Below, piece by piece: positions 1 to 64,000 of a stretch of 64,000 bases of DNA. The stretch spans positions 3,467 through 67,466 of the forward strand of contig CAYRGW010000009.1 in NCBI GenBank assembly GCA_964423815.1, in the 5' to 3' direction. Each line of letters opens with the position of its first letter. Within the stretch, counting starts at the first letter, position 1. Below the pieces are notes generated by a model, which worked only from the letters and a program-made list of their open reading frames with translations, made no database searches and had not been told where the DNA came from. The DNA is from an uncultured Solibacteraceae bacterium. Lineage in GTDB: Bacteria; Acidobacteriota; Vicinamibacteria; Vicinamibacterales; SCN-69-37. The position numbers were made by a program, and so were the translations under genes.

Positions 1-656
1 AGCAACGGCACGCCGGGCACAAACAACACCGCGCCCAGAGCGGCTGCGGCCCCCCACGCGAGGACCCGCTCTCGTGCGCGCGACCAGGACAACACCATCA
101 CCACTGCCTCAATCGGAAACAGCAGCAATGACAAATAGTGCGTATACAGCAGCGCGGCGGTCGCACCGGTCAGGGCCAGCCACTCCCCACGTGTGGGCCG
201 GGTTTCGGTCCGCATCCAGTGCAGGGTGATCCCGACGTGTACGGCCACCAGCAGCGTGAAGAGGCTGTAGCTGCGTACGTATTGCGCGTAGTGCACGTGC
301 GCGGGCGCAATCGCCAGCACAAACGCGGCCGCCAGACCTTCCTTCCAGCCGACGGCATCACACACCACGCGCCACACCACCCACACCGCGAGCCAGCCGA
401 AGATCGCGGGCAGGAGCCGCGCCCACACGTCGGAGTCACTCACCAGGATCCAGGCATGCAGCAGCAGCGGAGACAACGCCGGGCTGGCATCAAGCATCCG
501 CATCGTGTGCGCCATCTCGCCCAGAGACGACGAGGCCACCGTGAGCGTGGTGACTTCGTCGATGTAGAGGGGTTTGCCGAGCGCCGCCACACGCAGAACG
601 GCGGCCAGCAGCAGAATCAGGACCAGAACCCGTCCGGCGACGCGGGGAGGTGTCAT
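1..656 (-). CDS. GT-C/ArnT-PMT-like membrane glycosyltransferase (3' end outside window)
   Basis: Not in the ORF track. ATG at 656 overlaps the wecE stop (ATGA). Translates MTPPRVAGRVLVLILLLAAVLRV..LYIDE..SPLLLHAW..WARLLPAIFG..HVHYAQYVRSYSL, a hydrophobic protein with the DE motif after TM1 typical of GT39/83. Confidence 0.75.
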   Translation of the reverse strand, partial: MTPPRVAGRVLVLILLLAAVLRVAALGKPLYIDEVTTLTVASSSLGEMAHTMRMLDASPALSPLLLHAWILVSDSDVWARLLPAIFGWLAVWVVWRVVCDAVGWKEGLAAAFVLAIAPAHVHYAQYVRSYSLFTLLVAVHVGITLHWMRTETRPTRGEWLALTGATAALLYTHYLSLLLFPIEAVVMVLSWSRARERVLAWGAAAALGAVLFVPGVPL

Positions 657-1849
657 CGAGCGGCTGCGTGTGATGGCAGGAGCCGCCCCACGACCTTGAG
701 TGTCGCGGCCACCACGTCGTCGATGTCTGAGTCGGTAATCGCCGGAAAGATCGGCAGGCGGATCAGGCTCTCCGCCACACGTGTCGTCACGGGCAGGTCC
801 GCCGGACTGTATCCCGCCAGTGACCGCGCGTAGGGCGCGGAGTGCAGGGGGATGTAGTGGAAACTTGCGCCGATGCCTTCGCGCTTGAGCGCCGCGAGCA
901 CGGCATCACGGCTCTCCTGTGGCACCAGCACCGGATACAGATGCCAACTGCTCTCCATGGAGGCGGGTGGCAGCGCCACACGGTCACTCACCTCGGCCAA
1001 CGCACTGGTGAGCCGCACGGCGAGCTCACGTTTCCTCGCAAGAATGGCGGGAAGCCGGCCCAACTGCACACGCAACATCGCGGCGAGGATGTCGCTCACG
1101 ACCAGGCTGCCGCCCAGTCCCACCCATTCGTATTTGTTGACCTCGCCCCGGAAAAACGCGGACCGGTTGGTCCCCTTCTCCCGGAGAATCTCCGCGGCGT
1201 CGGTGTCGGCAGCGTCACGGCAGACCAGGGCGCCGCCCTCGCCGCAGACCACGTCCTTCGACCCGTGGAAACTGAAACACCCGAAGTCGCCCAGTGTGCC
1301 CAGCAGCCGCCCCCGCCACGTCGCCCCAAGTGCGTGTGCGGCGTCCTCAATGACCCGAATCCCACGTTCGGCCGCCAGGGCCAGAATGGCGTCCATGTCG
1401 CAGGGCCGGCCCGCATAGTGAACGACGATGACGGCGCGTGTTGCGGGGGTGATCACCTGCGACAGGGTCTCGGCGGTCACATTAAACGTGTGGGGATCGA
1501 TGTCGGCAAACACCGGTCGGGCACCCGCGCGGACGACGGCGTTGGCGCAGGAGACAAACGTAAAACTCGGCAGCACCACGTCGTCGCCCGGGCCGATGTG
1601 GGCGAGCAGGATTGCCGCCTCAAGCGCGGCCGTGCATGAATTGACGAGCAACGCGCGGTCCACGCCGAGCAGTGCGGCCAGCTGCTTCTCGACCGCAAGA
1701 CCGAGCCCGCCGGCGCCAATCAGCGCGCCGGAAGTGACGGCGGCCGCCACCGCCTCGGCTTCGGCGACATCCACCCAGGGCCCTACGAGCGGAAGCACGG
1801 TGGACCGCACAGGCGGCCCCCCATCGATGGCAAGACGCGGTGATGACAT
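653..1849 (-). CDS. wecE: DegT/DnrJ sugar aminotransferase (dTDP-4-amino-4,6-dideoxygalactose transaminase-like)
   Basis: NSCTAALE, PSFTFVS, IEDAAH, FSFHGSK (PLP Lys), and the WecE/RffA-like REKGTNRSAFFRGEVNKYEW. Confidence 0.85.
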   Translation of the reverse strand: MSSPRLAIDGGPPVRSTVLPLVGPWVDVAEAEAVAAAVTSGALIGAGGLGLAVEKQLAALLGVDRALLVNSCTAALEAAILLAHIGPGDDVVLPSFTFVSCANAVVRAGARPVFADIDPHTFNVTAETLSQVITPATRAVIVVHYAGRPCDMDAILALAAERGIRVIEDAAHALGATWRGRLLGTLGDFGCFSFHGSKDVVCGEGGALVCRDAADTDAAEILREKGTNRSAFFRGEVNKYEWVGLGGSLVVSDILAAMLRVQLGRLPAILARKRELAVRLTSALAEVSDRVALPPASMESSWHLYPVLVPQESRDAVLAALKREGIGASFHYIPLHSAPYARSLAGYSPADLPVTTRVAESLIRLPIFPAITDSDIDDVVAATLKVVGRLLPSHAAAR

Positions 1850-1974
1850 GGCTCTGGTTCAGGACGAAAGACGGTGAGCGATGAGATACTATACCGCGAC
1901 CCTCGCGGATTGCTGTTTCCACAGACGGGCCGCGCCATCCTCATCATGAAGTTTTCCGACGGACCCGAGCCCAC

Positions 1975-2814
1975 GTGCGCGAGATAAACGCCGCCCTGAT
2001 CAAGTCGCACGCAGACCGCCGATTCCGATCGGAGTACGACTACGCCCTGTTTGAGTATTACCGGTCCGCCAAGGTCCTCGCCTTCCTCGACCGCGCCGGT
2101 GTGGAGGTCAAGGGCCGTGTGCTGGACGCCGGGTGTGGCGGGGGCGGCATGCCGCTGTCGCTCGCCGAACACGCGTCGTTTGTGGTCGGCATCGACCCGG
2201 TCAACCGCTTCGGGGACGCCGGCGTGAAACTGGCCGCCGAGCGTAATCTGCCCCACCTGCACTTCCTCCAGGCCGACGGCATGTATCTGCCCTTTGCCGA
2301 AAAGTCCTTTGACCTCGTGTTGTCCCACGCGGTCATCGAACACGTGGTGGACGCGCCCCTGTATCTGCGTGAATGCCGCCGAGTCATGGCGCCGGGCGCG
2401 CGATTCCTGCTCTCAACCGCCCCCTATCTCTCGTTTGCCGGGGCCCACCTGCCCCGCCTCAAAATTCAGATTCCGCTGCACCTGATCACCGGGCGCTGGA
2501 TCGCCTTCCGCACCTTCCGCCTGCTCGCGCGGTACGCGCCGTGGACCCTCAAGGAACCGGCGCACGAAAACTCGTTCATCCGGGATGCCCGCAACGGTAT
2601 CTGGAAACACGACGACCTGCTTGAGCTGGTCACGGTCACACGCCTGCGTCAGCAGATCGCGGATGCGGGACTGAAAATTGTGCGCGAAGAACTGCACTCC
2701 ACCTCCACCGTCCGCAACCTGCCGGGCGCGCTGGGACGATGGGTGCGCAACAGCGAGGCCACACGCGACATCTTCATCAGTAATATGGAATATGTGTTGG
2801 AGTCGGCAGGCTGA
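1975..2814 (+). CDS. Class I SAM-dependent methyltransferase
   Basis: VLDAGCGGG motif I, LPFAEKSFDLVLSHAVIEHV. Confidence 0.85.
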   Translation: MREINAALIKSHADRRFRSEYDYALFEYYRSAKVLAFLDRAGVEVKGRVLDAGCGGGGMPLSLAEHASFVVGIDPVNRFGDAGVKLAAERNLPHLHFLQADGMYLPFAEKSFDLVLSHAVIEHVVDAPLYLRECRRVMAPGARFLLSTAPYLSFAGAHLPRLKIQIPLHLITGRWIAFRTFRLLARYAPWTLKEPAHENSFIRDARNGIWKHDDLLELVTVTRLRQQIADAGLKIVREELHSTSTVRNLPGALGRWVRNSEATRDIFISNMEYVLESAG

Positions 2815-3857
2815 TGGCGGACGTTGATCGATATCGCGCAGACGACAAACGCCACGTGGAGGCGTTGTATCGACGTGTGTTCGGTGTGGACTCGGCCGAG
2901 GCCAACCGCCTGCGGTGGGATTGGCAGTACAAACGTAATCCCCACATGCCGGCCGACGGCCCGCTGATCTGGCTCGCCCGCGAAGGCCAGACCATCGTCG
3001 GGCAATACGCGACCATGCCGGTGAAACTGCTGGTGCAGGGACGGGAAATCGACGCCGCGTGGGGTATGGACGTGATGGTGGCCCCGGAACGGCAGCGCCA
3101 GGGCCTGGGCGAAGTGTTGTTCCGCACGTGGGACCGCAACGTCGGCGCCTCGTTGGGGCTGGGCCTCTCGGATTCGTCCTATCGCCTCTTTGGAAAACTG
3201 CGGTGGCCCGATGTGGGGCCCGTCCCGTGTTTTGTGAAACCGCTCACCCGCCGCGCGTTGCGCCGCCCGGGCTGGTCGGTCGGTGCCAACCGGCTCCTCT
3301 CCGCGCTCACGCTGCCGTGGGTGCGCCTGGTCGCGCGCACACGTCCGCTCGAGGGCGAGGTGCGGGTCATCCGCCACTTTGACGAGCGGTTTGATGCGTT
3401 GTGGGCGAAGGTCTCGTCGCAGTTTGCGTTTATCGTCAGACGCGACGCGGCGTATCTCAACTGGAAATACGTGCACGCGCCACACGTCCGCTACACGATC
3501 GCGGTGCTCGAACGTGACGGCGAGGCCGCCGGGTACGTCGTGTATCGCCATGTGCAGGAACCCCGCGGCCGCGTGACGATCGTCGTTGACTGGTTGACCG
3601 CGCCCGACGATCACTCCGGCATGTTGACGCTGCTGCGCTGGGTGGATCGGGAAGCCCGTGCCGCCGACTCGGACAAGATCCGCGCCTTCGCGATGCACGC
3701 CGGGTATCGCAAACTGATCCGTCAGTCGGGCTACTTCGCGGTGAAGTCCACGATGGAGTTTGTCGCGAAGGTGAATGCGGTGGATGTGCCGTCGTCGTTT
3801 TACGAAAAACCCGACACCTGGCACGTGACCCTCGGCGACTCGGACCAGGATCGATGA
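2814..3857 (+). CDS. GNAT-family acetyltransferase
   Basis: DVMVAPERQRQGLG acetyl-CoA-binding motif; overlaps both neighbours. Confidence 0.8.
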   Translation: MADVDRYRADDKRHVEALYRRVFGVDSAEANRLRWDWQYKRNPHMPADGPLIWLAREGQTIVGQYATMPVKLLVQGREIDAAWGMDVMVAPERQRQGLGEVLFRTWDRNVGASLGLGLSDSSYRLFGKLRWPDVGPVPCFVKPLTRRALRRPGWSVGANRLLSALTLPWVRLVARTRPLEGEVRVIRHFDERFDALWAKVSSQFAFIVRRDAAYLNWKYVHAPHVRYTIAVLERDGEAAGYVVYRHVQEPRGRVTIVVDWLTAPDDHSGMLTLLRWVDREARAADSDKIRAFAMHAGYRKLIRQSGYFAVKSTMEFVAKVNAVDVPSSFYEKPDTWHVTLGDSDQDR

Positions 3858-4834
3858 GCACCGCCGGTCCGGCGTTGCTGGTGGCGATCGACACCGAGGG
3901 CGACAACCAGTGGGACCTGCAGGCCCGCCTGCATCAACGCTTCGAAAACATTTACGCCCTGCGGACGCTGCACGAATTCTTCGTGCGCCACGGCGTGCGC
4001 CCGACCTACGTCATCACACACCCGGTGGCGACCGACCCCCGATCCGCTGAGGTGTTGCGCGGTCTGCTCGCTGATGGTTCGTGCGAGATCGGCGCACATC
4101 ATCACGCGTGGGAAACACCGCCCTGCACGGAAGACGACGTGCGGCGACATCCGTACGCGCTGCAACTGCCGCTGGATCAGTTCGACGCGCAGCTGCGGGA
4201 GTTGACGACGGCGATTACGCAGGCGGTGGGGGAACGGCCCGTGTCGTACCGGTCGGGACGATTCGGGTTTTCGGCCGCGCATGTGTCGTCGCTGGAACAG
4301 CAGGGATATCTGGTCGACTCGTCGGTGGCGCCGCTGTTCTACGAAGCCCACAAAGGTGGACCGGACTTTGTGGAGGCGCCGCTCACGCCGTATTACCTCG
4401 CGTACGACAACGCCACACGGCCCGGCACCAGCGACGTGCTGGAGTTGCCCATCTCGGCCGCGCTCAATCGCCGCGTGCCGGCGTGGATGGAACACGCGTA
4501 TGCGCGCGCGCCGTTCAACTACACGGTCAAACGGGCGTTGCGGCTGTCGGGCATCGCGCGCGTGGACTGGCTCCGCCCGTCGTACACCTCGGCCGCCGAC
4601 ATGTGTGCGCTCGGCCGACGGCTGGTGCAACGTGGCGCGCCAATTCTCAACCTGCTGTTCCACTCCTCGGAAGTGATCGTCGGCGGCAGTCCGTACAACA
4701 AGACGCCGGGCGAACTCGACGCGTTTTACGAGCGGCTCGGCACGTTCCTCACGTTTGCCACACAAGACCTTGGCGCGGAGGGTCTGACGTTCAAACAGTT
4801 CCACACGCGCTGGTCCACACAGGGCGCCTCGTGA
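3854..4834 (+). CDS. Polysaccharide deacetylase (WalW-like)
   Basis: AIDTEGDNQW, EIGAHHHAW, SYRSGRFG, LLFHSSE motifs. Confidence 0.8.
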   Translation: MSTAGPALLVAIDTEGDNQWDLQARLHQRFENIYALRTLHEFFVRHGVRPTYVITHPVATDPRSAEVLRGLLADGSCEIGAHHHAWETPPCTEDDVRRHPYALQLPLDQFDAQLRELTTAITQAVGERPVSYRSGRFGFSAAHVSSLEQQGYLVDSSVAPLFYEAHKGGPDFVEAPLTPYYLAYDNATRPGTSDVLELPISAALNRRVPAWMEHAYARAPFNYTVKRALRLSGIARVDWLRPSYTSAADMCALGRRLVQRGAPILNLLFHSSEVIVGGSPYNKTPGELDAFYERLGTFLTFATQDLGAEGLTFKQFHTRWSTQGAS

Positions 4835-5973
4835 GAATTGTCCACGTCTCGCCGCACCTGCCGCCCGACCAGGCGGCCAACGCGATCCTGCCCGCCCAGG
4901 CGGGGATGTGGTCCGCCGACCGCGGCCACTCGGTGATCTATGTCGCGCACCCGCCGGCGCAGGGTGGCGCGCCGGCCCCGCCTGATGCGGGTCCGGTGAC
5001 GTGGGTGCGCCGGCGTACGCGTGAAGGCCTGTTGGGCGCGCTGCGACTGGACGCACTCGTGTTGTCCCGGCAATTTGGTCGCGTGCTTGATCAGGCGGCG
5101 GCCGGCGCCGATCTGCTGCATCTGCACAGCAACGGCCTGCTCATCGAGGCGGCGGCGTCGTGGGCGCGGCAACAACAAATCCCGTACCTGTTGACGTTGT
5201 ACGGGACGGAAATCTGGCACTACAAACCACGCCGGCCAATCGATTTTTTCCGCCGCACCTACATGCACGCGGCGGCCGTCACCTTCTACAGCCGCAAGTT
5301 GATGGAACGTGCGCGCGAGGAGGGTCTGGATCGCCAGAAACTCTCGGTGGTCTACCCGGCCGTCTCGGACGTGTTTGCCCCGGCTGATGAGGCCACCAGA
5401 GCCGCGATTAAACGAGACCTCGGCATCACCGAGCCGCGCCTGATCGTCAACGTCAAACGCCTGCACGAGCTGGCCGGGCAGACGTATCTGCTGGACGCCT
5501 TTGCCTCCCTGAGCCAGCGACGGCAGGACGTCCGGCTGGTGATCTGCGGCACCGGCGGCCTGCGGGAGTCCCTCGAAGCCCAGGCCAAGACCCTCGGCAT
5601 CACCGATCGGGTCACCTTTGCGGGGCTGGTGGCCAATGACGATGTGGCCAGGTACACGGCGGCGGCCGATGTGTTTGCGCTGCCGTCACTGCTGGAGGCG
5701 CTGCCCACGGTGGCGGTGGAAGCGCTCGCGTCAGGCACCCCCGTGGTGTCGGCCGACCATCCCGGCGGGCTCGAATTGCAGGAGTTGTTTGAGGGCGACG
5801 TGGTGGTGGTGCCCCGGCGGGACGTGCCCACGTTGACCCGCGCGCTCGAAGAATCGTTGGCCGCAGGCCGGCGGACGCAGCCACAAACCCAGGCCACGCT
5901 GGCCCGGCTGTTCCGGTCCCCGGCCATCGGCGAACAATACGACCGCCTCTACCGCGATATGCTTGCCCGATGA
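4831..5973 (+). CDS. Glycosyltransferase family 4
   Basis: GTG start overlaps the previous stop (MRIVHVSPH); DVFALPSLLEALPTVAVEALASGTPVV signature. The track start at 4081 is over-extended. Confidence 0.88.
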   Translation: MRIVHVSPHLPPDQAANAILPAQAGMWSADRGHSVIYVAHPPAQGGAPAPPDAGPVTWVRRRTREGLLGALRLDALVLSRQFGRVLDQAAAGADLLHLHSNGLLIEAAASWARQQQIPYLLTLYGTEIWHYKPRRPIDFFRRTYMHAAAVTFYSRKLMERAREEGLDRQKLSVVYPAVSDVFAPADEATRAAIKRDLGITEPRLIVNVKRLHELAGQTYLLDAFASLSQRRQDVRLVICGTGGLRESLEAQAKTLGITDRVTFAGLVANDDVARYTAAADVFALPSLLEALPTVAVEALASGTPVVSADHPGGLELQELFEGDVVVVPRRDVPTLTRALEESLAAGRRTQPQTQATLARLFRSPAIGEQYDRLYRDMLAR

Positions 5974-6425
5974 GCCTTCTCGCCCGAGTGACGCAGGAAA
6001 TTGGTGACGCCATGCGGCAACGCGACCAGGCCTCGCTTGGTCCGCTCCGCATGCTGAAAGCCGCGTTGATGAACCGCGAGGTCGAAAAAAACCGCGCCCT
6101 CGACGAGGCCGAGAGTGTGCAGGTCGTCAATCAGCTGGTCAAACAGCGCCGGGACTCCATCGACCAGTTTCGGGCGGGTGGCCGAACCGACCTGGCAGAC
6201 AAGGAACAGGCCGAATTGACGTTCCTGGAAAAATTTCTTCCGGCCTCAGCCGACCCCGCTGCCGTCGAGGCGGCGATCACCGCCGCCATGGCCGAAACCG
6301 GGGCCACGTCCGCCAAAGACATGGGCAAAGTGATGAAAGCCGTGAATCTGGCGCTGGCCGGCCAGACCGTGGACGGCCGGGCCCTGGCCGAGGCGGTCAA
6401 ACAGCGCCTGTCGGGCGCCAACTAA
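5970..6425 (+). CDS. yqeY: GatB/YqeY domain protein
   Basis: LRMLKAAL, KQRRDSIDQF..GRTDLADKE, GATSAKDMGKVM. Confidence 0.9.
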   Translation: MSLLARVTQEIGDAMRQRDQASLGPLRMLKAALMNREVEKNRALDEAESVQVVNQLVKQRRDSIDQFRAGGRTDLADKEQAELTFLEKFLPASADPAAVEAAITAAMAETGATSAKDMGKVMKAVNLALAGQTVDGRALAEAVKQRLSGAN

Positions 6426-6461
6426 ATATCCGTGGGCAGAAAACCCGGCCAAACTATTTTC

Positions 6462-6561
6462 GAGGGGCCCCAGTCTAATCCCGGTGAAAGGCACGAAAGT
6501 GCTGATCATCCATCCTCCGGGCAGGGGCATCAATCGCAGGGGTTGATGCCCCTTCTTTTTT
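6462..6561 (+). ncRNA. Candidate structured leader or sRNA upstream of murJ
   Basis: CCCGG(6480-84)/CCGGG(6517-21) helix encloses a GGCAC-GAAA-GTGCT tetraloop hairpin, followed by a terminator. Family not identified. Confidence 0.4.
6523..6561 (+). terminator. Intrinsic terminator 9 nt before murJ ATG
   Basis: AGGGGCATCAA/TTGATGCCCCT 11-bp stem followed by TCTTTTTT. Confidence 0.75.
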
Positions 6562-6570
6562 CTCCCCCCC

Positions 6571-8184
6571 ATGTCTGAGCGCCTCGCCAAATCCGCCGGG
6601 ACGGTCGGCCTGGCCGTCATGACCAGCCGGATCCTGGGCGTCATCCGCGACCAGGTCATGGCCCACATGTTCGGCACGGGCGCCGCGCAGGACGCGTTTA
6701 ACCTCGCGACCCGCATCCCCAATCTGGTCCGGGACCTGTTTGCCGAAGGCGCCATGAGTGCGGCCTTTGTGCCGACCTTCACCCGGTATCTCAAGACCCA
6801 CGGCCGCGAGGCGGCGTGGCGACTCGGCAACCTGGTGCTCAACGCGCTGATCCTGGTGACGTCCGTGCTGGTCGTGCTGGGCATGGTGTTCGCCGAACCG
6901 CTGCTGAGCCTGCTCGAGACCAGCGGCACGCCGGAGGAGATGGCGATGGACGCCGCGCGCCTCTCGCTGGCGGTGGACCTGTCGCGGGTGGTGATGCCGT
7001 TCCTCACACTGGTCGCGATCGCGGTCGCGCTGGGCGGCATGTTGAACGCACTCCGCCGGTTTTTTATCCCGGCGTTGTCCCCGGCCATTTTTAACGTTGG
7101 GGTATTGCTCAGCGCCCTGCTCGTGGTCCCCATCGTCGTCAAGCTGGGCTGGCCTCCGATCTACGGCATTGCCATCGGCACACTCGTGGGTGGTCTGGGC
7201 CAGATCCTGATTCAGATTCCCCTGCTCCCCCGCGAGGGGTTCCGCTACAAGCCGATCGTCAGCTTCAGTGATCCCGGCATGCGCGAGATCCTGATGCTCA
7301 TGGGGCCGGGCACGTTGGGTCTGGCCGCGGCTCAGGTGAATCTGCTCGTGAACACGTGGCTCGCGTGGGATCAGGGGCAAGGCGCGATTTCCGCGCTGGG
7401 GTTTGCATTCCGGCTGATGTATCTGCCGATTGGCCTGTTTGGTGTGTCGGTGGCCACGGCCGCGATTCCGGAGATCGCGCGGCAGGTGAATGCCGGGGCG
7501 CTGGGCGACGTGCGGCGCACGATCTCGAGCAGCCTCCGCATGATGTTGATGATGAGTGTGCCCGCCACGGTGGGCCTGATGGTGCTGGCCGGCCCCATCG
7601 TGGAGTTCATCTTTCAGCGCGGCGAATTTAATGCGACCAGCACCCAGATGACCGCGCTGGCGTTGTTTTATTACGCGCCCGGCCTGATCGGATATTCCGC
7701 GGTGAAGATCGCGTCGCCGACGTTTTACGCACTGAAGGATTCCCGGACGCCGGTGCTCATCAGCCTCGCGACGATCGGACTGAACCTGACGCTGAATCTG
7801 ACGCTGGTGCGGTACATGGGATTCCAGGGGCTTGCGATCGGCACGGCGGTCGCGGCGTTGTTTAATGCGTCCGCGTTGTTTTTCCTGCTGTCGCGCCGCA
7901 TCGACGGCATCGATGGCCGACGCGTATTGATCGCGACCACCAAGATCCTGATCGCGTCGCTCGCGATGGGTGCGGCCGCCTGGGGCACGGAGTACTGGCT
8001 GAGAGAGACGTTGCCGCAGTTCACGTCGTTGACCGGGTGGATGGCCACCACACTGCGCGCGGGCATCCGGGTGTTTGGTGCGATCGGCGTGGGTGTCCTC
8101 GTGTTGTGTCTCACCGCGTGGGCGTTACGATTGCAGGAGTTTCTGGATGTGGCGCGCAAAATTGTGTCGAGGGTGAAGCGTTGA
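6571..8184 (+). CDS. murJ: Lipid II flippase MurJ (MviN)
   Basis: SRILGVIRD, DAFNLATRIPNLVRDLFAEGAMSAAFVPTF, RLMYLPIGLFGV. Confidence 0.95.
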   Translation: MSERLAKSAGTVGLAVMTSRILGVIRDQVMAHMFGTGAAQDAFNLATRIPNLVRDLFAEGAMSAAFVPTFTRYLKTHGREAAWRLGNLVLNALILVTSVLVVLGMVFAEPLLSLLETSGTPEEMAMDAARLSLAVDLSRVVMPFLTLVAIAVALGGMLNALRRFFIPALSPAIFNVGVLLSALLVVPIVVKLGWPPIYGIAIGTLVGGLGQILIQIPLLPREGFRYKPIVSFSDPGMREILMLMGPGTLGLAAAQVNLLVNTWLAWDQGQGAISALGFAFRLMYLPIGLFGVSVATAAIPEIARQVNAGALGDVRRTISSSLRMMLMMSVPATVGLMVLAGPIVEFIFQRGEFNATSTQMTALALFYYAPGLIGYSAVKIASPTFYALKDSRTPVLISLATIGLNLTLNLTLVRYMGFQGLAIGTAVAALFNASALFFLLSRRIDGIDGRRVLIATTKILIASLAMGAAAWGTEYWLRETLPQFTSLTGWMATTLRAGIRVFGAIGVGVLVLCLTAWALRLQEFLDVARKIVSRVKR

Positions 8185-8849
8185 TGGAGAGAGGGTACAC
8201 ATTCGGGCCCGGGCCGTTGACGCCGGCCGTCAAGGCGCTCGTGTATTCCAACATCGCCGTGTTTGTGGTGATGCTGGTGGTGCCGAGCCTGATCACCTGG
8301 ATCGGACTCATCCCCGAGCTGGTGCTGACACGTGCGTACGTCTGGCAGATCGTCACCTATCAGTTTGTCCACACCGAACCGTTTCACCTGCTGCTCAACA
8401 TGTTGACGGTCTGGATGTTCGGCGTGGATCTCGAACGCCGCTGGGGCACGATCGCGTTTGCGAAGTACTACCTCATCGTCGGCACCACGGCCGGCGTGGC
8501 CACCGTGCTGGTGTCGCTGCTGCCGATGGCGTTTGCGCAGATGTCCTATTCGGCCGTCACCATCGGGGCGTCCGGCGCCGGGTACGGCCTGTTGATGGCG
8601 TGGGGCATCGTGTTCCCCCACAGGGTCGTGCACCTGCTGGGCATCTTCCCGCTGACGGCGCGTGTGTTTGTGTTGATCATCGGCGCCATCTCGTTGTCGC
8701 AGGCCATCTCGAGCGGCGGCAACAGCGGGATCGCCCACGTCGCACACCTGGGCGGCCTTGTCGCCGGCTGGTTGTATCTGAAAACCCCGCGCCCAAAAGC
8801 CCCGCCCGCCCGGCCCCCACGCCCCGACTACATCCGGCGCGTGCACTGA
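8184..8849 (+). CDS. Rhomboid intramembrane serine protease
   Basis: WQIVTYQFVH, HLLLNML, GASG catalytic Ser, AHLGG catalytic His. ATG at 8184 overlaps the murJ stop. Confidence 0.9.
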   Translation: MERGYTFGPGPLTPAVKALVYSNIAVFVVMLVVPSLITWIGLIPELVLTRAYVWQIVTYQFVHTEPFHLLLNMLTVWMFGVDLERRWGTIAFAKYYLIVGTTAGVATVLVSLLPMAFAQMSYSAVTIGASGAGYGLLMAWGIVFPHRVVHLLGIFPLTARVFVLIIGAISLSQAISSGGNSGIAHVAHLGGLVAGWLYLKTPRPKAPPARPPRPDYIRRVH

Positions 8850-8852
8850 GAC

Positions 8853-8890
8853 GAAGTCCCGGGGTCCCGAAGTCCCGAAGTCCCGAAGTC
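8853..8890. repeat. GAAGTCCC/GGGGTCCC octamer tandem
   Basis: About 5 units directly after the rhomboid stop; same family at 23223 and 25889. Confidence 0.85.
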
Positions 8891-8894
8891 AGGA

Positions 8895-8930
8895 TTTCAA
8901 CATGGGGGGCCATGGGGATCCATGTTGAAA
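8895..8930. repeat. Short TTTCAACATG..CATGTTGAAA inverted-repeat element
   Basis: 10-bp perfect IR between convergent genes; same termini at 38965/39216 and 61034. Confidence 0.85.
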
Positions 8931-8948
8931 GCTCTTTTTGTGCCTTGA

Positions 8949-9257
8949 TCACACCACCGTCAGCACAAACGCGTCGTCGAGTGCTTCGCTCTGGTGCGGG
9001 GCGTCGGCGGGCACGGCCAGGACCTCGCCGGTGCGCACGACGCGGTCGGTGCCGTGGACACGGACGCGCAGGGCGCCCTGCAGCACGTAGAGGAGTTGTT
9101 CGACCGGGTGTGTGTGCCGCGGCACGAGGGCGCCCCGCTTGAGGTAGACCTGGGTCACCACGTGTTCGGGTGAGCGCAGGACCTTGCGCGACACCATCTC
9201 GGTGACGCGGTCCAGCTCCAGTTCATCCCAGCGAAACGACTCAACGGACGAGGCCAT
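8949..9257 (-). CDS. Cupin domain protein
   Basis: [26 protein letters not shown] at 9257 with a TATACT box 6 nt upstream. Confidence 0.85.
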
Positions 9258-9281
9258 CCTGCCAGTATAGAATTGGAAACC

Positions 9282-11402
9282 GTGATGAAGACCGCCACCT
9301 CGCCCGCAGCCGCCACCTACGAGGGACTCACCCGCGAAGACCTCCTGCAGGTCTACCGCACGATGTTGACGTCGAGGCGGATCGACGACAAGGAAATCCA
9401 GCTCAAGAACCAGAGCCTGATTTTTTTCCAGATCAGCGGCGCCGGCCACGAGGCCATCCTGACCGCCACCGGCATGCAGATGAAGGCCGGCCACGACTGG
9501 TTTTTCCCGTATTACCGCGACCGGGCGTTGTGCCTGGCCATCGGCATGACCCCGCTGGAGATGTTCCTGAGCGGCGTGGGCGCCGAGGCGGACCCGAACA
9601 GCGGCGGACGCCAGATGCCCTCCCACTGGGGCCACAAGGCGCTCAACCTGGTCTCGCAGGCCAGCCCGACAGGCACGCAGTGCCTCCAGGCCGTCGGCTG
9701 CGCGGAAGCGGGCCGGCTGTACGAACAGCTCACCGACATCCCCGAGCGCGACGGCAAGTTCGAGAAGGACGAGGTCGTGTACGTCTCGCTCGGTGACGGC
9801 ACCGTGAGCGAGGGCGAGTTCTGGGAATCACTCAACGCCGCCTGCGTCGGCAAACTGCCGGTGCTCTTCATGATTGAAGACAACGGCTACGCGATCTCCG
9901 TGCCCGTCGAAGTCCAGACGCCCGGCGGCGACATGTCGAAGCTGGTCGAAGGATTCCCCGGCCTCGAGGTCCTGCGCTGCGACGGCACCGACTTCCTCGA
10001 TAGTTACCGCACGGCCGCCAAGGCGCTCGACTACTGCCGCTCGCGCAAGGGCCCCGCGCTGATCCACGCCAAGGTCGTCCGCCCGTACTCCCACTCCTTG
10101 TCTGACGATGAGAAGTTGTACAAGACACCGTCGGAACGTGCGGAAGAAGCGACGCGTGATCCGATCACGAAGTTTGTGGCGTGGCTGAAGGCCGAAGGGC
10201 TCGCGACCGAGACCGACATTGCCACGATCGCCAAGGAAGTGGACGTTGCGGTCAACACGGCGGCCGACACCGCGGTGAAGGCGGCCAAACCCGCGAGGGA
10301 AACGGCCGGCTGGTACGTGTACTCGCCGGACGTGGATCCGACGAGCGCCGACTTCGACAGCCCGGCGGTGCCCGAGGGCAAACCCGACACGATGGTCTCC
10401 GCGATCAATCGCACCATGAAGGACGAAATGGCGCGCAACCCGCGCATCGTCATGTTTGGTGAGGATGTGGCGGACGCGACGCACGAAGAAAAGCTGAGCG
10501 AAGTGCAGGGCAAGGGTGGCGTCTTCAAGGTGACGCATGGCCTGCAGAAGGCGTTTGGCGGCACACGTGTGTTCAACGCGCCGCTGGCCGAGGCCAACAT
10601 CATCGGACGCGCGGTCGGCATGGCGGTCCGCGGCATCAAACCCGTCGTCGAGATCCAGTTCTTCGACTACATCTGGCCGGCGATGATGCAGCTGCGCGAC
10701 GAGATGTCGATGATGCGGTATCGGTCGAGCAACAATTTTTCGTGCCCGATGGTCGTCCGCACGGCCATCGGCGGGTACCTGCGTGGCGGCGCGCCGTACC
10801 ACAGCCAGTCGGGCGAGAGCATCTTCGCGCATTGCCCCGGCATCCGGATTGCCTACCCGTCGAACGCGCAGGACGCGGCCGGACTGTTGCGCACGTCGAT
10901 TCGGTGTGACGACCCGGTGTTGTTCCTCGAACACAAACACCTGTATCGCCAGACCTACAACAAGGGTGAATACACGGGTCCGAACTACATGATCCCGTTC
11001 GGCAAGGCCGCCGTGAAACGTGAAGGCACGGACGTCACCGTCGTGACGTGGGGCGCGCTCGTACAGCGCACGTTGCTCGCGGCGCAGCAGGCCGAAAAAG
11101 AGGGCATCAGCGTGAAGGTGCTCGACCTGCGCACGATCATGCCGTACGACTTTGACGCGATTGCGGACTCGGTCAAGGCGACCAACCGGCTGATCATCGC
11201 GCACGAAGATCAGCTCACGTGTGGGTTCGGCGCCGAACTGGCCGCGCGCACCGCGAGCGACCTGTTTGAATATCTCGACGCGCCGGTCAAACGTGTGGCC
11301 GCGATGGACTGCCCCGTCGCCTACTGCCCCGATCTGGAAGAAGTGATTCTCCCGGGGTCGGCCGACGTGCTCGCCGCCATCCTGGAAACCGCGCGGTACT
11401 GA
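9282..11402 (+). CDS. Fused 2-oxoacid (branched-chain-type) dehydrogenase E1 alpha/beta
   Basis: SGAGHEA, YYRD, GDG..DNGYAIS TPP motif, HSLSDD; beta part [21 protein letters not shown]. Start is GTG 9282 or ATG 9285. Confidence 0.92.
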
Positions 11403-12458
11403 ATGCGCCGCACCTGGGGCCTCGTGGTTCTCCAGGTGCTGGCGCTCGCCGCCACGGTCGCCGCCCTGCGCGGCTCCACTCAGGCACCCATCGAAATCCT
11501 GCGGCCCGTGGGCGGGCTCTCCGCGCGTGTCTGTGACTCGTTGCATGAACCCATCGCGTTTGTGCAGGCGAGCGACGGCCGCTACTTCCTGCTCGACCGC
11601 CGGGCGCACACCATCTACAGCGTCGATCGCACGGGCACCCGCCTCACCAAGGTCATGGAAGCCGGCATGCAAAAGGGCGAAGTCCTGCAGCCGGCCGTCC
11701 TGAGCATGGCGGGAGACGATGCGTATGCGGTGACGGATGCGCCGTTTGGCCAGGAGCGGATTCAGGTCTACAACAAGAACGGATCGCAGGTCCGCGCGTT
11801 TCTCCGGCCGGGGCTGGCCAGTCCGCGCCTCACCATGGGGCCGGTGATTCTCAATGGCGTCGGATCGTTGCAGTTCACCGGGGATCGGTTCTTCATCAAT
11901 GCGCCGGAGACAGGGGCGTTGATCTCGGAGCTGAATCTCGACGGTGATCCTGTGCGGCAGGTCGGCCTGTTGCGGCCGACAGGGCATGAGGCGGATCGGA
12001 ACGTACACCTCGCGCTCAACATCGGCCTGGCGCTTCCGGACGCCAAGGGCGGCGTCACGTTTGTGTTCCAGACCGGCGTGCCGAAGTTCCGCAAGTACGA
12101 CGCGACCGGCCAACTGGTATTCGAGCGCCACATCGAGGGGCCGCACGTTGATCCGTACCTGCAGAGTCTGCCGACGACGTGGCCGACACGTAAGGCGGGT
12201 GACGGCACCTATCCCATCGTGCCGCCGATGGTGCGGACTGCGGCGCTTGATCCCGCCGGCAACCTCTGGGTCAGCCTCGCTGCACCGTACACGTATGTCT
12301 ACGACGCCTATGGCGACAAACGCCGCACCGTGCAGTTTGACGGCACGAGCGGCAGCGCGCCGGTGAGCCTGTCGTTCAGCCGCGCCTCAGGCTCGCTGCG
12401 TGCGCTCGTGCTGCCCGGGTGTTACGAATACGACGCGACCTTCACCATGAAGCCGTGA
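11403..12458 (+). CDS. Secreted hypothetical protein, probable beta-propeller
   Basis: N-terminal signal peptide; NHL-like strand repeats (RIQVYNKNGS, KYDATGQLV, LDPAGNLWV, VYDAYGD). Confidence 0.65.
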   Translation: MRRTWGLVVLQVLALAATVAALRGSTQAPIEILRPVGGLSARVCDSLHEPIAFVQASDGRYFLLDRRAHTIYSVDRTGTRLTKVMEAGMQKGEVLQPAVLSMAGDDAYAVTDAPFGQERIQVYNKNGSQVRAFLRPGLASPRLTMGPVILNGVGSLQFTGDRFFINAPETGALISELNLDGDPVRQVGLLRPTGHEADRNVHLALNIGLALPDAKGGVTFVFQTGVPKFRKYDATGQLVFERHIEGPHVDPYLQSLPTTWPTRKAGDGTYPIVPPMVRTAALDPAGNLWVSLAAPYTYVYDAYGDKRRTVQFDGTSGSAPVSLSFSRASGSLRALVLPGCYEYDATFTMKP

Positions 12459-12655
12459 AGACATGAAGGACGAGCGAGGTTGGACGGCCCGGCTCCGCCG
12501 GGTCGTCATGATCGAAGAGAGCCGACGACTGAATGCCCCACATGAATGGAGATGGGGTATTCAGTCGCCGGCTCTCTTCGATCATGACAGCCGCCAAAGG
12601 CGGCTGTCCAACCCCTCACCCTATATGCCTACATGTCTCCTGTGAAAAGCTCTTT
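12441..12655 (+). repeat. Four-way-junction structured element, copy A
   Basis: Closing stem GGTTGGAC/GTCCAACC, hairpin CCCGGC-TCC-GCCGGG, 36-bp hairpin 12505-12588, hairpin AGCCGCC-AAA-GGCGGCT. Confidence 0.8.
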
Positions 12656-12658
12656 TGA

Positions 12659-14998
12659 CTACCGCGCACGGAGCGTCAGCGTGTGCGCGCGTTCTTTTTC
12701 GACACGCGCGCGTGAGTACACGAGCGGGAAGAACTCGTCGTTCGCCCACAACGTGTGCAGGTTGCTGAAGAACGGGCTCTCGGGCTGGGCGGACTGGCCG
12801 GTGGCGTTGGTCACGAGTGATCGATCCCAGTCCGCTACATCGAGAATTTCGCGATAACTCGCGCCGTCGGCGGCGAGGGTGCCGGTGCCGCCGGGACGTT
12901 CGACGGTCGCCAGGCTGTACGCGGGCACCAACGGGAACGGGAACGACCGCGTGTGCACACGGCCCCATCGCCACTGCGACCAGTCGGCGCCCAGCGAGGT
13001 CGTCATCTGAGCGATCGCCTTCGCCAGCGTGGCTTCGTGTTCAGCCTTGCGTGCGTCGGCCGGCCGTGACGCGTCGCGCTCTGTGACGCTCGACATGCCG
13101 CGCCACACGTCGTGGATGGCGGCGGCGGCACTGCCTTTGGCGAGGGTGCCGTCCCAGGACGCGATCAACTGACGCGCGCGTTCCACCTCGGCGGTCGTGG
13201 AGGTCCAGCCACGAAACAGGGCCGTCTCACTTTCCGCGCGCAGGTGTTTGGCGTCGAGTTGCATGCGACGGTGATCGTCGAGCGTGAACGGTTTCGGCGA
13301 ATCAAACAACTGCATCAACCGGGTGATGCGGTCGTACGGCAGATTCGCCGACGACTTGAACATGAGCGGCGGTGTGTAGTCCTTCGGCTGGACGTTGTTG
13401 TTCGCAGTCGCGATGAAACCACGCTCGGGATTCAGCTCACGCGGCAGATCCCGTCGGAAACCGTTCCACTCATACGCGCCCGTGCCGGGCACCGGCAGCC
13501 GGCCGACCCAGGACCGGCCCTCGGGACCCGCAGCGCGGCGGTCGGGCGTGAGTGCCGAGGCCTGCCACGAGATGTTGCCGTCCACGTCGCCGCAGATCAG
13601 ATTTTCGCTCGGCGCCTTCCAGTACATCGCGTCGTTGAGGAACGTCTTGCAGTCGGGCGATTGCGCGAGGCGAAGACTGCCCAGGTACGGCGCGGTCCCC
13701 GGCTCCAGCATTGCGGACCGAAGGACATACAACTTGTGGCGCGCGTGGTCCTCGTGAAACACCGGGCCATGGCGCGTGAACTTCAGCTCGACCGTTTCCA
13801 CGGCGCCGCCTTTGACGCGCACCTCTTCACGCACCACACGCACGGGCTCCCACCGGCCACGGAATCGGACTTCGCCCGGATTGGCAGGGTTGACGTCCTC
13901 GACGTAGACGTCCTCCATGTCGGTGCCGACAATGGTCAGTCCCCATCCGAGGCGTTCGTTGTGACCGATGGCCGCGCCGACAAACGGCACCTCGCCTGAT
14001 CCAATGACGTTCCACCCCGGCGCGTGCAGGTGCACGATGTACCGCAGTGACGGATGTGTCACCGCACGATGGGGATCGTTGACGACCACTGGTTTGCCCG
14101 TCGCGGAGAGCCGGCCGCTCACGACCCAATTGTTGGATCCGGGAGGATCGGGTGGGGAGGACGGTCCCGGTATCTGCGGCTCCAGGCCCCCGCGGCCACG
14201 ACCGGAGACCACCGCCCGGTACTGCTCAAGAATTTCAGGTGTGTTGCCGCCACGGCCGCCTCCGCCCGCGCGCCCGCCGGTCGTGGTCACCGTCTCATCG
14301 ATGATCGCGAGATCAAGTCCTTCGGGCAACGCCAGGTCGTCCCACGGATCGGGATTACGCTGCCGATTGGCGGCCTCGCGACCCAGCCGCACCACCGCAC
14401 GCGCCAGATTCAGTTCCGTGTTGGCATCCCCAAACGTCGCGGTGCGCAGCACAACCGTCTCGGCCGTCCACGGGTCCGGCGTGATGCCCGTCACCGTGAA
14501 CTCAAGCGGCAGCGTGTTTTTGTGCGTGGTGATAAACGCGTTCACGCCGGCGGCATACGCATCGAAGATCCGTTTACCTTCCGGGTGATAACTCGTCCAT
14601 TCGCGATCGTCCATGGGACCGCGATACCGCAGCAGGCGCGCCTGCCGATCCCGCGCCACCGCCTGCGGCCCGAGAATCTCGGCCATGCGGCCCTCTTTGT
14701 CGCGCCGCCACATCTCCATCTGCCACAGCCGGTCCTGCGCCATGACATACCCCTGCGCAAAAAAGAGGTCGTCGGTGTTCTGCGCGTAGATGTGCGGAAT
14801 GCCCCACAGGTCACGAATCACCTCGACCGATTCCCGCAGCCCAGGCAATCGTTGTTCACCATCCAGTGGCGTCAGCGCCGCACGCGCCAACGCGCGCAGC
14901 CGTTCGTTGGGAGGCGCCGCCTGCCGCGCGGGCAGCACAACGATGGTGACGAGAAGCAGTGCGAGAAGTCCGCCGAAAAACAGTCTCGGTCGTGCCAT
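12659..14998 (-). CDS. Penicillin acylase family (peptidase S45) Ntn-hydrolase
   Basis: RDLWGIPHIYA, AQGYVMAQDRLWQM, G|SNNW catalytic Ser, NDPH, TANN; signal peptide. Confidence 0.93.
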   Translation of the reverse strand: MARPRLFFGGLLALLLVTIVVLPARQAAPPNERLRALARAALTPLDGEQRLPGLRESVEVIRDLWGIPHIYAQNTDDLFFAQGYVMAQDRLWQMEMWRRDKEGRMAEILGPQAVARDRQARLLRYRGPMDDREWTSYHPEGKRIFDAYAAGVNAFITTHKNTLPLEFTVTGITPDPWTAETVVLRTATFGDANTELNLARAVVRLGREAANRQRNPDPWDDLALPEGLDLAIIDETVTTTGGRAGGGGRGGNTPEILEQYRAVVSGRGRGGLEPQIPGPSSPPDPPGSNNWVVSGRLSATGKPVVVNDPHRAVTHPSLRYIVHLHAPGWNVIGSGEVPFVGAAIGHNERLGWGLTIVGTDMEDVYVEDVNPANPGEVRFRGRWEPVRVVREEVRVKGGAVETVELKFTRHGPVFHEDHARHKLYVLRSAMLEPGTAPYLGSLRLAQSPDCKTFLNDAMYWKAPSENLICGDVDGNISWQASALTPDRRAAGPEGRSWVGRLPVPGTGAYEWNGFRRDLPRELNPERGFIATANNNVQPKDYTPPLMFKSSANLPYDRITRLMQLFDSPKPFTLDDHRRMQLDAKHLRAESETALFRGWTSTTAEVERARQLIASWDGTLAKGSAAAAIHDVWRGMSSVTERDASRPADARKAEHEATLAKAIAQMTTSLGADWSQWRWGRVHTRSFPFPLVPAYSLATVERPGGTGTLAADGASYREILDVADWDRSLVTNATGQSAQPESPFFSNLHTLWANDEFFPLVYSRARVEKERAHTLTLRAR

Positions 14999-15013
14999 AC
15001 AGATCCCCCGATG

Positions 15014-16600
15014 TCAGTTGTCAGATGTTCGCAGCGCCCGCTTGAAGACTTTCCCGGTTGGGCCTACGGGCAACGACTCGCGAATTTCCACGAGCCGCGG
15101 ATATTTGTAGGCGGCGAGTTGTTCCTTGCTCCACTCCACCAGCGCCTCCGGCGTCAGGGCCGCACCGGGTTTGAGCACCACGTACGCCTTGACCTCTTCA
15201 CCGAGGCGGTCGTCAGGCACCCCGATCACGGCCACCAGCGAGACGGCCGGATGGGTCATCAACATTTCCTCGATCTCGCGCGGATACACGTTCATGCCGC
15301 CGCGCAGGACCATGTCTTTTTTGCGATCCACAATCGCGACGTACCCATCCGCATCAATCGTCCCGATATCGCCGGTGTGGAACCACCCGCCCTTGAGGGC
15401 CACCGCCGTCTCCTCCGGCCGGTTGAAGTACCCCTTCATGACGTTGTGGCCACGAATCACGATCTCGCCGCGTTCGCCCGACGGCACCGGCTGATCCTGA
15501 TCGTCCACCACACGCACCTCACACCCGAACACGGGCAACCCGACGGTGCCGGGTTTTGAGGGCAGGAACACCTGGTTAAAACACGCCACCGGCGATGTTT
15601 CCGACAGGCCATACCCTTCCAGGATACGCACGCCGAACGTCTTGCCGAAATCTTCAAGCACGGCCACGGGCATCGGCGCGCCACCCGAGCAACAGATGCG
15701 CAACGAGGCCGCCACGGCCGACACATCCGTGCCCGACTGACGCGCATGCTGCAGCAACGCCCAGTACATGGTGGGCACACCAACCCAGCACGTAATCCGT
15801 TCCTCCACCATCGTCTTGAGCACCGCGGCCGCGTCGAAGCGCGGCAGCAGCACCATGGTCTGCCCCCCGGAGACGGCGGCGTTCATCTGCGCGGTCTGGC
15901 CGGTGGAATGAAACAGCGGCAGGGTGATCAATTGACGACTGGTACCCGCGAGGGGACTGTCGAGTGTGGGCGCCATCATGTCGCGCGACACGATGGCGTT
16001 GGTCACCATGTTGAAGTGTGTGAGTTCGGCGCCCTTCGGCTGGCCGGTGGTGCCCGAGGTGTAGAGGATGACGGCGGTGTCGTCGGGCGCGGGCGCGTGA
16101 CTGTCGAACACCGGCGCCTGGGTGTGCATGATCTGCCCGAGTGTGAGTGACCGTTCGACGGGGCTCGGCCCGGCGGGATTCACGGTCATCACGACCATGT
16201 GGGCACAGGCCGCGACCTCATCACACGCGGCGCGCGCCATCTGCGCCATCGGCAGTTCGGCCGTGCCTTCAAAGACCAGTAACGCCTTCGACTGCGAGTC
16301 GGTGAGGTGATATGCAATCTCGCGCGGCTTCAACAACACGTTGAGCGGCACCACAACACCGCCCATTTTGAGGATGCCGTAATAGGCGATCGGGAAGTAC
16401 GGCACGTTGGGACACGACAGCGCGATGTGATCCCCGGCCACCAGGCCGAGCGCCCGCAACCCACCGGCGACCTGATTGGCCATGGCGTTGACCTGCGCGT
16501 AGGTCAGGCGTATGCCGCCCTGCACCACCGCCTCACGCGAGGGCGTCAGACGCGCCTGCTGTTCAAGCAGGTTCGAGAGATTCATCGTCGTTGCAGTCAT
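15014..16600 (-). CDS. Long-chain fatty acid-CoA ligase
   Basis: YTSGTTGQPKG, EGYGLSET, WFHTGD, DRKKD, TGKV. Confidence 0.92.
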   Translation of the reverse strand: MTATTMNLSNLLEQQARLTPSREAVVQGGIRLTYAQVNAMANQVAGGLRALGLVAGDHIALSCPNVPYFPIAYYGILKMGGVVVPLNVLLKPREIAYHLTDSQSKALLVFEGTAELPMAQMARAACDEVAACAHMVVMTVNPAGPSPVERSLTLGQIMHTQAPVFDSHAPAPDDTAVILYTSGTTGQPKGAELTHFNMVTNAIVSRDMMAPTLDSPLAGTSRQLITLPLFHSTGQTAQMNAAVSGGQTMVLLPRFDAAAVLKTMVEERITCWVGVPTMYWALLQHARQSGTDVSAVAASLRICCSGGAPMPVAVLEDFGKTFGVRILEGYGLSETSPVACFNQVFLPSKPGTVGLPVFGCEVRVVDDQDQPVPSGERGEIVIRGHNVMKGYFNRPEETAVALKGGWFHTGDIGTIDADGYVAIVDRKKDMVLRGGMNVYPREIEEMLMTHPAVSLVAVIGVPDDRLGEEVKAYVVLKPGAALTPEALVEWSKEQLAAYKYPRLVEIRESLPVGPTGKVFKRALRTSDN

Positions 16601-16604
16601 CTCG

Positions 16605-16626
16605 TCATTGCCTCATTGCCTCATTG
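16605..16626. repeat. TCATTGCC octamer tandem (about 3 units)
   Basis: tcattgcc-tcattgcc-tcattg directly upstream of the ligase start. Confidence 0.7.
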
Positions 16627-16747
16627 GCCACGGCGGCGGGGCTAAAGCCCACGCCCTACAAGAAGAAGGCGGCGGGGCTGAAGCCCACGCCCTACAAAAA
16701 CAGGCCACGGCGGCGGGGCTAAAGCCCACGCCCTACAAGAAGAAGCC
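16626..16747 (-). repeat. Three tandem GTAG-type REP palindromes
   Basis: Minus-strand GTAGGGCGTGGGCTT(T/C)AGCCCCGCC at 16635-59, 16671-95 and 16712-36. Confidence 0.88.
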
Positions 16748-18293
16748 ACCGAGCGAGCGCGGCGATTTCATCAGCCGACAGTTTGTCGGCAAACGAGGGC
16801 ATTTCCCCCGTGGGTTTTACGTCCAGCGGCGTCGTGATCTGGCGAATGAGGCGCGCCTCGTCCAGCTTTGCGCCGACTCCGATGAGCGACGGCCCCTCGG
16901 TGCCGCCGACGGGCCCCAGCACGTGACAGCGCAGACAGTGACGATTAAACAACACCGCCATCCGGCCGTCGTCATCAACCGCCGGCAGGGCGCTGCCGGA
17001 GCGGCCACGCGCGAGTGCGGCGAGCAGCGCGGTCTGATCGTGTTGATCAACCACAGGGGCCGGACGCAGTCCGGGCGCGATCATCTCGGGATCCACCAGA
17101 TGCGATGCGACCCAGCTGCGCGGCCGCGAGACACGCACGGGATCCACGGGTGCCACCACCCCATCAGGGTTGTGGCAGGTCGCGCAGGATCCGGTCTGCA
17201 GCAACACCGCGCCCGCCTGTTCGCGCACGTTCCATCCGTCGCCCGAGGACACGGGCTTGTCGAGCGCGCCGAGCACCGTCAGCGTCGTGATGGCCACAAG
17301 GCCGGCGGCAAACGTCATCAGCAGCCGGCGGCGATCACGCAGCCCCCGTGTGCGTGCGCGGTCGAGCCAGGGCAACAACGCGAGCAACGTCATCACCACA
17401 CCGGGCACGATGATCGCGCCGACGATCTCGAGTTTGCCGGGAAAGTACTTCAGCAGTTCAAAGAGCCCGAGGAAATACCACTCGGGGCGGGGAATGTAAT
17501 CACTTGATGTCGGGTCGGCGGGTGGTTCAAGCGCCGGGGCACCCTGCCAGGCCACGGCCGCGAGCACAAGTCCCACCACCAGCGCGACGGTCAGATCCCG
17601 TCCGGCCTGATATGGAAAAAACGATCGCGATTCTCCGGTCTGCGGCGTAATGGGCCCGGAGATCCCGTGCCGACGCATCAGATAGAGGTGCAGTCCGATG
17701 AGACCAAACAACACCGGCGGCAAGACGAGCACGTGCACGGCGTACCACCGTGTGAGTGTCATCGCCCCGATATCGGGACCGCCACGCAACAGGTTCGCCA
17801 CCGTCTCACCCACCAGCGGCGTGAGCTTCGAGATATTGATGGTGACCACGGTGGCCCAGTACGCGCGTTGATCCCACGGCAGCAGATAACCGGTGAGGCC
17901 GAAGGCCAGGATGACGTGCAGCAGCACGAGCCCGACGATCCAGTTGAGTTCGCGCGGAGCGCGGTAACTGCCGAAGAACACCACACGAATCAGATGCAGC
18001 ACGGCGGTGACCACCACGAGGCTGGCGCCCCAGTGATGCAGGCCGCGGAGCAGCTGGCCGCCTCTGACCTCCGTGGTGATGTAGCGCACGCTGTCCCACG
18101 CGTGGTCGGGCGTCGGCGCGTAGAACATCGCGAGGAGTGTGCCGGTGGTGACCTGCAGCGTCAGGCCAAACAGCAGCAGACTGCCGAACGTGAACCACCA
18201 CCCCGTGCCGGCGGGCAGTTTTTCATCGAGCAGATGATGGCGAAGGGTGCGGAAACCTGTGCGGTGATCCAGCCAGTCCAATATCCCGCGCAT
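16719..18293 (-). CDS. qcrB: Cytochrome b (with subunit IV region) fused to two c-type haem domains
   Basis: RGLHHWGAS, TGYLLPWDQ, RWYAVH..GLH haem ligands, PEWY Qo motif, C-terminal CATCH and CLRCH. Confidence 0.88.
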   Translation of the reverse strand: MRGILDWLDHRTGFRTLRHHLLDEKLPAGTGWWFTFGSLLLFGLTLQVTTGTLLAMFYAPTPDHAWDSVRYITTEVRGGQLLRGLHHWGASLVVVTAVLHLIRVVFFGSYRAPRELNWIVGLVLLHVILAFGLTGYLLPWDQRAYWATVVTINISKLTPLVGETVANLLRGGPDIGAMTLTRWYAVHVLVLPPVLFGLIGLHLYLMRRHGISGPITPQTGESRSFFPYQAGRDLTVALVVGLVLAAVAWQGAPALEPPADPTSSDYIPRPEWYFLGLFELLKYFPGKLEIVGAIIVPGVVMTLLALLPWLDRARTRGLRDRRRLLMTFAAGLVAITTLTVLGALDKPVSSGDGWNVREQAGAVLLQTGSCATCHNPDGVVAPVDPVRVSRPRSWVASHLVDPEMIAPGLRPAPVVDQHDQTALLAALARGRSGSALPAVDDDGRMAVLFNRHCLRCHVLGPVGGTEGPSLIGVGAKLDEARLIRQITTPLDVKPTGEMPSFADKLSADEIAALARWLLLVGRGL

Positions 18294-18769
18294 CAGATCT
18301 CCACCTCGAGGTCGGCGGTCTCCGGGTTGAGTCGCACGGGGATGGTGTCCAGGCCCCGTGGCGGTGGACCGGAGACGACGGCGCCGGTGCGATCAAAGAT
18401 GCCGCCGTGGCACGGGCACTTGTAGCGCGACTCGGCCCCGTCCCAGGCCACACGGCAGCCCAGATGTGTACACGTCGCCGACAACGCGCGGTACTCGTCG
18501 CCCACCTTGTCGATGAAGACCACCGACTCCTTGCGCGTCTCGTGCCAGCCGTCGGCGTGGCGTTCGGTCAGGGTCGCCACAAACGGGGCGTTGGGCGGCA
18601 GGTCAAACATCGAGGCGGCGGGACGCCACCGTTTGGCCGTGGCACGCGCGCGGGGTGTGACGACCGCGCCGGCCAACCCGGCGACACCGGCACCGATGAG
18701 GGCCGCGCCGGCCACCACCAGTCGCGTCAGGAACGAACGTCGGGGCTCAGCAGTCGGGCTCTCACACAT
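18293..18769 (-). CDS. qcrA: Rieske 2Fe-2S protein
   Basis: Tat motif RRSFL, CTHLGC, CPCHGG, GPPPRGL. Confidence 0.9.
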   Translation of the reverse strand: MCESPTAEPRRSFLTRLVVAGAALIGAGVAGLAGAVVTPRARATAKRWRPAASMFDLPPNAPFVATLTERHADGWHETRKESVVFIDKVGDEYRALSATCTHLGCRVAWDGAESRYKCPCHGGIFDRTGAVVSGPPPRGLDTIPVRLNPETADLEVEI

Positions 18770-18787
18770 GCGGGCGGTCCTACCTGG

Positions 18788-20233
18788 TCAGTGCGCCGGT
18801 GGCGCGTCCGGAGTATGGGCGTGTTCGGGATACAACCCCTCAAAACACGTCGGACAGATGCTGTGGGTGAACTCGGCCGCGCTGTGTTCGGCGACGTACC
18901 GTTCAACCTGCGTCCAGTAGCCGTTGTCATCGCGGATTTTTTTGCACGACGCACAGATGGGCAGCAGGCCGCTGAGGGTCTGCTCGCGATCCATCGCGGC
19001 CTGCAACTGCTCGGCCTGCGCGCGGAACCGCGCCTCGGACTGGTGTTTGAGGCGGAACCGCGCGTAGAGCAACGCGAGGCTGAGCGCGACCAGCGCGGCG
19101 ATGACCCCAAGCGCGGTGCGTTGTTCCTGCAACGACGCGACCTCCGCCTCTCGTCGCTCCGCCTCGTGGGTGACCTGCAGCCGTTGCAGGCGCGCGGCGT
19201 CCTCGAGGCCGAACATCTCCTCACGCGCCGCCTGATGTTCAATCTGGTGTTCGTAGGCGGCGCGATAGTCACCACGCGCCGCTTCAAGTTCGGCCAGCCC
19301 CTTGAGCACGTTGGAACGCATCAGCGGCGCGTCGATTTGTCCGCCCAGCACCCGCGCCCGGTTCAACGCCTCGGTCGCGCGCGTCAGATCCCCCATCGAG
19401 CGAAACACGCCGGCCATGTTGATTTCGGTCGCCATCTCGCCGCGCTGGTCACCAACTTCGCGACGCAGGGCGAGCGCGCGCTCATAGGTGCGCAATGCCG
19501 CCGCCGGATCACTCAGCGCCTGCACCGACCCAATCCCGTTGAGTGACACCGCGATGGCCCGTGTGTCCTTGAGCTCTTCGCGAATCGCCAGCCCCCGCCG
19601 ATAGGCCTCCAGCGCCTTCGGGTAGTCCCGCATCGCGAAATACACCAACCCGATGTTGTGGTGGGAGTACGCCTCGCTGGACCGGTTGCCCAGCTCGATC
19701 TTCAGCGCGAGCCCCTGCTGGTGATACTCCAGGGCCTGATCGTATTGCCCCATGTTGCGGTAGGCGTTGCCCAGGTTGTTGAACGAATAGGACAGGCCCT
19801 CCTTGTCACCCGTGCGCTGGCGGATGGCCAGCGCCTTGAGGTGATACTCCAGGGCCTCGGGAAACTGGCCGGCATCGGCCTCAATCAGGCCCAAGGTGTT
19901 GTAACCCTGCGACTCGCCATACGTGTCCCCGGCCTGGAGAAAGAGCCGGACGGACTCGAGGGCGTGTTTCCGGGCCAGATCGAGCAGGCTCTGCTGCCGG
20001 TAGGCGTAGGCGACGTAGTTGAGGGCCTCGGCCTCTCCCAGGACGTTGTTTGACGCTCTGGACAGCTCCAATGCCTGCTGAGCCACGGCCAGGGAACCGG
20101 CCGGGTCGGTCTCGTGGAGTTCTTTGGCCCGTGCATTCAGGTCGGCGATGGGGCCGGTGGCCCCTTTCTGAGCCAGGGCCTCACCCGTCCCCAGAAAGAT
20201 GCAGATCGTTACGCAGGTGAGCAAGACGCGCAT
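18788..20233 (-). CDS. Membrane-anchored TPR protein with C-terminal Cys4 domain
   Basis: Signal peptide [18 protein letters not shown] repeats ([16 protein letters not shown]), TM helix, [21 protein letters not shown]. The track start at 21076 is antisense to typA. Confidence 0.85.
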
Positions 20234-20257
20234 CGCGCAAGAATGTATCATCGTGAG

Positions 20258-22085
<1,828 letters not shown>

Positions 22086-22096
<11 letters not shown>

Positions 22097-23219
22097 AATT
22101 CGACCGCTGCTCCTGCCCGTGGGGCTGATCGTCCTGGCGCTGACGATCTTCAACCTGCGGGTCAGCCGTGAAATGGTGGACTTCGAGGTCTACCGCACGG
22201 CCGGTCGTCGCGCGATCGCGGCGCAACCGCTGTATCAGGTCAGCGACGGCCACTACACGTTCAAATACCTGCCGACGTTTGCCGTCGGCATGGCGCCCAT
22301 GGCTGTGCTGGGCCACGACGCGGCGCGGGTCACCTGGTTCGCGTTGTCCTGCGCGTTCCTCGTGATCCTGCTGCGCTGGTCGGCCGTCATTCTGCCGGCG
22401 CGGCGATGGTCGGTGCGATCCCTGATCATCGTGGCGCTTGTCCTGCTCGCGAAGTTCTACGCGCACGAACTCACGCTCGGACAATCCAATCTGCTGCTGG
22501 CCGTATTGCTGATGGCCGGCCTCGGTGCGCTGCAGATCGACTCGCCGAAGGTGGCCGCGGTCTGTGTCGGCCTCGCGATCTTCGTCAAACCGTATGCGCT
22601 CATCCTCCTGCCGTGGCTGGTGATGTCACACGGGATGGTCGTGGGCATGGTGGGTCTGGCCACGATCCTGGTTGGCCTGTTGTTGCCGGTGGTGTTGTAC
22701 GGCTGGACGGGCAACCTGGAGCAGTTGGCCGGTTGGTGGCACATCGTCTCCTCGTCGACGGCGCCCAATCTGATCGGCGCAGACAACGTCTCGCTGGCGG
22801 CGATGTGGGCCAAGTGGATTGGTGCCGGGCCCCTGGCGGCCGGCCTCGCGGTGGTCACGATCCTGCTGCTGCTGGCGGTGGCCGTCGCCGTCTGGATGCA
22901 ACGGCGCGGCCTCGACGAACCGGACTACCTGGAGTTTGCGTTGCTCCTCCTGCTGATCCCGCTCATCTCTCCGCAGGGCTGGGACTATGTGCTCGTGCTC
23001 GCCACGCCGGCCGTGATGCTGATCACCGACCGCTGGCGGGAACTGCGCACGCCGTGGCGCTGGTGGAGCGGCACCGCGCTGATCCTCATGGGGTTCTCGC
23101 TGTTTGACGTCATGGGCCGCGCAGCCTACGGCCGGTTCATGGCCCTCTCCCTCATCACGGTCTGCGCCATCGTCATCGCCGCCACCCTCGCGCAGATTCG
23201 GCTGCGAAGACTCGCCTGA
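22086..23219 (+). CDS. Glycosyltransferase family 87 (DUF2029-like) membrane protein
   Basis: [28 protein letters not shown]; multi-TM. Confidence 0.8.
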
Positions 23220-23222
23220 GTC

Positions 23223-23254
23223 GAAGTCCCGAAGTCCCGGGGTCCCGAAGTCCC
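23223..23254. repeat. GAAGTCCC octamer tandem
   Basis: gaagtccc-gaagtccc-ggggtccc-gaagtccc after the GT87 stop. Confidence 0.85.
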
Positions 23255-23452
23255 GCTCTTGCCCGCCGTAGCAACCTGAGCCGCGTCGAAGGCGGGCGAA
23301 GGCGGGTAATCGGGTACCCGCATCGGTGTCCGAACGCGGGCAAAACGTACCCGCCACGATATTCCCCTATGCACCAAGAGTGAACTGCAGGCGACTCCGA
23401 GATGAGTCGTCTGTGTGGCACCTGCGTTGCGCTCCTCCTGCGCGGAGGGGAC

Positions 23453-23638
23453 ATGTATCAGCATCGGCAGATACACGTGTGGATTTCCGAGAGTGACTAT
23501 CTCCTGCTGCGCGAACAGTCTGACGTGACGCGTGAGTCCGTTTCTGCGCTTATTCGTCGCTTGATCAAGAACGAACGGCAGCGACTCAAACAAGACGAGA
23601 TGGACATGGACGAAATATTCGAGTCCCGCGCGTCGTAG
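23453..23638 (+). CDS. Small ribbon-helix-helix (CopG-like) DNA-binding protein, 61 aa
   Basis: GGAGGGG RBS; RQIHVWISESDYLLLRE..ESVSALIRRLI has the beta-strand plus two-helix RHH pattern. Confidence 0.65.
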   Translation: MYQHRQIHVWISESDYLLLREQSDVTRESVSALIRRLIKNERQRLKQDEMDMDEIFESRAS

Positions 23639-23651
23639 ACTACCGCGTGAA

Positions 23652-23715
23652 AAGACGTCGGGTGTCTTTTTTGGATCTAAGCGATAGCAAAAAAAGACAC
23701 CCGACGTCTTAGACT
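23652..23715. repeat. Long palindrome family P, copy 1
   Basis: GACGTCGGGTGTCTTTTTT-loop(CTAAGCGAT)-AAAAAAGACACCCGACGTC-TTAGAC. Confidence 0.9.
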
Positions 23716-23752
23716 CGCGCGGTGCCAGCCGCGCGTCCAATGGAGGTTTCCG

Positions 23753-23923
23753 ATGACACGTCTCACCACGCGTCTGTGGACGTACTTGCTGGTGCCGTTG
23801 CCGATCGCCGTTGTGTGTGTGTCCTGTTACACGTGGCAACTCGGCTACAGCGCGGACATCCTTGCGCCCGTCAGTTTCCTGGCCGTCTGCGCCGTGACGT
23901 TTGTGCTCGGGGCCCGTCGGTGA
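23753..23923 (+). CDS. Small hydrophobic protein, 56 aa
   Basis: Below the ORF-track cutoff. GGAGG RBS 6 nt upstream; MTRLTTRLWTYLLVPLPIAVVCVSCYTWQLGYSADILAPVSFLAVCAVTFVLGARR, two hydrophobic segments. Confidence 0.55.
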   Translation: MTRLTTRLWTYLLVPLPIAVVCVSCYTWQLGYSADILAPVSFLAVCAVTFVLGARR

Positions 23924-23925
23924 TT

Positions 23926-23989
23926 AGGACGTCGGGTGTCTTTTTTAGATCTAAGCGATAGCAAAAAAAGACACCCGACGTCTTAGACT
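23926..23989. repeat. Long palindrome family P, copy 2
   Basis: Near-identical to copy 1; contains the desaturase stop codon. Confidence 0.9.
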
Positions 23990-24939
23990 AACGACCAGTC
24001 CGAGTGCGGCCGTTTGTTCTCGACGATCCAGCCGTAGATCAGTCCGCGATAGGTTTGCCAGCGCATGCCTTTGCTCGCGTAGAACGGGCCGAGGGCGCGC
24101 TGCAGCGCGGGCAGGTGATAAAACGGCACGCCCGGGAAGTAGTGATGTTCGAGGTGCAGGTTTGAGGTGAGGAACACAAAGTTCCAGAACCAATTGCTCC
24201 GCATCAACGTGCCCCACTTCGCCGGATCGTTGGGATCGATGTCGTAGTGCTGGCCCAGGCGATTGAGCGTGAACGCGATCGGGAAAATGAAGAACACGGG
24301 GAACACATGGGCGCGAAATGCGGCCGCCCCTCCAAACGCCCACCAGAGTCCACCGATCACACTCAGGTGAAACAGGATCGAGATCTTGCGTTCCCACGCA
24401 ATCGTCCGTTGCAACTCTGCCGGGTAGGTGGACGTTTCCTTGAACGCGGCCCTGAAGTAGATCGGGAACAACGCGGGTGTGGCGTACAGGAGTTTGTACC
24501 ACCGGGCGTTGCGCTTCGGCGAGAGGTGGTGCCGCTTCGGATCATCCACATCCGACCCGAGCTCCGCGTGGTGATCCAGATGCCAGCGCGTGAACTGACT
24601 CGGGGCGATGCCGCTCGGGATCGCGTAGAGGAATCCCAGCGCGCGCTCCACCTTTTTGTGGGGTTTCTGGAACACCAGGTGATGCAGCACCTCGTGCAGC
24701 AACACGGTGAAGTTAAAGACGGTGAATCCCTGCACCACCGCAAGCGGCAGCCAGAGATACCAGGTGTCGATACGGATGAGTCCCCACGTCGCCAGCCCCA
24801 GGATCAGGAACTGCCGCGCCGCCACCACGAAGTGGCGCACGGGTGACTTGGTGTGCAACACACGCATCTGCTCGCGCGAGATGGCGCGGCCAAGGTCCGC
24901 CCGCAGGGCCGTCGCGTGCTGGCTGTAGTAGTGGGACAC
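23983..24939 (-). CDS. Fatty acid desaturase family protein
   Basis: Three His boxes: HEVLHH, HLDHH, HLEHH. Confidence 0.88.
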   Translation of the reverse strand: MSHYYSQHATALRADLGRAISREQMRVLHTKSPVRHFVVAARQFLILGLATWGLIRIDTWYLWLPLAVVQGFTVFNFTVLLHEVLHHLVFQKPHKKVERALGFLYAIPSGIAPSQFTRWHLDHHAELGSDVDDPKRHHLSPKRNARWYKLLYATPALFPIYFRAAFKETSTYPAELQRTIAWERKISILFHLSVIGGLWWAFGGAAAFRAHVFPVFFIFPIAFTLNRLGQHYDIDPNDPAKWGTLMRSNWFWNFVFLTSNLHLEHHYFPGVPFYHLPALQRALGPFYASKGMRWQTYRGLIYGWIVENKRPHSDWSLV

Positions 24940-24960
24940 CGATCTCAGGATAGCCGCTGC

Positions 24961-25884
24961 TCAGCTCTTCAACAACAGGCGTCGGCCAATCCGCGTCAGG
25001 AGCACGCCGCCCAGGACGGCGCCGGCACCGAGGATTTTCGTCCAGGTCAAAGACTCGCCCAGCCACACCGCCGCCACGAACATCGCGACGATCGGCACCC
25101 CGTTGGAATAAATCGACGTCCGGGCCGGCCCCAGCCGCTGCACCCCTGTGTACCAGATGACGTACGCCAGATTCAGCGCCAGCAGCGACGACAGGATCAT
25201 CGCGCCAATCGTCCAGGTGCTGACCTGGCTCCAGTCCACGCGCAGAATCTGGGGCGTGGCGAAGAGCACATACGGAATCCCCCCGTACACCATCGTCATG
25301 CCCGTGACGTAGAGCGGCGAGTGGCGGGAGATCAGCGAAGCCGAGCCCAGGGTGAACGTGGTCCAGCACGCGACCGAGCACATAACCATGAGGTCGCCGC
25401 GCCAGGTGGTGCCGCCAAACGACACGCTGGGGCCGACCACAAAGGCGATGCCGGTGACGGCCAGGAGTGCGCCGGCCCAGTGGAATCCGCTGATGCGTTC
25501 ACGGCCCATCAGGGCCGACACCACGGCCAGAATCGCGGGGGTGGTGCCCACGATCAGCGCGGCGTTGGAGGCCGTGGACAACGCCACGCCCCCGACAAAA
25601 AAGAACTGATACCCCATGTGGCCGACAAGGCCAAGCCAGACCAGGTCGATCCGGTCGCGTCGCGTGAGCTGGTTGGGGGTATGGAGGATCGAGGAAACGG
25701 TCCCGCCGGCGCGCACGCGCCGACGGGCCCAGTAGATGGTCGCGAGAAACACCGAGGATGAAATCACCAGCCGCAGCGCGTTAAACGGCTGCGGCGGGAT
25801 TTCCACAAACGCCTGTTTGATGACGCTGAAGTTGGCCCCCCAGATGAGGACCATCAGCACCAACAGGGCGTCTATGCGGGTCAT
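24961..25884 (-). CDS. DMT/EamA family transporter
   Basis: LIWGANF, about 10 TM, WLGESLT..ILG. Confidence 0.9.
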   Translation of the reverse strand: MTRIDALLVLMVLIWGANFSVIKQAFVEIPPQPFNALRLVISSSVFLATIYWARRRVRAGGTVSSILHTPNQLTRRDRIDLVWLGLVGHMGYQFFFVGGVALSTASNAALIVGTTPAILAVVSALMGRERISGFHWAGALLAVTGIAFVVGPSVSFGGTTWRGDLMVMCSVACWTTFTLGSASLISRHSPLYVTGMTMVYGGIPYVLFATPQILRVDWSQVSTWTIGAMILSSLLALNLAYVIWYTGVQRLGPARTSIYSNGVPIVAMFVAAVWLGESLTWTKILGAGAVLGGVLLTRIGRRLLLKS

Positions 25885-25888
25885 CTAC

Positions 25889-25928
25889 GAAGTCCCGAAG
25901 TCCCGTGGTCCCGATGTTCCGGGGTCCA
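25889..25928. repeat. Degenerate GAAGTCCC octamer tandem
   Basis: gaagtccc-gaagtccc-gtggtccc-gatgttcc-ggggtcca between atpF and the DMT gene. Confidence 0.8.
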
Positions 25929-25934
25929 GAGGCA

Positions 25935-26432
25935 CTACTGAACTCGTTTAAATTGCCCGATCGCGTCCTGGATCAGCGCGTCGTTGTCGGCCGCGGTGAT
26001 GTTCTTCCGCAACAACTTCGACGCGATGGCCACCGAGAGGTCCACCGCTTCGGTCCGAAGCTGCGCAATGGCGCGCGCCGTCTCGAGCTGGATTTCCTTC
26101 TCGGCGTTCTTGACGATCACGGCCGCGTCCTCCACCGCCTTCTTCCGCATCTCCTCGCGGAAGCGGTCGGCGTCAGCCCGGCTGCGCGTCACAATGCCCG
26201 CCGCTTCGGCACGGGCTTCGGAGAACAGTCGAGCTGACTCTTCCTGGACGCGCTGCAGTTCCGCGGTCGCCTTTTTGGCGTCCTCGACCGACTTCTCGAT
26301 CGTGGCCCGTCGCTCTTCCAGCGCCTTGAGCAGCGGTCCCCAGGCGAACTTCTTCAGCAGGAAGACGAGCGTCAGGAACGTGAACAGCGTCCAGAAATAG
26401 AGTCCTGGATCGACCGCGACAAGAGTGTCCAC
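25935..26432 (-). CDS. atpF: ATP synthase Fo subunit b
   Basis: DPGLYFWT..LKKFAWGPLLKALEERR, coiled coil. Confidence 0.93.
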   Translation of the reverse strand: MDTLVAVDPGLYFWTLFTFLTLVFLLKKFAWGPLLKALEERRATIEKSVEDAKKATAELQRVQEESARLFSEARAEAAGIVTRSRADADRFREEMRKKAVEDAAVIVKNAEKEIQLETARAIAQLRTEAVDLSVAIASKLLRKNITAADNDALIQDAIGQFKRVQ

Positions 26433-26445
26433 TCGTGTCCCCCTT

Positions 26446-26712
26446 CTACCGCAGGAAGACGATGAGCAGGCCGAACACGAGCGCCAGAATCGTCGCGCCT
26501 TCCAGGAGGAACAACGGCAGGTTGGCCGCCGCCGTGATCTGCGCTGCTGCGCTGGGCTGACGCGCCACGCCTTCGGCTGCCGCCGCGGCGAGCTTGCCGA
26601 TGCCCATGCCGGCGCCGAGCACCGTGAGGCCGAAGCCGATCGCCGCGCCCATGTAGTGCCAAACGGGCTTGATGATTTCTGCCACTTCCGGTGTGAGTAC
26701 TGCCTGATCCAT
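26446..26712 (-). CDS. atpE: ATP synthase Fo subunit c
   Basis: GAGMGIG, ARQP loop, conserved Glu in FLLEGA. Confidence 0.93.
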   Translation of the reverse strand: MDQAVLTPEVAEIIKPVWHYMGAAIGFGLTVLGAGMGIGKLAAAAAEGVARQPSAAAQITAAANLPLFLLEGATILALVFGLLIVFLR

Positions 26713-26760
26713 GACTACTTTCCTTCTCCTGAGGGTCTGACGTTGACGAGTGCGTTGAAA

Positions 26761-27690
26761 TTAGTGGTGCGCGTGAATGGCCATGCCAATAAACACAGCC
26801 GACAACAGAGTGAACACGTAGGCCTGCACGAGAACGACGATGATCTCGAGCGCCGAGATCGCCACCGAAAGCGGCAGGGAGAATCCGAAACCAATACCGG
26901 CGCCCACAAGGCTGCTCGCGGTCAGTTCCGTGAAGATGAAGACAAACGACAGGATCGCCAGAATCGCGATGTGACCACCGGCCATGTTCGCCGCAAGTCG
27001 CATCGTGAGTGCAAACGGCCGCACCAGCATGCCGATGAACTCGAGCGGAATCAGCAGGAAATACAGCGGCCACGCGAGTCCGTGCGGGACCAGGTTCTTC
27101 CAGTGCTGAATGAAGCCGTTGGCCATCGAGCCGGCAAAAATGATGGCGAAAAACGTGATGGTCGCCAGTGCGGCGGTCACGTTGAAGTTGGCCGTCGCCG
27201 TCGAGCCACCGTGCAGCAGGCTCTTCAGGAACGAGTGCTCACCGGTGTGCAGCACAAATTTGTCGAGCAACGCGAGGGTGTCGAAGATCGGGATCAGACC
27301 GACCGCGTTGGCCACAAGGATGAAGAGGAAAAAGGTGAGCAGCAGCGGGGTCCAGGTCATGACCCACTTCTTGCCGACGTTGGGAAGCACGATGGAGTCA
27401 CGCACGAACTCGACACCGGCCTCAAGGGCGTTCATCCCGCCGGCCGGCACGAGCCGCCCCTGGGCGAGATAACGGCGGACCATCGCGGTCACCGTCACAA
27501 AGATCAGGGCGGCGACGACCCACACCATGAACACGTGTTTGGTGACCGAGAAGTCGATCCCGAACACGAGCGGGAGGTGAATGATGGGGTGATCGAGACC
27601 CGTATTGGCGACGTGGCCAATGATGGTGGTAGCGGCGTCGAACTTCTCTTGCGCGGCGCCCGGATCAACAGCACTCATATCAGTCATCAC
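26761..27690 (-). CDS. atpB: ATP synthase Fo subunit a
   Basis: TATANFNVT, RPFALTMRLAANM.GGH, VQAYVFTLLS. Confidence 0.95.
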   Translation of the reverse strand: MMTDMSAVDPGAAQEKFDAATTIIGHVANTGLDHPIIHLPLVFGIDFSVTKHVFMVWVVAALIFVTVTAMVRRYLAQGRLVPAGGMNALEAGVEFVRDSIVLPNVGKKWVMTWTPLLLTFFLFILVANAVGLIPIFDTLALLDKFVLHTGEHSFLKSLLHGGSTATANFNVTAALATITFFAIIFAGSMANGFIQHWKNLVPHGLAWPLYFLLIPLEFIGMLVRPFALTMRLAANMAGGHIAILAILSFVFIFTELTASSLVGAGIGFGFSLPLSVAISALEIIVVLVQAYVFTLLSAVFIGMAIHAHH

Positions 27691-27691
27691 T

Positions 27692-28042
27692 CTACGTCTG
27701 CATCAACCGTTTCAAGTGCCACGCTTCCATCAGGTGGAGCACCAGAAACGACACGGTCAGGCTGGCCACAAATGGCTCGGGCCGGACCTCAAACCCCTTC
27801 AGCACGATCGTGACCCACGCAATGAAGAACACCGCCTTCACCATAAAGCCCCGAATCATCACCGCCAACGACGAGGCGGGAGCCGTGGCCCACGCCCGTG
27901 TCACCGACACCCAGGAGGCCGCGGTCGTCACAACCGGCGCCACCACCCCGAGCAACACCTCCACACCGCGACCAATCGCGGCCCAGAGTATCCCCGTGGC
28001 CACCGCCACCCCCATCGCCCCCCACAACACGCGGCCGTTCAT
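27692..28042 (-). CDS. atpI: ATP synthase I-like membrane protein
   Basis: Four hydrophobic helices, position in the atp operon, ATG overlaps the upstream stop. Confidence 0.6.
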   Translation of the reverse strand: MNGRVLWGAMGVAVATGILWAAIGRGVEVLLGVVAPVVTTAASWVSVTRAWATAPASSLAVMIRGFMVKAVFFIAWVTIVLKGFEVRPEPFVASLTVSFLVLHLMEAWHLKRLMQT

Positions 28043-28293
28043 TTCGGGCGCAGGGTGGACTTGACGATCGCGTAAAACCCGGCGGCGATCCCGACGACCA
28101 ACCCGGAGAGGAGCCACCACGGTGATGTGCCCCACGTCAGATCCGCCCAGTAGCCCAGTCCCCCCAGCAGCAAGATGCCGCCAATCAGGGTGTAACTGGC
28201 CGTCGCGGCCGGACCCGCCCGGTGAACGTTCTCCTGGAACGCCCGCATGGCGGATTGCAGACCGCCCTTCCGTGGAACTCCCGGCTTTGCCAA
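28039..28293 (-). CDS. AtpZ/AtpI family protein
   Basis: GYWAD.TWGTSPW..GLVVG motif; first gene of the atp operon. Confidence 0.8.
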   Translation of the reverse strand: MAKPGVPRKGGLQSAMRAFQENVHRAGPAATASYTLIGGILLLGGLGYWADLTWGTSPWWLLSGLVVGIAAGFYAIVKSTLRPK

Positions 28294-28440
28294 GCGGTCA
28301 ATTCTAAACCGTCCGGCCCTCGGATGTCGCCTCCACGGGCGGTCAAGCCTTGGAAATATACCACGGCCTTGTGAATCAGTTCACTAGCGGCGCCCCCCCG
28401 CCGGACGGCCCACCCCGGGCCCGGGCGGTATACTGCGGGC

Positions 28441-29337
28441 ATGGCGAATATCCTGCGGATTCTGCTCCTCGCCGCGGTGGCGTGTACGGCGTTGACGACT
28501 GACCTCGCCGCCCTCCAGCGGGCGCTGCGGGACCAGACCATTTTTATCACCGTGCAGGACAAGCAGGGCAAACCGCCGGCCACCCTGCCCCTGACCGCCG
28601 TGACCGTCCGGGAGGATGGCGTCGCCCGGGAGGTCCTCAAGGTGGAACCGGCGACCACCCCGATGCAGATTGCGCTCCTGGTGGACACCAGCACGGCATC
28701 CCAGGGGTCGATTCCCGACCTGCGCGAGGCCGTGCGCACCTTCGGGGCCACCATCTGGGCCAAAAGTCCGGAGTCGCAGATTGCCCTGTATACGTTCGGC
28801 GAGCGACCGGCCCTGGCCACCGACTACACGACCAGCGCGGTGGCGCTTAATCGCGGCATCGACACCCTGTTTGCGGGGTCCAGTTCAGGCGCCTACTTTA
28901 TTGACGCCGTGATCGAGTCGTCCGCCGCCCTCGCCAAACGCCAGCCGGCGCGCGGCGCCATCGTGGCCTACGTCGATGAAAACGGTCCGGAGTTCAGCAA
29001 CCGTCGCCACGAACAGGTGTTTGACGCCCTCGCCGGGGCACGCGCCTCGTTGTGGACCATCACTCGTCAGGGTTTTGGCAGCGCGCCGATGACCACCGAA
29101 GGCCGGGAACGCTCCACGATCATTGGCGACGTGACCGCGCGCACCGGCGGCAGGGGTTCGATGATTTTTGCGCCCTCCGCGCTCAAGGGCCGGTTCACCG
29201 AGGTCGCCGATCAGTTGCTGGCGCAATTCGCGGTGACCTACGGACGGCCGGAGTCCCTGATTCCGCCCGAACGTCTCGACGTGCGGTTGGCGCTTGAGGG
29301 GTACCGATTGACGGCGCCGCGCTGGACGAATAAATGA
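28441..29337 (+). CDS. Secreted VWA domain protein
   Basis: LLVDTSTAS MIDAS-like motif, TGG; signal peptide. Confidence 0.78.
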   Translation: MANILRILLLAAVACTALTTDLAALQRALRDQTIFITVQDKQGKPPATLPLTAVTVREDGVAREVLKVEPATTPMQIALLVDTSTASQGSIPDLREAVRTFGATIWAKSPESQIALYTFGERPALATDYTTSAVALNRGIDTLFAGSSSGAYFIDAVIESSAALAKRQPARGAIVAYVDENGPEFSNRRHEQVFDALAGARASLWTITRQGFGSAPMTTEGRERSTIIGDVTARTGGRGSMIFAPSALKGRFTEVADQLLAQFAVTYGRPESLIPPERLDVRLALEGYRLTAPRWTNK

Positions 29338-30263
29338 ATCGGTGGCTGTTACGCCTGACGGTCCTGGCGGCCGTCGTGGCCGCCTCGTTGCCGATCTCCG
29401 CGCAGATCTTTCGCGGGGGCATCGACGTGGTGTCCCTGAACATCACCGTGACCGAGAGTGACAAACTCATCCCCGGTCTCGACCAATCCCTGTTTGGGGT
29501 CTACGAAGACGGCGTCCAGCAGGACATCTCGTTTTTCTCCCGCGCCGCACAACCGATCGCCCTCTCCCTGCTGATCGATACCAGCACCAGCATGGAGACC
29601 AAACTCGCCGTCGCCCAGGAAGGCGCCATCGGGTTCGCCAAACGCCTCACGGGTTCGGATACCGCACAGATCATCGACTTCGACAGCCGCGTGGAGATCC
29701 TGCAGCCCTTCACCAACGACCCCATCCTGCTCGAGAGCGCCATCCGCAAGACGCAGGTCGGCGGGTCCACCTCGCTCTACAACGCGATCTACGTCGCGCT
29801 CAGCGAGATGAAACGTGTACGGGCGACGTCCAAGGCGGAAATCCGACGCCAGGCGGTGGTGATCCTGTCCGACGGCGAAGACACCTCGAGCCTCATCGAC
29901 TACGAGGATGTCCTCGACTCCTCCAAACGCGCCGAGGTCGCCGTGTACGCGATCGGCCTGCGATCAAAAACCGACCGGCCGACACGCGGCTTCAACGAGG
30001 CGGACTTTGTGCTTCGCACGTTGTCGCAGGAAACGGGCGGGCGCGTGTTTTTTGTGGACGACGTCTCGCAGCTGCCGGCGATCTACCAGTTGATTGCCGA
30101 CGAACTCGCGAACCAGTACACAATTGGTTACACGCCGAAAAATCTCAAACGTGACGGCGCCTGGCGCGCCATTGTTGTCAAGGTGAACCGGCCCAACACG
30201 GTCGCCAGAACCAAGCGGGGCTACTTCGCCCCGGCGATTCCCAAGACTCCCCCACGCGAATGA
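29334..30263 (+). CDS. VWA domain protein (acidobacterial VWFA-related type)
   Basis: VYEDGVQQ, LIDTSTSM, TSLYNAI, LSDGEDTSS, ETGG, QYTIGY, DGAWRAI. Confidence 0.88.
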   Translation: MNRWLLRLTVLAAVVAASLPISAQIFRGGIDVVSLNITVTESDKLIPGLDQSLFGVYEDGVQQDISFFSRAAQPIALSLLIDTSTSMETKLAVAQEGAIGFAKRLTGSDTAQIIDFDSRVEILQPFTNDPILLESAIRKTQVGGSTSLYNAIYVALSEMKRVRATSKAEIRRQAVVILSDGEDTSSLIDYEDVLDSSKRAEVAVYAIGLRSKTDRPTRGFNEADFVLRTLSQETGGRVFFVDDVSQLPAIYQLIADELANQYTIGYTPKNLKRDGAWRAIVVKVNRPNTVARTKRGYFAPAIPKTPPRE

Positions 30264-31840
30264 ACACTCCATCGGAACAGACATCTTTTCACTCGACACG
30301 GGGACGCGTCGTCCTCATCGGTGCAGGCCCCGGGGATCCGGGACTGCTGACCACACGCGGCCACCATGTGCTGGCCGACGCGGATGTGGTGGTCTACGAC
30401 CGCGACGTCGCACGGTTGTTGCGGATTGCGCGGCCGGAAGCGGAACGGATCGAAGTGGGCGCGCCGGCGGAGGGGGCGATGGCCCAGGATGCCATCGCGA
30501 TGCTGGTGGCGGAAAAAGCGCGCGAGGGCAAACTGGTCGCGCGGCTCAAGTTTGGCGATCCGTTCCTGTTCGGCAGCGGCGCCAAAGAGGCGCTGTTTTT
30601 GCACGAGCAGCGTGTGCCGTTTGAAGTGGTGCCCGGTGTGCCACTCGCCATGGGATCGGCGTATGCGGGCGTGCCCATCACGTACCCGGGCGGACAGGAT
30701 GCGCTGGTGTTCCTGCGCGGCCACGAGTCGGCCGGCGAGACCGCGCCGGATGTGGACTGGCGCGCGCTCGCGTCAGTGGACGGCACCATCGCCGCATACA
30801 CCAATGGTCGCCAGGCGGCCGCAATCCTTCAGATGTTGATCAAACATGGCCGGCCCGCCTCACAAAGCGCGGCCCTGATCTATGCGGGCACCCTGCCGCA
30901 GCAGCAGACACTCACCGGCACCCTCGCCGAACTCTCCGCCGCTGCCGAAACGCGCGACGATGCGGCGTTGCTGATTGTGGGTGACGTCGCCGGCCTGCGT
31001 GGGCACTTGCGATGGTTTGACCAGCGGCCGCTCTTCGGGAAACGTATCGTGGTCACACGATCGCGCGAACAGGCCCGTGACCTCGTGGAACTGCTCGAAG
31101 GACTTGGCGCACAGACGATCGAGGCACCGACCTTCCGCCTGGTGCCCGCTGAGGATCCCGAAGCGGTGGATCGTGCGGTCGCCTCGGCAAATCAGTACCA
31201 GTGGATCGTGTTTGAGTCTGGGAATGCGGTCAGCCGCTTCTGTTCGTCGCTCCTGAACGGATCACGCGACCTGCGTGCGCTGGGTGGCGTACGTGTGGCG
31301 GCGATTGGCCCGTCGACGGCCGATCGACTTGAGGCGTTTGGCCTGCGGCCCGACGTGGTGGTGCCGGAGTCGGGCACCGAGGCCACGGCGAATACGATCG
31401 AGGCGAACAGCGCGGACGGCACACTCGCCGGCGCGCGTGTGCTGGTCGTCAGACCCGACCACGGCCGTGTGGAGCAGGCGATCGAAACGCTCGCCTCCGA
31501 ACTGGCGCGTCGCGGCGCGCAGACCACCGACTTGATCGCGTATCGCACGGTGCCCGGTTCGCCGGAATCGGCGGCGTCGCAGGATCTCTATCGACAGTTG
31601 CTCGACGGCACCGTCGACGCGGTGACGTTTACCACGCCGACCGCCGTGCAGCGATTTGTGGATCTGATCGGCCGCGATCAGGCGGCCGACCTGCTCAATC
31701 AGACGGTGGTTGTCGCGATCGGTCCCGTCACGGCCGCCGCGGCGGCCGCGTTGGGGATCGCCGCGCCACAAGTGGCCGAACCCTTCACCGTGTCCGGCAT
31801 GGTCGGCACGTTGGTGAAGGAACTTAGAACCCGATCCTGA
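30260..31840 (+). CDS. cobA: Uroporphyrinogen-III methyltransferase/synthase fusion (CobA-HemD)
   Basis: GAGPGDPGLLT, ADVVVYD, GDPF; HemD part RPLFGKRIVVTR, AIGPST, VTFT. Confidence 0.88.
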   Translation: MNTPSEQTSFHSTRGRVVLIGAGPGDPGLLTTRGHHVLADADVVVYDRDVARLLRIARPEAERIEVGAPAEGAMAQDAIAMLVAEKAREGKLVARLKFGDPFLFGSGAKEALFLHEQRVPFEVVPGVPLAMGSAYAGVPITYPGGQDALVFLRGHESAGETAPDVDWRALASVDGTIAAYTNGRQAAAILQMLIKHGRPASQSAALIYAGTLPQQQTLTGTLAELSAAAETRDDAALLIVGDVAGLRGHLRWFDQRPLFGKRIVVTRSREQARDLVELLEGLGAQTIEAPTFRLVPAEDPEAVDRAVASANQYQWIVFESGNAVSRFCSSLLNGSRDLRALGGVRVAAIGPSTADRLEAFGLRPDVVVPESGTEATANTIEANSADGTLAGARVLVVRPDHGRVEQAIETLASELARRGAQTTDLIAYRTVPGSPESAASQDLYRQLLDGTVDAVTFTTPTAVQRFVDLIGRDQAADLLNQTVVVAIGPVTAAAAAALGIAAPQVAEPFTVSGMVGTLVKELRTRS

Positions 31841-33785
31841 CGCCCGCGTTGATCGTGCGCCCGTCGAGCGGCGCCCAGGCACTCACCGCACGTTTGCCCA
31901 ACACGGTGGGTGTCGGCAACAGCAGCGGGTTGTAATCGGACTGACGCACGTTGGTCAGATTCTCGAGATTCACAAACGCACGCACACGGCCAAACCGCCG
32001 CTCCGCGAGCATCCCGATAATCGTGTACGGTTCGCTCTCCTCGCGGTACGGGTTGCCCTCAAGCCTCTGCCGTCCCGTGAAGTAGAACTCGAAGCCCACA
32101 CGCGCCGTGCCGTGGTGTTCCCACGCCGCAATCAAGCCAAACGTCTGTCGCGGAGTCAACGGGACATCGACCCGTGATCGCGCGACGTCGCCGCCCTCGG
32201 TGGCGCTCAGCCAGGTCTGGGTGGCGGTCGCCACCCAGGGGCCGCGGCGCACACGGGCAAACGCCTCGACGCCATGGATCTTGATCGCACTGCCGGCCTG
32301 CGTGGCGTTAAAGACCTCAAGGCGTGTACCTCGATCGGTCCGGATGGCCGTGATCACGGGATCGTGCACGACGGCCGCAAACCCCGTGACTGAGACCGAC
32401 AACGGACCAAACTCACGGGTCACGTCGAGTGACGCCGACTCGGCGGTCTCCGCTTTGGTCGGCGTCAGCCGGCCAGTCCGGTGGATGCCCACCTCCTCGA
32501 CCTCATCAACAAACATCGTTGGCGCAAATGCGCCGCGACCAGCCGACAGTCGCACGTCCCATGGTGACGGGCGCCAGCGCACGGTCGCGCGGGGACTCCA
32601 CAACAGACCGTACTCACTGTGCAGGTCCACCCGACCACTGATCGACATCGTGGCGTTGTCCGACATCGTCACGTCGTCCTGGAAAAACAGCGAGGGTGTG
32701 GTCCAGGTGTAGTTGTCACCACCAATCCGTCCGCGGCGATACCACTGCGCGTCAAATCCTCCGCCGGCCACAAACGTGTGCGCTCCACGCGACCAGAGCA
32801 TCGATCCTTCCACCATCGCGGATTCGTGCCGGTCGTTGTATTCGATCAGGCCGAAGCCGGTCTGTCCGTAGCCGTGCCCATGCGCGAGGCGGACGTAGAC
32901 GGCTTTGGCCACGGCGATGCCGCTGCCGACAGGGCGTCGCCCGGTGGCACCAAAGTCCACACGGTCGGTGTTGATCGACTGACGCCCCTCAATGTCGGTG
33001 ATCAAACCACCGCGGCGGCGCTCGGTGGTCACACCTGCGGTCATGTCGAGTGTGCCGGCACCCGTGGTGAACGACAACTTCGGCCGGGTCACAAATCTCT
33101 GATACCGCGGCAGGTCCGCCCACCCATCGTCATCCACGTCTTCGGCCGTCTGTGCGTGCGCCCCGGTGAGCCAGGTATACCCGAGCGTCGGGGATACGGG
33201 GCCCGATGCCCACAACACCGCGTCCAGGCCCGAGCGCGTCGTGGCGTTGAGCAACAACTCCCCTTCGTGCTCCGGTGTGGGACGACGGGTGACGAGGTTG
33301 ATGACGCCGCCCAGTGCGGAGGGGCCGTACAGTGCGGAGGCGGCGCCTTTGATGACTTCCACCTGCTGCAGGTCCATCGGAGGAATCTGCAGGAGTCCGA
33401 CGGACGCGACCTGGGTGCCGTTGATGGGCAACCCATCGGTCAACACGGCGGTGAAGCGGCCGGGCATCCCCTGCACACGCACCGCGGCCGCGCCCAGGGC
33501 GGGCGAGGTCGGCTGCAGCCGGATGCCGCTCGTCTCGTTGAGCAACATCGCGATGTCCCCGGGGGTCATCAGCAGCTTTTCTTCAATCTCCTCACGGTTC
33601 ACCACTTCCACGCGCACGACCTGGTCGGCCGCGAGCCGTCCGGTGCGGGTGGCGGTGACAAATATTTCCTCTTCCACCTCCACAACAGGCGGCTGTGCCG
33701 GTGCCGGTTTCGCCGGGGGTTGCGGCGGGGGCACCTGGGGCTGTTGGAGCACAAACACCAGAAACGACGCGAGAAGCCAATCCAT
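31824..33785 (-). CDS. TonB-dependent receptor
   Basis: IFVTATRT, VEVIKGAASALYG..LGGVIN plug, ENLTN, terminal Phe. Confidence 0.92.
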   Translation of the reverse strand: MDWLLASFLVFVLQQPQVPPPQPPAKPAPAQPPVVEVEEEIFVTATRTGRLAADQVVRVEVVNREEIEEKLLMTPGDIAMLLNETSGIRLQPTSPALGAAAVRVQGMPGRFTAVLTDGLPINGTQVASVGLLQIPPMDLQQVEVIKGAASALYGPSALGGVINLVTRRPTPEHEGELLLNATTRSGLDAVLWASGPVSPTLGYTWLTGAHAQTAEDVDDDGWADLPRYQRFVTRPKLSFTTGAGTLDMTAGVTTERRRGGLITDIEGRQSINTDRVDFGATGRRPVGSGIAVAKAVYVRLAHGHGYGQTGFGLIEYNDRHESAMVEGSMLWSRGAHTFVAGGGFDAQWYRRGRIGGDNYTWTTPSLFFQDDVTMSDNATMSISGRVDLHSEYGLLWSPRATVRWRPSPWDVRLSAGRGAFAPTMFVDEVEEVGIHRTGRLTPTKAETAESASLDVTREFGPLSVSVTGFAAVVHDPVITAIRTDRGTRLEVFNATQAGSAIKIHGVEAFARVRRGPWVATATQTWLSATEGGDVARSRVDVPLTPRQTFGLIAAWEHHGTARVGFEFYFTGRQRLEGNPYREESEPYTIIGMLAERRFGRVRAFVNLENLTNVRQSDYNPLLLPTPTVLGKRAVSAWAPLDGRTINAGVRIGF

Positions 33786-33806
33786 AGGTTGAGATAGGAT
33801 GCCACG

Positions 33807-34673
33807 ATGTCAACGGCACTGGGTGCATTCCTGGAGGGGTGGCGGCGGGCGCTGCGCGCACCAGCGGTGACGATCGGCCTTGCGGCCATGACAGTTTTGA
33901 TGGCGGTCGTGTTTGATCGATCACTCGACGACCTCCGGACGTACCGACCGCAGACCCCACTGACGGGTGACCAGCTCCGATCGCTCAGCGCGTACGTGTT
34001 CATCTGGATGTTCCTGACGGGCGGCATCCTCGATCGATTGGCGCGCGCGCGGCCGGTTCGAACGGCGGCATTTTTTTCGGCCTGTGGTGAATACGGCGTA
34101 CGGTTTCTCCGCCTCGGGCTGATCATCGGCCCGCTGTATTGGGCGGTGTGTGCGTGGCTGTATCCGTACCTGTTCGGCACGATCTGGGGTCGGTGGGTCA
34201 ACGACCTCACGACCCAGCGTGATGCGATCACCGTCCGCGTGGTGTTGTACGTGATTCTGGTCCTTGTACTCGTCGTAATCGGCCTGATCAGCGCCTACGC
34301 GCAGGTCCGCACCGTCGTCGAGGATCGTCGCAGCATGCTGGGGACGGTCGGGGCGGCCATTCGATTCATCCGGCGTCGCCCGTTGCGGATCCTGGGCCTG
34401 CAGTTCCTGAACGTGTTTGGCGTCGCCGCCGTGGCGCGCCTCTGGTACAGCGCGGCGCCGGGTCCTGGCGATTCGGACGTGTACACGTTTTTTGTCACCC
34501 TCCTCTTTGTGGTGCTGTTTGTCTGGGCCCGGATGGCATGGATGGCCGCCGAGGTGGTTTTCTTCCAGGGAGAACTGGCGCACGCCACGTATACCGCGGC
34601 GCCGTTGCCCACGTGGCCTGATTCACCGGCGGCCGAAGCGCTGGAGAATCTCACCAAACGGTCGAACCTGTAA
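33807..34673 (+). CDS. Hypothetical membrane protein
   Basis: Multiple TM segments; fills the gap between the TBDR and nadE. Confidence 0.7.
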   Translation: MSTALGAFLEGWRRALRAPAVTIGLAAMTVLMAVVFDRSLDDLRTYRPQTPLTGDQLRSLSAYVFIWMFLTGGILDRLARARPVRTAAFFSACGEYGVRFLRLGLIIGPLYWAVCAWLYPYLFGTIWGRWVNDLTTQRDAITVRVVLYVILVLVLVVIGLISAYAQVRTVVEDRRSMLGTVGAAIRFIRRRPLRILGLQFLNVFGVAAVARLWYSAAPGPGDSDVYTFFVTLLFVVLFVWARMAWMAAEVVFFQGELAHATYTAAPLPTWPDSPAAEALENLTKRSNL

Positions 34674-34685
34674 TAATTGAGCGGT

Positions 34686-35444
34686 ATGTCCTCCGACCGC
34701 GCACACCTCATCGTCCAGTGGCTTCGTGACCGCGCGCAGGATGCCGGCGCGCATGGATTTGTGATTGGGCTCAGTGGCGGGATCGACTCGGCCGTGGTGG
34801 CGCGGTTGTGCCAGATGGCGACACCGAACCGGGTGCTGGGGGTGATCCTGCCGTGTTACAGCAACGTGCAGGACGAGTCCGATGCCTTGTTGCTCGCCAG
34901 GACGTTTGGCATCCCCACCGCGCGTGTGGACCTGTCACCGACGTTCGACACGTTGACGGGCGAACTGCATGGCGCCGTCAAGGGACTGCCGCAGTCGGTG
35001 CACGTCACCGACATCAAACAGCAGATGCCGGAGGCGAACATCAAGCCGCGCCTGCGGATGACGTCGCTGTATTTCATCGCCAACTCGCTCAACTACCTGG
35101 TGGCCGGCACGGGCAACCGGTGTGAGTTGTCGATTGGCTACTTCACCAAATATGGCGATGGCGGCAGCGACGTGTTGCCGATTGGCAACCTGCTCAAGAG
35201 TGAGGTGCGCACGTTTGCGCAACAACTCGGCGTGCCCGCCCCCATCATCACCAAAGCGCCGACCGCAGGGCTGTGGATCGGCCAGACGGATGAAGCCGAG
35301 ATGGGCTTTACGTACGACATGCTCGAGGCGTTCCTGACCAATGGCGCGTCAGCGGTCCCTCCCCACGTCGCCCAACGTATCGAGTCGCTGCACAACGGCT
35401 CCGCGCACAAACGCAAAACCGCCCCGATTCCGCACGACCTCTGA
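34686..35444 (+). CDS. nadE: NH3-dependent NAD+ synthetase
   Basis: GLSGGIDS, NIKPRLRM, GYFTKYGDG, PTAGLW.GQTDE. Confidence 0.95.
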   Translation: MSSDRAHLIVQWLRDRAQDAGAHGFVIGLSGGIDSAVVARLCQMATPNRVLGVILPCYSNVQDESDALLLARTFGIPTARVDLSPTFDTLTGELHGAVKGLPQSVHVTDIKQQMPEANIKPRLRMTSLYFIANSLNYLVAGTGNRCELSIGYFTKYGDGGSDVLPIGNLLKSEVRTFAQQLGVPAPIITKAPTAGLWIGQTDEAEMGFTYDMLEAFLTNGASAVPPHVAQRIESLHNGSAHKRKTAPIPHDL

Positions 35445-35449
35445 GGTCA

Positions 35450-38404
35450 TTATCTGACGCCGTGGGAGCGGCGGGGTTCGGCGCCGCCTTCGACGGTGCC
35501 TTTGGCGGCGTTCACCAGCGCGACGGCCGCGTAGCCCTGGCCCACTTCGCCCTTGCGCGCGATCTTCGCGAACGAGTGGCCCATGGCTTCGAGCTTCTCA
35601 AGCAGTGTGCGCGGGAACCGATCCTCGATCTGCACACGTGAGCCGGTGGCGGCATTCCCGATGAGCATGCGCGGCGCTTCAATTGCGCGCTGTGCCCCGA
35701 GCCCCCCATCAACGACATTCAGGATGATGTTGTAGACTGACGCGGGAATCCACGCGTTGCCGGCCGCACCCACGGCGAGGCGCGGCGTAAAACCCGGGAT
35801 GCCGTAGCTGCCGGGATCAACCTCACTCGGGGCAAACAGCAACGTCGGCACACTCGTCGACGAGTGGCGCTGCAACGGCAACATCGATCCGTACCCGCTG
35901 CCGCGGCCACCGCGGAAGTGATCGTTGTACAAGAACCCAAGCCCCTTCGAGACGTAGAAGTTGCCGCCCCAGGTGGACAACGTCTGCGTGATCGCCACCA
36001 TGTTGCCGTCGGCATCGGCGGCGGCAAAGGACGTCGTACCTGTCTGGATCTCAGTGGTCCAGGGTTCAACGGTCCAGGGTCCAGGGTCCGCGGAGGCTGG
36101 CGCCACGACTCCCGGCGCCGGGGCGCCGCCGCGGCCGCGGCCACCGCCCTGCGGCACGATGTACGCCTTCGCAGGATTGATCAGCTTGAAACGCTCGAGT
36201 GCGTGGCCAGGCTCGAGGTGATTACCGAGGTTGATCGGCCACCGCTCGGGATCGGCGATCTGCGCACCACCATCACGCACGCGCCACGCTTCAATCGCGT
36301 AGTGCGCATAGTCCACATCGTTGGCCACCGTGGCGCCGGGCTTCGGTGTGTAGTTGTCGAGAATCTGCAGCGTCTCTATGAGCGTCAGCCCGTTGGACAC
36401 GGGAGGCGGCACGGAATACACGAGGTGCCCGCGATATTTACCCGCGAGTGGTTTGCGCTCCATCGCGCGATATTGCGCGAGATCTTCCAGCGACAGGATG
36501 CCGCCATTGGCCGCCATGTCATCCACAATCCGTTTTGCAATGCTGCCACGGTAAAACGACTGGCCGCCTTCTTTCGCCAGCACCTTCAGCGTCTCGGCGT
36601 AGTCCGTATTAATGAACCGATCACCACGTTTGGGCACCTTGCCGCCGGGCAGATAGATCTTCGCCGCCTCGGGGTATTTCGCGAGACGATCCCGACCCGT
36701 GGCAATGGTCGTCGGCAACGCGTCATCGAGGATGTATCCCTTCTCGGCCAGCTCAATGGCCGGCGCGAGGATCTGCTCCCACGTCACCTTCTTGCTGCCG
36801 TATTTCTGAAACAGCAGATCAAGTCCGGCGACAACGCCTGGGATGTTCGCGACGGTGGGACCGTCGGTGGCGGTGCGTTGCCCGTTCGGTCCAAAAATCT
36901 TCGGATTGTCGAAGGTCGCCCGCGCGGGCGTCATGTCCTTGTATTCAATGACCACGGGCTCGGACATGCCCTTGAGGAAAAGGATCGCCTGCCCATCCCC
37001 GCCAATCCCCGATGCATCGGGTTCGACCACACCAAGCGCAAATGACGTGGCGACAATCGCGTCCACGATGTTGCCCCCGAGTTCGAGCATACGTGCCCCG
37101 GCGGCCGACGCGAGTGGATGACCCGACGAAATCACGCCGGTGGTTTTTTCGACCGCGGGTTTGATGAGGGGCTGCTCCGCCACCATCAGATCCACGACGT
37201 CTTCGACGTCACGCGCGGATTTTGCCGCGAGTGCGGCAGGACGATGTTTTGCGCGGAGCGTGTCCCAGGCGGCGGCTGACGCCCCCTCGGTGTAATACAG
37301 CGACTTGAGCGTCTGCCACACACGATCAAACTGTCCGACCCACTGCCCTGCCGAGACGCCGGGTGCCGCCAACGCCCGCGCTTCGTCATCGACGGGTCGC
37401 GGTGCCGCCACACGCCAGAGGCGCAGCGTCTCCGCATCAACAAACGCGGCCGGCGCGTCGTCATCATTCCGATCGGGATTGCCGTTGTAGGCACCTCCGG
37501 GTGCCGGCTCGGTCGCGATCAGCATGGTGGTGCCGTCGGGTGACCATGCGGAGACGCCGGCGTGTCGGGACGCAAGTTGTGTCAGCGGCAGTTGGGTCCC
37601 GGCGCCACCGCCGCGACCAGCAGGCCCACCCGCGCGGCCAGCGGCAGGTGCGGGCGCGGGCACGGACACATCGGCGACCCAGACGCCGGCCCCCTGACCG
37701 GTGCGCGACGCGGCAAACGACACACGCACGCTGTCGGGCGCCCACGCGGGCCAGCGTTCAAATCCGCCACCACGTGTGACGCGCACGGCCGGGGCGTCCC
37801 CCTCGAGCGCGCGCACAAACACATCCACCGTGTCGCCGGTGTCGAGATCGCGATCAGAGAGGAACACCACACGTTTGCCGTCGGGCGACACGCGGCCGAA
37901 CCACTCGCTGTTGTCGTCGGGTGTGACCTTTGTGGGCGTGCCGCTCCCGTCCGCGTTCACCGTCGCCAGATGCCAGGCGGGGCCACCGTCACGGTGCGAG
38001 ATCAACAACCGGCCGTCACGCGTCCACGACGGCCAGCGTTCGTCACCGGGCAGTGACGTCACCTTCCGCGCCGCGCCGCCGCCGGCCGGCGCCACGTACA
38101 CGTCGAACGATCCGTTGGTGTCGGCGGCAAACGCGATCTGTTTTCCATCGGGGGACCACGCCGGGTCCCGTTCACTGATCCACGCGGCGTCTGCTGTCAC
38201 GACACGTTTGGCGTCGCGCCCGTCGGGGGTCATCGTCCACACCCGTTCCAGCCACGACACGGCGATGCGGCGACCATCGGGCGCAAAGGCCGGGTCGCGC
38301 ATGCCGGTCAGCGCGACGGGCGTCTGCGCGGAGAACGCGGTGGCAACAAATGTAGCAACAGCGGCCAGGCCGCACGTAATACGGAGCAATCGGGCACCAG
38401 ACAT
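35450..38404 (-). CDS. PD40/TolB propeller + tricorn C1-like helix + gamma-glutamyltransferase fusion
   Basis: PAWSPDG repeats; GGT motifs GGNIVDA, VVEP.ASGIGG, IPG.VAG, TTSF nucleophile. ATG at 38404 with a signal peptide. Confidence 0.88.
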   Translation of the reverse strand: MSGARLLRITCGLAAVATFVATAFSAQTPVALTGMRDPAFAPDGRRIAVSWLERVWTMTPDGRDAKRVVTADAAWISERDPAWSPDGKQIAFAADTNGSFDVYVAPAGGGAARKVTSLPGDERWPSWTRDGRLLISHRDGGPAWHLATVNADGSGTPTKVTPDDNSEWFGRVSPDGKRVVFLSDRDLDTGDTVDVFVRALEGDAPAVRVTRGGGFERWPAWAPDSVRVSFAASRTGQGAGVWVADVSVPAPAPAAGRAGGPAGRGGGAGTQLPLTQLASRHAGVSAWSPDGTTMLIATEPAPGGAYNGNPDRNDDDAPAAFVDAETLRLWRVAAPRPVDDEARALAAPGVSAGQWVGQFDRVWQTLKSLYYTEGASAAAWDTLRAKHRPAALAAKSARDVEDVVDLMVAEQPLIKPAVEKTTGVISSGHPLASAAGARMLELGGNIVDAIVATSFALGVVEPDASGIGGDGQAILFLKGMSEPVVIEYKDMTPARATFDNPKIFGPNGQRTATDGPTVANIPGVVAGLDLLFQKYGSKKVTWEQILAPAIELAEKGYILDDALPTTIATGRDRLAKYPEAAKIYLPGGKVPKRGDRFINTDYAETLKVLAKEGGQSFYRGSIAKRIVDDMAANGGILSLEDLAQYRAMERKPLAGKYRGHLVYSVPPPVSNGLTLIETLQILDNYTPKPGATVANDVDYAHYAIEAWRVRDGGAQIADPERWPINLGNHLEPGHALERFKLINPAKAYIVPQGGGRGRGGAPAPGVVAPASADPGPWTVEPWTTEIQTGTTSFAAADADGNMVAITQTLSTWGGNFYVSKGLGFLYNDHFRGGRGSGYGSMLPLQRHSSTSVPTLLFAPSEVDPGSYGIPGFTPRLAVGAAGNAWIPASVYNIILNVVDGGLGAQRAIEAPRMLIGNAATGSRVQIEDRFPRTLLEKLEAMGHSFAKIARKGEVGQGYAAVALVNAAKGTVEGGAEPRRSHGVR
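36054..36093. repeat. GGTCCAG heptamer repeat inside the GGT CDS
   Basis: gtggtccagggttcaacggtccagggtccagggtccgcgg; family members at 62057 and 63029. Confidence 0.75.
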
Positions 38405-38415
38405 GCCCTGCATGA

Positions 38416-38478
38416 TAGGACGTCGGGTGTCTTTTTCCGCACTAAGCGATGCAGAAAAAGACACCCGACGTCTTAGAC
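38416..38478. repeat. Long palindrome family P, copy 3
   Basis: GACGTCGGGTGTCTTTTT-CCGCACTAAGCGATGCAG-AAAAAGACACCCGACGTC-TTAGAC. Confidence 0.9.
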
Positions 38479-38487
38479 ACAGAGGAA

Positions 38488-38895
38488 CTACTCGACCCGT
38501 CCAGCGCGCACGAGGTGCAGCAGATCGACAAGCCCCGCGGACACGAGGCGACCAGGCGCGAGCGCCACCAGGAAAAACGCCTGCATCCGATTGATGTTGT
38601 CCGTGAAACGCAGCGGATGATTGATCGGCGTGCCCCAGAGGCCGATGTTGGACATATCCGGCCGGGGCGCTGCCGCGTACGCGAGCGCCAGGTAGAGCAC
38701 GGTGAACACGCCGGCCGTCAGTCGATCATCGGTGTTCGGCCAGCCACTCGCCACGTACCAGATCCACGCCGCGAGCAGAACGAGCGCCAGCAGTCCCCGA
38801 TACAGCCCGGCATGTCCAGTCCAACGCTCCGGCGGTCCATCCACACGACCCACCGGACCGGGATTGCGGCGTTCGAAAAGCCACTCAAACAGCAT
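38488..38895 (-). CDS. Hypothetical membrane protein
   Basis: Three hydrophobic segments; only plausible ORF in the gap. Confidence 0.6.
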   Translation of the reverse strand: MLFEWLFERRNPGPVGRVDGPPERWTGHAGLYRGLLALVLLAAWIWYVASGWPNTDDRLTAGVFTVLYLALAYAAAPRPDMSNIGLWGTPINHPLRFTDNINRMQAFFLVALAPGRLVSAGLVDLLHLVRAGRVE

Positions 38896-38949
38896 GGTCC
38901 CGGATTGGACGATGGCAGGGTCTGACTTTGTTCACAGTGATCAGCGTTG

Positions 38950-39218
38950 AAGAGCTGTGAGAATTTTCAACATGTAGGGCCATGGAGTTCCATGAAGGGT
39001 GAGGGCTGGGTGCCGCCTTCGGCGGCATGGGTGATCGGAGGGAAACCGTAGACGAGAATCCCTTGGCGAAAATCGAGAGGGACTCTCGTCTGCGGTTTCC
39101 CTCCGATCACCCTGGCCCGGCGGAACGCCGGGCTCCCAGCCCTGCGTCTCCGTGTCTCCGTGACTCCCTGTGAATCTGTTCTTCCCCCATGGAACCCTAT
39201 GGTCCCCATGTTGAAAAA
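38950..39218 (-). repeat. Four-way-junction structured element, copy B, with TTTCAACATG termini (MITE/REPIN-like)
   Basis: Closing stem AGGGCTGGG/CCCAGCCCT, hairpins TGCCGCC-TTC-GGCGGCA and GCCCGGCG-GAA-CGCCGGGC, 35-bp hairpin 39029-39112; terminal IR at 38965/39216. Confidence 0.82.
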
Positions 39219-39235
39219 ATCAGCTGGGCGAGCGA

Positions 39236-41089
39236 TCAGCGTGCCTTGACGGCCCGCGCGATCGCCGCGGCTGAGATGCCGTAACGCTCGAGCAGTTCGT
39301 CGGGTTCGCCGCTGCGCGGAATCTCGCGCACGGCGAGGCGCTGGACGGTGAAACCCTGATCCCAGACCGCTTCCGAGACGGCGTCACCGAGACCACCCTG
39401 CGCGTAGTGATCCTCGACGGTGAGAATCCGTCCGCCGCTCGCCTTGCCGGCCGCAATCAGGCCCGCGCGATCGATCGGCTGGATGCAGTACGCATCCACC
39501 ACACGAATCGCGATGCCGTCCTTCGCGAGCAGTTCGTGCGCCTTGAGCGCTTCAAACAACGTCACACCGGCGGCCACGATCGTCGCGACGTCCTTGTCGC
39601 TCTGCCGCACCACCTTGGAGCCGCCCACGGGGAACTTCTCGTCGGTCGAATAGATGACCGGTGTCTTCGGACGTGAGCTGCGAATGTAGACCGGGCCCGG
39701 CGTCGCCGCGGCGACGGCCACGAGACGTTCCGCGCACACGGCGTCCGACGGGTAGAGCACGGTGCAGTTGGGCACCGCGCGCGCCATCGCCAGATCTTCC
39801 AGCGCCATCTGCGACGGGCCGTCTTCACCGATGGACACACCGGCGTGTGATCCACACAACTTGATGTTGAGCATCGAGATGCCCGACATCCGGATGAAGT
39901 CCGCGCCACGCTCAAGGAAACACGCAAAGCTGGACGGATACGCAATGGCCCCGCGGCTGGCGAGCCCCATCGCGGCACCGATCATCGCCTGCTCGGCGAT
40001 AAACGTCTGGTAGAACCGCTCCGGATGCAACTTCTCGAACCGATCACTGAACGTCGAATTTTTCACGTCGGCGTCCAGCGCCACGATCCGCTTGTCCACA
40101 CCACCAAGCGCGGCGAGTGCCGTGCCGTACGCTTCGCGCGTCGCGACCAGGTCACCCATCTTGTACGCCGGGGCGGGCATGGCCGCCACAAAGTCCGGCA
40201 GGGCCCCTTCCGAGCGACGGGTCGCGGGCTTCGGAATCACGGGCGCGGGATCGGATGTCGGAATAATCGCGGCCTCAAGTTCGGCGATCGCCGCATCGGC
40301 TTCCGCCCCCTTCTTGAGGGGTTTGCCGTGCCAGTTGTCCTTGTCCTCAAAAATCGAGCAGCCCTTGCCCTTGAGGGTCTTCGCGACAATCATCGTGGGC
40401 CGGCCGCTCATACCGCGCGCTTCCGCCAACGCGGCGCGCAGTTCCGAAATGTCGTGACCGTCGACCACGATGGCGTGCCAGCCGAAGGCACGGTACCGCG
40501 TCGCAAACGCGTCCACGTCGTGCGCGAACTGCGTCGCGCGGCTCTGGCCAAACGCGTTGACGTCGGTGATCGCGCAGAGGTTGTCGAGGTTGTGATTGGC
40601 GGCGACCTGCGCGGCCTCCCACACGGACCCTTCCGCACTTTCGCCGTCACCCAACAACACGTAGGTCCGGTAGTCCGACCCGATGCGGCGCGCGTTGAGC
40701 GCAATGCCGACACCGGCGGCCAATCCCTGGCCCAGCGACCCGGTCGCCACGTCCACAAACGGGAGGCGCGGCGTCGGATGCCCCTCCAGGTCGGACGTAA
40801 TCTTGCGGAGGTTCATCACGTCCTCGCGCGGAAACGCGCCGGCCGCGGCCCAGGCCGCATACAGAATCGGGGCCGCGTGGCCCTTCGACAACACGAAGCG
40901 GTCGGCCTCGGGGTGCTGCGGATCCTTTGGATCAAACCGCAATTCGTCGAAAAACAGGACCGCAAGGATGTCGGCCGCCGACAGGCAGGTCGTCGGATGC
41001 CCCGACCCGGCTTCGGTCGTGGAACGCACCGAATCGATGCGGAGTTGAGTAGCGAGGTTGTGGAGGACGTTATTGGATGGTGGAGTCAT
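39236..41089 (-). CDS. tkt: Transketolase
   Basis: GSGHP, DRFVLSKGH, EGHP, TGSLGQG, GDGE..EG, IAEQ, GEDGPSQ. Confidence 0.95.
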   Translation of the reverse strand: MTPPSNNVLHNLATQLRIDSVRSTTEAGSGHPTTCLSAADILAVLFFDELRFDPKDPQHPEADRFVLSKGHAAPILYAAWAAAGAFPREDVMNLRKITSDLEGHPTPRLPFVDVATGSLGQGLAAGVGIALNARRIGSDYRTYVLLGDGESAEGSVWEAAQVAANHNLDNLCAITDVNAFGQSRATQFAHDVDAFATRYRAFGWHAIVVDGHDISELRAALAEARGMSGRPTMIVAKTLKGKGCSIFEDKDNWHGKPLKKGAEADAAIAELEAAIIPTSDPAPVIPKPATRRSEGALPDFVAAMPAPAYKMGDLVATREAYGTALAALGGVDKRIVALDADVKNSTFSDRFEKLHPERFYQTFIAEQAMIGAAMGLASRGAIAYPSSFACFLERGADFIRMSGISMLNIKLCGSHAGVSIGEDGPSQMALEDLAMARAVPNCTVLYPSDAVCAERLVAVAAATPGPVYIRSSRPKTPVIYSTDEKFPVGGSKVVRQSDKDVATIVAAGVTLFEALKAHELLAKDGIAIRVVDAYCIQPIDRAGLIAAGKASGGRILTVEDHYAQGGLGDAVSEAVWDQGFTVQRLAVREIPRSGEPDELLERYGISAAAIARAVKAR

Positions 41090-41138
41090 GCGCGTGCGAG
41101 CGTCAGTCTACTGTACGCATGACATAATCGCAGTACGA

Positions 41139-41627
41139 ATGCCGGCGTTACGCGTGGTCTCCCTAGCTCTTATCGCACTCTTGATCGGGGGCCTCGCGGT
41201 TCTCGGTATGGTGGTCGCCCCGTCAATTTTTCGCGTGCTCGAAGCCACCGACCCGGTCGCGGGCCGGACGCTGGCCGCGCTGGTGTTTGGTGATATTTTC
41301 GCCACCTTCCAGCGATTGTCGTGGTTCCTGGGCGGCGGACTTCTGGCGCTGCTCGGTCTCCGGGCCGCGTTGGGCCCCCGGCCACGGCGGCTGGCGGTTC
41401 AGCTCTGGCTGGTGATCGGCATGCTCGCGGCGAGCGCGTACACCGGCCTGATTGTGGCGCCGCGCATCGACACCCTGCGGACCGAGTCGAGTACGACGAT
41501 GGCCGCGTTGCCGGAGTCGGACCCGCGCCGCGTTGAATTCGGACGGCTGCATGGCCTGTCCAACGGACTGATGGCGCTCACCCTGATCGCCGGACTATGT
41601 GTGTTCTGGATCGAATCACGAGACTGA
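41139..41627 (+). CDS. DUF4149/TMEM205-like membrane protein
   Basis: VAPSIF, four TM, FGRLHGLS. Confidence 0.8.
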   Translation: MPALRVVSLALIALLIGGLAVLGMVVAPSIFRVLEATDPVAGRTLAALVFGDIFATFQRLSWFLGGGLLALLGLRAALGPRPRRLAVQLWLVIGMLAASAYTGLIVAPRIDTLRTESSTTMAALPESDPRRVEFGRLHGLSNGLMALTLIAGLCVFWIESRD

Positions 41628-41628
41628 C

Positions 41629-42099
41629 ATGACAACAACCACTGCCACGCTCGTCACCGAAATCCGCGCCGCCATCTCGGCCGCGCCCGACGCTTTTGCG
41701 GCCATGCATGTGGCCGTGGGTCTGCTCAAGGAGCGCCTGCCCCACTACAGCTGGGTCGGCATTTACCAGCTCGAGGGCGACACACTCGTGCTGGGGCCGT
41801 TCCTCGGCAAACCGTCGCCCCACACACGCATCCCGCTGGGCCAGGGCATCTGTGGTGCTGCCGCCACTGAAAAGGCGACGATCATCGTGGACGATGTGAA
41901 TGCGGACCCGCGGTATCTGGCGTGTTCCATCGAGACGAAGTCCGAAATCGTTGTCCCCATCCTCTACTTCACCGGTGACGGCGAACAGGTGCTGGGGGAA
42001 ATCGACATCGACTCGGACCAGCCGGCCGCGTTCGGCCCCGCCGATCAGGCACTCCTCGAACACGTCGCGTCCGCCCTGGCCGTGCGGCTCAAACAGTAG
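41629..42099 (+). CDS. msrC: GAF domain protein (free methionine-R-sulfoxide reductase-like)
   Basis: WVGIY, LGPF, RIPLGQGICG, YLACS..TKSEIVVP, IDIDS. Confidence 0.8.
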   Translation: MTTTTATLVTEIRAAISAAPDAFAAMHVAVGLLKERLPHYSWVGIYQLEGDTLVLGPFLGKPSPHTRIPLGQGICGAAATEKATIIVDDVNADPRYLACSIETKSEIVVPILYFTGDGEQVLGEIDIDSDQPAAFGPADQALLEHVASALAVRLKQ

Positions 42100-42106
42100 G
42101 TTGTTC

Positions 42107-42175
42107 GTAGGGCGTTGGCTGTAGGGCGTTGGCTGTAGCCACGCCATAACGGCGGACCTGAAGGTCACGCCCTAC
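42107..42175. repeat. Inverted GTAG-REP doublet (REPIN-like) plus a partial copy
   Basis: GTAGGGCGTTGGCTGTAGCCACGCC (42121-45, +) and GTAGGGCGTGACCTTCAGGTCCGCC (42151-75, -) between convergent genes. Confidence 0.85.
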
Positions 42176-42186
42176 AATGACAGGCC

Positions 42187-42519
42187 CTAGACTTTCTTGC
42201 GCTTGGCGACCCGCTTCTCGGTGTCCTTGCGCAGTTGCCGTTTGAGCGCTTCAAACGCCTGTCTGATCGCCGTCGTGGGCTGTGACGCCGACGAACCTTT
42301 GCGGGTCACCACAAGTCCGCCGGGAAACGCGACGGAAATCCGCACCTCGACACCGTTGCCGGTCTGCTGGCTGTGATGCGGCACTTCAACGGAGACGTGA
42401 CAGCCGATAATCCGGCCGTGCACTGATTGGAGATCCTGCACCCGTTCAGTGATGTCCTGTTCAAGGGAGGCCATACGACGCATGTGGAGGAATTTGATCT
42501 GCAGCGGTACGATCGCCAT
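42187..42519 (-). CDS. HPF/RaiA-family ribosome-associated protein
   Basis: PLQIKFLHM..IIGCHVSVEVPHH..VRISV.FPG..AIRQAF..RQL. Confidence 0.8.
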   Translation of the reverse strand: MAIVPLQIKFLHMRRMASLEQDITERVQDLQSVHGRIIGCHVSVEVPHHSQQTGNGVEVRISVAFPGGLVVTRKGSSASQPTTAIRQAFEALKRQLRKDTEKRVAKRKKV

Positions 42520-42558
42520 ACCTCGGTTATACACCCGTTTCCGCTATGATGAGAGGTA

Positions 42559-43560
42559 ATGGCGCACGCGATTACGCTGATTCCCGGCGACGGCATCGGT
42601 CCCGAAGTCACACAGGCGGTGGTGAAAGTGCTCGACGCGGCGGGTGTCGCGATCGACTGGGATCGTCAGGATGCCGGCGTCATCGCCTTTAAAAAAACCG
42701 GGCAGACCCTGCCAATCGAACTGCTCGATTCAATCAAGCGCAACAAACTCGCGCTGAAGGGGCCGTGCACGACGCCGATCGGCGAGGGTTTCACGAGTGT
42801 CAACGTCGGCATGCGCAAGGCGCTCGACCTGTACGCCAACCTGCGGCCGGTGAGCAATCTCCCCGGCGTCGCCAGTCGATTTCAGAACGTGGACCTGGTC
42901 ATCGTGCGTGAAAACACCGAGGATCTCTACGCCGGCCTCGAACACGTCATCGTCCCCGGTGTGGTCGAGAGCCTGAAGATCATCACGGAGAAGGCGTCGA
43001 CGCGCATCGGGGAATTTGCGTTTGAACATGCCATCCGCGAGGATCGCACCAAGGTCACCGCGATCCACAAAGCAAACATCATGAAACTCGGGGATGGCCT
43101 GTTCCTCGATTCCATCCGCGCGGTGTCGCGCAAATATCCGCAGGTGCCCTACGACGAAAAAATCGTGGACGCGGCGTGTATGCATCTGGTGATGCGCCCG
43201 GAACAGTTCGACGTGCTCGTGTTGCCGAATCTGTATGGCGACATCGTGTCCGACCTGTGCGCGGGACTGGTCGGCGGCCTGGGCGTGGTGCCCGGCGCCA
43301 ACCTCGGCAACGACGCGGCCGTGTTTGAGGCCGTGCACGGCAGCGCCCCCGACATCGCGGATCAGAACGTCGCCAATCCGACGGCGCTGCTGCTCTCGGG
43401 CATCATGATGCTGCGGCACATCGGTGAGACCGCCGCCGCGGTGCGGGTCAAGGCCGCGCTTGACCGTGTGCTGTCGGCCGGGGAGGTGCGCACACGGGAC
43501 CTGGGAGGCACGGCCTCCACGACCGAGTTCACGCTGGCCCTCTGTCGCGCCATCGCCTGA
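42559..43560 (+). CDS. icd: Isocitrate dehydrogenase (NAD-type; isocitrate/isopropylmalate family)
   Basis: IPGDGIGPE, SVNVGMRK, RENTEDLY, HKANIMK, NLYGDIVSD, HGSAPDIA. Confidence 0.88.
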   Translation: MAHAITLIPGDGIGPEVTQAVVKVLDAAGVAIDWDRQDAGVIAFKKTGQTLPIELLDSIKRNKLALKGPCTTPIGEGFTSVNVGMRKALDLYANLRPVSNLPGVASRFQNVDLVIVRENTEDLYAGLEHVIVPGVVESLKIITEKASTRIGEFAFEHAIREDRTKVTAIHKANIMKLGDGLFLDSIRAVSRKYPQVPYDEKIVDAACMHLVMRPEQFDVLVLPNLYGDIVSDLCAGLVGGLGVVPGANLGNDAAVFEAVHGSAPDIADQNVANPTALLLSGIMMLRHIGETAAAVRVKAALDRVLSAGEVRTRDLGGTASTTEFTLALCRAIA

Positions 43561-44679
43561 ATGTCCCCCAGCACCGAGCCGGACGAACTCACACAGGCGG
43601 TGCTGGCACATGCGGATGTGGCGCGGTATGTCCACTGCACCGAGACCCGCGCGCGTCTGGACGAGTACCTCGAAGAACTGCGCACGACCCAGCGCTACAA
43701 GTTCTACCGGGCGCTGCAGCACCCGCTGTATCCCATTCTCCGCAAGGTGGATCGCATCACCGAACACGTGGACCGGGCCAAAACTGCGCTTGCGGCCGGC
43801 CACGTCGTCTACGTCTCGAATCACAAGAGCCATCTCGATTACCTGATCGAGTTGCTGGTCCTCGACAAACACGACATCCGGCCGCCCCTGATTGCTGCCG
43901 GGATCAATCTGTTTGGCGGCGCGCTGGGGTTGCTGCACCGCCACATCACCGGGGCGATTCCGATTCGGCGCGGCAGCAAGGATCCCGTGTATCTCGCGAC
44001 GCTCAAGGCGTATGTGGTCGAGGTGCTGAAGCGCCATGACCTGCTGTATTACGCGGAGGGCGGGCGGAGCTACACCGGGGAACTCAAGGCGCCCAAAACC
44101 GGGCTGCTGCAGGCCGCCCTGCAGGCGGACCGCAGTCAGTTGTTTGTGGTGCCGATGGCGATCGCCTACGACCTGGTGCTCGAGGAAAAGATCATCACCC
44201 GCGACGCCACACGGAAACACAAGCGGCCGTTTGCGCAGGAGATCACCGAGATGATCCGGCACGCGGTGGGGTACGAAAGCCGCGCGTTTGTGACCTTCGG
44301 GCATCCCATCCATCTGGCCGAATACGACCCGCTGGCGCGTCGGGACCTGGTCGCCCTCGCCCACCGGATTCAGCATGAGGTCGGCCTGCTGCACAAGGTG
44401 CTGCCGACGGCGCTTGTGGCGTCGGCGCTCCGCGCCAGCATGACCACAAGTGAGCTGACGGCCCGCATCGACGATCTGCTGGCCCTGTTGTCAGCCCAGA
44501 ACGCCAACCTCGCGGTCTCCAGCGGCCGGCAGGCCGTTGAGGAAGGTGTGCCGCTGCTGGTCGCCCGGGGTATTCTGGTGACTGAGCGTCAGCGCGTCCG
44601 CGTGCGGGATCGGGTGTCGCTCCGTTATTACGCTCGCACATTGCAGCACCTGCTTCCTCACCGGAGACTTACGCACTGA
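43561..44679 (+). CDS. Glycerolipid acyltransferase (PlsB-like)
   Basis: NHKSHLD (HX4D), AGINL, EGGRSYTG..PKTGLL. Confidence 0.82.
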   Translation: MSPSTEPDELTQAVLAHADVARYVHCTETRARLDEYLEELRTTQRYKFYRALQHPLYPILRKVDRITEHVDRAKTALAAGHVVYVSNHKSHLDYLIELLVLDKHDIRPPLIAAGINLFGGALGLLHRHITGAIPIRRGSKDPVYLATLKAYVVEVLKRHDLLYYAEGGRSYTGELKAPKTGLLQAALQADRSQLFVVPMAIAYDLVLEEKIITRDATRKHKRPFAQEITEMIRHAVGYESRAFVTFGHPIHLAEYDPLARRDLVALAHRIQHEVGLLHKVLPTALVASALRASMTTSELTARIDDLLALLSAQNANLAVSSGRQAVEEGVPLLVARGILVTERQRVRVRDRVSLRYYARTLQHLLPHRRLTH

Positions 44680-45614
44680 TGTTCGCCGCGCTCCCCAAAA
44701 CCGCCTTTTCCATTCTTGCCGGCAGTTCGATGCTCAAGTCCCTGGCATCCACGTACGGCATGCGCTCGCCCTCCAGCTTTGCGCGCCGCTTCATTGCGGG
44801 CGAAAACGTCGAGGAGGCGATCGCCGCCGCCCGCGACGTCGAACGCCAGGGCCTGCTCGTCACGCTCGACCTGCTGGGCGAGAGTGTGGCCTCGGCAGAC
44901 GAGGCCCTCGCGGCGACCAAGGCGTACATCGCCGTCATCGAGGCCATCCAGGCGTCGGGTGTGGGGCGGAACGTGTCCCTGAAGCTCACCCAACTGGGAC
45001 TTGATATCGACCAGGCGACGTGTATCGACAACCTGCGCCGCATTCTGGACGTCGCCAAGGCGGGCGATTTTTTTGTCCGCATCGACATGGAGAACTCGCC
45101 CTACACCGACCGCACACTCGACACGTTCGAGACGTTGTGGAATATCGGGTACCACAACGTGGGTGTGGTGATTCAGTCGTATCTGAAACGTTCGATGGAC
45201 GACATCCGCCGCGTGAATGCGCTGGGCGCACGCGTGCGCCTCGTCAAGGGCGCGTATCGCGAGCCGGCAAACGTGGCGTATCAGCAGAAGGCCGACGTGG
45301 ATCGCGCGTTTGTGGATCAGATGCAGGTCCTGCTGGCCGAGGGCACCTACCCCGCCATCGCCACACACGACCCGGCGATGATCGACGCCACCACGGCGTT
45401 TGCGACGCAGAAGAACATCGCAAAAGACCGCTACGAGTTCCAGATGCTCTACGGCATCCGGCGCGATCTGCAGACGTCACTGTCGGCGGCCGGGCACCCG
45501 TTCCGCGTGTATGTGCCGTTCGGCACGGAGTGGTTCCCCTACTTCATGCGCCGGCTGGGTGAACGCCCCGCCAACGTCGGCTTCATCGTCGGCAGCCTGT
45601 TGAAGGAAAAATAA
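44679..45614 (+). CDS. Monofunctional proline dehydrogenase
   Basis: RRFIAGE, SLKLTQLG, IDME, RLVKGAY, ATHD, YFMRRLGERPAN. Confidence 0.93.
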   Translation: MFAALPKTAFSILAGSSMLKSLASTYGMRSPSSFARRFIAGENVEEAIAAARDVERQGLLVTLDLLGESVASADEALAATKAYIAVIEAIQASGVGRNVSLKLTQLGLDIDQATCIDNLRRILDVAKAGDFFVRIDMENSPYTDRTLDTFETLWNIGYHNVGVVIQSYLKRSMDDIRRVNALGARVRLVKGAYREPANVAYQQKADVDRAFVDQMQVLLAEGTYPAIATHDPAMIDATTAFATQKNIAKDRYEFQMLYGIRRDLQTSLSAAGHPFRVYVPFGTEWFPYFMRRLGERPANVGFIVGSLLKEK

Positions 45615-45668
45615 TCCGTCGGGAGGCTTTTCCGGAAAGGCTCAGCCGAAAAGCCTCCCGACGGATTA
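45612..45668. repeat. Palindrome related to family P; likely bidirectional terminator
   Basis: TAATCCGTCGGGAGGCTTTT..AAAAGCCTCCCGACGGATTA, a 20-bp perfect stem. The terminal TAA triplets are the stops of both convergent genes. Confidence 0.85.
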
Positions 45669-46796
45669 TTTTTCGCACATGGCGCGGACGACGTCCACGA
45701 GCACGTCGCGGCACGTCTCGACGTCGGCCAGGGTGACATACTCTTCGATGCTGTGCAGGCCGGCGCCGCCCGGGCCAAAAATGACCGAGGGGATCCCCGC
45801 GCCGGCCAGAATCGCCGCATCGGTCCAGAACGACATGCCGGTGGGCGCGTGGTTGAGGCCACGCGCCTGCAGCACCGCCGCCATCGCCTGCACAATACGT
45901 GCGTCATCCTCCACGCGGTAGGGTGGACGCGCGGTGACCAGGCGCGCCGTCGCGGCGAACTCGTGGTCCGCAGCCTTCAGCCGCGCGAAGATGGCCTGCA
46001 CCTCGGCGACCGCGGCCTTGCCGTCTTCCCCGGTGACCGTGCGCCGTTCCATCTGGAGCGTGCAGCGATCGGGATAACTGCTCAGTTCATGACCGCCGGC
46101 GATGATCGACGCGTGCAGCGACGCCGTCCCCTGCATGGGTACGGGCTCACGCGCCTGCAGTTCACGATCACGCGCTTCGAGCCCGTTGAGGACCCGGCCC
46201 ATACGCAGAATGGCATCCCGGCCCTCGGCGGGCCGACTGCCGTGTGCGGCGCGTCCCTTGGTTTCCACCTCAAGCCACGCAAACCCCTTGTGCCCGACGG
46301 CCATGCGCAGATCGGTGGGCTCGGTGACAATCGCGGCGTCGGCCTTCCACGTCTTCACCAACGCGTCGGCGCCGATGCTCTCAAATTCCTCGTCGGCGAC
46401 ACACGCCACAATCAGACGACCACGTGACCACGTCGTCGCGAGTGCCGCCGCCGCCGCGATCATCGCGGCGACGCCGCCCTTCATGTCCTGGGCGCCACGC
46501 CCATACAGTCGCCCGTTGTCGATGAACGGAAAAAAGGGTTCGTCCATGCCGGACACACCGACCGTGTCGAGGTGTCCGCAGAACATCATGGCGGGCCCGG
46601 GCTCCCGGCCTTCAAGTACGCCGATCACGTTTGGCCGGCCCTCGGCCGCCAGCTCAATCACGACGTCGAGGCCCGCGTCACGCAGCGCCTGCGCCGCCAC
46701 CTCCGCGACCTCCGCCTCACCAGGCGCACCGGGCACCAGCGACGGATTCACCGAGTTGACAGCCACCAGGTCGGAGAGCAGACGTGTGACATCCAT
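45666..46796 (-). CDS. M20 family peptidase/deacylase (ArgE/DapE-like)
   Basis: GHLDTV, GRGAQDMKGG, ADEE, VTEPT, GLHSIEE. Confidence 0.9.
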   Translation of the reverse strand: MDVTRLLSDLVAVNSVNPSLVPGAPGEAEVAEVAAQALRDAGLDVVIELAAEGRPNVIGVLEGREPGPAMMFCGHLDTVGVSGMDEPFFPFIDNGRLYGRGAQDMKGGVAAMIAAAAALATTWSRGRLIVACVADEEFESIGADALVKTWKADAAIVTEPTDLRMAVGHKGFAWLEVETKGRAAHGSRPAEGRDAILRMGRVLNGLEARDRELQAREPVPMQGTASLHASIIAGGHELSSYPDRCTLQMERRTVTGEDGKAAVAEVQAIFARLKAADHEFAATARLVTARPPYRVEDDARIVQAMAAVLQARGLNHAPTGMSFWTDAAILAGAGIPSVIFGPGGAGLHSIEEYVTLADVETCRDVLVDVVRAMCEK

Positions 46797-46831
46797 GGGA
46801 CATCACTGTACATCGGCATAGACTTGCGGTG

Positions 46832-47629
46832 ATGAAGGTGATCGCCATCACGGGCGCGTCGGCGGGGATTGGACTCGCGTGTGCCACCACGCTCGCTCGC
46901 CGCGGCGACGTCGTTGTGCTGTCGGCGCGGCGGGCCGACAGGCTGGGTGCGGCGGTGGACGAGATCCGCGCCGCAGGTGGTCAGGCGCTGGCCGTGCCTG
47001 GCGACGTGACGCGGGAAGGGGACATGGCCGCGCTGGTCGAACAGACCGTCGCCACGTACGGCCGGCTCGACGCGATGATTGCCAACGCCGGGATCGGCTA
47101 CCACGACCACTTCGAGACCACGCCCCCTGACGTGATGCGGCGATTGGTGGACGTCAATCTGATGGGGACGCTGTATGCGGCCCACGCCGCTGCCGCGCAG
47201 TTCAGGCGGCAACAGTCTGGACACCTGATCGTGATGTCGTCGGTGGTGGCGCGGCGCGGCATTGCGGGGTCCAGCGTGTACTCCGCCACCAAGGCCGCGC
47301 AGGCCGGCCTGGTCGAGTCACTGCGCGCAGAGTGGCACGGCACCGCGCTCCACGCCTCGGTGGTGTACCCCATTTCCACCGCGACCGAGTTCCACGATGC
47401 AATCAAACGCGACTACGGATTCGACATCCACGGCCTCGGACCAAAACAGACGGCGGCCTCTGTGGCCGACGCGGTCCTCCGCTGTCTCGATCACCCACGC
47501 GCCGAGGTCTATCCCTACCGGCGCGCGCGCCTGCTCTCGATCCTGAACATTCTCGCGCCGTCGCTGACCGACAGGTTCGTCAAGCGATTCAGTCGGACTC
47601 GCATTCAAGATGGGGAAATGGGGAGATGA
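46832..47629 (+). CDS. Short-chain dehydrogenase/reductase
   Basis: TGASAGIG, NAG, YSATK. Confidence 0.92.
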   Translation: MKVIAITGASAGIGLACATTLARRGDVVVLSARRADRLGAAVDEIRAAGGQALAVPGDVTREGDMAALVEQTVATYGRLDAMIANAGIGYHDHFETTPPDVMRRLVDVNLMGTLYAAHAAAAQFRRQQSGHLIVMSSVVARRGIAGSSVYSATKAAQAGLVESLRAEWHGTALHASVVYPISTATEFHDAIKRDYGFDIHGLGPKQTAASVADAVLRCLDHPRAEVYPYRRARLLSILNILAPSLTDRFVKRFSRTRIQDGEMGR

Positions 47630-49002
47630 GGGGATGGGGAGATGGCCTACCCGTGCCTGAACTCGCACTGGAGATCGCGCGAGCCGTGCGTGATGCGGGA
47701 GGCCGCGCCTTGGTGGTGGGCGGCTGGGTGCGTGACCGCGCACTCGGGCTCGATCCCAAGGATCTCGATATCGAAGTGTTCGGGATTGCGGCGCCCGCGC
47801 TTCGCACACTCCTTGAACGCCTGGGTCGTGTGGATGCCGTCGGCGAAAGTTTCACCGTCTACAAAATCGGCGGCCACGACGTGTCGCTTCCCCGGCGCGA
47901 GTCCAAGACCGGCCGCGGGCACAAAGGTTTTACCGTCGAGGGTGATCCTCATCTCTCGTTCGAAGATGCGGCACGCCGGCGTGATTTCACGATCAACGCC
48001 ATGTCGTGGGATCCGCTGACGGGCGAGACCGTCGATCCCTTCCATGGCGCCGACGACCTGAAGGCCGGCCTCCTGCGCGCCGTTGATGAGACGACGTTTG
48101 CCGATGACAGTCTGCGGGTGCTGCGCGCCGTGCAGTTTGCCGCGCGATTTGATCTCACCCTTGACGAGGGCACACGCACGTTGTGCCGGACGCTGCCGCT
48201 CGACGACCTGCCGGCCGAACGTATCTGGGGCGAGGTCGAAAAACTCCTGCTCCGGGCGCCGCGCCCATCCATCGGCCTCGCACTCGCGCTCGACCTCGGC
48301 ATCGTCGATCAGCTGTGGCCCGAGTTGAAGGCGCTGGTGGGGTGTGAGCAGGAATACGAATGGCACCCCGAGGGCGACGTCTGGATCCACACACTCATGG
48401 TGACCGACCAGGCGCGCGGCCGGCTCGACGGGCTCGATTATCCACGCCGCGTCGTGATGATGCTGAGCGCGCTCTGCCACGACATGGGCAAACCGGCGAC
48501 GACCCGGTTTGAAGATGGTCGCATTCGATCAAAAGGCCACGAAGAGGCCGGAGTGGCACCGGCGACCACCTTCCTCGATCGTCTCAACATCCACTCACTC
48601 GACGGCTACGACGTCCGTCGCACGGTCCTGGGCATCGTCGCCCATCACCTCAAGCCGACGATGTTTTTCAAGGCGCCGACGCCGGTGGGTGATGGCGCGT
48701 TCAGACGCCTCGCGCAGAAGGTGGAGCTGGAACTGCTCGCGCAGTTTGCCAAGGCGGACTGTCACGGCCGGGCGGGCACGTTTGAGTGCGACGCGATGGA
48801 CTGGTTCATCGAGCGTGCGCACCTGCTCGGAGTGGAACATCAGCCGCCGGCCCCCCTGCTGCAGGGACGGCACGTGCTCGCGCTGGGGCTGTCACCGGGT
48901 CCACAGGTCGGCGAACTGCTGCGGGCCGTGTATGACAAACAGCTCGATGGGCAGGTGACCACCGTGGACGAGGCGATCGCCGAGTTACGACGGCTCGTCT
49001 GA
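47626..49002 (+). CDS. cca: tRNA nucleotidyltransferase (CCA-adding/poly(A) polymerase family) with HD domain
   Basis: VGGWVRD, DLDIE, RRDFTINA, DSLRVLRA, ERIWGE, HPEGDV..H, HDMGK. Start is 47626 or 47653. Confidence 0.88.
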   Translation: MRGWGDGLPVPELALEIARAVRDAGGRALVVGGWVRDRALGLDPKDLDIEVFGIAAPALRTLLERLGRVDAVGESFTVYKIGGHDVSLPRRESKTGRGHKGFTVEGDPHLSFEDAARRRDFTINAMSWDPLTGETVDPFHGADDLKAGLLRAVDETTFADDSLRVLRAVQFAARFDLTLDEGTRTLCRTLPLDDLPAERIWGEVEKLLLRAPRPSIGLALALDLGIVDQLWPELKALVGCEQEYEWHPEGDVWIHTLMVTDQARGRLDGLDYPRRVVMMLSALCHDMGKPATTRFEDGRIRSKGHEEAGVAPATTFLDRLNIHSLDGYDVRRTVLGIVAHHLKPTMFFKAPTPVGDGAFRRLAQKVELELLAQFAKADCHGRAGTFECDAMDWFIERAHLLGVEHQPPAPLLQGRHVLALGLSPGPQVGELLRAVYDKQLDGQVTTVDEAIAELRRLV

Positions 49003-51291
49003 CATCTCGCCGTCACGCGCGCGAAGCACGCGGGCGATCGTCGTCAAAATGGCCTCCGCCGTGTACGGCTTGTGCACAAATTCCTCGACCCCGGCGCCCA
49101 GCGCGCGGGCGATGCCACCGTTGGACGCCATGCCGCTCGACCCGATGATTGTGGCCGACGGATTGATGGCCCGCAGGGCGATGATGAGGGCGGGGCCGTC
49201 CATGATCGGCATCGCCATGTCGGTCAGGACGAGGGCGATCTCGCGCACCTGCCTGGCGTAGATCGCGATCGCCTCCGCGCCGTTGGCCGCGAGCAACACA
49301 CGATACCCAAACCGTTCGAGCGTCCGCCGCGCGACCTCACGAATCGCCGCTTCGTCATCAACGACGAGGATCAGTTCCCCACGGCCCATCGGCAGCCGTC
49401 GTTGTTCCGACTCCACTTGGATGGTCTCGGGTTCGGCCACCTCGGCCGGCAGGTAGAGGTGGAATCTTGTGCCCAGGCCCGGTTCGCTGTACACGTTGAT
49501 GAATCCGCGATGACTCCGCACGATCGCCATGGTGGTGGAGAGTCCGAGCCCGGTACCCTTGCCGACTTCCTTCGTCGTGAAAAACGGCTCAAACATCCGA
49601 TCACGGATCTCTTTCGGAATCCCCGTGCCTGAGTCGACCACCTTCACCTTGATGTAGGCGCCGTGCCGCGCGTCCGCATTCATGGCGGCATAGGTGTCAT
49701 CAAGGACGACATTCTCCACGCCGATGACCAGGCGACCGCCGTCGGGCATCGCATCGCGCGCGTTCACACAGAGGTTCATGAACACCTGATGGAGTTGAGT
49801 CGGATCGCCGGAGACATACCAGGGGTGTTCAGGCGCCTCGAGGCGAATCTCAATCGACTTCGGAAACGTATCGCGCAGCACCTTGAGCAGGTCCTTGATG
49901 AGCGGCACCAGACTGACGGGCACACGATCCCCATCCACACCGCGCGCAAACGACAGGACCTGCCGGACCAGATCCGCGCCGCGATGGGCGCTCTCGTTCA
50001 GGATGTCGAGCAGGGGCACAGCATCCTGGTCGGTCACGATTTCACGCAGGGATTCAATCGACATCATGATCGGCGCGAGCACGTTGTTGAGGTCGTGCGC
50101 GATGCCGCCGGCCAGGGTGCCCACACTTTCGAGCCGCTGCGCGCGCAACGACTGCTCCTGCAGTCGCCGCTTCCCGGTGACATCGGTGTCAATGATGAGC
50201 ACGGACGTGGGATTTCCGTCACCGTCGCGCACTAGCGTCCACCGCGACGCGACCGTCACCCTCCGGTCGCGCGTCTTTTTCTCCAGCTCCCCGATCCATT
50301 CGCCGTGTTCAAGGAGCGCGTGTGTCGCCGCGTCGTAGTGGGCCGGCTCCACCGCGAGCAACGTCCGCGCGTTCTGATTGAGCACCTCATCGCGGGACCA
50401 GCCGAACAACCGCGTCGCACTCCGATTCCAGTACAGGATGTTGTGCTCAAGGTCCCGTACCATGATGGCGTCGTTGGCCTGATCGAGCAGCGCGGCCTGT
50501 TCGATCAGACGCGCCTCCACGATACGCCGCTTGGTGATGTCGAGCGCCGTGCCCACCACCCGGAACACCGTGCCGTCGGCATCACAGATGGGAAACGCGC
50601 GATCGTGAATCCACCGCAACGTCCCGTCGGGACGCACCACGCGATAGATCTGATCGTACTTGCCGTTGACTTGATTGATCCGCAGACCCGTCGCCACACG
50701 CTCGCGGTCATCAGGATGAATGGCCTCAAGCCAGTCGCCCGGCGACGAAACGAGCGCCTCGACGGGTCGCCCCCACACCGTCGTGTACGCCGGACTGACG
50801 TACTCCAGGCGCTCGGCGGCGGCGTCCCAGACCCAGAACACCTCCGCGATGTTTTCCGCCAGGTGCCGGAATCGCTCTTCACTCTCGCGCAGTCGCCGCT
50901 CGGCCGCCAGTCGCGCGGTCACATCATGCGCAAGCACGAGCCGCGCGGGTCGCCCGGCAAACATGACGGCGTCGGAGACCACCTCGACGTCAATCATCGT
51001 GCCGTCCTTCTTGCAGTGCCGCCAGAGGCCGGACCGTTTGCCGACCGATTCGATACCGTGGACACTTGCGATCAACAGCGGCAGGTCTTCGGCCGGACGA
51101 ATATCGCGGATCGTCATCGCGAGAAATTCGGATTCCGCGTAGCCGTAGTGATCGAGGGCCGCCTGGTTGACGGCCACAAACTGCAGCGTCTCGACGTCGT
51201 AGGCCCACATCGGGTGTGGATTGTGGGCAAACAGCAGCCGGTACTGTTCTGCGTCGTCGGCGCGCGGAGAAGGAGGTTGGGGCATGTTCAC
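48985..51291 (-). CDS. Triple-PAS hybrid histidine kinase with receiver
   Basis: Three PAS domains, [27 protein letters not shown]-terminal REC. Confidence 0.92.
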
Positions 51292-53228
51292 GACGCGTCG
51301 AGTACGGTTCTGACCTTCCGCGCCAGGTCCGCCATCGTAAACGGCTTGGGCAGGAATCGTCCGTCGAGCACCGCGGCCCCCTGGCGGGACAGGTTGTCGG
51401 GCAGGTATCCCGATGCAAACAACACGCGCAGGTTGGGCCGGTGCCGTCGCAGTTGTTCAAACAGTTCCGGCCCGGTCAATCCCGGCATCACGACGTCGGT
51501 CACCAGCAGGTGGAGCCGGCCCAGATGGCGGTCGGCGATGGCCTGGGCCTCGATCGCATCGGCTGCCGCAAACACGCGGTAGCCGGCGCGCTCCAGTGCC
51601 TGTGTCGCCGCCCGCCGCAGCGACGGCTCATCCTCGGCGAGCAACACGACCTCACCGGGTTTGGCGGTGGGACGCTCCTTCACGACGTCGGTCACACGCG
51701 GCGCACCGCGACCGGCCAGGCGCGGCAGATAGACACGCACCGTCGTGCCCAGCCCCACCTCGCTGTACACGGCGATGTGGCCGCCGCTTTGGGCGACGAT
51801 GCCGTGGACGACCGCCAATCCGAGACCGGTGCCTTTGCCCTCCGCTTTTGTGCTGAAGAATGGCTCGAACACCCGGGCCATCGTCTCGCGAGTCATGCCG
51901 CTGCCGCTGTCGGCGACCGCCACAACGGCGTACGTCCCGGACGGAATTGCGCCGTGCGGGGCGTGCACGGGTTCGTCCAGATCAACGTTTTCGGTGTGCA
52001 CGGTGAGCCGGCCACCTGTCGGCATCGCATCGCGCGCGTTCACACACAGGTTCAGCAGGACCTGCTCCAATTGGGTCGCGTCAGCCGTCACTGCGTCGAG
52101 ATCGGCATCAAGATCGAGAACGATCTCCACCTGCTCTCCGCCCAGGCGACGCAGCAGGGACTCCTGGCTGCGAATCAACTCGTTCAGGTTGACCGACTGG
52201 GTCACCAGCGTCTGCCGCCGGCCCAGTGCCAGGAGTTGCCGGGTCAATGCGGCGCCCTGTTGAGCGGCGCCCGTAATGTCATCGAGGAACGGCCACAGAG
52301 CTTCGGGGCCATCGTCGCGCGCGAGACCCGCGCTCAGGATCACGACGGACAGCAGGTTGTTGAAGTCGTGTGCGACGCCGCCGGCCAGCCGCGCCACCAG
52401 TTCCATCTTCTGCGCCTGACGCAGCTGCTCTTCAAGGGCACGCCGGGCCTCGCGGTCCGCGACCGCGGCGGCCATGTCCATCACAAACGCCGCCCCTTCC
52501 TCTGGCGAAGTGCCAAGCACCACCGACCCAATCAACACGGGGCGGAGGTCTCCCTGTTTCGTGCGGATCTGCATTTCCGCCGCCGCACTGATTCCGTGAG
52601 CCTCCAGTTCCCGATGGATCGCGGCCTGCACATCCACAAAGTGCGCCGGAACCAGTGAACGCCAGTTGATGCGGCCCTCACGGAGGTCCTCCGTCGAAAA
52701 CCCCGTCAGCCGCAGGTACTCCGCGTTCGCATCGAGCACCGTGCCATCCTGCCGCCAGAACACCATGCCGAGCATGCTGGATTCGAACACCCGCCGCAGC
52801 CGGGTCTCCATCACCCGCAGCGCATCCGCCGTTCGGCGATGGTGCCTGCGATCGGCCGCATCCTTCACCTCGCGGAGAACGGCCGGGGCCAGCCGGGTGA
52901 GGTTGTCCTTCAGGACGTAGTCATGTGCCCCGGCACGCATCGCCGCGACCGCCACTTCTTCGCCGATGGACCCGGACACAAACAGGAACGGCAGATCCGG
53001 ATCGTGCTCACGCACGGCCCGCAGAACGTCGAGCCCGTCGTGGCCCGGCAGACCGAAGTCGCTCAGCACCACATCCCACGGCCCGCCCGCCAACGCGGCG
53101 TGCACATCGGCCAGCAGCTCCACACACTGCGCCTCGACCGGGCAACCCCGTCGGTGGAGCTCCGCAAGAACCAGTTCGGCATCATCCGGATTGTCTTCCA
53201 CCAGCAACAGGCGCAGGGGGGAGCTCAT
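51288..53228 (-). CDS. REC-PAS-histidine kinase-REC hybrid
   Basis: [33 protein letters not shown]. Confidence 0.92.
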
Positions 53229-53668
53229 CGCGGCCCTGCTTTTGGCGCTTCGTTCAGGAGGAGCCAGTACAGACCCAATTGCCGCACCGATTCAGCGAAC
53301 TCGCCGAAGACCACGGGTTTGCGGACATAACTGTTCGCCCCAAGGTCGTAACTTTCGGCGATGTCCTGTTCCTCGCCTGACGAGGTGAGGATGACCACCG
53401 GCAGCCGCTGCGTCCGTTCATCCGCGCGGATGCGTGCGAGCACCTCGAGCCCCGACACCTTCGGCAGCTTCAGATCGAGCAACACCAGTCTGGGCAGTTG
53501 CAGGGGGTCACGCCCCACGTGGGCGCCGGTGGCGAACAGATACTCAAGCGCCTCGGCCCCATCGGCCACGGCGATCACCTCATTGGCCAGCAGATGCCGG
53601 CGGAGCACACGCAGCGTCAGGTCCCGATCATCCGGGTTGTCCTCCACGAGCAGAATCGGATCAGCCAT
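53225..53668 (-). CDS. Single-domain response regulator (Rcp1-like)
   Basis: [37 protein letters not shown] at 53668. Confidence 0.9.
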
Positions 53669-55466
53669 GGCTGCCCTCCAGCGTGAAATAAAACGTCGCG
53701 CCGCCGTCCGGGACGGCGTCGGCCCAGATCCGGCCCCCATGCCGTTCGATCACACGCTGCACGATGGCGAGGCCCACACCGGTGCCCGGGAACTGATCCA
53801 TCGAGTGGAGGCGTTGAAAGATGCCGAACAGTTTGCCGGCGTGCGCCATGTCGAATCCCACTCCGTTATCGCGCACAAAATATGTCACCGCGCCACCCGT
53901 ATGCTCCGCACCACACTCGATGCGCGCCTGTGGGCGGGTGCCCGTGAACTTCCACGCGTTCTCCACCAGGTTCTGCACCGCCATGGTTAACAGTCGGGGA
54001 TCGCCGTCCACCTTCAAGTCGGGATGGATCACCACGTCAACGGTCCGGCCCGGCTCGCGTTCTCTCAACTCGTTCACGGCGCGTTCCGCCAAATCGTTCA
54101 GGGCGACGGGCCGGACGGTCAACTCCACACGCGAGACCTTGGCAAGTTCAAGCAGGTCCGTGATCAACTGGTCCATGCGTTTGGCCGCGCGACGCACCCG
54201 ACGCAGGTACGCCATTGCGTGCTGATCCAATTGGTGCGCATGTTCGCTTTCCAGTGCTTCGCTGAACCCATCGATGCTGCGCAGCGGCGCGCGGAGGTCG
54301 TGCGAGATCGTGTAACAGAATGACTCCAGCTCGCGGTTGGATCCTTCCAGTTGCCGCGCATGTGCGCGCACCTGCGCAAGGGCAGTGGTCAATTCGTCGG
54401 TGCGCTCCTGCACCCGGGCTTCGAGCTGCCGACGTCCGTCTGTGACGCGCCGGGCCATGATGTTGAACGCCGCCGCGAGGTTCCCGATCTCGTCGGGCCT
54501 CGTAAACGGCACTTCGGGCGTCAGGGTCCCGTCGGCGACCTCGGTCGCGGCCCGGGTCAACGCGCGCAGCGGGCCCAACATGCGCCGACTGATCACCCAG
54601 CCTCCGAACGTGCCCAGCGCCGTCAGCAACAGCGCCACCACCGACGTGTTCTTGAGCAGCGACCACGAGGGGCCAAACACCACAGACGCGGGAAACTCCA
54701 CGCGCAGCGACCACGGCATGCCCTCGATCGAGTGCAGCGCGCCCATCCATGGCTGGTTGTCGTGGCGCACCCAATACACGCCCCGGTCATCCGACTCCAC
54801 CCCAAGGGGCGCCTCGATGGCGTCGCCCAGCAGGTCCACCCACACACCACCGGGTTGCCCGACGAGGATCCGGGTGCGGGGACCGATGAGCTGCTCCAGC
54901 AATTCCCGCGAACCGCCCCCGGACACGACACGTCGACGAGTGACAAAAAATCCAACCAGCTCGCCGTCCACCCGTACAGGAGCCGCAATGGCGTAGATCC
55001 CGGTGCCGTCGCTGGCCACCGGTGGACTCATCTTTACACCCTCCTGCGAGGCCCAGCGGGGGAAGCCGTCCCACGGTGCGGGCATGGTGGGCGCGCCCTC
55101 GGCAGCGACCGACAGCACCGCGGCACCGGCGGCCGTCCAGACCTGCACCCCGAAGGTTTGAGGCAGGTCCTTCAGACGTGTCTCAAATCGCTGCCGCAGT
55201 TCGTCGGGAGGCTGACGGCCACTCACCACCTCGATCAGGTCGGCGTCGGCGGCCGAGGCCTCGGCCTGCCGCATCAGTGCCGTGGCGTTTTCCTGAAGGT
55301 TGGATCCGAGTTGGCGGACAAGGGTTTGCAGGCGAAGCTCTGCTGTCTCGACCGCTCCGCGTCTCGATTCCCCGTAGGTCAGCGCCACAAGCGCGCCCGA
55401 GATCAGAAGCAGCAGCACGGCGACCGCGAACGGAAGCCGCCAGTCGAGCCGGTGAAAATTCAGCAA
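53661..55466 (-). CDS. Membrane sensor histidine kinase (periplasmic domain, HAMP)
   Basis: Two [46 protein letters not shown]. Start uncertain. Confidence 0.88.
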
Positions 55467-55516
55467 CGACGCTCCATGGGAGGGACCAGCCTACCGGCGA
55501 GTCCGGAGAGGGTCTA

Positions 55517-55555
55517 TCGGGGGATACCCCTACAAGCCCCCGGGGTAAACCCCCG
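55517..55555. promoter_or_regulatory. Tandem palindromic operator candidates CGGGG-N4-CCCC
   Basis: CGGGGGATACCCC (55518-30) and CGGGGTAAACCCC (55541-53), offset 23 bp, upstream of the HAMP kinase operon. Confidence 0.45.
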
Positions 55556-55558
55556 CCG

Positions 55559-56224
55559 TCAATCCTCGGAGGAAATCAGGCCTTCCCGCATGGCATACCG
55601 CACCAGCGCCGTCAGATCGCTGACGCCGAGTCGCCGCATGATCTGGGACCGGTGGGCCTCGACAGTCTTGACGCTCAGGTCCAGCAGGCTCGCGACCTCC
55701 TTGGACGTGCGGCCTTCCGCGATGAGCTGCAGAATCTCGCGTTGCCGTGAAGTCAGTGCGGGTGATCGCACGGTCGTGCCCGACACACGGCCCAGATACT
55801 CATCGATCACCTGCCGGGACACACCGGGCGTGAGGTAGTGGTGGCCGTCGGCCACCGATCGAATCCCGAACTCCAGCTCCGCGATATCGGCGCCCTTGAG
55901 CACGTAACCCGACGCCCCGGCTTGCAGAGCTTGCGCAACGTACTCCTCACTGCTGTGGACCGAGAGGATGATCACGCGGGTGTGCGGCAGACGGGCGACG
56001 ATTCGAGCCGTGGCCTCGATGCCGTTCAACATCGGCATCGAAATGTCCATCAGGACGAGGTCCGGATGCAGGCTCTCGGCCAGGGCTACCGCGTCACGCC
56101 CGTTGCCGGCCTCCCCCACCACTTCAAAATCCTCCGACCGCGACAACAGCGCGCGCAGGCCCGACCGCACCAGCGTGTGATCTTCGGCCAGCAGGATACG
56201 AATAGGCGTGGCGTGACCGGTCAT
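55559..56224 (-). CDS. NarL/FixJ family response regulator
   Basis: AEDHTLVRSG, MDISMP, LTSRQREIL..TVEAHR LuxR HTH. Confidence 0.95.
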   Translation of the reverse strand: MTGHATPIRILLAEDHTLVRSGLRALLSRSEDFEVVGEAGNGRDAVALAESLHPDLVLMDISMPMLNGIEATARIVARLPHTRVIILSVHSSEEYVAQALQAGASGYVLKGADIAELEFGIRSVADGHHYLTPGVSRQVIDEYLGRVSGTTVRSPALTSRQREILQLIAEGRTSKEVASLLDLSVKTVEAHRSQIMRRLGVSDLTALVRYAMREGLISSED

Positions 56225-57723
56225 GCGCCTGTGTCCTTTCGAACCGGGAATCGTGCAAACACCGTGGTGCCTGTGCCCGGCACCGACTCCACCCGCACCT
56301 CACCTCCGACCATCGCGGCACGTTCGTGCAACCCCAACAGCCCGATCCCCGCTCGCGCGCCTGCCTCGATCCGTCGCAGGTCGAACCCGACGCCATTGTC
56401 GGACACCGTGATGTGCACGCCGCCCGGCCCATCAACGACGGTGACGGCCACGTCCGTCGCGCGGGCATGCCGCACGATATTGTTCATCGCCTCCAGCACG
56501 AGGCGAAAACACGCGGCCTCAATCTGGCTGGGCAACCTCTGGTCGCCCATCTCGACCTGCAGCGAGACCCGGAATCCGGCGCGACGCGCGGTCCGATCGA
56601 CGTGCTGCCGCAAGGCCGACGTCAGCCCCAGGTCGTCGAGAATCGCGGGATGCAGTTCAAACGACAGGTCGCGTACGGTCCGCAGCAGACCGTCGACCGT
56701 CTTGATCTGCTCCGCCAGCGGAGCCCGGGCCACATCTGCGCCCATCTGCGCCTGCACGCCCTCCAGTCCCATCTTGACCGCCGTCAGCGTCTGCCCCACA
56801 TCGTCATGCAGGCCGCGTGCAATCAGGCGGCGTTCGTTCTCGTGGGCTTTCAGTACACGTCGTGATAGTTCGGCCAGCCGATCCCGGTTCTCTCCCAGGG
56901 AGGACTGTGCCGCCGCAAGCACGAGCCCCTTCACCGCAATCAGCCCGATAAACAGCTGAAGGAGAAAAAGGTTGTGCACCGCAGAGAACTTGACAAACGG
57001 TCCCGACAGCGTCGCCGTGCTGACGGCCGCAATCCCGGTCACCACCAGTGTGGACATGACCGCACCGGCGGCACCCATACGCAGCGCGATCAGGGCCGTC
57101 AGCGGAGAGACGGCGTACACGTACGGCACCGAAATCGAAAACAGCGCAACCGTCAACACGATCAGCGCGATCAGGAGGGACGGGGCTTCCCAGCGTTGTT
57201 GTCGAGGGGGCCACAACCGACCGGCCTTGGCGAGCAGCAGCACGGGGGCGACGATGAGGACGCCAAGCGCATCCCCCGACCACCACACGGCAATGAGTCG
57301 CACGGCGTCGGACCATGCCGCCGATCCAGCGGCAATCAACGCACTCACGCCCCAGAGCGCGCCGACGACAGTCGGACCGACCGCGGCCGCGACAAGTGCG
57401 CCCACATCGGACAGCCGTCCCAGGCCGGGACTGATCGCCGCCCGCGAGAGTATCCACGCGCCAATGGCCGGGCTGACCGTGTTCCCGAAGGCGATCGCGA
57501 TGGCGGCCGGCAGCGGCACCCCCATGAGGGTGTTGATGATGACCGCACCGAGCCACACGCCTGGAGCGAGCCGGTATTGCCAGAAAAACAACAGCACCAG
57601 CGCGAGACCGGCGGGCGGCCAGATCCCCGTGACGACCGGATGCAGCGGCATCACCTGCAACCCGAGCCAGCCCAGCGCCACATAGGCCCAGGCGGCCAGA
57701 AGATTTGCCGCGATCGTGGTCAT
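56221..57723 (-). CDS. MASE1-domain NarX-type sensor kinase
   Basis: IWPPAG, WWSGDALG (MASE1); ERRLIARGLHDDVGQ, EAMNNIVRHA, DNGVGF. Confidence 0.9.
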   Translation of the reverse strand: MTTIAANLLAAWAYVALGWLGLQVMPLHPVVTGIWPPAGLALVLLFFWQYRLAPGVWLGAVIINTLMGVPLPAAIAIAFGNTVSPAIGAWILSRAAISPGLGRLSDVGALVAAAVGPTVVGALWGVSALIAAGSAAWSDAVRLIAVWWSGDALGVLIVAPVLLLAKAGRLWPPRQQRWEAPSLLIALIVLTVALFSISVPYVYAVSPLTALIALRMGAAGAVMSTLVVTGIAAVSTATLSGPFVKFSAVHNLFLLQLFIGLIAVKGLVLAAAQSSLGENRDRLAELSRRVLKAHENERRLIARGLHDDVGQTLTAVKMGLEGVQAQMGADVARAPLAEQIKTVDGLLRTVRDLSFELHPAILDDLGLTSALRQHVDRTARRAGFRVSLQVEMGDQRLPSQIEAACFRLVLEAMNNIVRHARATDVAVTVVDGPGGVHITVSDNGVGFDLRRIEAGARAGIGLLGLHERAAMVGGEVRVESVPGTGTTVFARFPVRKDTGA

Positions 57724-57735
57724 GCCGTGGACGGC

Positions 57736-58713
57736 CTACCCTGGAGCCGCTCCCGCGTTGGCGAGCGCGACAATCGTCTCCGGCGCCACGTTGCCGCCGC
57801 TCACAATGGCGACGACGGGGCCCTTGGGAGAGACGAGTGGCCCGCCCGCTGTGGGCCACAAAATCGCGGCGGTGGTGGCGGCCCCACTGGGTTCCACCAC
57901 CTGCTTCGCTTCAAAGAACAACCACATCGCGCCACGCGCGATCGCGGCATCATCAATCGTGATGACGTGATCGACAAACGCCTGAGCGTGAGCGAACGTG
58001 ATCTCTCCGGGGCGCACGGGCATCAGACCATCGGCAATACTCGACACACTGTCGAGTGTGATGGGGTGCCCTGCAGCGAGCGAGCGTGACATCTTGGGCG
58101 CGCCTGCGGGCTCGACGCCGATCACGGTCACGTCGGGCTTCGCCTGTTTGAGCGCGGCGGCCACCCCGGCCAGCAGTCCGCCCCCGCCCACCGGAACAAC
58201 GACGGTGCCGACGTCGGGCACCTGTTCAAGAATCTCGAGCGCGCAGGTGCCCTGTCCGATGATCACGGCCTCGTGATCAAACGGCGGCACCATCGTCAGC
58301 CCGCGGGTCTCGACCTCATGTTTTGCGCGCTTGAGCCGGTCGGCGGAGGTGGTGCCCTCAAGAATCACCTCGCCGCCCCATCGTTTGACGCCCGCGATTT
58401 TGATCGCCGGCGCGGTGGTCGGCATGACGATCACGGCCTTCACGCCGCGCCGATGCGCGGCCAGTGCCACGGCCTGGCCGTGATTGCCGGAGGAATACGT
58501 GACGACACCCTTGGCGAGCGCCTCGGGCGAAAGACCGGCCAACATGTTTGACGCGCCGCGAATCTTGAACGCGCCACCGGGCTGGTGATGTTCACACTTG
58601 AGCAGGAGCGACCGACCCGCCAGATCGGAGACATCCAGCACCGGCGTCCTGCGCACGTCGCCGACGATGCGGGTGGCGGCAGCACGAATGGCGTCCAGGG
58701 TGACGAGGGCCAT
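57736..58713 (-). CDS. Threonine/serine dehydratase (PLP, no ACT domain)
   Basis: GAFKIRGA, SSGNHGQ, PVGGGGL, EPSGA, SGGN. Confidence 0.9.
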   Translation of the reverse strand: MALVTLDAIRAAATRIVGDVRRTPVLDVSDLAGRSLLLKCEHHQPGGAFKIRGASNMLAGLSPEALAKGVVTYSSGNHGQAVALAAHRRGVKAVIVMPTTAPAIKIAGVKRWGGEVILEGTTSADRLKRAKHEVETRGLTMVPPFDHEAVIIGQGTCALEILEQVPDVGTVVVPVGGGGLLAGVAAALKQAKPDVTVIGVEPAGAPKMSRSLAAGHPITLDSVSSIADGLMPVRPGEITFAHAQAFVDHVITIDDAAIARGAMWLFFEAKQVVEPSGAATTAAILWPTAGGPLVSPKGPVVAIVSGGNVAPETIVALANAGAAPG

Positions 58714-58934
58714 CAGTCGTTCACTTCCGACGCGGCCGTGCTCAGGACTTCGCCGGCAATCACGGCGTCCTCTGACGCGACGAGCAACTCGACGCCACCT
58801 TTGAAGGGATACACGCCGCCACAATCATCGGCCCGGATGCTGGCGTCGATGCCGGCGGCGGCCAGTGCTGTACTGGCGAGATCCGCCTCGATGTGTGTTG
58901 TAAATGTGCGCACCACCACCCAGTCTTCGTTCAT
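58713..58934 (-). CDS. DUF2007-like small protein
   Basis: WVVVRTF..EADLA..L.AAGI..GVELLV..DA..A.EVL. Confidence 0.75.
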   Translation of the reverse strand: MNEDWVVVRTFTTHIEADLASTALAAAGIDASIRADDCGGVYPFKGGVELLVASEDAVIAGEVLSTAASEVND

Positions 58935-59761
58935 CGCGATCCTCCCGTGCCCCTGGCCTTCATGTAGGCATCGTATCGAAGTCGCAACGTTTTCACCGGA
59001 TTGGGATTTTCGTTCGGCAGGATGTTCTCATCGGTGACATCGAGAAACATCGTGTACTGACCGTCGCTGTGGGACTCGCCGTTCTTGTCGCCGGTCTCGG
59101 CGCGAAGAATATACGCGACGTACGCCGTGCGGCTCTCACACACCGCGGTCGCCGCCGTCTGGGGACCACGTGCACATGAGCATCGGCTGTCGCCGCCGTT
59201 TTTGTCTGCCGCTTCCATCGCCGCCATCACACGGTCGGTGAGCACGCCCGTGTTGGCGATGAAGGCCTTGACGGCATCATTCACGACCTCCGCGTTGGTG
59301 AGGATGTTGCCCTGGATGGAATAGAAGATCCCGGTGCCGGCGACCTGGCCCTGGACATCGAGCGAGGTCTTGCCGTTGGTGGCCCCGGAAAAACCCGCGT
59401 ATCGTCCCTGCAGATCGAGGATGCCGAACTGTCGGCTTTCGATGCGCGGGTCAGCCTTAAGAAGCGCGATGATGTCGGCCGGCGCCGTGCCCTTCTCGAG
59501 CTCGCGGAAGATCAACATCTGATTGGCGCGTGTGCCATCCACCCCGGCTTGTGCCGCGGCGATGCCTTTGCCCGGCACGACCACCGCCTGGATCCCCTTC
59601 AGCCCGCCCCGCGACGTCAGGCCCTGCCCGGTCACACACGTGGCCGAGGCAATAACCAGTGAACCGGTCGCGCGATCAAGCGCCACCACCGACCATGTCG
59701 CAAACGCGGGAGTGGCCACAAGCGTGATGAGCCACGTGAGCAGGATCAATTTGATGCGCAT
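58931..59761 (-). CDS. DUF1028 family secreted Ntn-hydrolase-like protein
   Basis: AFA|TWSVVA, RQFGILD, QGNIL, GGDSRC. Confidence 0.85.
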   Translation of the reverse strand: MRIKLILLTWLITLVATPAFATWSVVALDRATGSLVIASATCVTGQGLTSRGGLKGIQAVVVPGKGIAAAQAGVDGTRANQMLIFRELEKGTAPADIIALLKADPRIESRQFGILDLQGRYAGFSGATNGKTSLDVQGQVAGTGIFYSIQGNILTNAEVVNDAVKAFIANTGVLTDRVMAAMEAADKNGGDSRCSCARGPQTAATAVCESRTAYVAYILRAETGDKNGESHSDGQYTMFLDVTDENILPNENPNPVKTLRLRYDAYMKARGTGGSR

Positions 59762-59803
59762 GCGGCGCAGTATAACGCGCACCTGTTAGGCTTGGCGGCA
59801 CAC

Positions 59804-61030
59804 ATGCACCTGTCGTTGCTCGACCATCCACGCGGCCGGACGGCTGTCTTTGCGGTCCTCTACGCCAGTGAGGGTGCGCCCATCGGTTTTATCTGGTGGG
59901 CGCTGCCCACACTCCTGCGCGCGGCGGATGTGCCGGTCGCGCAGATCACGTCGCTCACCGCCGTGTTGGTCCTGCCCTGGGTGCTGAAGTTCCTCTGGGC
60001 GCCTGTGCTCGACCTGCTGCGCGGCCCACGCTGGGGGTATCGCGCGTGGATTGTGGTGTCGCAACTGGTCATGGCCGCGACATTGGTGCCGCTGGTGTGG
60101 CTGGACCCGGTCGCCAGTTTTGACTCGTGGCGACTCCTGCTGCTCATGCACGCAGTGGCCGCCGCCACGCAGGACGTGGCCATTGACGCACTCGTGATCG
60201 GCACCGCGCCGCCGCAGGAACGCGGGCGGCTCAATGGTGCCATGCAGGCGGGCATGCTCGTGGGGCGCAGTCTCTTCGGCGGCGGGGTGTTGCTGGTCGG
60301 GACCACCTTCGGCACCTCCGGGATCATCGTCGCCCTGATCGCCTGGATCTGTGTGCCGCTGCTGTTGATCTCGCTGGTGCGCGAGCCCGCGCGCCTCGTG
60401 CTGGCCAACGCCCCGGCCGCGCCGATGGGTGCGGCCCTGGCTCAGGTGTTCCGCATGCGCTCAACATGGATCGGCCTGGCGTTTGCTCTGACCGGCGCGG
60501 CGGCCTTCGAAGCGACCGGCCAACTCGCAGGCCCGTTCCTTGTGGACCGTGGTGTGGCCAGCGGCACGATTGGTGTGTTCTTCAGCGTCTATGTGGTGGC
60601 CGCCACACTCATTGGCGGGTTGCTCGGCGGGTGGTTGTCGGACCGCTGGGGCCGCACCCGCGCGCTGACGGTCTTCCTGCTCGTGATGGTGGCCACGGTG
60701 GCCACACTCGGCTGGATGGACCTGCGCGGGGGTACGCCGGCCGCGCTGCTCATCGTGATGCTGGTCGCGATGTATTTCACGGTGGGCCTGTTCACCGTCG
60801 CCAGCTACGCGTTCTTCATGGACCTGACGCACCCGCGCCTCGGCGCGACCCAGTTCACCACGTTCATGGCGGCCACCAACGGCTGCGAATCCTGGTCGGC
60901 CTGGGCCGGCGGCGCCCTCGTCGCCTCATCCGGCTACGGCTGGGCGTTCATCGTGATGGCCGGCGTGTCACTGCTCGCGCTTGGATTCCTCAGACTCGGC
61001 ACGGTTCAGAATCAGACTTTGAGTCGGTAA
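59804..61030 (+). CDS. MFS transporter, AmpG-like
   Basis: LYASEG.P.GF, LPWVLKFLWAP, ATQDVAIDA, ATQFT. Confidence 0.85.
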   Translation: MHLSLLDHPRGRTAVFAVLYASEGAPIGFIWWALPTLLRAADVPVAQITSLTAVLVLPWVLKFLWAPVLDLLRGPRWGYRAWIVVSQLVMAATLVPLVWLDPVASFDSWRLLLLMHAVAAATQDVAIDALVIGTAPPQERGRLNGAMQAGMLVGRSLFGGGVLLVGTTFGTSGIIVALIAWICVPLLLISLVREPARLVLANAPAAPMGAALAQVFRMRSTWIGLAFALTGAAAFEATGQLAGPFLVDRGVASGTIGVFFSVYVVAATLIGGLLGGWLSDRWGRTRALTVFLLVMVATVATLGWMDLRGGTPAALLIVMLVAMYFTVGLFTVASYAFFMDLTHPRLGATQFTTFMAATNGCESWSAWAGGALVASSGYGWAFIVMAGVSLLALGFLRLGTVQNQTLSR

Positions 61031-61033
61031 GGA

Positions 61034-61068
61034 TTTCAACATGGAGGGCCATGGTCCCCATGTTGAAA
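61034..61068. repeat. Short TTTCAACATG..CATGTTGAAA element
   Basis: Matches the left and right ends of the 38965-39216 element joined together; lies between convergent genes. Confidence 0.85.
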
Positions 61069-61070
61069 AA

Positions 61071-61568
61071 TTACTTCATCGTCAACGCGGTAATCGGGAG
61101 CGGGCTGGTGCTGGTATTGGAGCCGGTCACGATGCGGCGCAGGTAACCGGCCTGACCGAGATGGAAGGCAATGTGCGCGCCAAGGTGCACGAGAAAGGCC
61201 GCTGTGGTCACGGTGTTGCCGCCGGGAGCCATCGGGTAGTCCTCGTCCAGCCGCGCGGGATCGAGGCGCGAGAGGGCGTCAGTAACAGCCTCACTCGCCC
61301 GTCGAAGTTCGGCAACCACATCGGCACGTGACGATCCGCGGTGGCTGAACTCGTATTCGCGATTGCGCACATACGAGGACCCACCCAAAACTCGGCCGAT
61401 GAAGTCCTGCAGGTTCCCGCTCACATGCAGCGCCAGCGTGCCCACCGAGTTGCTCACCCCCGGCGCCAGCGTCCACAACGACGCCTCGTCGGGACAGGCC
61501 TCCACCTCGCGGACAAACCCTTCGAGTTCGCGCACGATCTGCACCCGCACAAGATTCAGAAAAACCAT
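61071..61568 (-). CDS. DinB/DUF1572 family protein
   Basis: NSVGTLALHVSGNL, RNREYEF, HIAFHLGQ. Confidence 0.85.
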   Translation of the reverse strand: MVFLNLVRVQIVRELEGFVREVEACPDEASLWTLAPGVSNSVGTLALHVSGNLQDFIGRVLGGSSYVRNREYEFSHRGSSRADVVAELRRASEAVTDALSRLDPARLDEDYPMAPGGNTVTTAAFLVHLGAHIAFHLGQAGYLRRIVTGSNTSTSPLPITALTMK

Positions 61569-61593
61569 GCGCACATCTTAGAATGAGCGGGCG

Positions 61594-62376
61594 ATGAACG
61601 ACGACGAGATAAACACGTTGTACCGACTGCCGCCGGGCGAGTTTACGGCGGCGCGGAACGTGCTCGCGAAGGCGCGTGGGGCCGCAGGTGCGGCGATCAA
61701 AACGCTCGAGAAGCCGTCGTTGCCCGCGTGGGGCGTGAACCAGATCTACTGGCACGACCGATCGACGTTTGATGCGCTCATCAAAACCTCAACCGCGATG
61801 CGACAGGCGCATGTGCAGGTCATCTCGGGCCGGAGCGCCGATGTCGCCGGGGCGGAAGCGGCACACACCGCTGCTGTCAAGATCGCCGTGTCATCGGCGA
61901 GGCGACTGATTGAAGCCGCCGGTGAAAAGGTCACGCCGGCCACGATCGATGCGATCACGGAAACGCTGCAGGCGCTCCCGACAGATGACGCGCCTGGACG
62001 GCTCACCAAACCCCTCAAGCCCCTCTCGTTCTCCGCACTGTTCGCCATGGGCATCCCAGTGGTCCAGGGTCCGACAAGGTCCAGGGTCCACGGTTCCGCC
62101 AAGAAAGAGCTGGCCGAACAGGCGGCCACGCGAAGGGCCGCCGAAAAAGTCCTGAAGGCAGCAACAGCGGCGGAAGAAAAAGCTGCAGCGGCGCACGCCG
62201 AGGCGAAAAAAGCGGCGACACACGTGGAGCGCGAGTTGGCGCGTGTGCGCGACCGCGTGCAGTTTCTCGAGAAACAACGCAACGATGCCGAGGAGGTCCT
62301 GCGTCAACGTGCGCGGGCCCTTCAGGACGCCACCAACGCCCGCATCCAGGCGGCGCAGGATACTCTTCTGTCATGA
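61594..62376 (+). CDS. Hypothetical helical/coiled-coil protein
   Basis: LYRLPPGEFTAARN..KPSLPAWGVNQ N-terminus; Ala/Lys/Glu coiled-coil C-terminus. Confidence 0.7.
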   Translation: MNDDEINTLYRLPPGEFTAARNVLAKARGAAGAAIKTLEKPSLPAWGVNQIYWHDRSTFDALIKTSTAMRQAHVQVISGRSADVAGAEAAHTAAVKIAVSSARRLIEAAGEKVTPATIDAITETLQALPTDDAPGRLTKPLKPLSFSALFAMGIPVVQGPTRSRVHGSAKKELAEQAATRRAAEKVLKAATAAEEKAAAAHAEAKKAATHVERELARVRDRVQFLEKQRNDAEEVLRQRARALQDATNARIQAAQDTLLS

Positions 62377-63017
62377 AGCTGGCGACGTTAGCCTTTGCCC
62401 TCCTTTTGATCCCGACCGTCGCCGCTGCGCAGGGGCCTGTCGCGCCGATCACGGTGGAACCCATGCCGTGGGTGGTGGCCGATGTCCGCGTCGGCTGGCC
62501 CGGGATCGGCAACGACGAAATCACCGCTGCCGCCATCGGACGGCCCGCCACCGACCTGCCGGGACGGGCCCTGACGGCCGGCGCGGGACTGCACGTGTAT
62601 CCCCTCCGCCGTGGCCGGTGGAAGCTGGGCGTGGGTGCCGAGCTGCTCCGTGGGCGGGGTCGTTACCAGCGAAAGGACGCCGATGGCGAACCCGTCGGCG
62701 AGCAGATCAATCGGACGCTGGAATCGGTGACCTGGCAGGTGTCCATGAACTTCGGGCGGGGCCAGGGCTGGAGTTACGTCACGGTCGGCTCGGGCCTGTT
62801 CTCCTTTGACACCTACCTGGGCGACGGCCCCGGGGACGGCCCCGGCAGCACCACCCTGAACGTGGGCGGCGGCGCCCGCTGGTTCAAGTGGAAACACGCC
62901 GGGTTCACCGCCGATATGCGCTTCTACCTGACCAAGGACGCGGGCGGCACCACCCTGGTCGCCCCCCGGGGTTCCAAACGTATCGTGGTCCTCTCAGTCG
63001 GCCTCTCAGTCAAATAA
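62373..63017 (+). CDS. Probable outer-membrane beta-barrel protein
   Basis: Signal peptide, alternating strands (LNVGGGARWF, VVLSVGLSVK). Confidence 0.65.
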   Translation: MKLATLAFALLLIPTVAAAQGPVAPITVEPMPWVVADVRVGWPGIGNDEITAAAIGRPATDLPGRALTAGAGLHVYPLRRGRWKLGVGAELLRGRGRYQRKDADGEPVGEQINRTLESVTWQVSMNFGRGQGWSYVTVGSGLFSFDTYLGDGPGDGPGSTTLNVGGGARWFKWKHAGFTADMRFYLTKDAGGTTLVAPRGSKRIVVLSVGLSVK

Positions 63018-63028
63018 AAGCCTCCCGG

Positions 63029-63070
63029 CCACGAACCTTGGACCGTGGACCGTGTCGAACCCTGGACCAG
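63029..63070. repeat. GGTCCA(G/C) heptamer repeat, intergenic copy
   Basis: Reverse complement is ctggtccagggttcgacacggtccacggtccaaggttcgtgg. Confidence 0.75.
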
Positions 63071-63107
63071 AGGGGGATATACTAGGGAGCTTGAAAGGAC
63101 TGCGAAT

Positions 63108-63326
63108 TTGAGCAAGGACGATCTGATTGATGTCCAAGGCACCGTGGTAGCCGTCCATAGTGGCGGCCTTTATCGCGTGCAGGTGGATTCGGGCCATGAA
63201 GTGCTGGCCCAGTTGAGCGGCCGGATGCGCCGCTTTCGTATCAAGGTGGTTCCGGGCGACCGGGTCACCGTGGGCGTGTCTCCCTACGACCCGGTCCGCG
63301 GCATCATCACCTTCCGCGCTCGTTAA
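63108..63326 (+). CDS. infA: Translation initiation factor IF-1
   Basis: TTG start, SKDDLIDVQGTV..SGRMRRFRIKVVPGDRV.V..SPYD..RG.ITFR, 72 aa. Confidence 0.93.
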   Translation: MSKDDLIDVQGTVVAVHSGGLYRVQVDSGHEVLAQLSGRMRRFRIKVVPGDRVTVGVSPYDPVRGIITFRAR

Positions 63327-63344
63327 CACTTCGCGCCATCAGCA

Positions 63345-64000
63345 TTGACTACACCCACAGACACTCCCAAACCCAGGCGTCGACGCCGCAGTGGAGGGGG
63401 AGGCGGTCCCCGTCCATCTGCCTCTGCCGCACCGGCGCCCTCGCGCGCCCCGCGTCGGGGTGGACAGGCGACGCCACAGGCGGCCTCGACCACCCGTGAA
63501 TCGGTCCCCTTTGATCCCGCTCCCCTGCCCTTTGTTGACCTGGTCAGCGACCCGCACGTGCTCGACGCGCTCCAGCAGCGCGGCTTCAAACTGACCACCC
63601 CGATTCAGAGCGCCGTGTTGCCGTACGCCCTCAAGGGCCACGACATCATCGGCTGCGCGCAGACCGGCACGGGCAAGACCGCCGCCTATCTGCTCCCGAT
63701 TCTCGGCAAACTCATGTCGGCCGGCCACAAGGACTCCCACGCGCATACACGCGCGCTGATCCTCGCGCCGACGCGTGAACTCGCGACGCAGATTGACGAC
63801 GAGATCCAGGGGTTTGCGTATCACGCGCCGGTGGCCAGCGTCGCCGTCTACGGCGGCGTGCCCATGGAACCGCAGGAACGCGCCCTCAAAGCCGGCGTCG
63901 ACATCGTCGTCGCCACGCCGGGGCGATTGCTTGATCACATGCGCCAGAAGATCGGTGACTTCTCGCGGATCGAAGTGCTCGTGCTCGACGAAGCGGATCG
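63345..64000 (+). CDS. DEAD-box RNA helicase (runs off window)
   Basis: Not in the ORF track. TPIQ Q-motif, AQTGTGKT, LAPTRELA, YGG, ATPGRLLD, VLDEAD. Start uncertain. Confidence 0.93.
   Translation, partial: MTTPTDTPKPRRRRRSGGGGGPRPSASAAPAPSRAPRRGGQATPQAASTTRESVPFDPAPLPFVDLVSDPHVLDALQQRGFKLTTPIQSAVLPYALKGHDIIGCAQTGTGKTAAYLLPILGKLMSAGHKDSHAHTRALILAPTRELATQIDDEIQGFAYHAPVASVAVYGGVPMEPQERALKAGVDIVVATPGRLLDHMRQKIGDFSRIEVLVLDEAD

Follow-up and report, generated by a model that had tools for sequence, protein, structure and literature searches.

Several bacterial MITEs fold as a single hairpin, among them Correia/NEMIS in Neisseria, ERIC in enterobacteria and RUP/BOX in pneumococci, and REP and ERIC-type repeats have both been described as 3'-end barriers. 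The BIMEs of E. coli are defined by the proteins bound to them, IHF and gyrase. Further afield, the terminal hairpins of parvoviruses and the attC sites of integrons are multi-arm foldback DNAs in which shape and conserved mismatches or bulges count for more than sequence. Of the palindromic repeats of uncultivated Acidobacteriota, we know of almost no description.

A second comparison system is provided by REP, REPIN and BIME elements together with the RAYT transposases (PMC3733652, PMC2817692). We use the definition of a REP found in the passages of PMC3733652 on these repeats, an imperfect palindrome of 20-40 nt with a GTAG or CGTC tag at one end. The same passages describe that the E. coli RAYT no longer cleaves REP DNA once the mismatched residues at the loop edge are made to pair, and that other Acidobacteria have RAYT-like genes whose accompanying inverted repeats are long and in part 'double palindromic' (PMC3733652). 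The third comparison is with quasipalindrome template-switch mutagenesis (PMC8604942, PMC7202029, 10.1101/2021.04.15.439925); in inverted repeats, template switching between the arms is reported to homogenise them and to invert the spacer (PMC8604942), and compensated stem changes are reported to arise in one event (10.1101/2021.04.15.439925).

Here we analyse two elements, copies A and B, in a 64-kb stretch of DNA from the genome of an uncultured acidobacterium (the window). Our verdict is that they represent a new MITE/BIME-like family of palindromic repeats constrained at the DNA level. The family resembles the MITEs named above in being non-coding, intergenic, 100-300 nt long and present as dozens of dispersed copies, and also in its terminal inverted repeats, insertion polymorphism, modular sub-types and a neighbouring coding region that runs into the element. 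It differs from them in its interior, a four-way junction with three local palindromes enclosed in one or two shells, in a long arm whose sequence is free provided that it stays paired, and in the lack of an autonomous partner or clear target duplication in our searches of draft assemblies.

Structure of copies A and B

The sequence-only reading held that A and B share their order of parts and their fold, and every motif it named could be located in both sequences. In each, a closing stem bounds two small GC hairpins (h1 and h3) and one hairpin of ~35 bp. The minimum free energy of copy A was -131.4 kcal/mol against -67.1 +/- 4.8 in shuffles, and that of copy B -169.4 kcal/mol against -94.4 +/- 5.5, with 0 of 200 shuffles as stable in either case. 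Hairpin h3 reads GCCGCC-AAA/GAA-GGCGGC and is followed by CCCTCACCCT and CTACATGT. Positions below are those of the window.

12441-12654, plus strand: copy A, whole element (fold z = -13.4)
12441..12477, plus strand: copy A left shell (module L1-left), TTCACC followed by short repeats of CATGAAG type
12478..12613, plus strand: copy A four-way core, from the fold, a covariance-model score of 125.3 bits at 12474-12619 and pair counts
12478-12485 / 12606-12613, plus strand: copy A closing stem, GGTTGGAC/GTCCAACC
12488-12502, plus strand: copy A hairpin h1, CCCGGC-TCC-GCCGGG
12506-12587, plus strand: copy A long hairpin, with A.C at 12525/12568 and G.T at 12535/12558
12590-12604, plus strand: copy A hairpin h3
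12614..12654, plus strand: copy A right shell, CCTCACCC followed by L1-right ..CTACATGTCTCCTGTGAA, outer end AAGCTCTT
39215-38966, minus strand: copy B, whole element (fold z = -13.8)
39146..39215, minus strand: copy B left shells, L2-left at 39215-39181 (TTCAACATGGGG..) and L1-left at 39174-39146 (TTCACAGGGAGTCACGGAGACACGGAGAC)
39003..39142, minus strand: copy B four-way core, from the fold and a covariance-model score of 139.8 bits at 38998-39145
39142-39135 / 39010-39003, minus strand: copy B closing stem, GGGCTGGG/CCCAGCCC
39132-39116, minus strand: copy B hairpin h1, CCCGGCG-TTC-CGCCGGG
39112-39029, minus strand: copy B long hairpin
39026-39012, minus strand: copy B hairpin h3
38966..39002, minus strand: copy B right shell, TCACCC followed by L2-right ..CCATGGCCCTACATGTTGAA
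8896..8936, unstranded: shell-only mini hairpin, coreless, TTCAACATGGGGGGCCATGGGGATCCATGTTGAA + AGCTCTT (terminus at C9:12362)
61035..61067, unstranded: second shell-only mini hairpin, TTCAACATGGAGGGCCATGGTCCCCATGTTGAA (matches at C9:64517-64536)

The four-way core stands as first drawn, and the unit is larger than the core, as inverted-repeat shells belong to it; copy A has TTCACC...TGTGAA(AAGCTCTT) and copy B has TTCAACATGG...CCATGTTGAA. The right shell of copy B may extend to 38931 through a degenerate L1-right (..CACTGTGAA), and the end of the right shell of copy A is also present at the matching junction in genome G006. The left shell of copy A takes in the final 7 codons and the stop of an ORF at 11403-12458, the C-terminus of which is ..YEYDVK* in relatives and ..YEYDATFTMKP* in the window.

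Across the family the unit is built from one or two inverted-repeat shells, with termini TTCA(A/C)CA.., around the core, the shells themselves being composed of short repeats of CATGG/GGAGAC type and their terminal inverted repeats being TTCACA../..TGTGAA and TTCAACATGG../..CCATGTTGAA. Arrangements found were L1-core-L1, L2-core-L2, L1-core-L2-L1, L2-L1-core-L2-L1, L1-L2-core-L2-L1 and shell-only; cores thus carry differing shell combinations, and the shell-only units are hairpins of 52-75 nt without a core. L1 termini numbered about 100, the regex matching 150 times in the genome and 51 times in a reversed-genome control; L2 termini numbered 37 (control 0). In genome G011 the element ends reach AGAGC/GCTCT, and the outer ends are fuzzy, extending perhaps to CAGTAGAGC. 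The mosaic goes further in some copies: in L002, L019, L043, L061 and a copy at the beginning of contig C68, the long hairpin harbours a repeat of a second family in its apex, and in others the long arm is deleted or truncated. Differing palindromic units in variable order at intergenic sites is a trait shared with BIMEs.

Family size and distribution

A and B were taken at first as two copies, and proved to be two of 37 loci found by nhmmer in this 4.66-Mb genome, each 67-275 nt long and occurring singly, spread over 30 contigs. The search with a covariance model that the sequence-only reading proposed returned 29 loci at E <= 0.01, 24 of them with a full core. Core identity within the genome is 88% for the closest pair and 69% at the median, and these sequence identities give no indication of recent bursts. 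The copies are single over 30 contigs beside housekeeping neighbours, with no tandem array, and integron attC sites, which are imperfect hairpins arrayed in tandem next to an integrase with one hairpin for each cassette, were rejected as an identity for them.

Matches to the family came from 13 of the 19 other genomes examined in the genus, from 6 of 17 other genera of the same family-rank taxon and from none of 24 genomes drawn from the order's other families. Presence is patchy even within the genus, where loci per genome range from none found to at least 26; no match was obtained in G009 and G010 (100% complete) or in G013 (97%). In a pattern scan of public contigs, the genomes with many matches, among those listed, were labelled Vicinamibacterales or Acidobacteriota. 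Single matches in Actinomycetes and other groups, again among those listed, would be expected by chance for a GC-rich pattern. A metagenome scan with the left-flank coding pattern of copy A gave 0 matches. The host group is soil and groundwater Acidobacteriota of one lineage.

The idea that the element might be undescribed has held up so far as Rfam is concerned, with 0 matches at the gathering threshold across the 64-kb window. Sub-threshold models obtained for copies A and B in E-value mode were generic long hairpins, for instance miRNA precursors, which scored 44-48 bits where the thresholds are 74-100, and were rejected as chance. A literature search found no description of the family; the lists of Acidobacteria tyrosine transposases and inverted repeats belonging to PMC3733652 might describe related repeats.

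Pairing, covariation and the conserved mismatch

Compensatory change, predicted from two copies, is present in the further ones. Among 21 copies both-sided changes occurred at 46 of 57 pairs, against 28.3 +/- 2.5 in shuffles and 17-24 with the partner slid; 93.2% of cells were paired (74.0% in shuffles, 38-45% slid), and cells with both-sided change numbered 224 versus 62 in shuffles. The long hairpin contributed, in sum, 169 both-sided, 10 wobble-only and 40 unpaired cells, and the small number of G.U intermediates is, going by the aligned copies, a DNA-like pattern. Its arm sequence varies freely as long as pairing holds, and across several genera it has been replaced while the architecture was retained (e.g., L049 and L050).

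The long arms of A and B had been said to carry two mismatches, A.C in mid-stem and G.T near the tip, in the same orientation in both. This is correct for the G.T (5' G, 3' T) and incorrect for the mid-stem mismatch, which is 5'A.3'C in copy A and 5'C.3'A in copy B. Only the tip-proximal position is conserved in the family, being non-Watson-Crick in 23 of 32 anchored elements where any other stem position reaches at most 5; the mid-stem mismatch recurs loosely (8 non-Watson-Crick cells over three adjacent positions). The conserved site is G.T in 13 elements, A.C in 9 and C.C in 1, and since A.C is the reverse complement of G.T, the tip of the long hairpin occurs flipped. In L015 and L016, on one contig with cores 88% identical, the tip of one element is the reverse complement of the tip of the other. 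A methylation or deamination hot spot was considered as the cause of the G.T and A.C forms and rejected: the double mutant A-T is absent (anchored-arm tally G/A 13, A/G 9, G/G about 9, A/A 0), and the bases adjoining the site differ between sub-families.

Arm-to-arm copying of a DNA palindrome is a rival to the idea of selection on a folded single strand. As portrayed in the template-switch papers, this process predicts both joint change of the arms and a reverse-complemented loop plus inner stem in related copies, as seen here. It is, however, a mutation process and not an element, and pure arm homogenisation would erase the mismatch; as this is kept in 23 of 32 elements, some selection must act. 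By analogy, the two mutually reverse-complementary forms recall parvovirus flip/flop hairpins and attC sites, although the former form the ends of genomes and the latter lie in arrays next to an integrase, whereas the elements here are single, internal and chromosomal.

Gain and loss between genes

Comparison with empty sites, suggested by the sequence-only reading, found the copy A junction without the element in five relatives, where 223 nt are replaced by 16 (G009), 34 (G012), 91 (G015), 109 (G013) and 68 nt (G010). The intergenic space holding copy B is ~815-915 nt, against 70-170 nt in G018, G009, G015, G016 and G008, and a copy at C34:18870 has an empty site in G018. Units are gained and lost between genes. 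A strain ~4.5% diverged, from another sample, keeps copy A, with 91 letters inside the left shell in place of 27 in the window; among contigs aligned to 10500-14500, none joins across copy A.

At C1:79412 the genome G006 has unrelated repeats. At C34:26300 it has a related copy with rearranged flanks, making orthology uncertain; the two copies differ by a mirrored 1-nt insertion and substitution in both arms, mismatches being commoner in G006, and these mirrored changes may be read as a hint only.

Because the genomes with empty sites are only 72-87% identical, junctions cannot be placed to the base. By eye, no target-site duplication was evident in 18 copies of G011 and none was consistent in this genome, where among 27 copies there were only two suggestive 5-nt direct repeats, TCTTA (C135:8978) and AATAT (C27:19433). 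The search for an autonomous element with the same ends looked in this genome for termini paired at a spacing of 400-3000 nt and found none; termini were also listed in G011, G016 and G008 without yielding a partner, those of G011 being paired by eye at ~150-300 nt and none at kilobases, in draft assemblies. Draft assemblies often lose insertion sequences.

Gene context and readings as RNA

Elements lie mostly at gene 3' ends and have no preferred orientation, the fold being roughly equal on either strand. Flanking ORFs, mostly 0-120 nt away, allowed 31 of the 37 loci to be classified as convergent, tandem or divergent in numbers of 11/17/3, against 531/2089/536 genome-wide; for 38 classifiable elements from several genomes the numbers were 14/20/4. 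Neighbouring genes are housekeeping, e.g., penicillin amidase, transketolase and gamma-glutamyltranspeptidase. Strand counts relative to neighbouring genes were 8:9 in this genome; with versus against tandem genes the core was counted 11:9 and the G.T-bearing strand 3:6. Reverse strands score ~95 bits with the covariance model and forward strands ~130.

That both strands fit the model, together with the 11:9 and 3:6 counts, speaks against the structured ncRNA gene that had been put forward. A multi-copy family of trans-acting ncRNA genes with a cloverleaf-like four-way junction would account for the strong consensus fold, the abundant covariation and the architecture retained in several genera despite replacement of the long-arm sequence. 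We find it scarcely credible all the same: besides the unbiased orientation, genomes of one genus differ in copy number, with no locus found at the low end and at least 26 at the high end, deletion or truncation of the long arm and repeats nested in its apex are tolerated, copy A has no promoter or terminator signature, and the coding region of its neighbour enters the element.

An RNA role symmetric between strands deserves more weight. The fold may have been exapted by the host as a 3'-end barrier, either an mRNA stabiliser or a U-tract-independent terminator, acting for whichever neighbouring gene transcribes it, a reading compatible with a selfish origin. Elements 0-30 nt past stop codons, enrichment in convergent spacers (11/31 versus 17% genome-wide; 14/38), depletion from divergent, promoter-bearing spacers (3/31 and 4/38), near-equivalent folds on both strands and extreme folding energies all agree with it, and the convergent-end enrichment fits such a host-useful structure equally well as a selfish repeat. 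Still, we hold this to be unlikely. No T-tract follows the structure in copy A, and a terminator scan of 12300-12800 gave one site, at 12678-12693, outside the element and none within it; six genomes of the genus have no match, so the element is dispensable. On a given strand, moreover, A.C is as frequent as G.U and unrelated to the direction of transcription (3:6), and wobble intermediates are rare (10 versus 169 double changes), unlike typical RNA helices.

Relation to Y1 transposases and REP repeats

The hairpins might alternatively be single-stranded DNA substrates of an HUH Y1 transposase of RAYT or TIRYT type that mobilises the elements in trans, recognising the fold and the conserved mismatch. 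Structure kept rather than sequence, a single conserved mismatch near the loop, repeated GTAG in some shell variants (e.g., TTCACAGTAGACATGTAGAC) and the two Y1 genes of this genome are what this would lead one to expect, and precedents are found in the mismatch dependence of the E. coli RAYT and in the RAYT-like genes with long inverted repeats of other Acidobacteria, as reported in PMC3733652. Linkage to HUH/RAYT genes, raised by the sequence-only reading, is nevertheless absent from the stretches searched: with the element model, in 17 stretches from this genome, G011, G016 and ten other genomes, the element lay beside 0 of 18 Y1 genes. Both Y1 genes of this genome are flanked by other repeats: the gene at C52:18878-19222 has a 53-nt palindrome belonging to the GTCGGGAGGC-T5 family, and the gene at C15:129-647 has GTAG REPs. 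Co-occurrence was no more helpful; all 20 of the 20 genomes in the genus have PF01797, also the 6 in which the element was not found, and hence its co-occurrence with the element carries no signal. We consider direct mobilisation by such an enzyme decidedly improbable. The single weak match near a Y1 gene (31 bits, G016) was another REP cluster and not the four-way element.

The family is like REP/REPIN/BIME elements (PMC3733652, PMC2817692) in its small GC-rich stem-loops (h1 and h3 being REP-like), its mosaic units, its position at gene 3' ends, the conserved mismatch near the loop and the apparent recognition of structure over sequence. It is unlike them in flanking no RAYT gene among the 18, in a unit 5-10 times the length of a REP, in numbering a few dozen copies rather than hundreds, and in having the GTAG tag in no more than part of its shell variants. 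The hairpins h1 and h3 are GC hairpins of 15-17 nt lacking the tag. True REP families with RAYT genes are also present in this genome.

Proposed mechanism and significance

The earlier suggestion of selection on a folded ssDNA or RNA survives in part, a folded single strand being viable and a strand-specific RNA gene unsupported. The A/B family behaves like selfish palindromic DNA and not like an RNA gene. We infer, as the probable reading, that A and B are small, lineage-restricted, non-coding, nested-palindromic interspersed repeats of Vicinamibacterales (Acidobacteriota), MITE/BIME-like in character and maintained as follows. The constraint would be foldback of the DNA itself, as a single-stranded intermediate or a cruciform, and not of a strand-specific RNA. 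Near-perfect pairing of divergent arms would be kept partly by arm-to-arm copying through replication template switching, which would also invert the hairpin tip and so give the G.T and A.C 'flip and flop' forms, and partly because selection on the element favours a hairpin that can fold and that carries one conserved wobble-type mismatch. This mismatch is probably a feature recognised by a protein.

A bolder proposal, to which we give very little probability, is that a structure-specific, sequence-independent mechanism acting on the folded single strand moves or copies the family, resolving the long hairpin in flip and flop as in hairpin transfer at parvovirus ends. The G.T/A.C wobble, 5-6 bp below the loop, would then be a recognition or resolution mark, and each round would regenerate a perfectly paired arm. 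If true, the family would represent a novel type of mobile DNA in bacteria, one whose terminal requirement is shape alone.

Bacterial genomes are shaped by small palindromic repeats, which fragment assemblies, shift the ends of genes, act as seeds of rearrangement and can also modulate mRNA. With dozens of copies per genome in several genera, the A/B family is a natural data set that can separate selection for a fold from one-step template-switch copying as the source of 'compensatory' stem changes, a question that bears on the use of covariation as evidence for functional RNA. It also carries a warning, in that DNA palindromes alone can yield strong covariation statistics. The single conserved wobble site, occurring in both polarities, offers a handle for finding a protein that reads the hairpin.

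A nested and dispersed repeat family

Folded as single strands, copies A and B share an architecture in which a closing stem surrounds a small triloop GC hairpin (h1), a hairpin of ~35 bp and another small GC hairpin (h3).

Window 12441-12654, + strand: copy A
Window 39215-38966, - strand: copy B

The motifs listed for them in the sequence-only reading are all present at the positions assigned there. Copy A folds at -131.4 kcal/mol, whereas 200 dinucleotide shuffles give -67.1 ± 4.8 (z = -13.4); for copy B the values are -169.4 and -94.4 ± 5.5 kcal/mol (z = -13.8), and in either case 0/200 shuffles were as good. The two copies had also been said to carry their mismatches in the same orientation, which is correct for the tip-proximal G.T, of equal polarity in both, but not for the mid-stem mismatch, which in copy A reads 5'A.3'C and in copy B 5'C.3'A.

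What had been described as a pair of copies is a dispersed family. Using A and B as queries, nhmmer located 37 loci on 30 contigs of the source genome (4.66 Mb, 189 contigs, 64% G+C), five of them no more than a few hundred bases from where a contig ends, in an assembly that is a draft broken by repeats. In that assembly the window is C9:3467-67466. Of the 23 located full cores, 21 were aligned with MAFFT to build a covariance model, L002 and L019 being omitted for another repeat within the long hairpin, and the model's search of the same genome, as the earlier reading had proposed, returned 29 loci at E <= 0.01, 24 of them full length. The family folds on either strand: the opposite strand of every locus also matches the model, at ~95 bits versus ~130. 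Core identity within the genome is 88% for the closest pair, with a median of 69%.

The family is modular and non-coding, and its real unit is larger than the four-way core first proposed, since one or two inverted-repeat shells enclose each core. Shell L1 reads TTCACA, followed by two or three octamers of GGAGAC/GTAGAC/GAAGAC type, and has the mirror end ..TGTGAA; shell L2 reads TTCAACATGGGG-CCATGGGG.. with the mirror end ..CCATGTTGAA. Regex matches to the termini numbered 150 for L1 and 37 for L2, against 51 and 0 in a reversed-genome control. Copy A is of the type L1-core-L1 and copy B of the type L2-L1-core-L2-(L1); L1-core-L2-L1, L2-core-L2 and L1-L2-core-L2-L1 are further arrangements. 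In the related genome G011 the termini are TTCACCATGGAG.., like copy A, with a further inverted pair AGAGC/GCTCT outside them and, in some cases, CAGTAGAGC/GCTCTACTG. The long hairpin is wholly or partly missing in copies at C122, C54:19776, C84 and C17:5501, and in L002, L019, L043, L061 and the copy at the C68 contig start the long-hairpin apex is the exact site of another kind of small palindromic repeat. Core-free shells also exist as hairpins of 52-75 nt, as do L2-only units of 33-34 nt.

Window 8896-8929: L2-only unit
Window 61035-61067: L2-only unit

The octamer GAAGTCCC, in about four tandem units (window 8862-8892), immediately precedes the first of these.

Pairing, covariation and the conserved odd pair

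The long arm is free in sequence and constrained in pairing. Compensatory change, suspected from A and B, recurs in the further copies: RNAalifold on the alignment of 21 copies found both-sided changes in 46 of 57 pairs. Relatedness of the copies overstates the significance of the shuffle control in the table below; the slid control and the number of pair types are independent of it.

Pairing in the alignment of 21 copies: observed; 500 shuffles; partner slid 1-3 columns
Cells paired: 93.2%; 74.0 ± 0.8% (0/500 reach the observed value); 37.8-44.6%
Cells with both-sided change: 224; 62.4 ± 6.8; 33-41
Covariation score: 0.520; 0.169; 0.073-0.109

In the long hairpin, both-sided change affects 31/33 pairs and 94.2% of cells are paired; summed from the helix table, 169 cells carry both-sided change, 10 are wobble-only and 40 unpaired. 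In the h3 stem, 6/7 pairs are invariant.

We compared 32 long hairpins from several genomes, with the conserved ..GA.. in the 5' arm as anchor; the other 12 of 44 elements were unusable, seven without the anchor and five with a longest uninterrupted helix below 30 pairs. One site, 5-6 bp away from the loop down the stem, departs from Watson-Crick pairing in 23/32 (G.T 13, A.C 9, C.C 1), whereas each of the remaining stem positions does so in 0-5/32. Because 5'G.3'T reads 5'A.3'C once reverse-complemented, the G.T and A.C classes are one tip that faces either way with respect to h1 and h3. L015 and L016, on one contig with identical h1 and h3 and cores 88% identical, have tips and loops that are mutually reverse-complementary, and the L023 tip is reverse-complementary to the L012 and L001 tips. 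Read towards the loop, the arms of the anchored elements are G/A in 13, A/G in 9, G/G in ~9 and A/A in none (our own tally); arm asymmetry is retained more often than independent arms predict, kinship being ignored in both statements. The tip is not the only level of the nest that has inverted: the h3 loop, AAA, GAA or GGA in most copies, is TTT in 4/21 (L007, L008 and L024 in the source genome, L037 in G011), and in the C16 copy the entire core is inverted relative to its own shells.

Gain and loss at orthologous sites

The family is insertion-polymorphic, and the empty-site comparison suggested earlier found empty or shorter sites for copy A, the copy B region and the copy at C34:18870. The neighbours of copy A are two convergent ORFs, 11403-12458, which has no Pfam family, and the penicillin amidase ORF 12659-14998; their orthologues, without the element, are 16, 34, 91, 109 and 68 nt apart in the relatives G009, G012, G015, G013 and G010. 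The L1 shell of copy A supplies the last seven codons and stop of the upstream ORF (window 12438-12458); in relatives without copy A this C-terminus is different and shorter, ..YEYDVK*. In G006, the closest relative at 85-87% identity, the site shows an L1-right end, and a strain from another groundwater sample, which has diverged by ~4.5% across 751 nt, retains copy A with 91 letters in place of the window's 27 in the left shell (12442-12468). Copy B follows a transketolase-family gene (39236-41089), 17 nt past its stop, and a spacer of ~815-915 nt separates this gene from the next conserved one, against 70, 120, 132, 119 and 170 nt in G018, G009, G015, G016 and G008; the extra DNA contains copy B, a 135-aa ORF (38488-38895, -, no Pfam family) and a hairpin of a second family (38410-38485). 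The C34:18870 copy has an empty site in G018. No consistent target duplication was seen in copies inspected by eye, with two suggestive 5-nt cases, junctions not being base-resolved at such divergence.

The 135-aa ORF, within the ~850-nt stretch missing from most relatives and there situated between copy B and the second-family hairpin, is gene-like in composition (GC3 0.76); it may be spurious, or may have come in along with the repeats. At C34:18870-26536, a 7.2-kb block lies between two closely related four-way copies that point the same way; its outer flanking genes are 125-400 nt apart in G011, G015 and G016, with block genes elsewhere in G011 and G016, which suggests that the block moved or recombined through the repeats.

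Distribution among genomes and position relative to genes

The family is restricted to one lineage. The model matched 13/19 other genomes of the genus, 6/17 of other genera in the family and 0/24 from other families of the order; element numbers in G011 and G016 are at least those counted, up to 52 candidates being scored per genome. Within the genus, G009 and G010 (both 100% complete) and G013 (97% complete) gave no match. In other genera (L049, L050, L051) the architecture is kept with a wholly different long-arm sequence. In a pattern scan of species-representative genomes, the many-match genomes among the matches listed are labelled Vicinamibacterales or Acidobacteriota, so the earlier guess of Acidobacteriota was right; lone matches in Actinomycetes and other groups, also among those listed, are at the level expected by chance for a GC-rich pattern.

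Copies favour gene 3' ends and shun promoter spacers, with random strand. By our own crude GC3-based ORF caller (3345 ORFs, 83% of the genome covered), the 31 classifiable loci of 37 comprise 11 convergent, 17 tandem and 3 divergent contexts against 531, 2089 and 536 spacers genome-wide; across several genomes, 38 classifiable elements of 44 comprise 14, 20 and 4. In tandem contexts the element runs with and against the genes in 8:9 cases (source-genome loci) and 11:9 (several genomes), and the G.T-bearing strand is the coding strand in 3 and its opposite in 6.

The 3'-end location would fit a strand-symmetric RNA structure used by the host at gene ends, a reading that we consider unlikely: a terminator scan at copy A found no T-tract following the structure, the element is dispensable, being unmatched in six genomes of the genus, and the A.C forms do not fit. 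The structured ncRNA first proposed, as a trans-acting gene family, is very improbable, contradicted by random orientation, variable copy number and tolerance of deletions and nested insertions.

Y1 genes and other repeats

The suggestion that the hairpins are substrates of a Y1 (HUH/RAYT-type) transposase draws on a real analogy with RAYT-REP recognition, as set out in PMC3733652. It nevertheless seems quite unlikely, since the four-way element lies near 0/18 Y1 genes examined, all 20 genomes of the genus carry Y1 genes, with or without the element, and both Y1 genes of the source genome sit in their own repeat cassettes, with a 53-nt perfect palindrome on each side at C52 and GTAG-tagged REPs at C15.

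A second palindromic family, A(4-6)-GACGTCGGGTGTC-T5..A5-GACACCCGACGTC, gave 79 regex matches on both strands against 0 in a control.

Window 23650-23709: second-family copy
Window 38410-38485: second-family copy
C52:18547-18599: second-family copy
C52:19289-19341: second-family copy

Its two sub-types, GTCGGGTGTC and GTCGGGAGGC, covary; that of the GGAGGC type stands on both sides of a 266-aa Y1 (RAYT-like) gene in a REPtron-like layout, and copies of the family occupy the long-hairpin apex in several four-way elements. Its A-run/stem/T-run layout looks like a putative bidirectional terminator. Around the second Y1 gene (172 aa, C15:129-647, within C15:1-752) stand at least six REPs with the GTAG tag (GTAGGGCGTGGGCTTCAGCCCCGCC), their orientation alternating, and a REP of this kind also adjoins the four-way copy at C48:29054. 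In G016, at C22:599600-600520, a Y1 gene is flanked by clusters of another REP type (GCCGGGTCTGAAGACCCGGCCTCCGAAGA), so the genus carries several distinct REP-RAYT pairs.

Proposed mechanism

In its way of working the family resembles long-hairpin MITEs and REP/BIME mosaics. It differs from RAYT-linked REPs and, for a MITE, lacks a demonstrated partner element and target duplication; it matched no Rfam family. The literature covered, with few subscription journals in it, gave no description of the family and nothing on Vicinamibacterales repeats, which is weak evidence of novelty. Special to the family are the four-way core, the nesting, the hypervariable yet paired 35-bp arm and the wobble site conserved in both polarities.

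On balance we favour a constraint on DNA foldback, rather than on an oriented RNA, combining template switching between the arms of the long hairpin with selection on the mismatch. PMC8604942, PMC7202029 and 10.1101/2021.04.15.439925 describe template switching between quasipalindrome arms as homogenising the arms, inverting spacers and producing compensated stem changes in one step. Such switching would explain the scarce wobble intermediates, the flipped tips and the mirrored indel plus substitution in the arms of related source-genome and G006 copies, whose orthology is uncertain. Because homogenisation would remove the single mismatch, some selection preserving it would have to exist, and its simplest agent would be a protein reading the shape of the hairpin.

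Follow-up and report, generated by a model that had tools for sequence, protein, structure and literature searches.

The locus raised the question of what kind of element had come to lie between a transketolase gene and a short hydrophobic reading frame in an uncultured acidobacterium, and which enzyme might spread it. The window, i.e., the whole stretch of 64,000 nucleotides that was analyzed, contained a gene-less intergenic repeat of 254 bases at positions 38964-39217. The repeat began approximately 18 nt past the stop codon of the transketolase gene (39236-41089, minus strand) and was located approximately 69 nt upstream of the start of the hydrophobic ORF, which encodes 135 amino acids without a Pfam match (38488-38895, minus strand). 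An 80-aa ORF that runs across the repeat had no Pfam match either and was treated as a chance occurrence. The repeat was bounded by outer terminal inverted repeats (38964-38974 and 39207-39217) that were complementary at 11 of 11 positions. Its left T-type terminal arm (38964-38996, plus strand) comprised this 11-bp terminal repeat and three CATG units with a period of 10 nt (at 38971, 38981, and 38991), and its right T-type terminal arm (39186-39217, minus strand) contained units at 39188, 39198 (TATG), and 39207, with a spacing of 10 and then 9 nt. The arms enclosed a four-way core that was composed of a closing stem (5' strand, 39002-39010; 3' strand, 39135-39143; both on the plus strand), two small hairpins, and one long hairpin. 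Hairpin 1 (39012-39026, plus strand) had a 6-bp GC stem and a triloop that reads TTC on the plus strand and GAA on the minus strand, and hairpin 2 (39116-39132, plus strand) had a 7-bp stem and a GAA triloop on the plus strand. The long hairpin (39029-39113) formed a stem of approximately 33-35 bp, with 40-nt arms within 39024-39117 that were 90% complementary; its GA motif was placed at a conserved distance and was followed, 4 nt further on, by a mismatch that recurs among copies. An internal S-type terminal arm (39148-39174, minus strand) followed the core; it was made of units with an 8-nt period, with CTCCGTG units at 39148 and 39156, and ended on the plus strand in CCTGTGAA at 39167, the internal S-type end. 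The fold z-score was -16.2 on the plus strand and -12.9 on the minus strand, and 0 of 200 shuffles were equally stable.

The only other exact plus-strand copy of CCTGTGAA in the window was found at 12639, where it forms the right end of copy A (12441-12646, minus strand). Copy A had the same four-way core, different arms and loops (TTT/GGA), and S-type ends. An earlier sequence-only reading had claimed that both copies share one core, which was confirmed, and had named outer inverted repeats, CATG-type arms, CTCCGTG repeats, and an internal end common to both copies, each of which was found in its place. It had also described GAA triloops on opposite strands. This description held for the element and its subfamily, but not for the family, in which the loops vary and flip strand. 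Among the 22 full cores in the genome holding the window (G000), the loop of hairpin 1 was TTC in 9 and hairpin 2 was G-GAA-C in 9, and the hairpin 1 loops of a related genome (G011) were mostly purine-rich (AGA, AAA, and AAG) on the strand on which G000 and G016 have TTC.

The element belonged to a large family of combinable parts. G000 contained 42 exact copies of the terminal 10-mer, and pattern scans identified approximately 106 clusters in which the modules were mixed and matched. These clusters were mostly intergenic, in a genome whose intergenic share was 10.5% by simple gene calls; they favored convergent gene pairs (37/92 vs. 251/1600) and avoided divergent ones (8/92 vs. 441/1600). 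Inward-facing ends were present in 53 clusters, and the end pairs T-T, S-S, S-T, and T-S each occurred with and without hairpin modules or core. The view of a modular, nested element with shared terminal parts was therefore upheld by the genome-wide mapping of module combinations that had been proposed as a check. Two short T-T hairpins without a core were located in the window itself (8895-8930 and 61034-61068). No target-site duplication was detected above shuffles, as the mean flanking direct repeat was 2.46 vs. 2.24 ± 0.17 for 52 elements whose ends were set by pattern only, and no clean empty site marked the element ends. Of the 19 other genus genomes, 14 contained similar DNA, which was nearly confined to the genus; in a sample of 151 genomes of the order, the hairpin 1 pattern gave 0-3 matches per genome outside the genus, which was similar to the reversed control.

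The window also harbored further repeats. Tandem 8-nt arrays of the GAAGTCCC type (8846-8893, 23216-23263, and 25888-25929) constituted another repeat family, and the array at 8846-8893 abutted a short T-T hairpin. An inverted pair of 7-nt tandem arrays was located at 62055-62096 and 63033-63074, the former in frame within an ORF of 260 aa (61594-62376), such that the repeat appears to be translated inside a protein.

The arms and cores of this family bracketed a gene of the GxxExxY family in related genomes. A match to PF13366 was present in 12 of the 20 genus genomes, and this physical association was observed at most of the 19 genus loci with a GxxExxY gene: arms of the T or S type occurred at 15 of them and on both sides at 13, and a full core occurred at six, on both sides at three. 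Among the 3826 called genes of G000 that served as background, 15 had arms on both sides and none had a core on both sides; the module patterns were partly written after some GxxExxY flanks had been viewed. The arms of the element itself resembled those of the gene: the left arm was identical at 27 of 32 positions to the one that precedes the GxxExxY gene in L046, the internal S-type arm at 24 of 27 to the cassette arm in L050, and the right arm at 23 of 31 to the arms flanking the genes in L036 and L038. The core matched one protein clade. The six core-linked proteins formed one side of a branch (SH-aLRT 91) in a quick tree with few columns, and none of the 79 other GxxExxY loci contained a core. 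In an out-of-sample set of 80 metagenome loci, a T arm and a core directly upstream occurred at L163 alone; it was the single hit at 64% identity, the others being at 45-58%, and its clade membership was judged by identity alone.

Arms were not restricted to the genus. Of the 78 GxxExxY loci considered from other lineages, 55 had the gene between inverted arms, compared with 0 of 65 shifted controls; two of the 80 loci had been left out (one duplicate of a genus locus and one Vicinamibacterales locus). An arm profile built from these other lineages was found on both flanks at 48/78 loci (control, 1/65). On the ends in the window, this profile did not score above chance (best 10.4 bits, with a null maximum averaging 12); T and S are thus diverged variants that are tied to the gene through the genus loci only.

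Gene-plus-arms cassettes were present or absent at orthologous sites. The neighbors of the core-linked genes mapped to different locations in G000, where the sites orthologous to L050, L052, and L047 lacked the cassette and were empty or held other cargo. The GxxExxY gene of G000 itself (G000:C38) was enclosed by inverted arms of the S2 type and was neighbored by two cassettes with internal deletions, the pieces of which were 77-95% identical. The full cassette between the two deleted copies spanned G000:C38:13854-15103 (L001), and according to tblastn and visual inspection the corresponding gene interval also held a GxxExxY gene in L035, L042, L048, and L049. In L052 (850-2170; G008), a degenerate GxxExxY gene was embedded in long tandem S-type arrays on both sides, and this cassette, for which the orthologous G000 site was empty, was located directly behind a terminator-like hairpin. 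The G000 site orthologous to the core-flanked gene of G011 (L047), G000:C2:18491-19364, contained a small gene between RAYT-type repeats that by eye looks like a lytic transglycosylase.

The GxxExxY protein has approximately 132 aa. The L046 protein matched TIGR04256 (138.8 bits) and PF13366 (136.9 bits), both above the family cut-off; PF13366 is listed with the function 'Unknown' in the available text of PMC3424549. Residues E29, D69, E79, and K81 were invariant in 12 of 12 aligned proteins, and the predicted structure (pLDDT 85), with an alpha/beta core, matched PD-(D/E)xK folds. The top Foldseek row was the Hjc resolvase 2wiw, a weak match (E 0.013, TM 0.41). In VIA-align, the best Z was 7.5 and Hjc reached Z 5.7, below at least six other rows with Z 6.2-7.5, and a sequence search of the PDB with the protein gave no match. 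The protein is accordingly described here as a small predicted PD-(D/E)xK nuclease; because the match to Hjc is generic, junction cutting is a putative activity.

A sigma-54-like motif of the -24/-12 type was located 11-13 nt before the start in 14 of the 14 genus GxxExxY genes with a definable start (L001, L035-L043, L046-L048, and L051) and also upstream in L163. The same motif occurred in none of the 78 GxxExxY genes of other lineages and in 16 of 3750 G000 genes; the promoter pattern was written after some GxxExxY flanks had been viewed. G000 contained an RpoN domain. From the position of the motif, the genus genes are likely expressed near-leaderless and under host control from a sigma-54 promoter.

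The site itself was polymorphic. A contig of 211 nt from run X3 (study P2) joined 38991 to 39199 without a mismatch and so omitted the 207 nt of 38992-39198, which left a collapsed T-T allele with a 3-nt microhomology in a conspecific population. This was the sole X3 contig over both unique flanks, and its depth of 9.52 was similar to that of its neighbors; as one assembled contig rather than reads, it could also represent a library skip. The long form was entered by contigs of runs X4 (study P3) and X5. None of the contigs from the four runs spanned 39053-39094 in the middle of the long hairpin, an absence to which no weight is given. At the orthologous site of G018, the closest relative listed, inspection by eye showed a short and degenerate T-T hairpin that shares the outer flank. 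Of the remaining 17 genus genomes in which transketolase matched, 16 had no module and one had a distant S-pattern match. Collapse between CATG units is the simpler direction of change, but the core may have been gained instead.

These results suggest that the element family was probably spread and reshuffled by GxxExxY, the predicted PD-(D/E)xK nuclease whose genes are bracketed by the same arms and core in related genomes. The protein would bind the phased CAYG arrays of the arms and may cut at or near extruded branched DNA, into which either strand could fold. Subsequent repair with other family members as templates would exchange modules, preserve the likeness between the arms of each long hairpin, and capture other (RAYT-type) palindromes in the loop, and it may also collapse elements between CATG units. 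The sigma-54 promoter would allow the host to time the nuclease activity. A wider proposal is more doubtful and is put forward tentatively: GxxExxY may represent a class of its own among the mobile DNA of bacteria and archaea, in which a 130-residue restriction-fold nuclease reads phased CAYG arms and cuts branched DNA, the gene and hundreds of gene-less hairpins spread by cut-and-copy repair, and one clade in the genus gained a dedicated four-way-junction substrate and sigma-54 control.

GxxExxY might instead be a passenger, in which case the arms and cores would owe their spread to recombination by the host, to replication slippage, or to an unrelated transposase. We consider this unlikely, although it is the best of the alternatives. 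It would account for the richness in cores of G000, G018, and G001, none of which held the core-clade gene. In G000, the gene was not found by tblastn and a family search of the assembly, the smallest contig of which has 1517 bases, and it was also absent from G018 and G001, which had 9 and 8 hairpin 1 matches, respectively. Slippage alone would, moreover, suffice for the collapse between CATG units. However, arms flank GxxExxY across many phyla, the arm type tracks the protein clade, the catalytic residues are invariant, and a target-site duplication is lacking, all of which count against a passenger. The clade gene was also present in 4 of the 7 genomes with at least six hairpin 1 matches and in none of the 13 with three or fewer, counts in which kin are not independent and to which the gene's own flanks add matches. 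As for spread by GxxExxY in G000, a core-clade gene could lie unassembled between two repeat copies. The only full-length GxxExxY gene of G000 has S2-type arms, and ends of this type occurred in 5 of the 39 hairpin-bearing clusters, including copy A; judging from these ends, the resident gene could therefore serve in trans.

The sequence-only reading had taken the two small hairpins for single-stranded DNA recognition sites of an HUH nuclease. The element would then be of the REP/REPIN type and be moved as single-stranded DNA by a RAYT/TnpA-Y1 enzyme that reads the GAA hairpins. The placement behind gene ends, with its preference for convergent pairs, is REP-like, Y1_Tnp genes were present in 20 of 20 genus genomes, and the available text of PMC6006769 describes atypical structures on the flanks of class 3 TnpA-Y1 genes in Acidobacteria. 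Nevertheless, among the 36 Y1_Tnp/RAYT matches in these 20 genomes, 31 loci were fetched and none was flanked by T, S, or core; the loci viewed had repeats of their own, as did the two Y1/RAYT genes of G000. An HUH enzyme was consequently rejected as the bracketed partner, and the place that the earlier reading had assigned to it is taken by the GxxExxY gene of the PD-(D/E)xK family. Moreover, the GAA loops are variable and change strand among family members, and GTAG followed the terminus at only 2 of the 42 exact T ends. Movement by an HUH enzyme is therefore very improbable.

RAYT-type repeats were found within some family members and elsewhere in the window. A RAYT-type palindrome was located inside the long-hairpin loop at C1, C68, L028, L046, and L051, and the same palindrome flanks the RAYT gene of L141. 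In the window, a second palindrome family (38419-38487, and also 23654-23715 and 23928-23989) has the sequence that flanks the Y1/RAYT gene of L141 and that is nested within the long hairpin's loop in several four-way cores; the palindrome at 38419-38487 was absent in the contigs of runs X3 and X4. GTAG-type REPs at 16626-16745 and 42142-42184 were of the kind that flanks a RAYT-like gene at G000:C15, and a long palindrome at 45587-45693 belonged to the type flanking the RAYT gene at G000:C52.

Whether the core acts as DNA or RNA was addressed with 47 distinct cores (22 from G000 and 25 from the loci of relatives). Their long hairpins were 93% Watson-Crick paired (1624/1745), and the long-hairpin arms of different copies were only approximately 60% alike. 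Mismatches in these hairpins comprised 37 G·T and 47 A·C, whereas the tRNA stems of G000 had 35 and 3, respectively. The mismatch located 4 nt beyond the GA motif was present in 23 of the 39 cores with this motif (A·C in 13, G·T in 8, and other in 2). The balance of G·T and A·C mismatches, together with the strand-flipping loops, is consistent with a fold that is available to both strands and with copying at the level of DNA, and the absence of a G·U bias in the stems argues against RNA. The DNA-level behavior that the earlier reading had favored is thus borne out by stems without strand bias and by the collapsed allele in the conspecific population. A structured non-coding RNA or mRNA 3'-end element, retained for its RNA fold, would explain the very stable fold, the conserved core geometry (an inner length of 84-93 nt in 32 of the 39 cores with the GA motif), and the location just behind stop codons, but it is highly unlikely given that neither strand has a G·U excess, that Rfam gave 0 matches at the gathering score in the window, that the full element is absent at the orthologous site in 18 of the 18 other genus genomes with a transketolase match, and that the core is missing in a conspecific population.

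GxxExxY (PF13366/TIGR04256) is widespread and has no listed function, and the probable link to repeats would provide the first function for it that can be tested. No literature linking GxxExxY to repeats was found in a search that mostly covered papers outside subscription. If GxxExxY is indeed the enzyme that drives these repeats, HUH transposases are not the sole drivers of REP-like DNA, since a restriction-fold nuclease can take the same role, and unexplained hairpins between genes, which form a large class, gain a partner gene. For such a test the element supplies ready material: its arms are defined, its branched core is conserved, and both a matching clade of proteins and a naturally collapsed allele are available.

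Bacterial MITEs such as Correia/NEMIS and ERIC are short and non-coding, with terminal inverted repeats, polymorphic presence, and deleted derivatives. The element shares all of these features. Unlike classical MITEs, it lacks a target-site duplication, and its ends are interchangeable modules. Hjc, Cas4, and other small PD-(D/E)xK nucleases resemble GxxExxY in the predicted fold and the E-D-ExK residues, although the fold match to Hjc is generic (Z 5.7, against a best Z of 7.5) and is accompanied by no sequence match in the PDB. The paired tandem octa- and heptanucleotide sites of Geobacter metallireducens (PMC2700814) are likewise arrays of short tandem units that are paired on opposite strands with variable spacing; compared by description, in the available text they are regulator binding sites with other consensus units and have no link to a nuclease. 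TIRtrons/TIRYTs, which are known from Acidobacteria according to the accessible part of PMC3733652, also consist of a gene inside long terminal inverted repeats that form a dispersed family as well. The same source describes TIRYTs as tyrosine transposases, and none of the 31 such loci in the genus carries the arms of the element. The element also resembles REPIN/REP sequences with RAYT genes (REPtrons), which, as far as the available texts of PMC3116915 and PMC6006769 describe them, are dispersed intergenic inverted doublets that fold as hairpins, are enriched behind gene ends, and bracket a small low-copy nuclease gene with the same repeats. On the other hand, the bracketed gene is here a GxxExxY gene of the PD-(D/E)xK family and not an HUH tyrosine transposase, the ends are tandem 8-10-nt CAYG arrays and not GTAG-footed stems, and a four-way core whose loops flip strand is carried as cargo. 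By the features tested, the element is outside the REP-RAYT and classical MITE families, and it probably works like a REPIN with a non-HUH partner.
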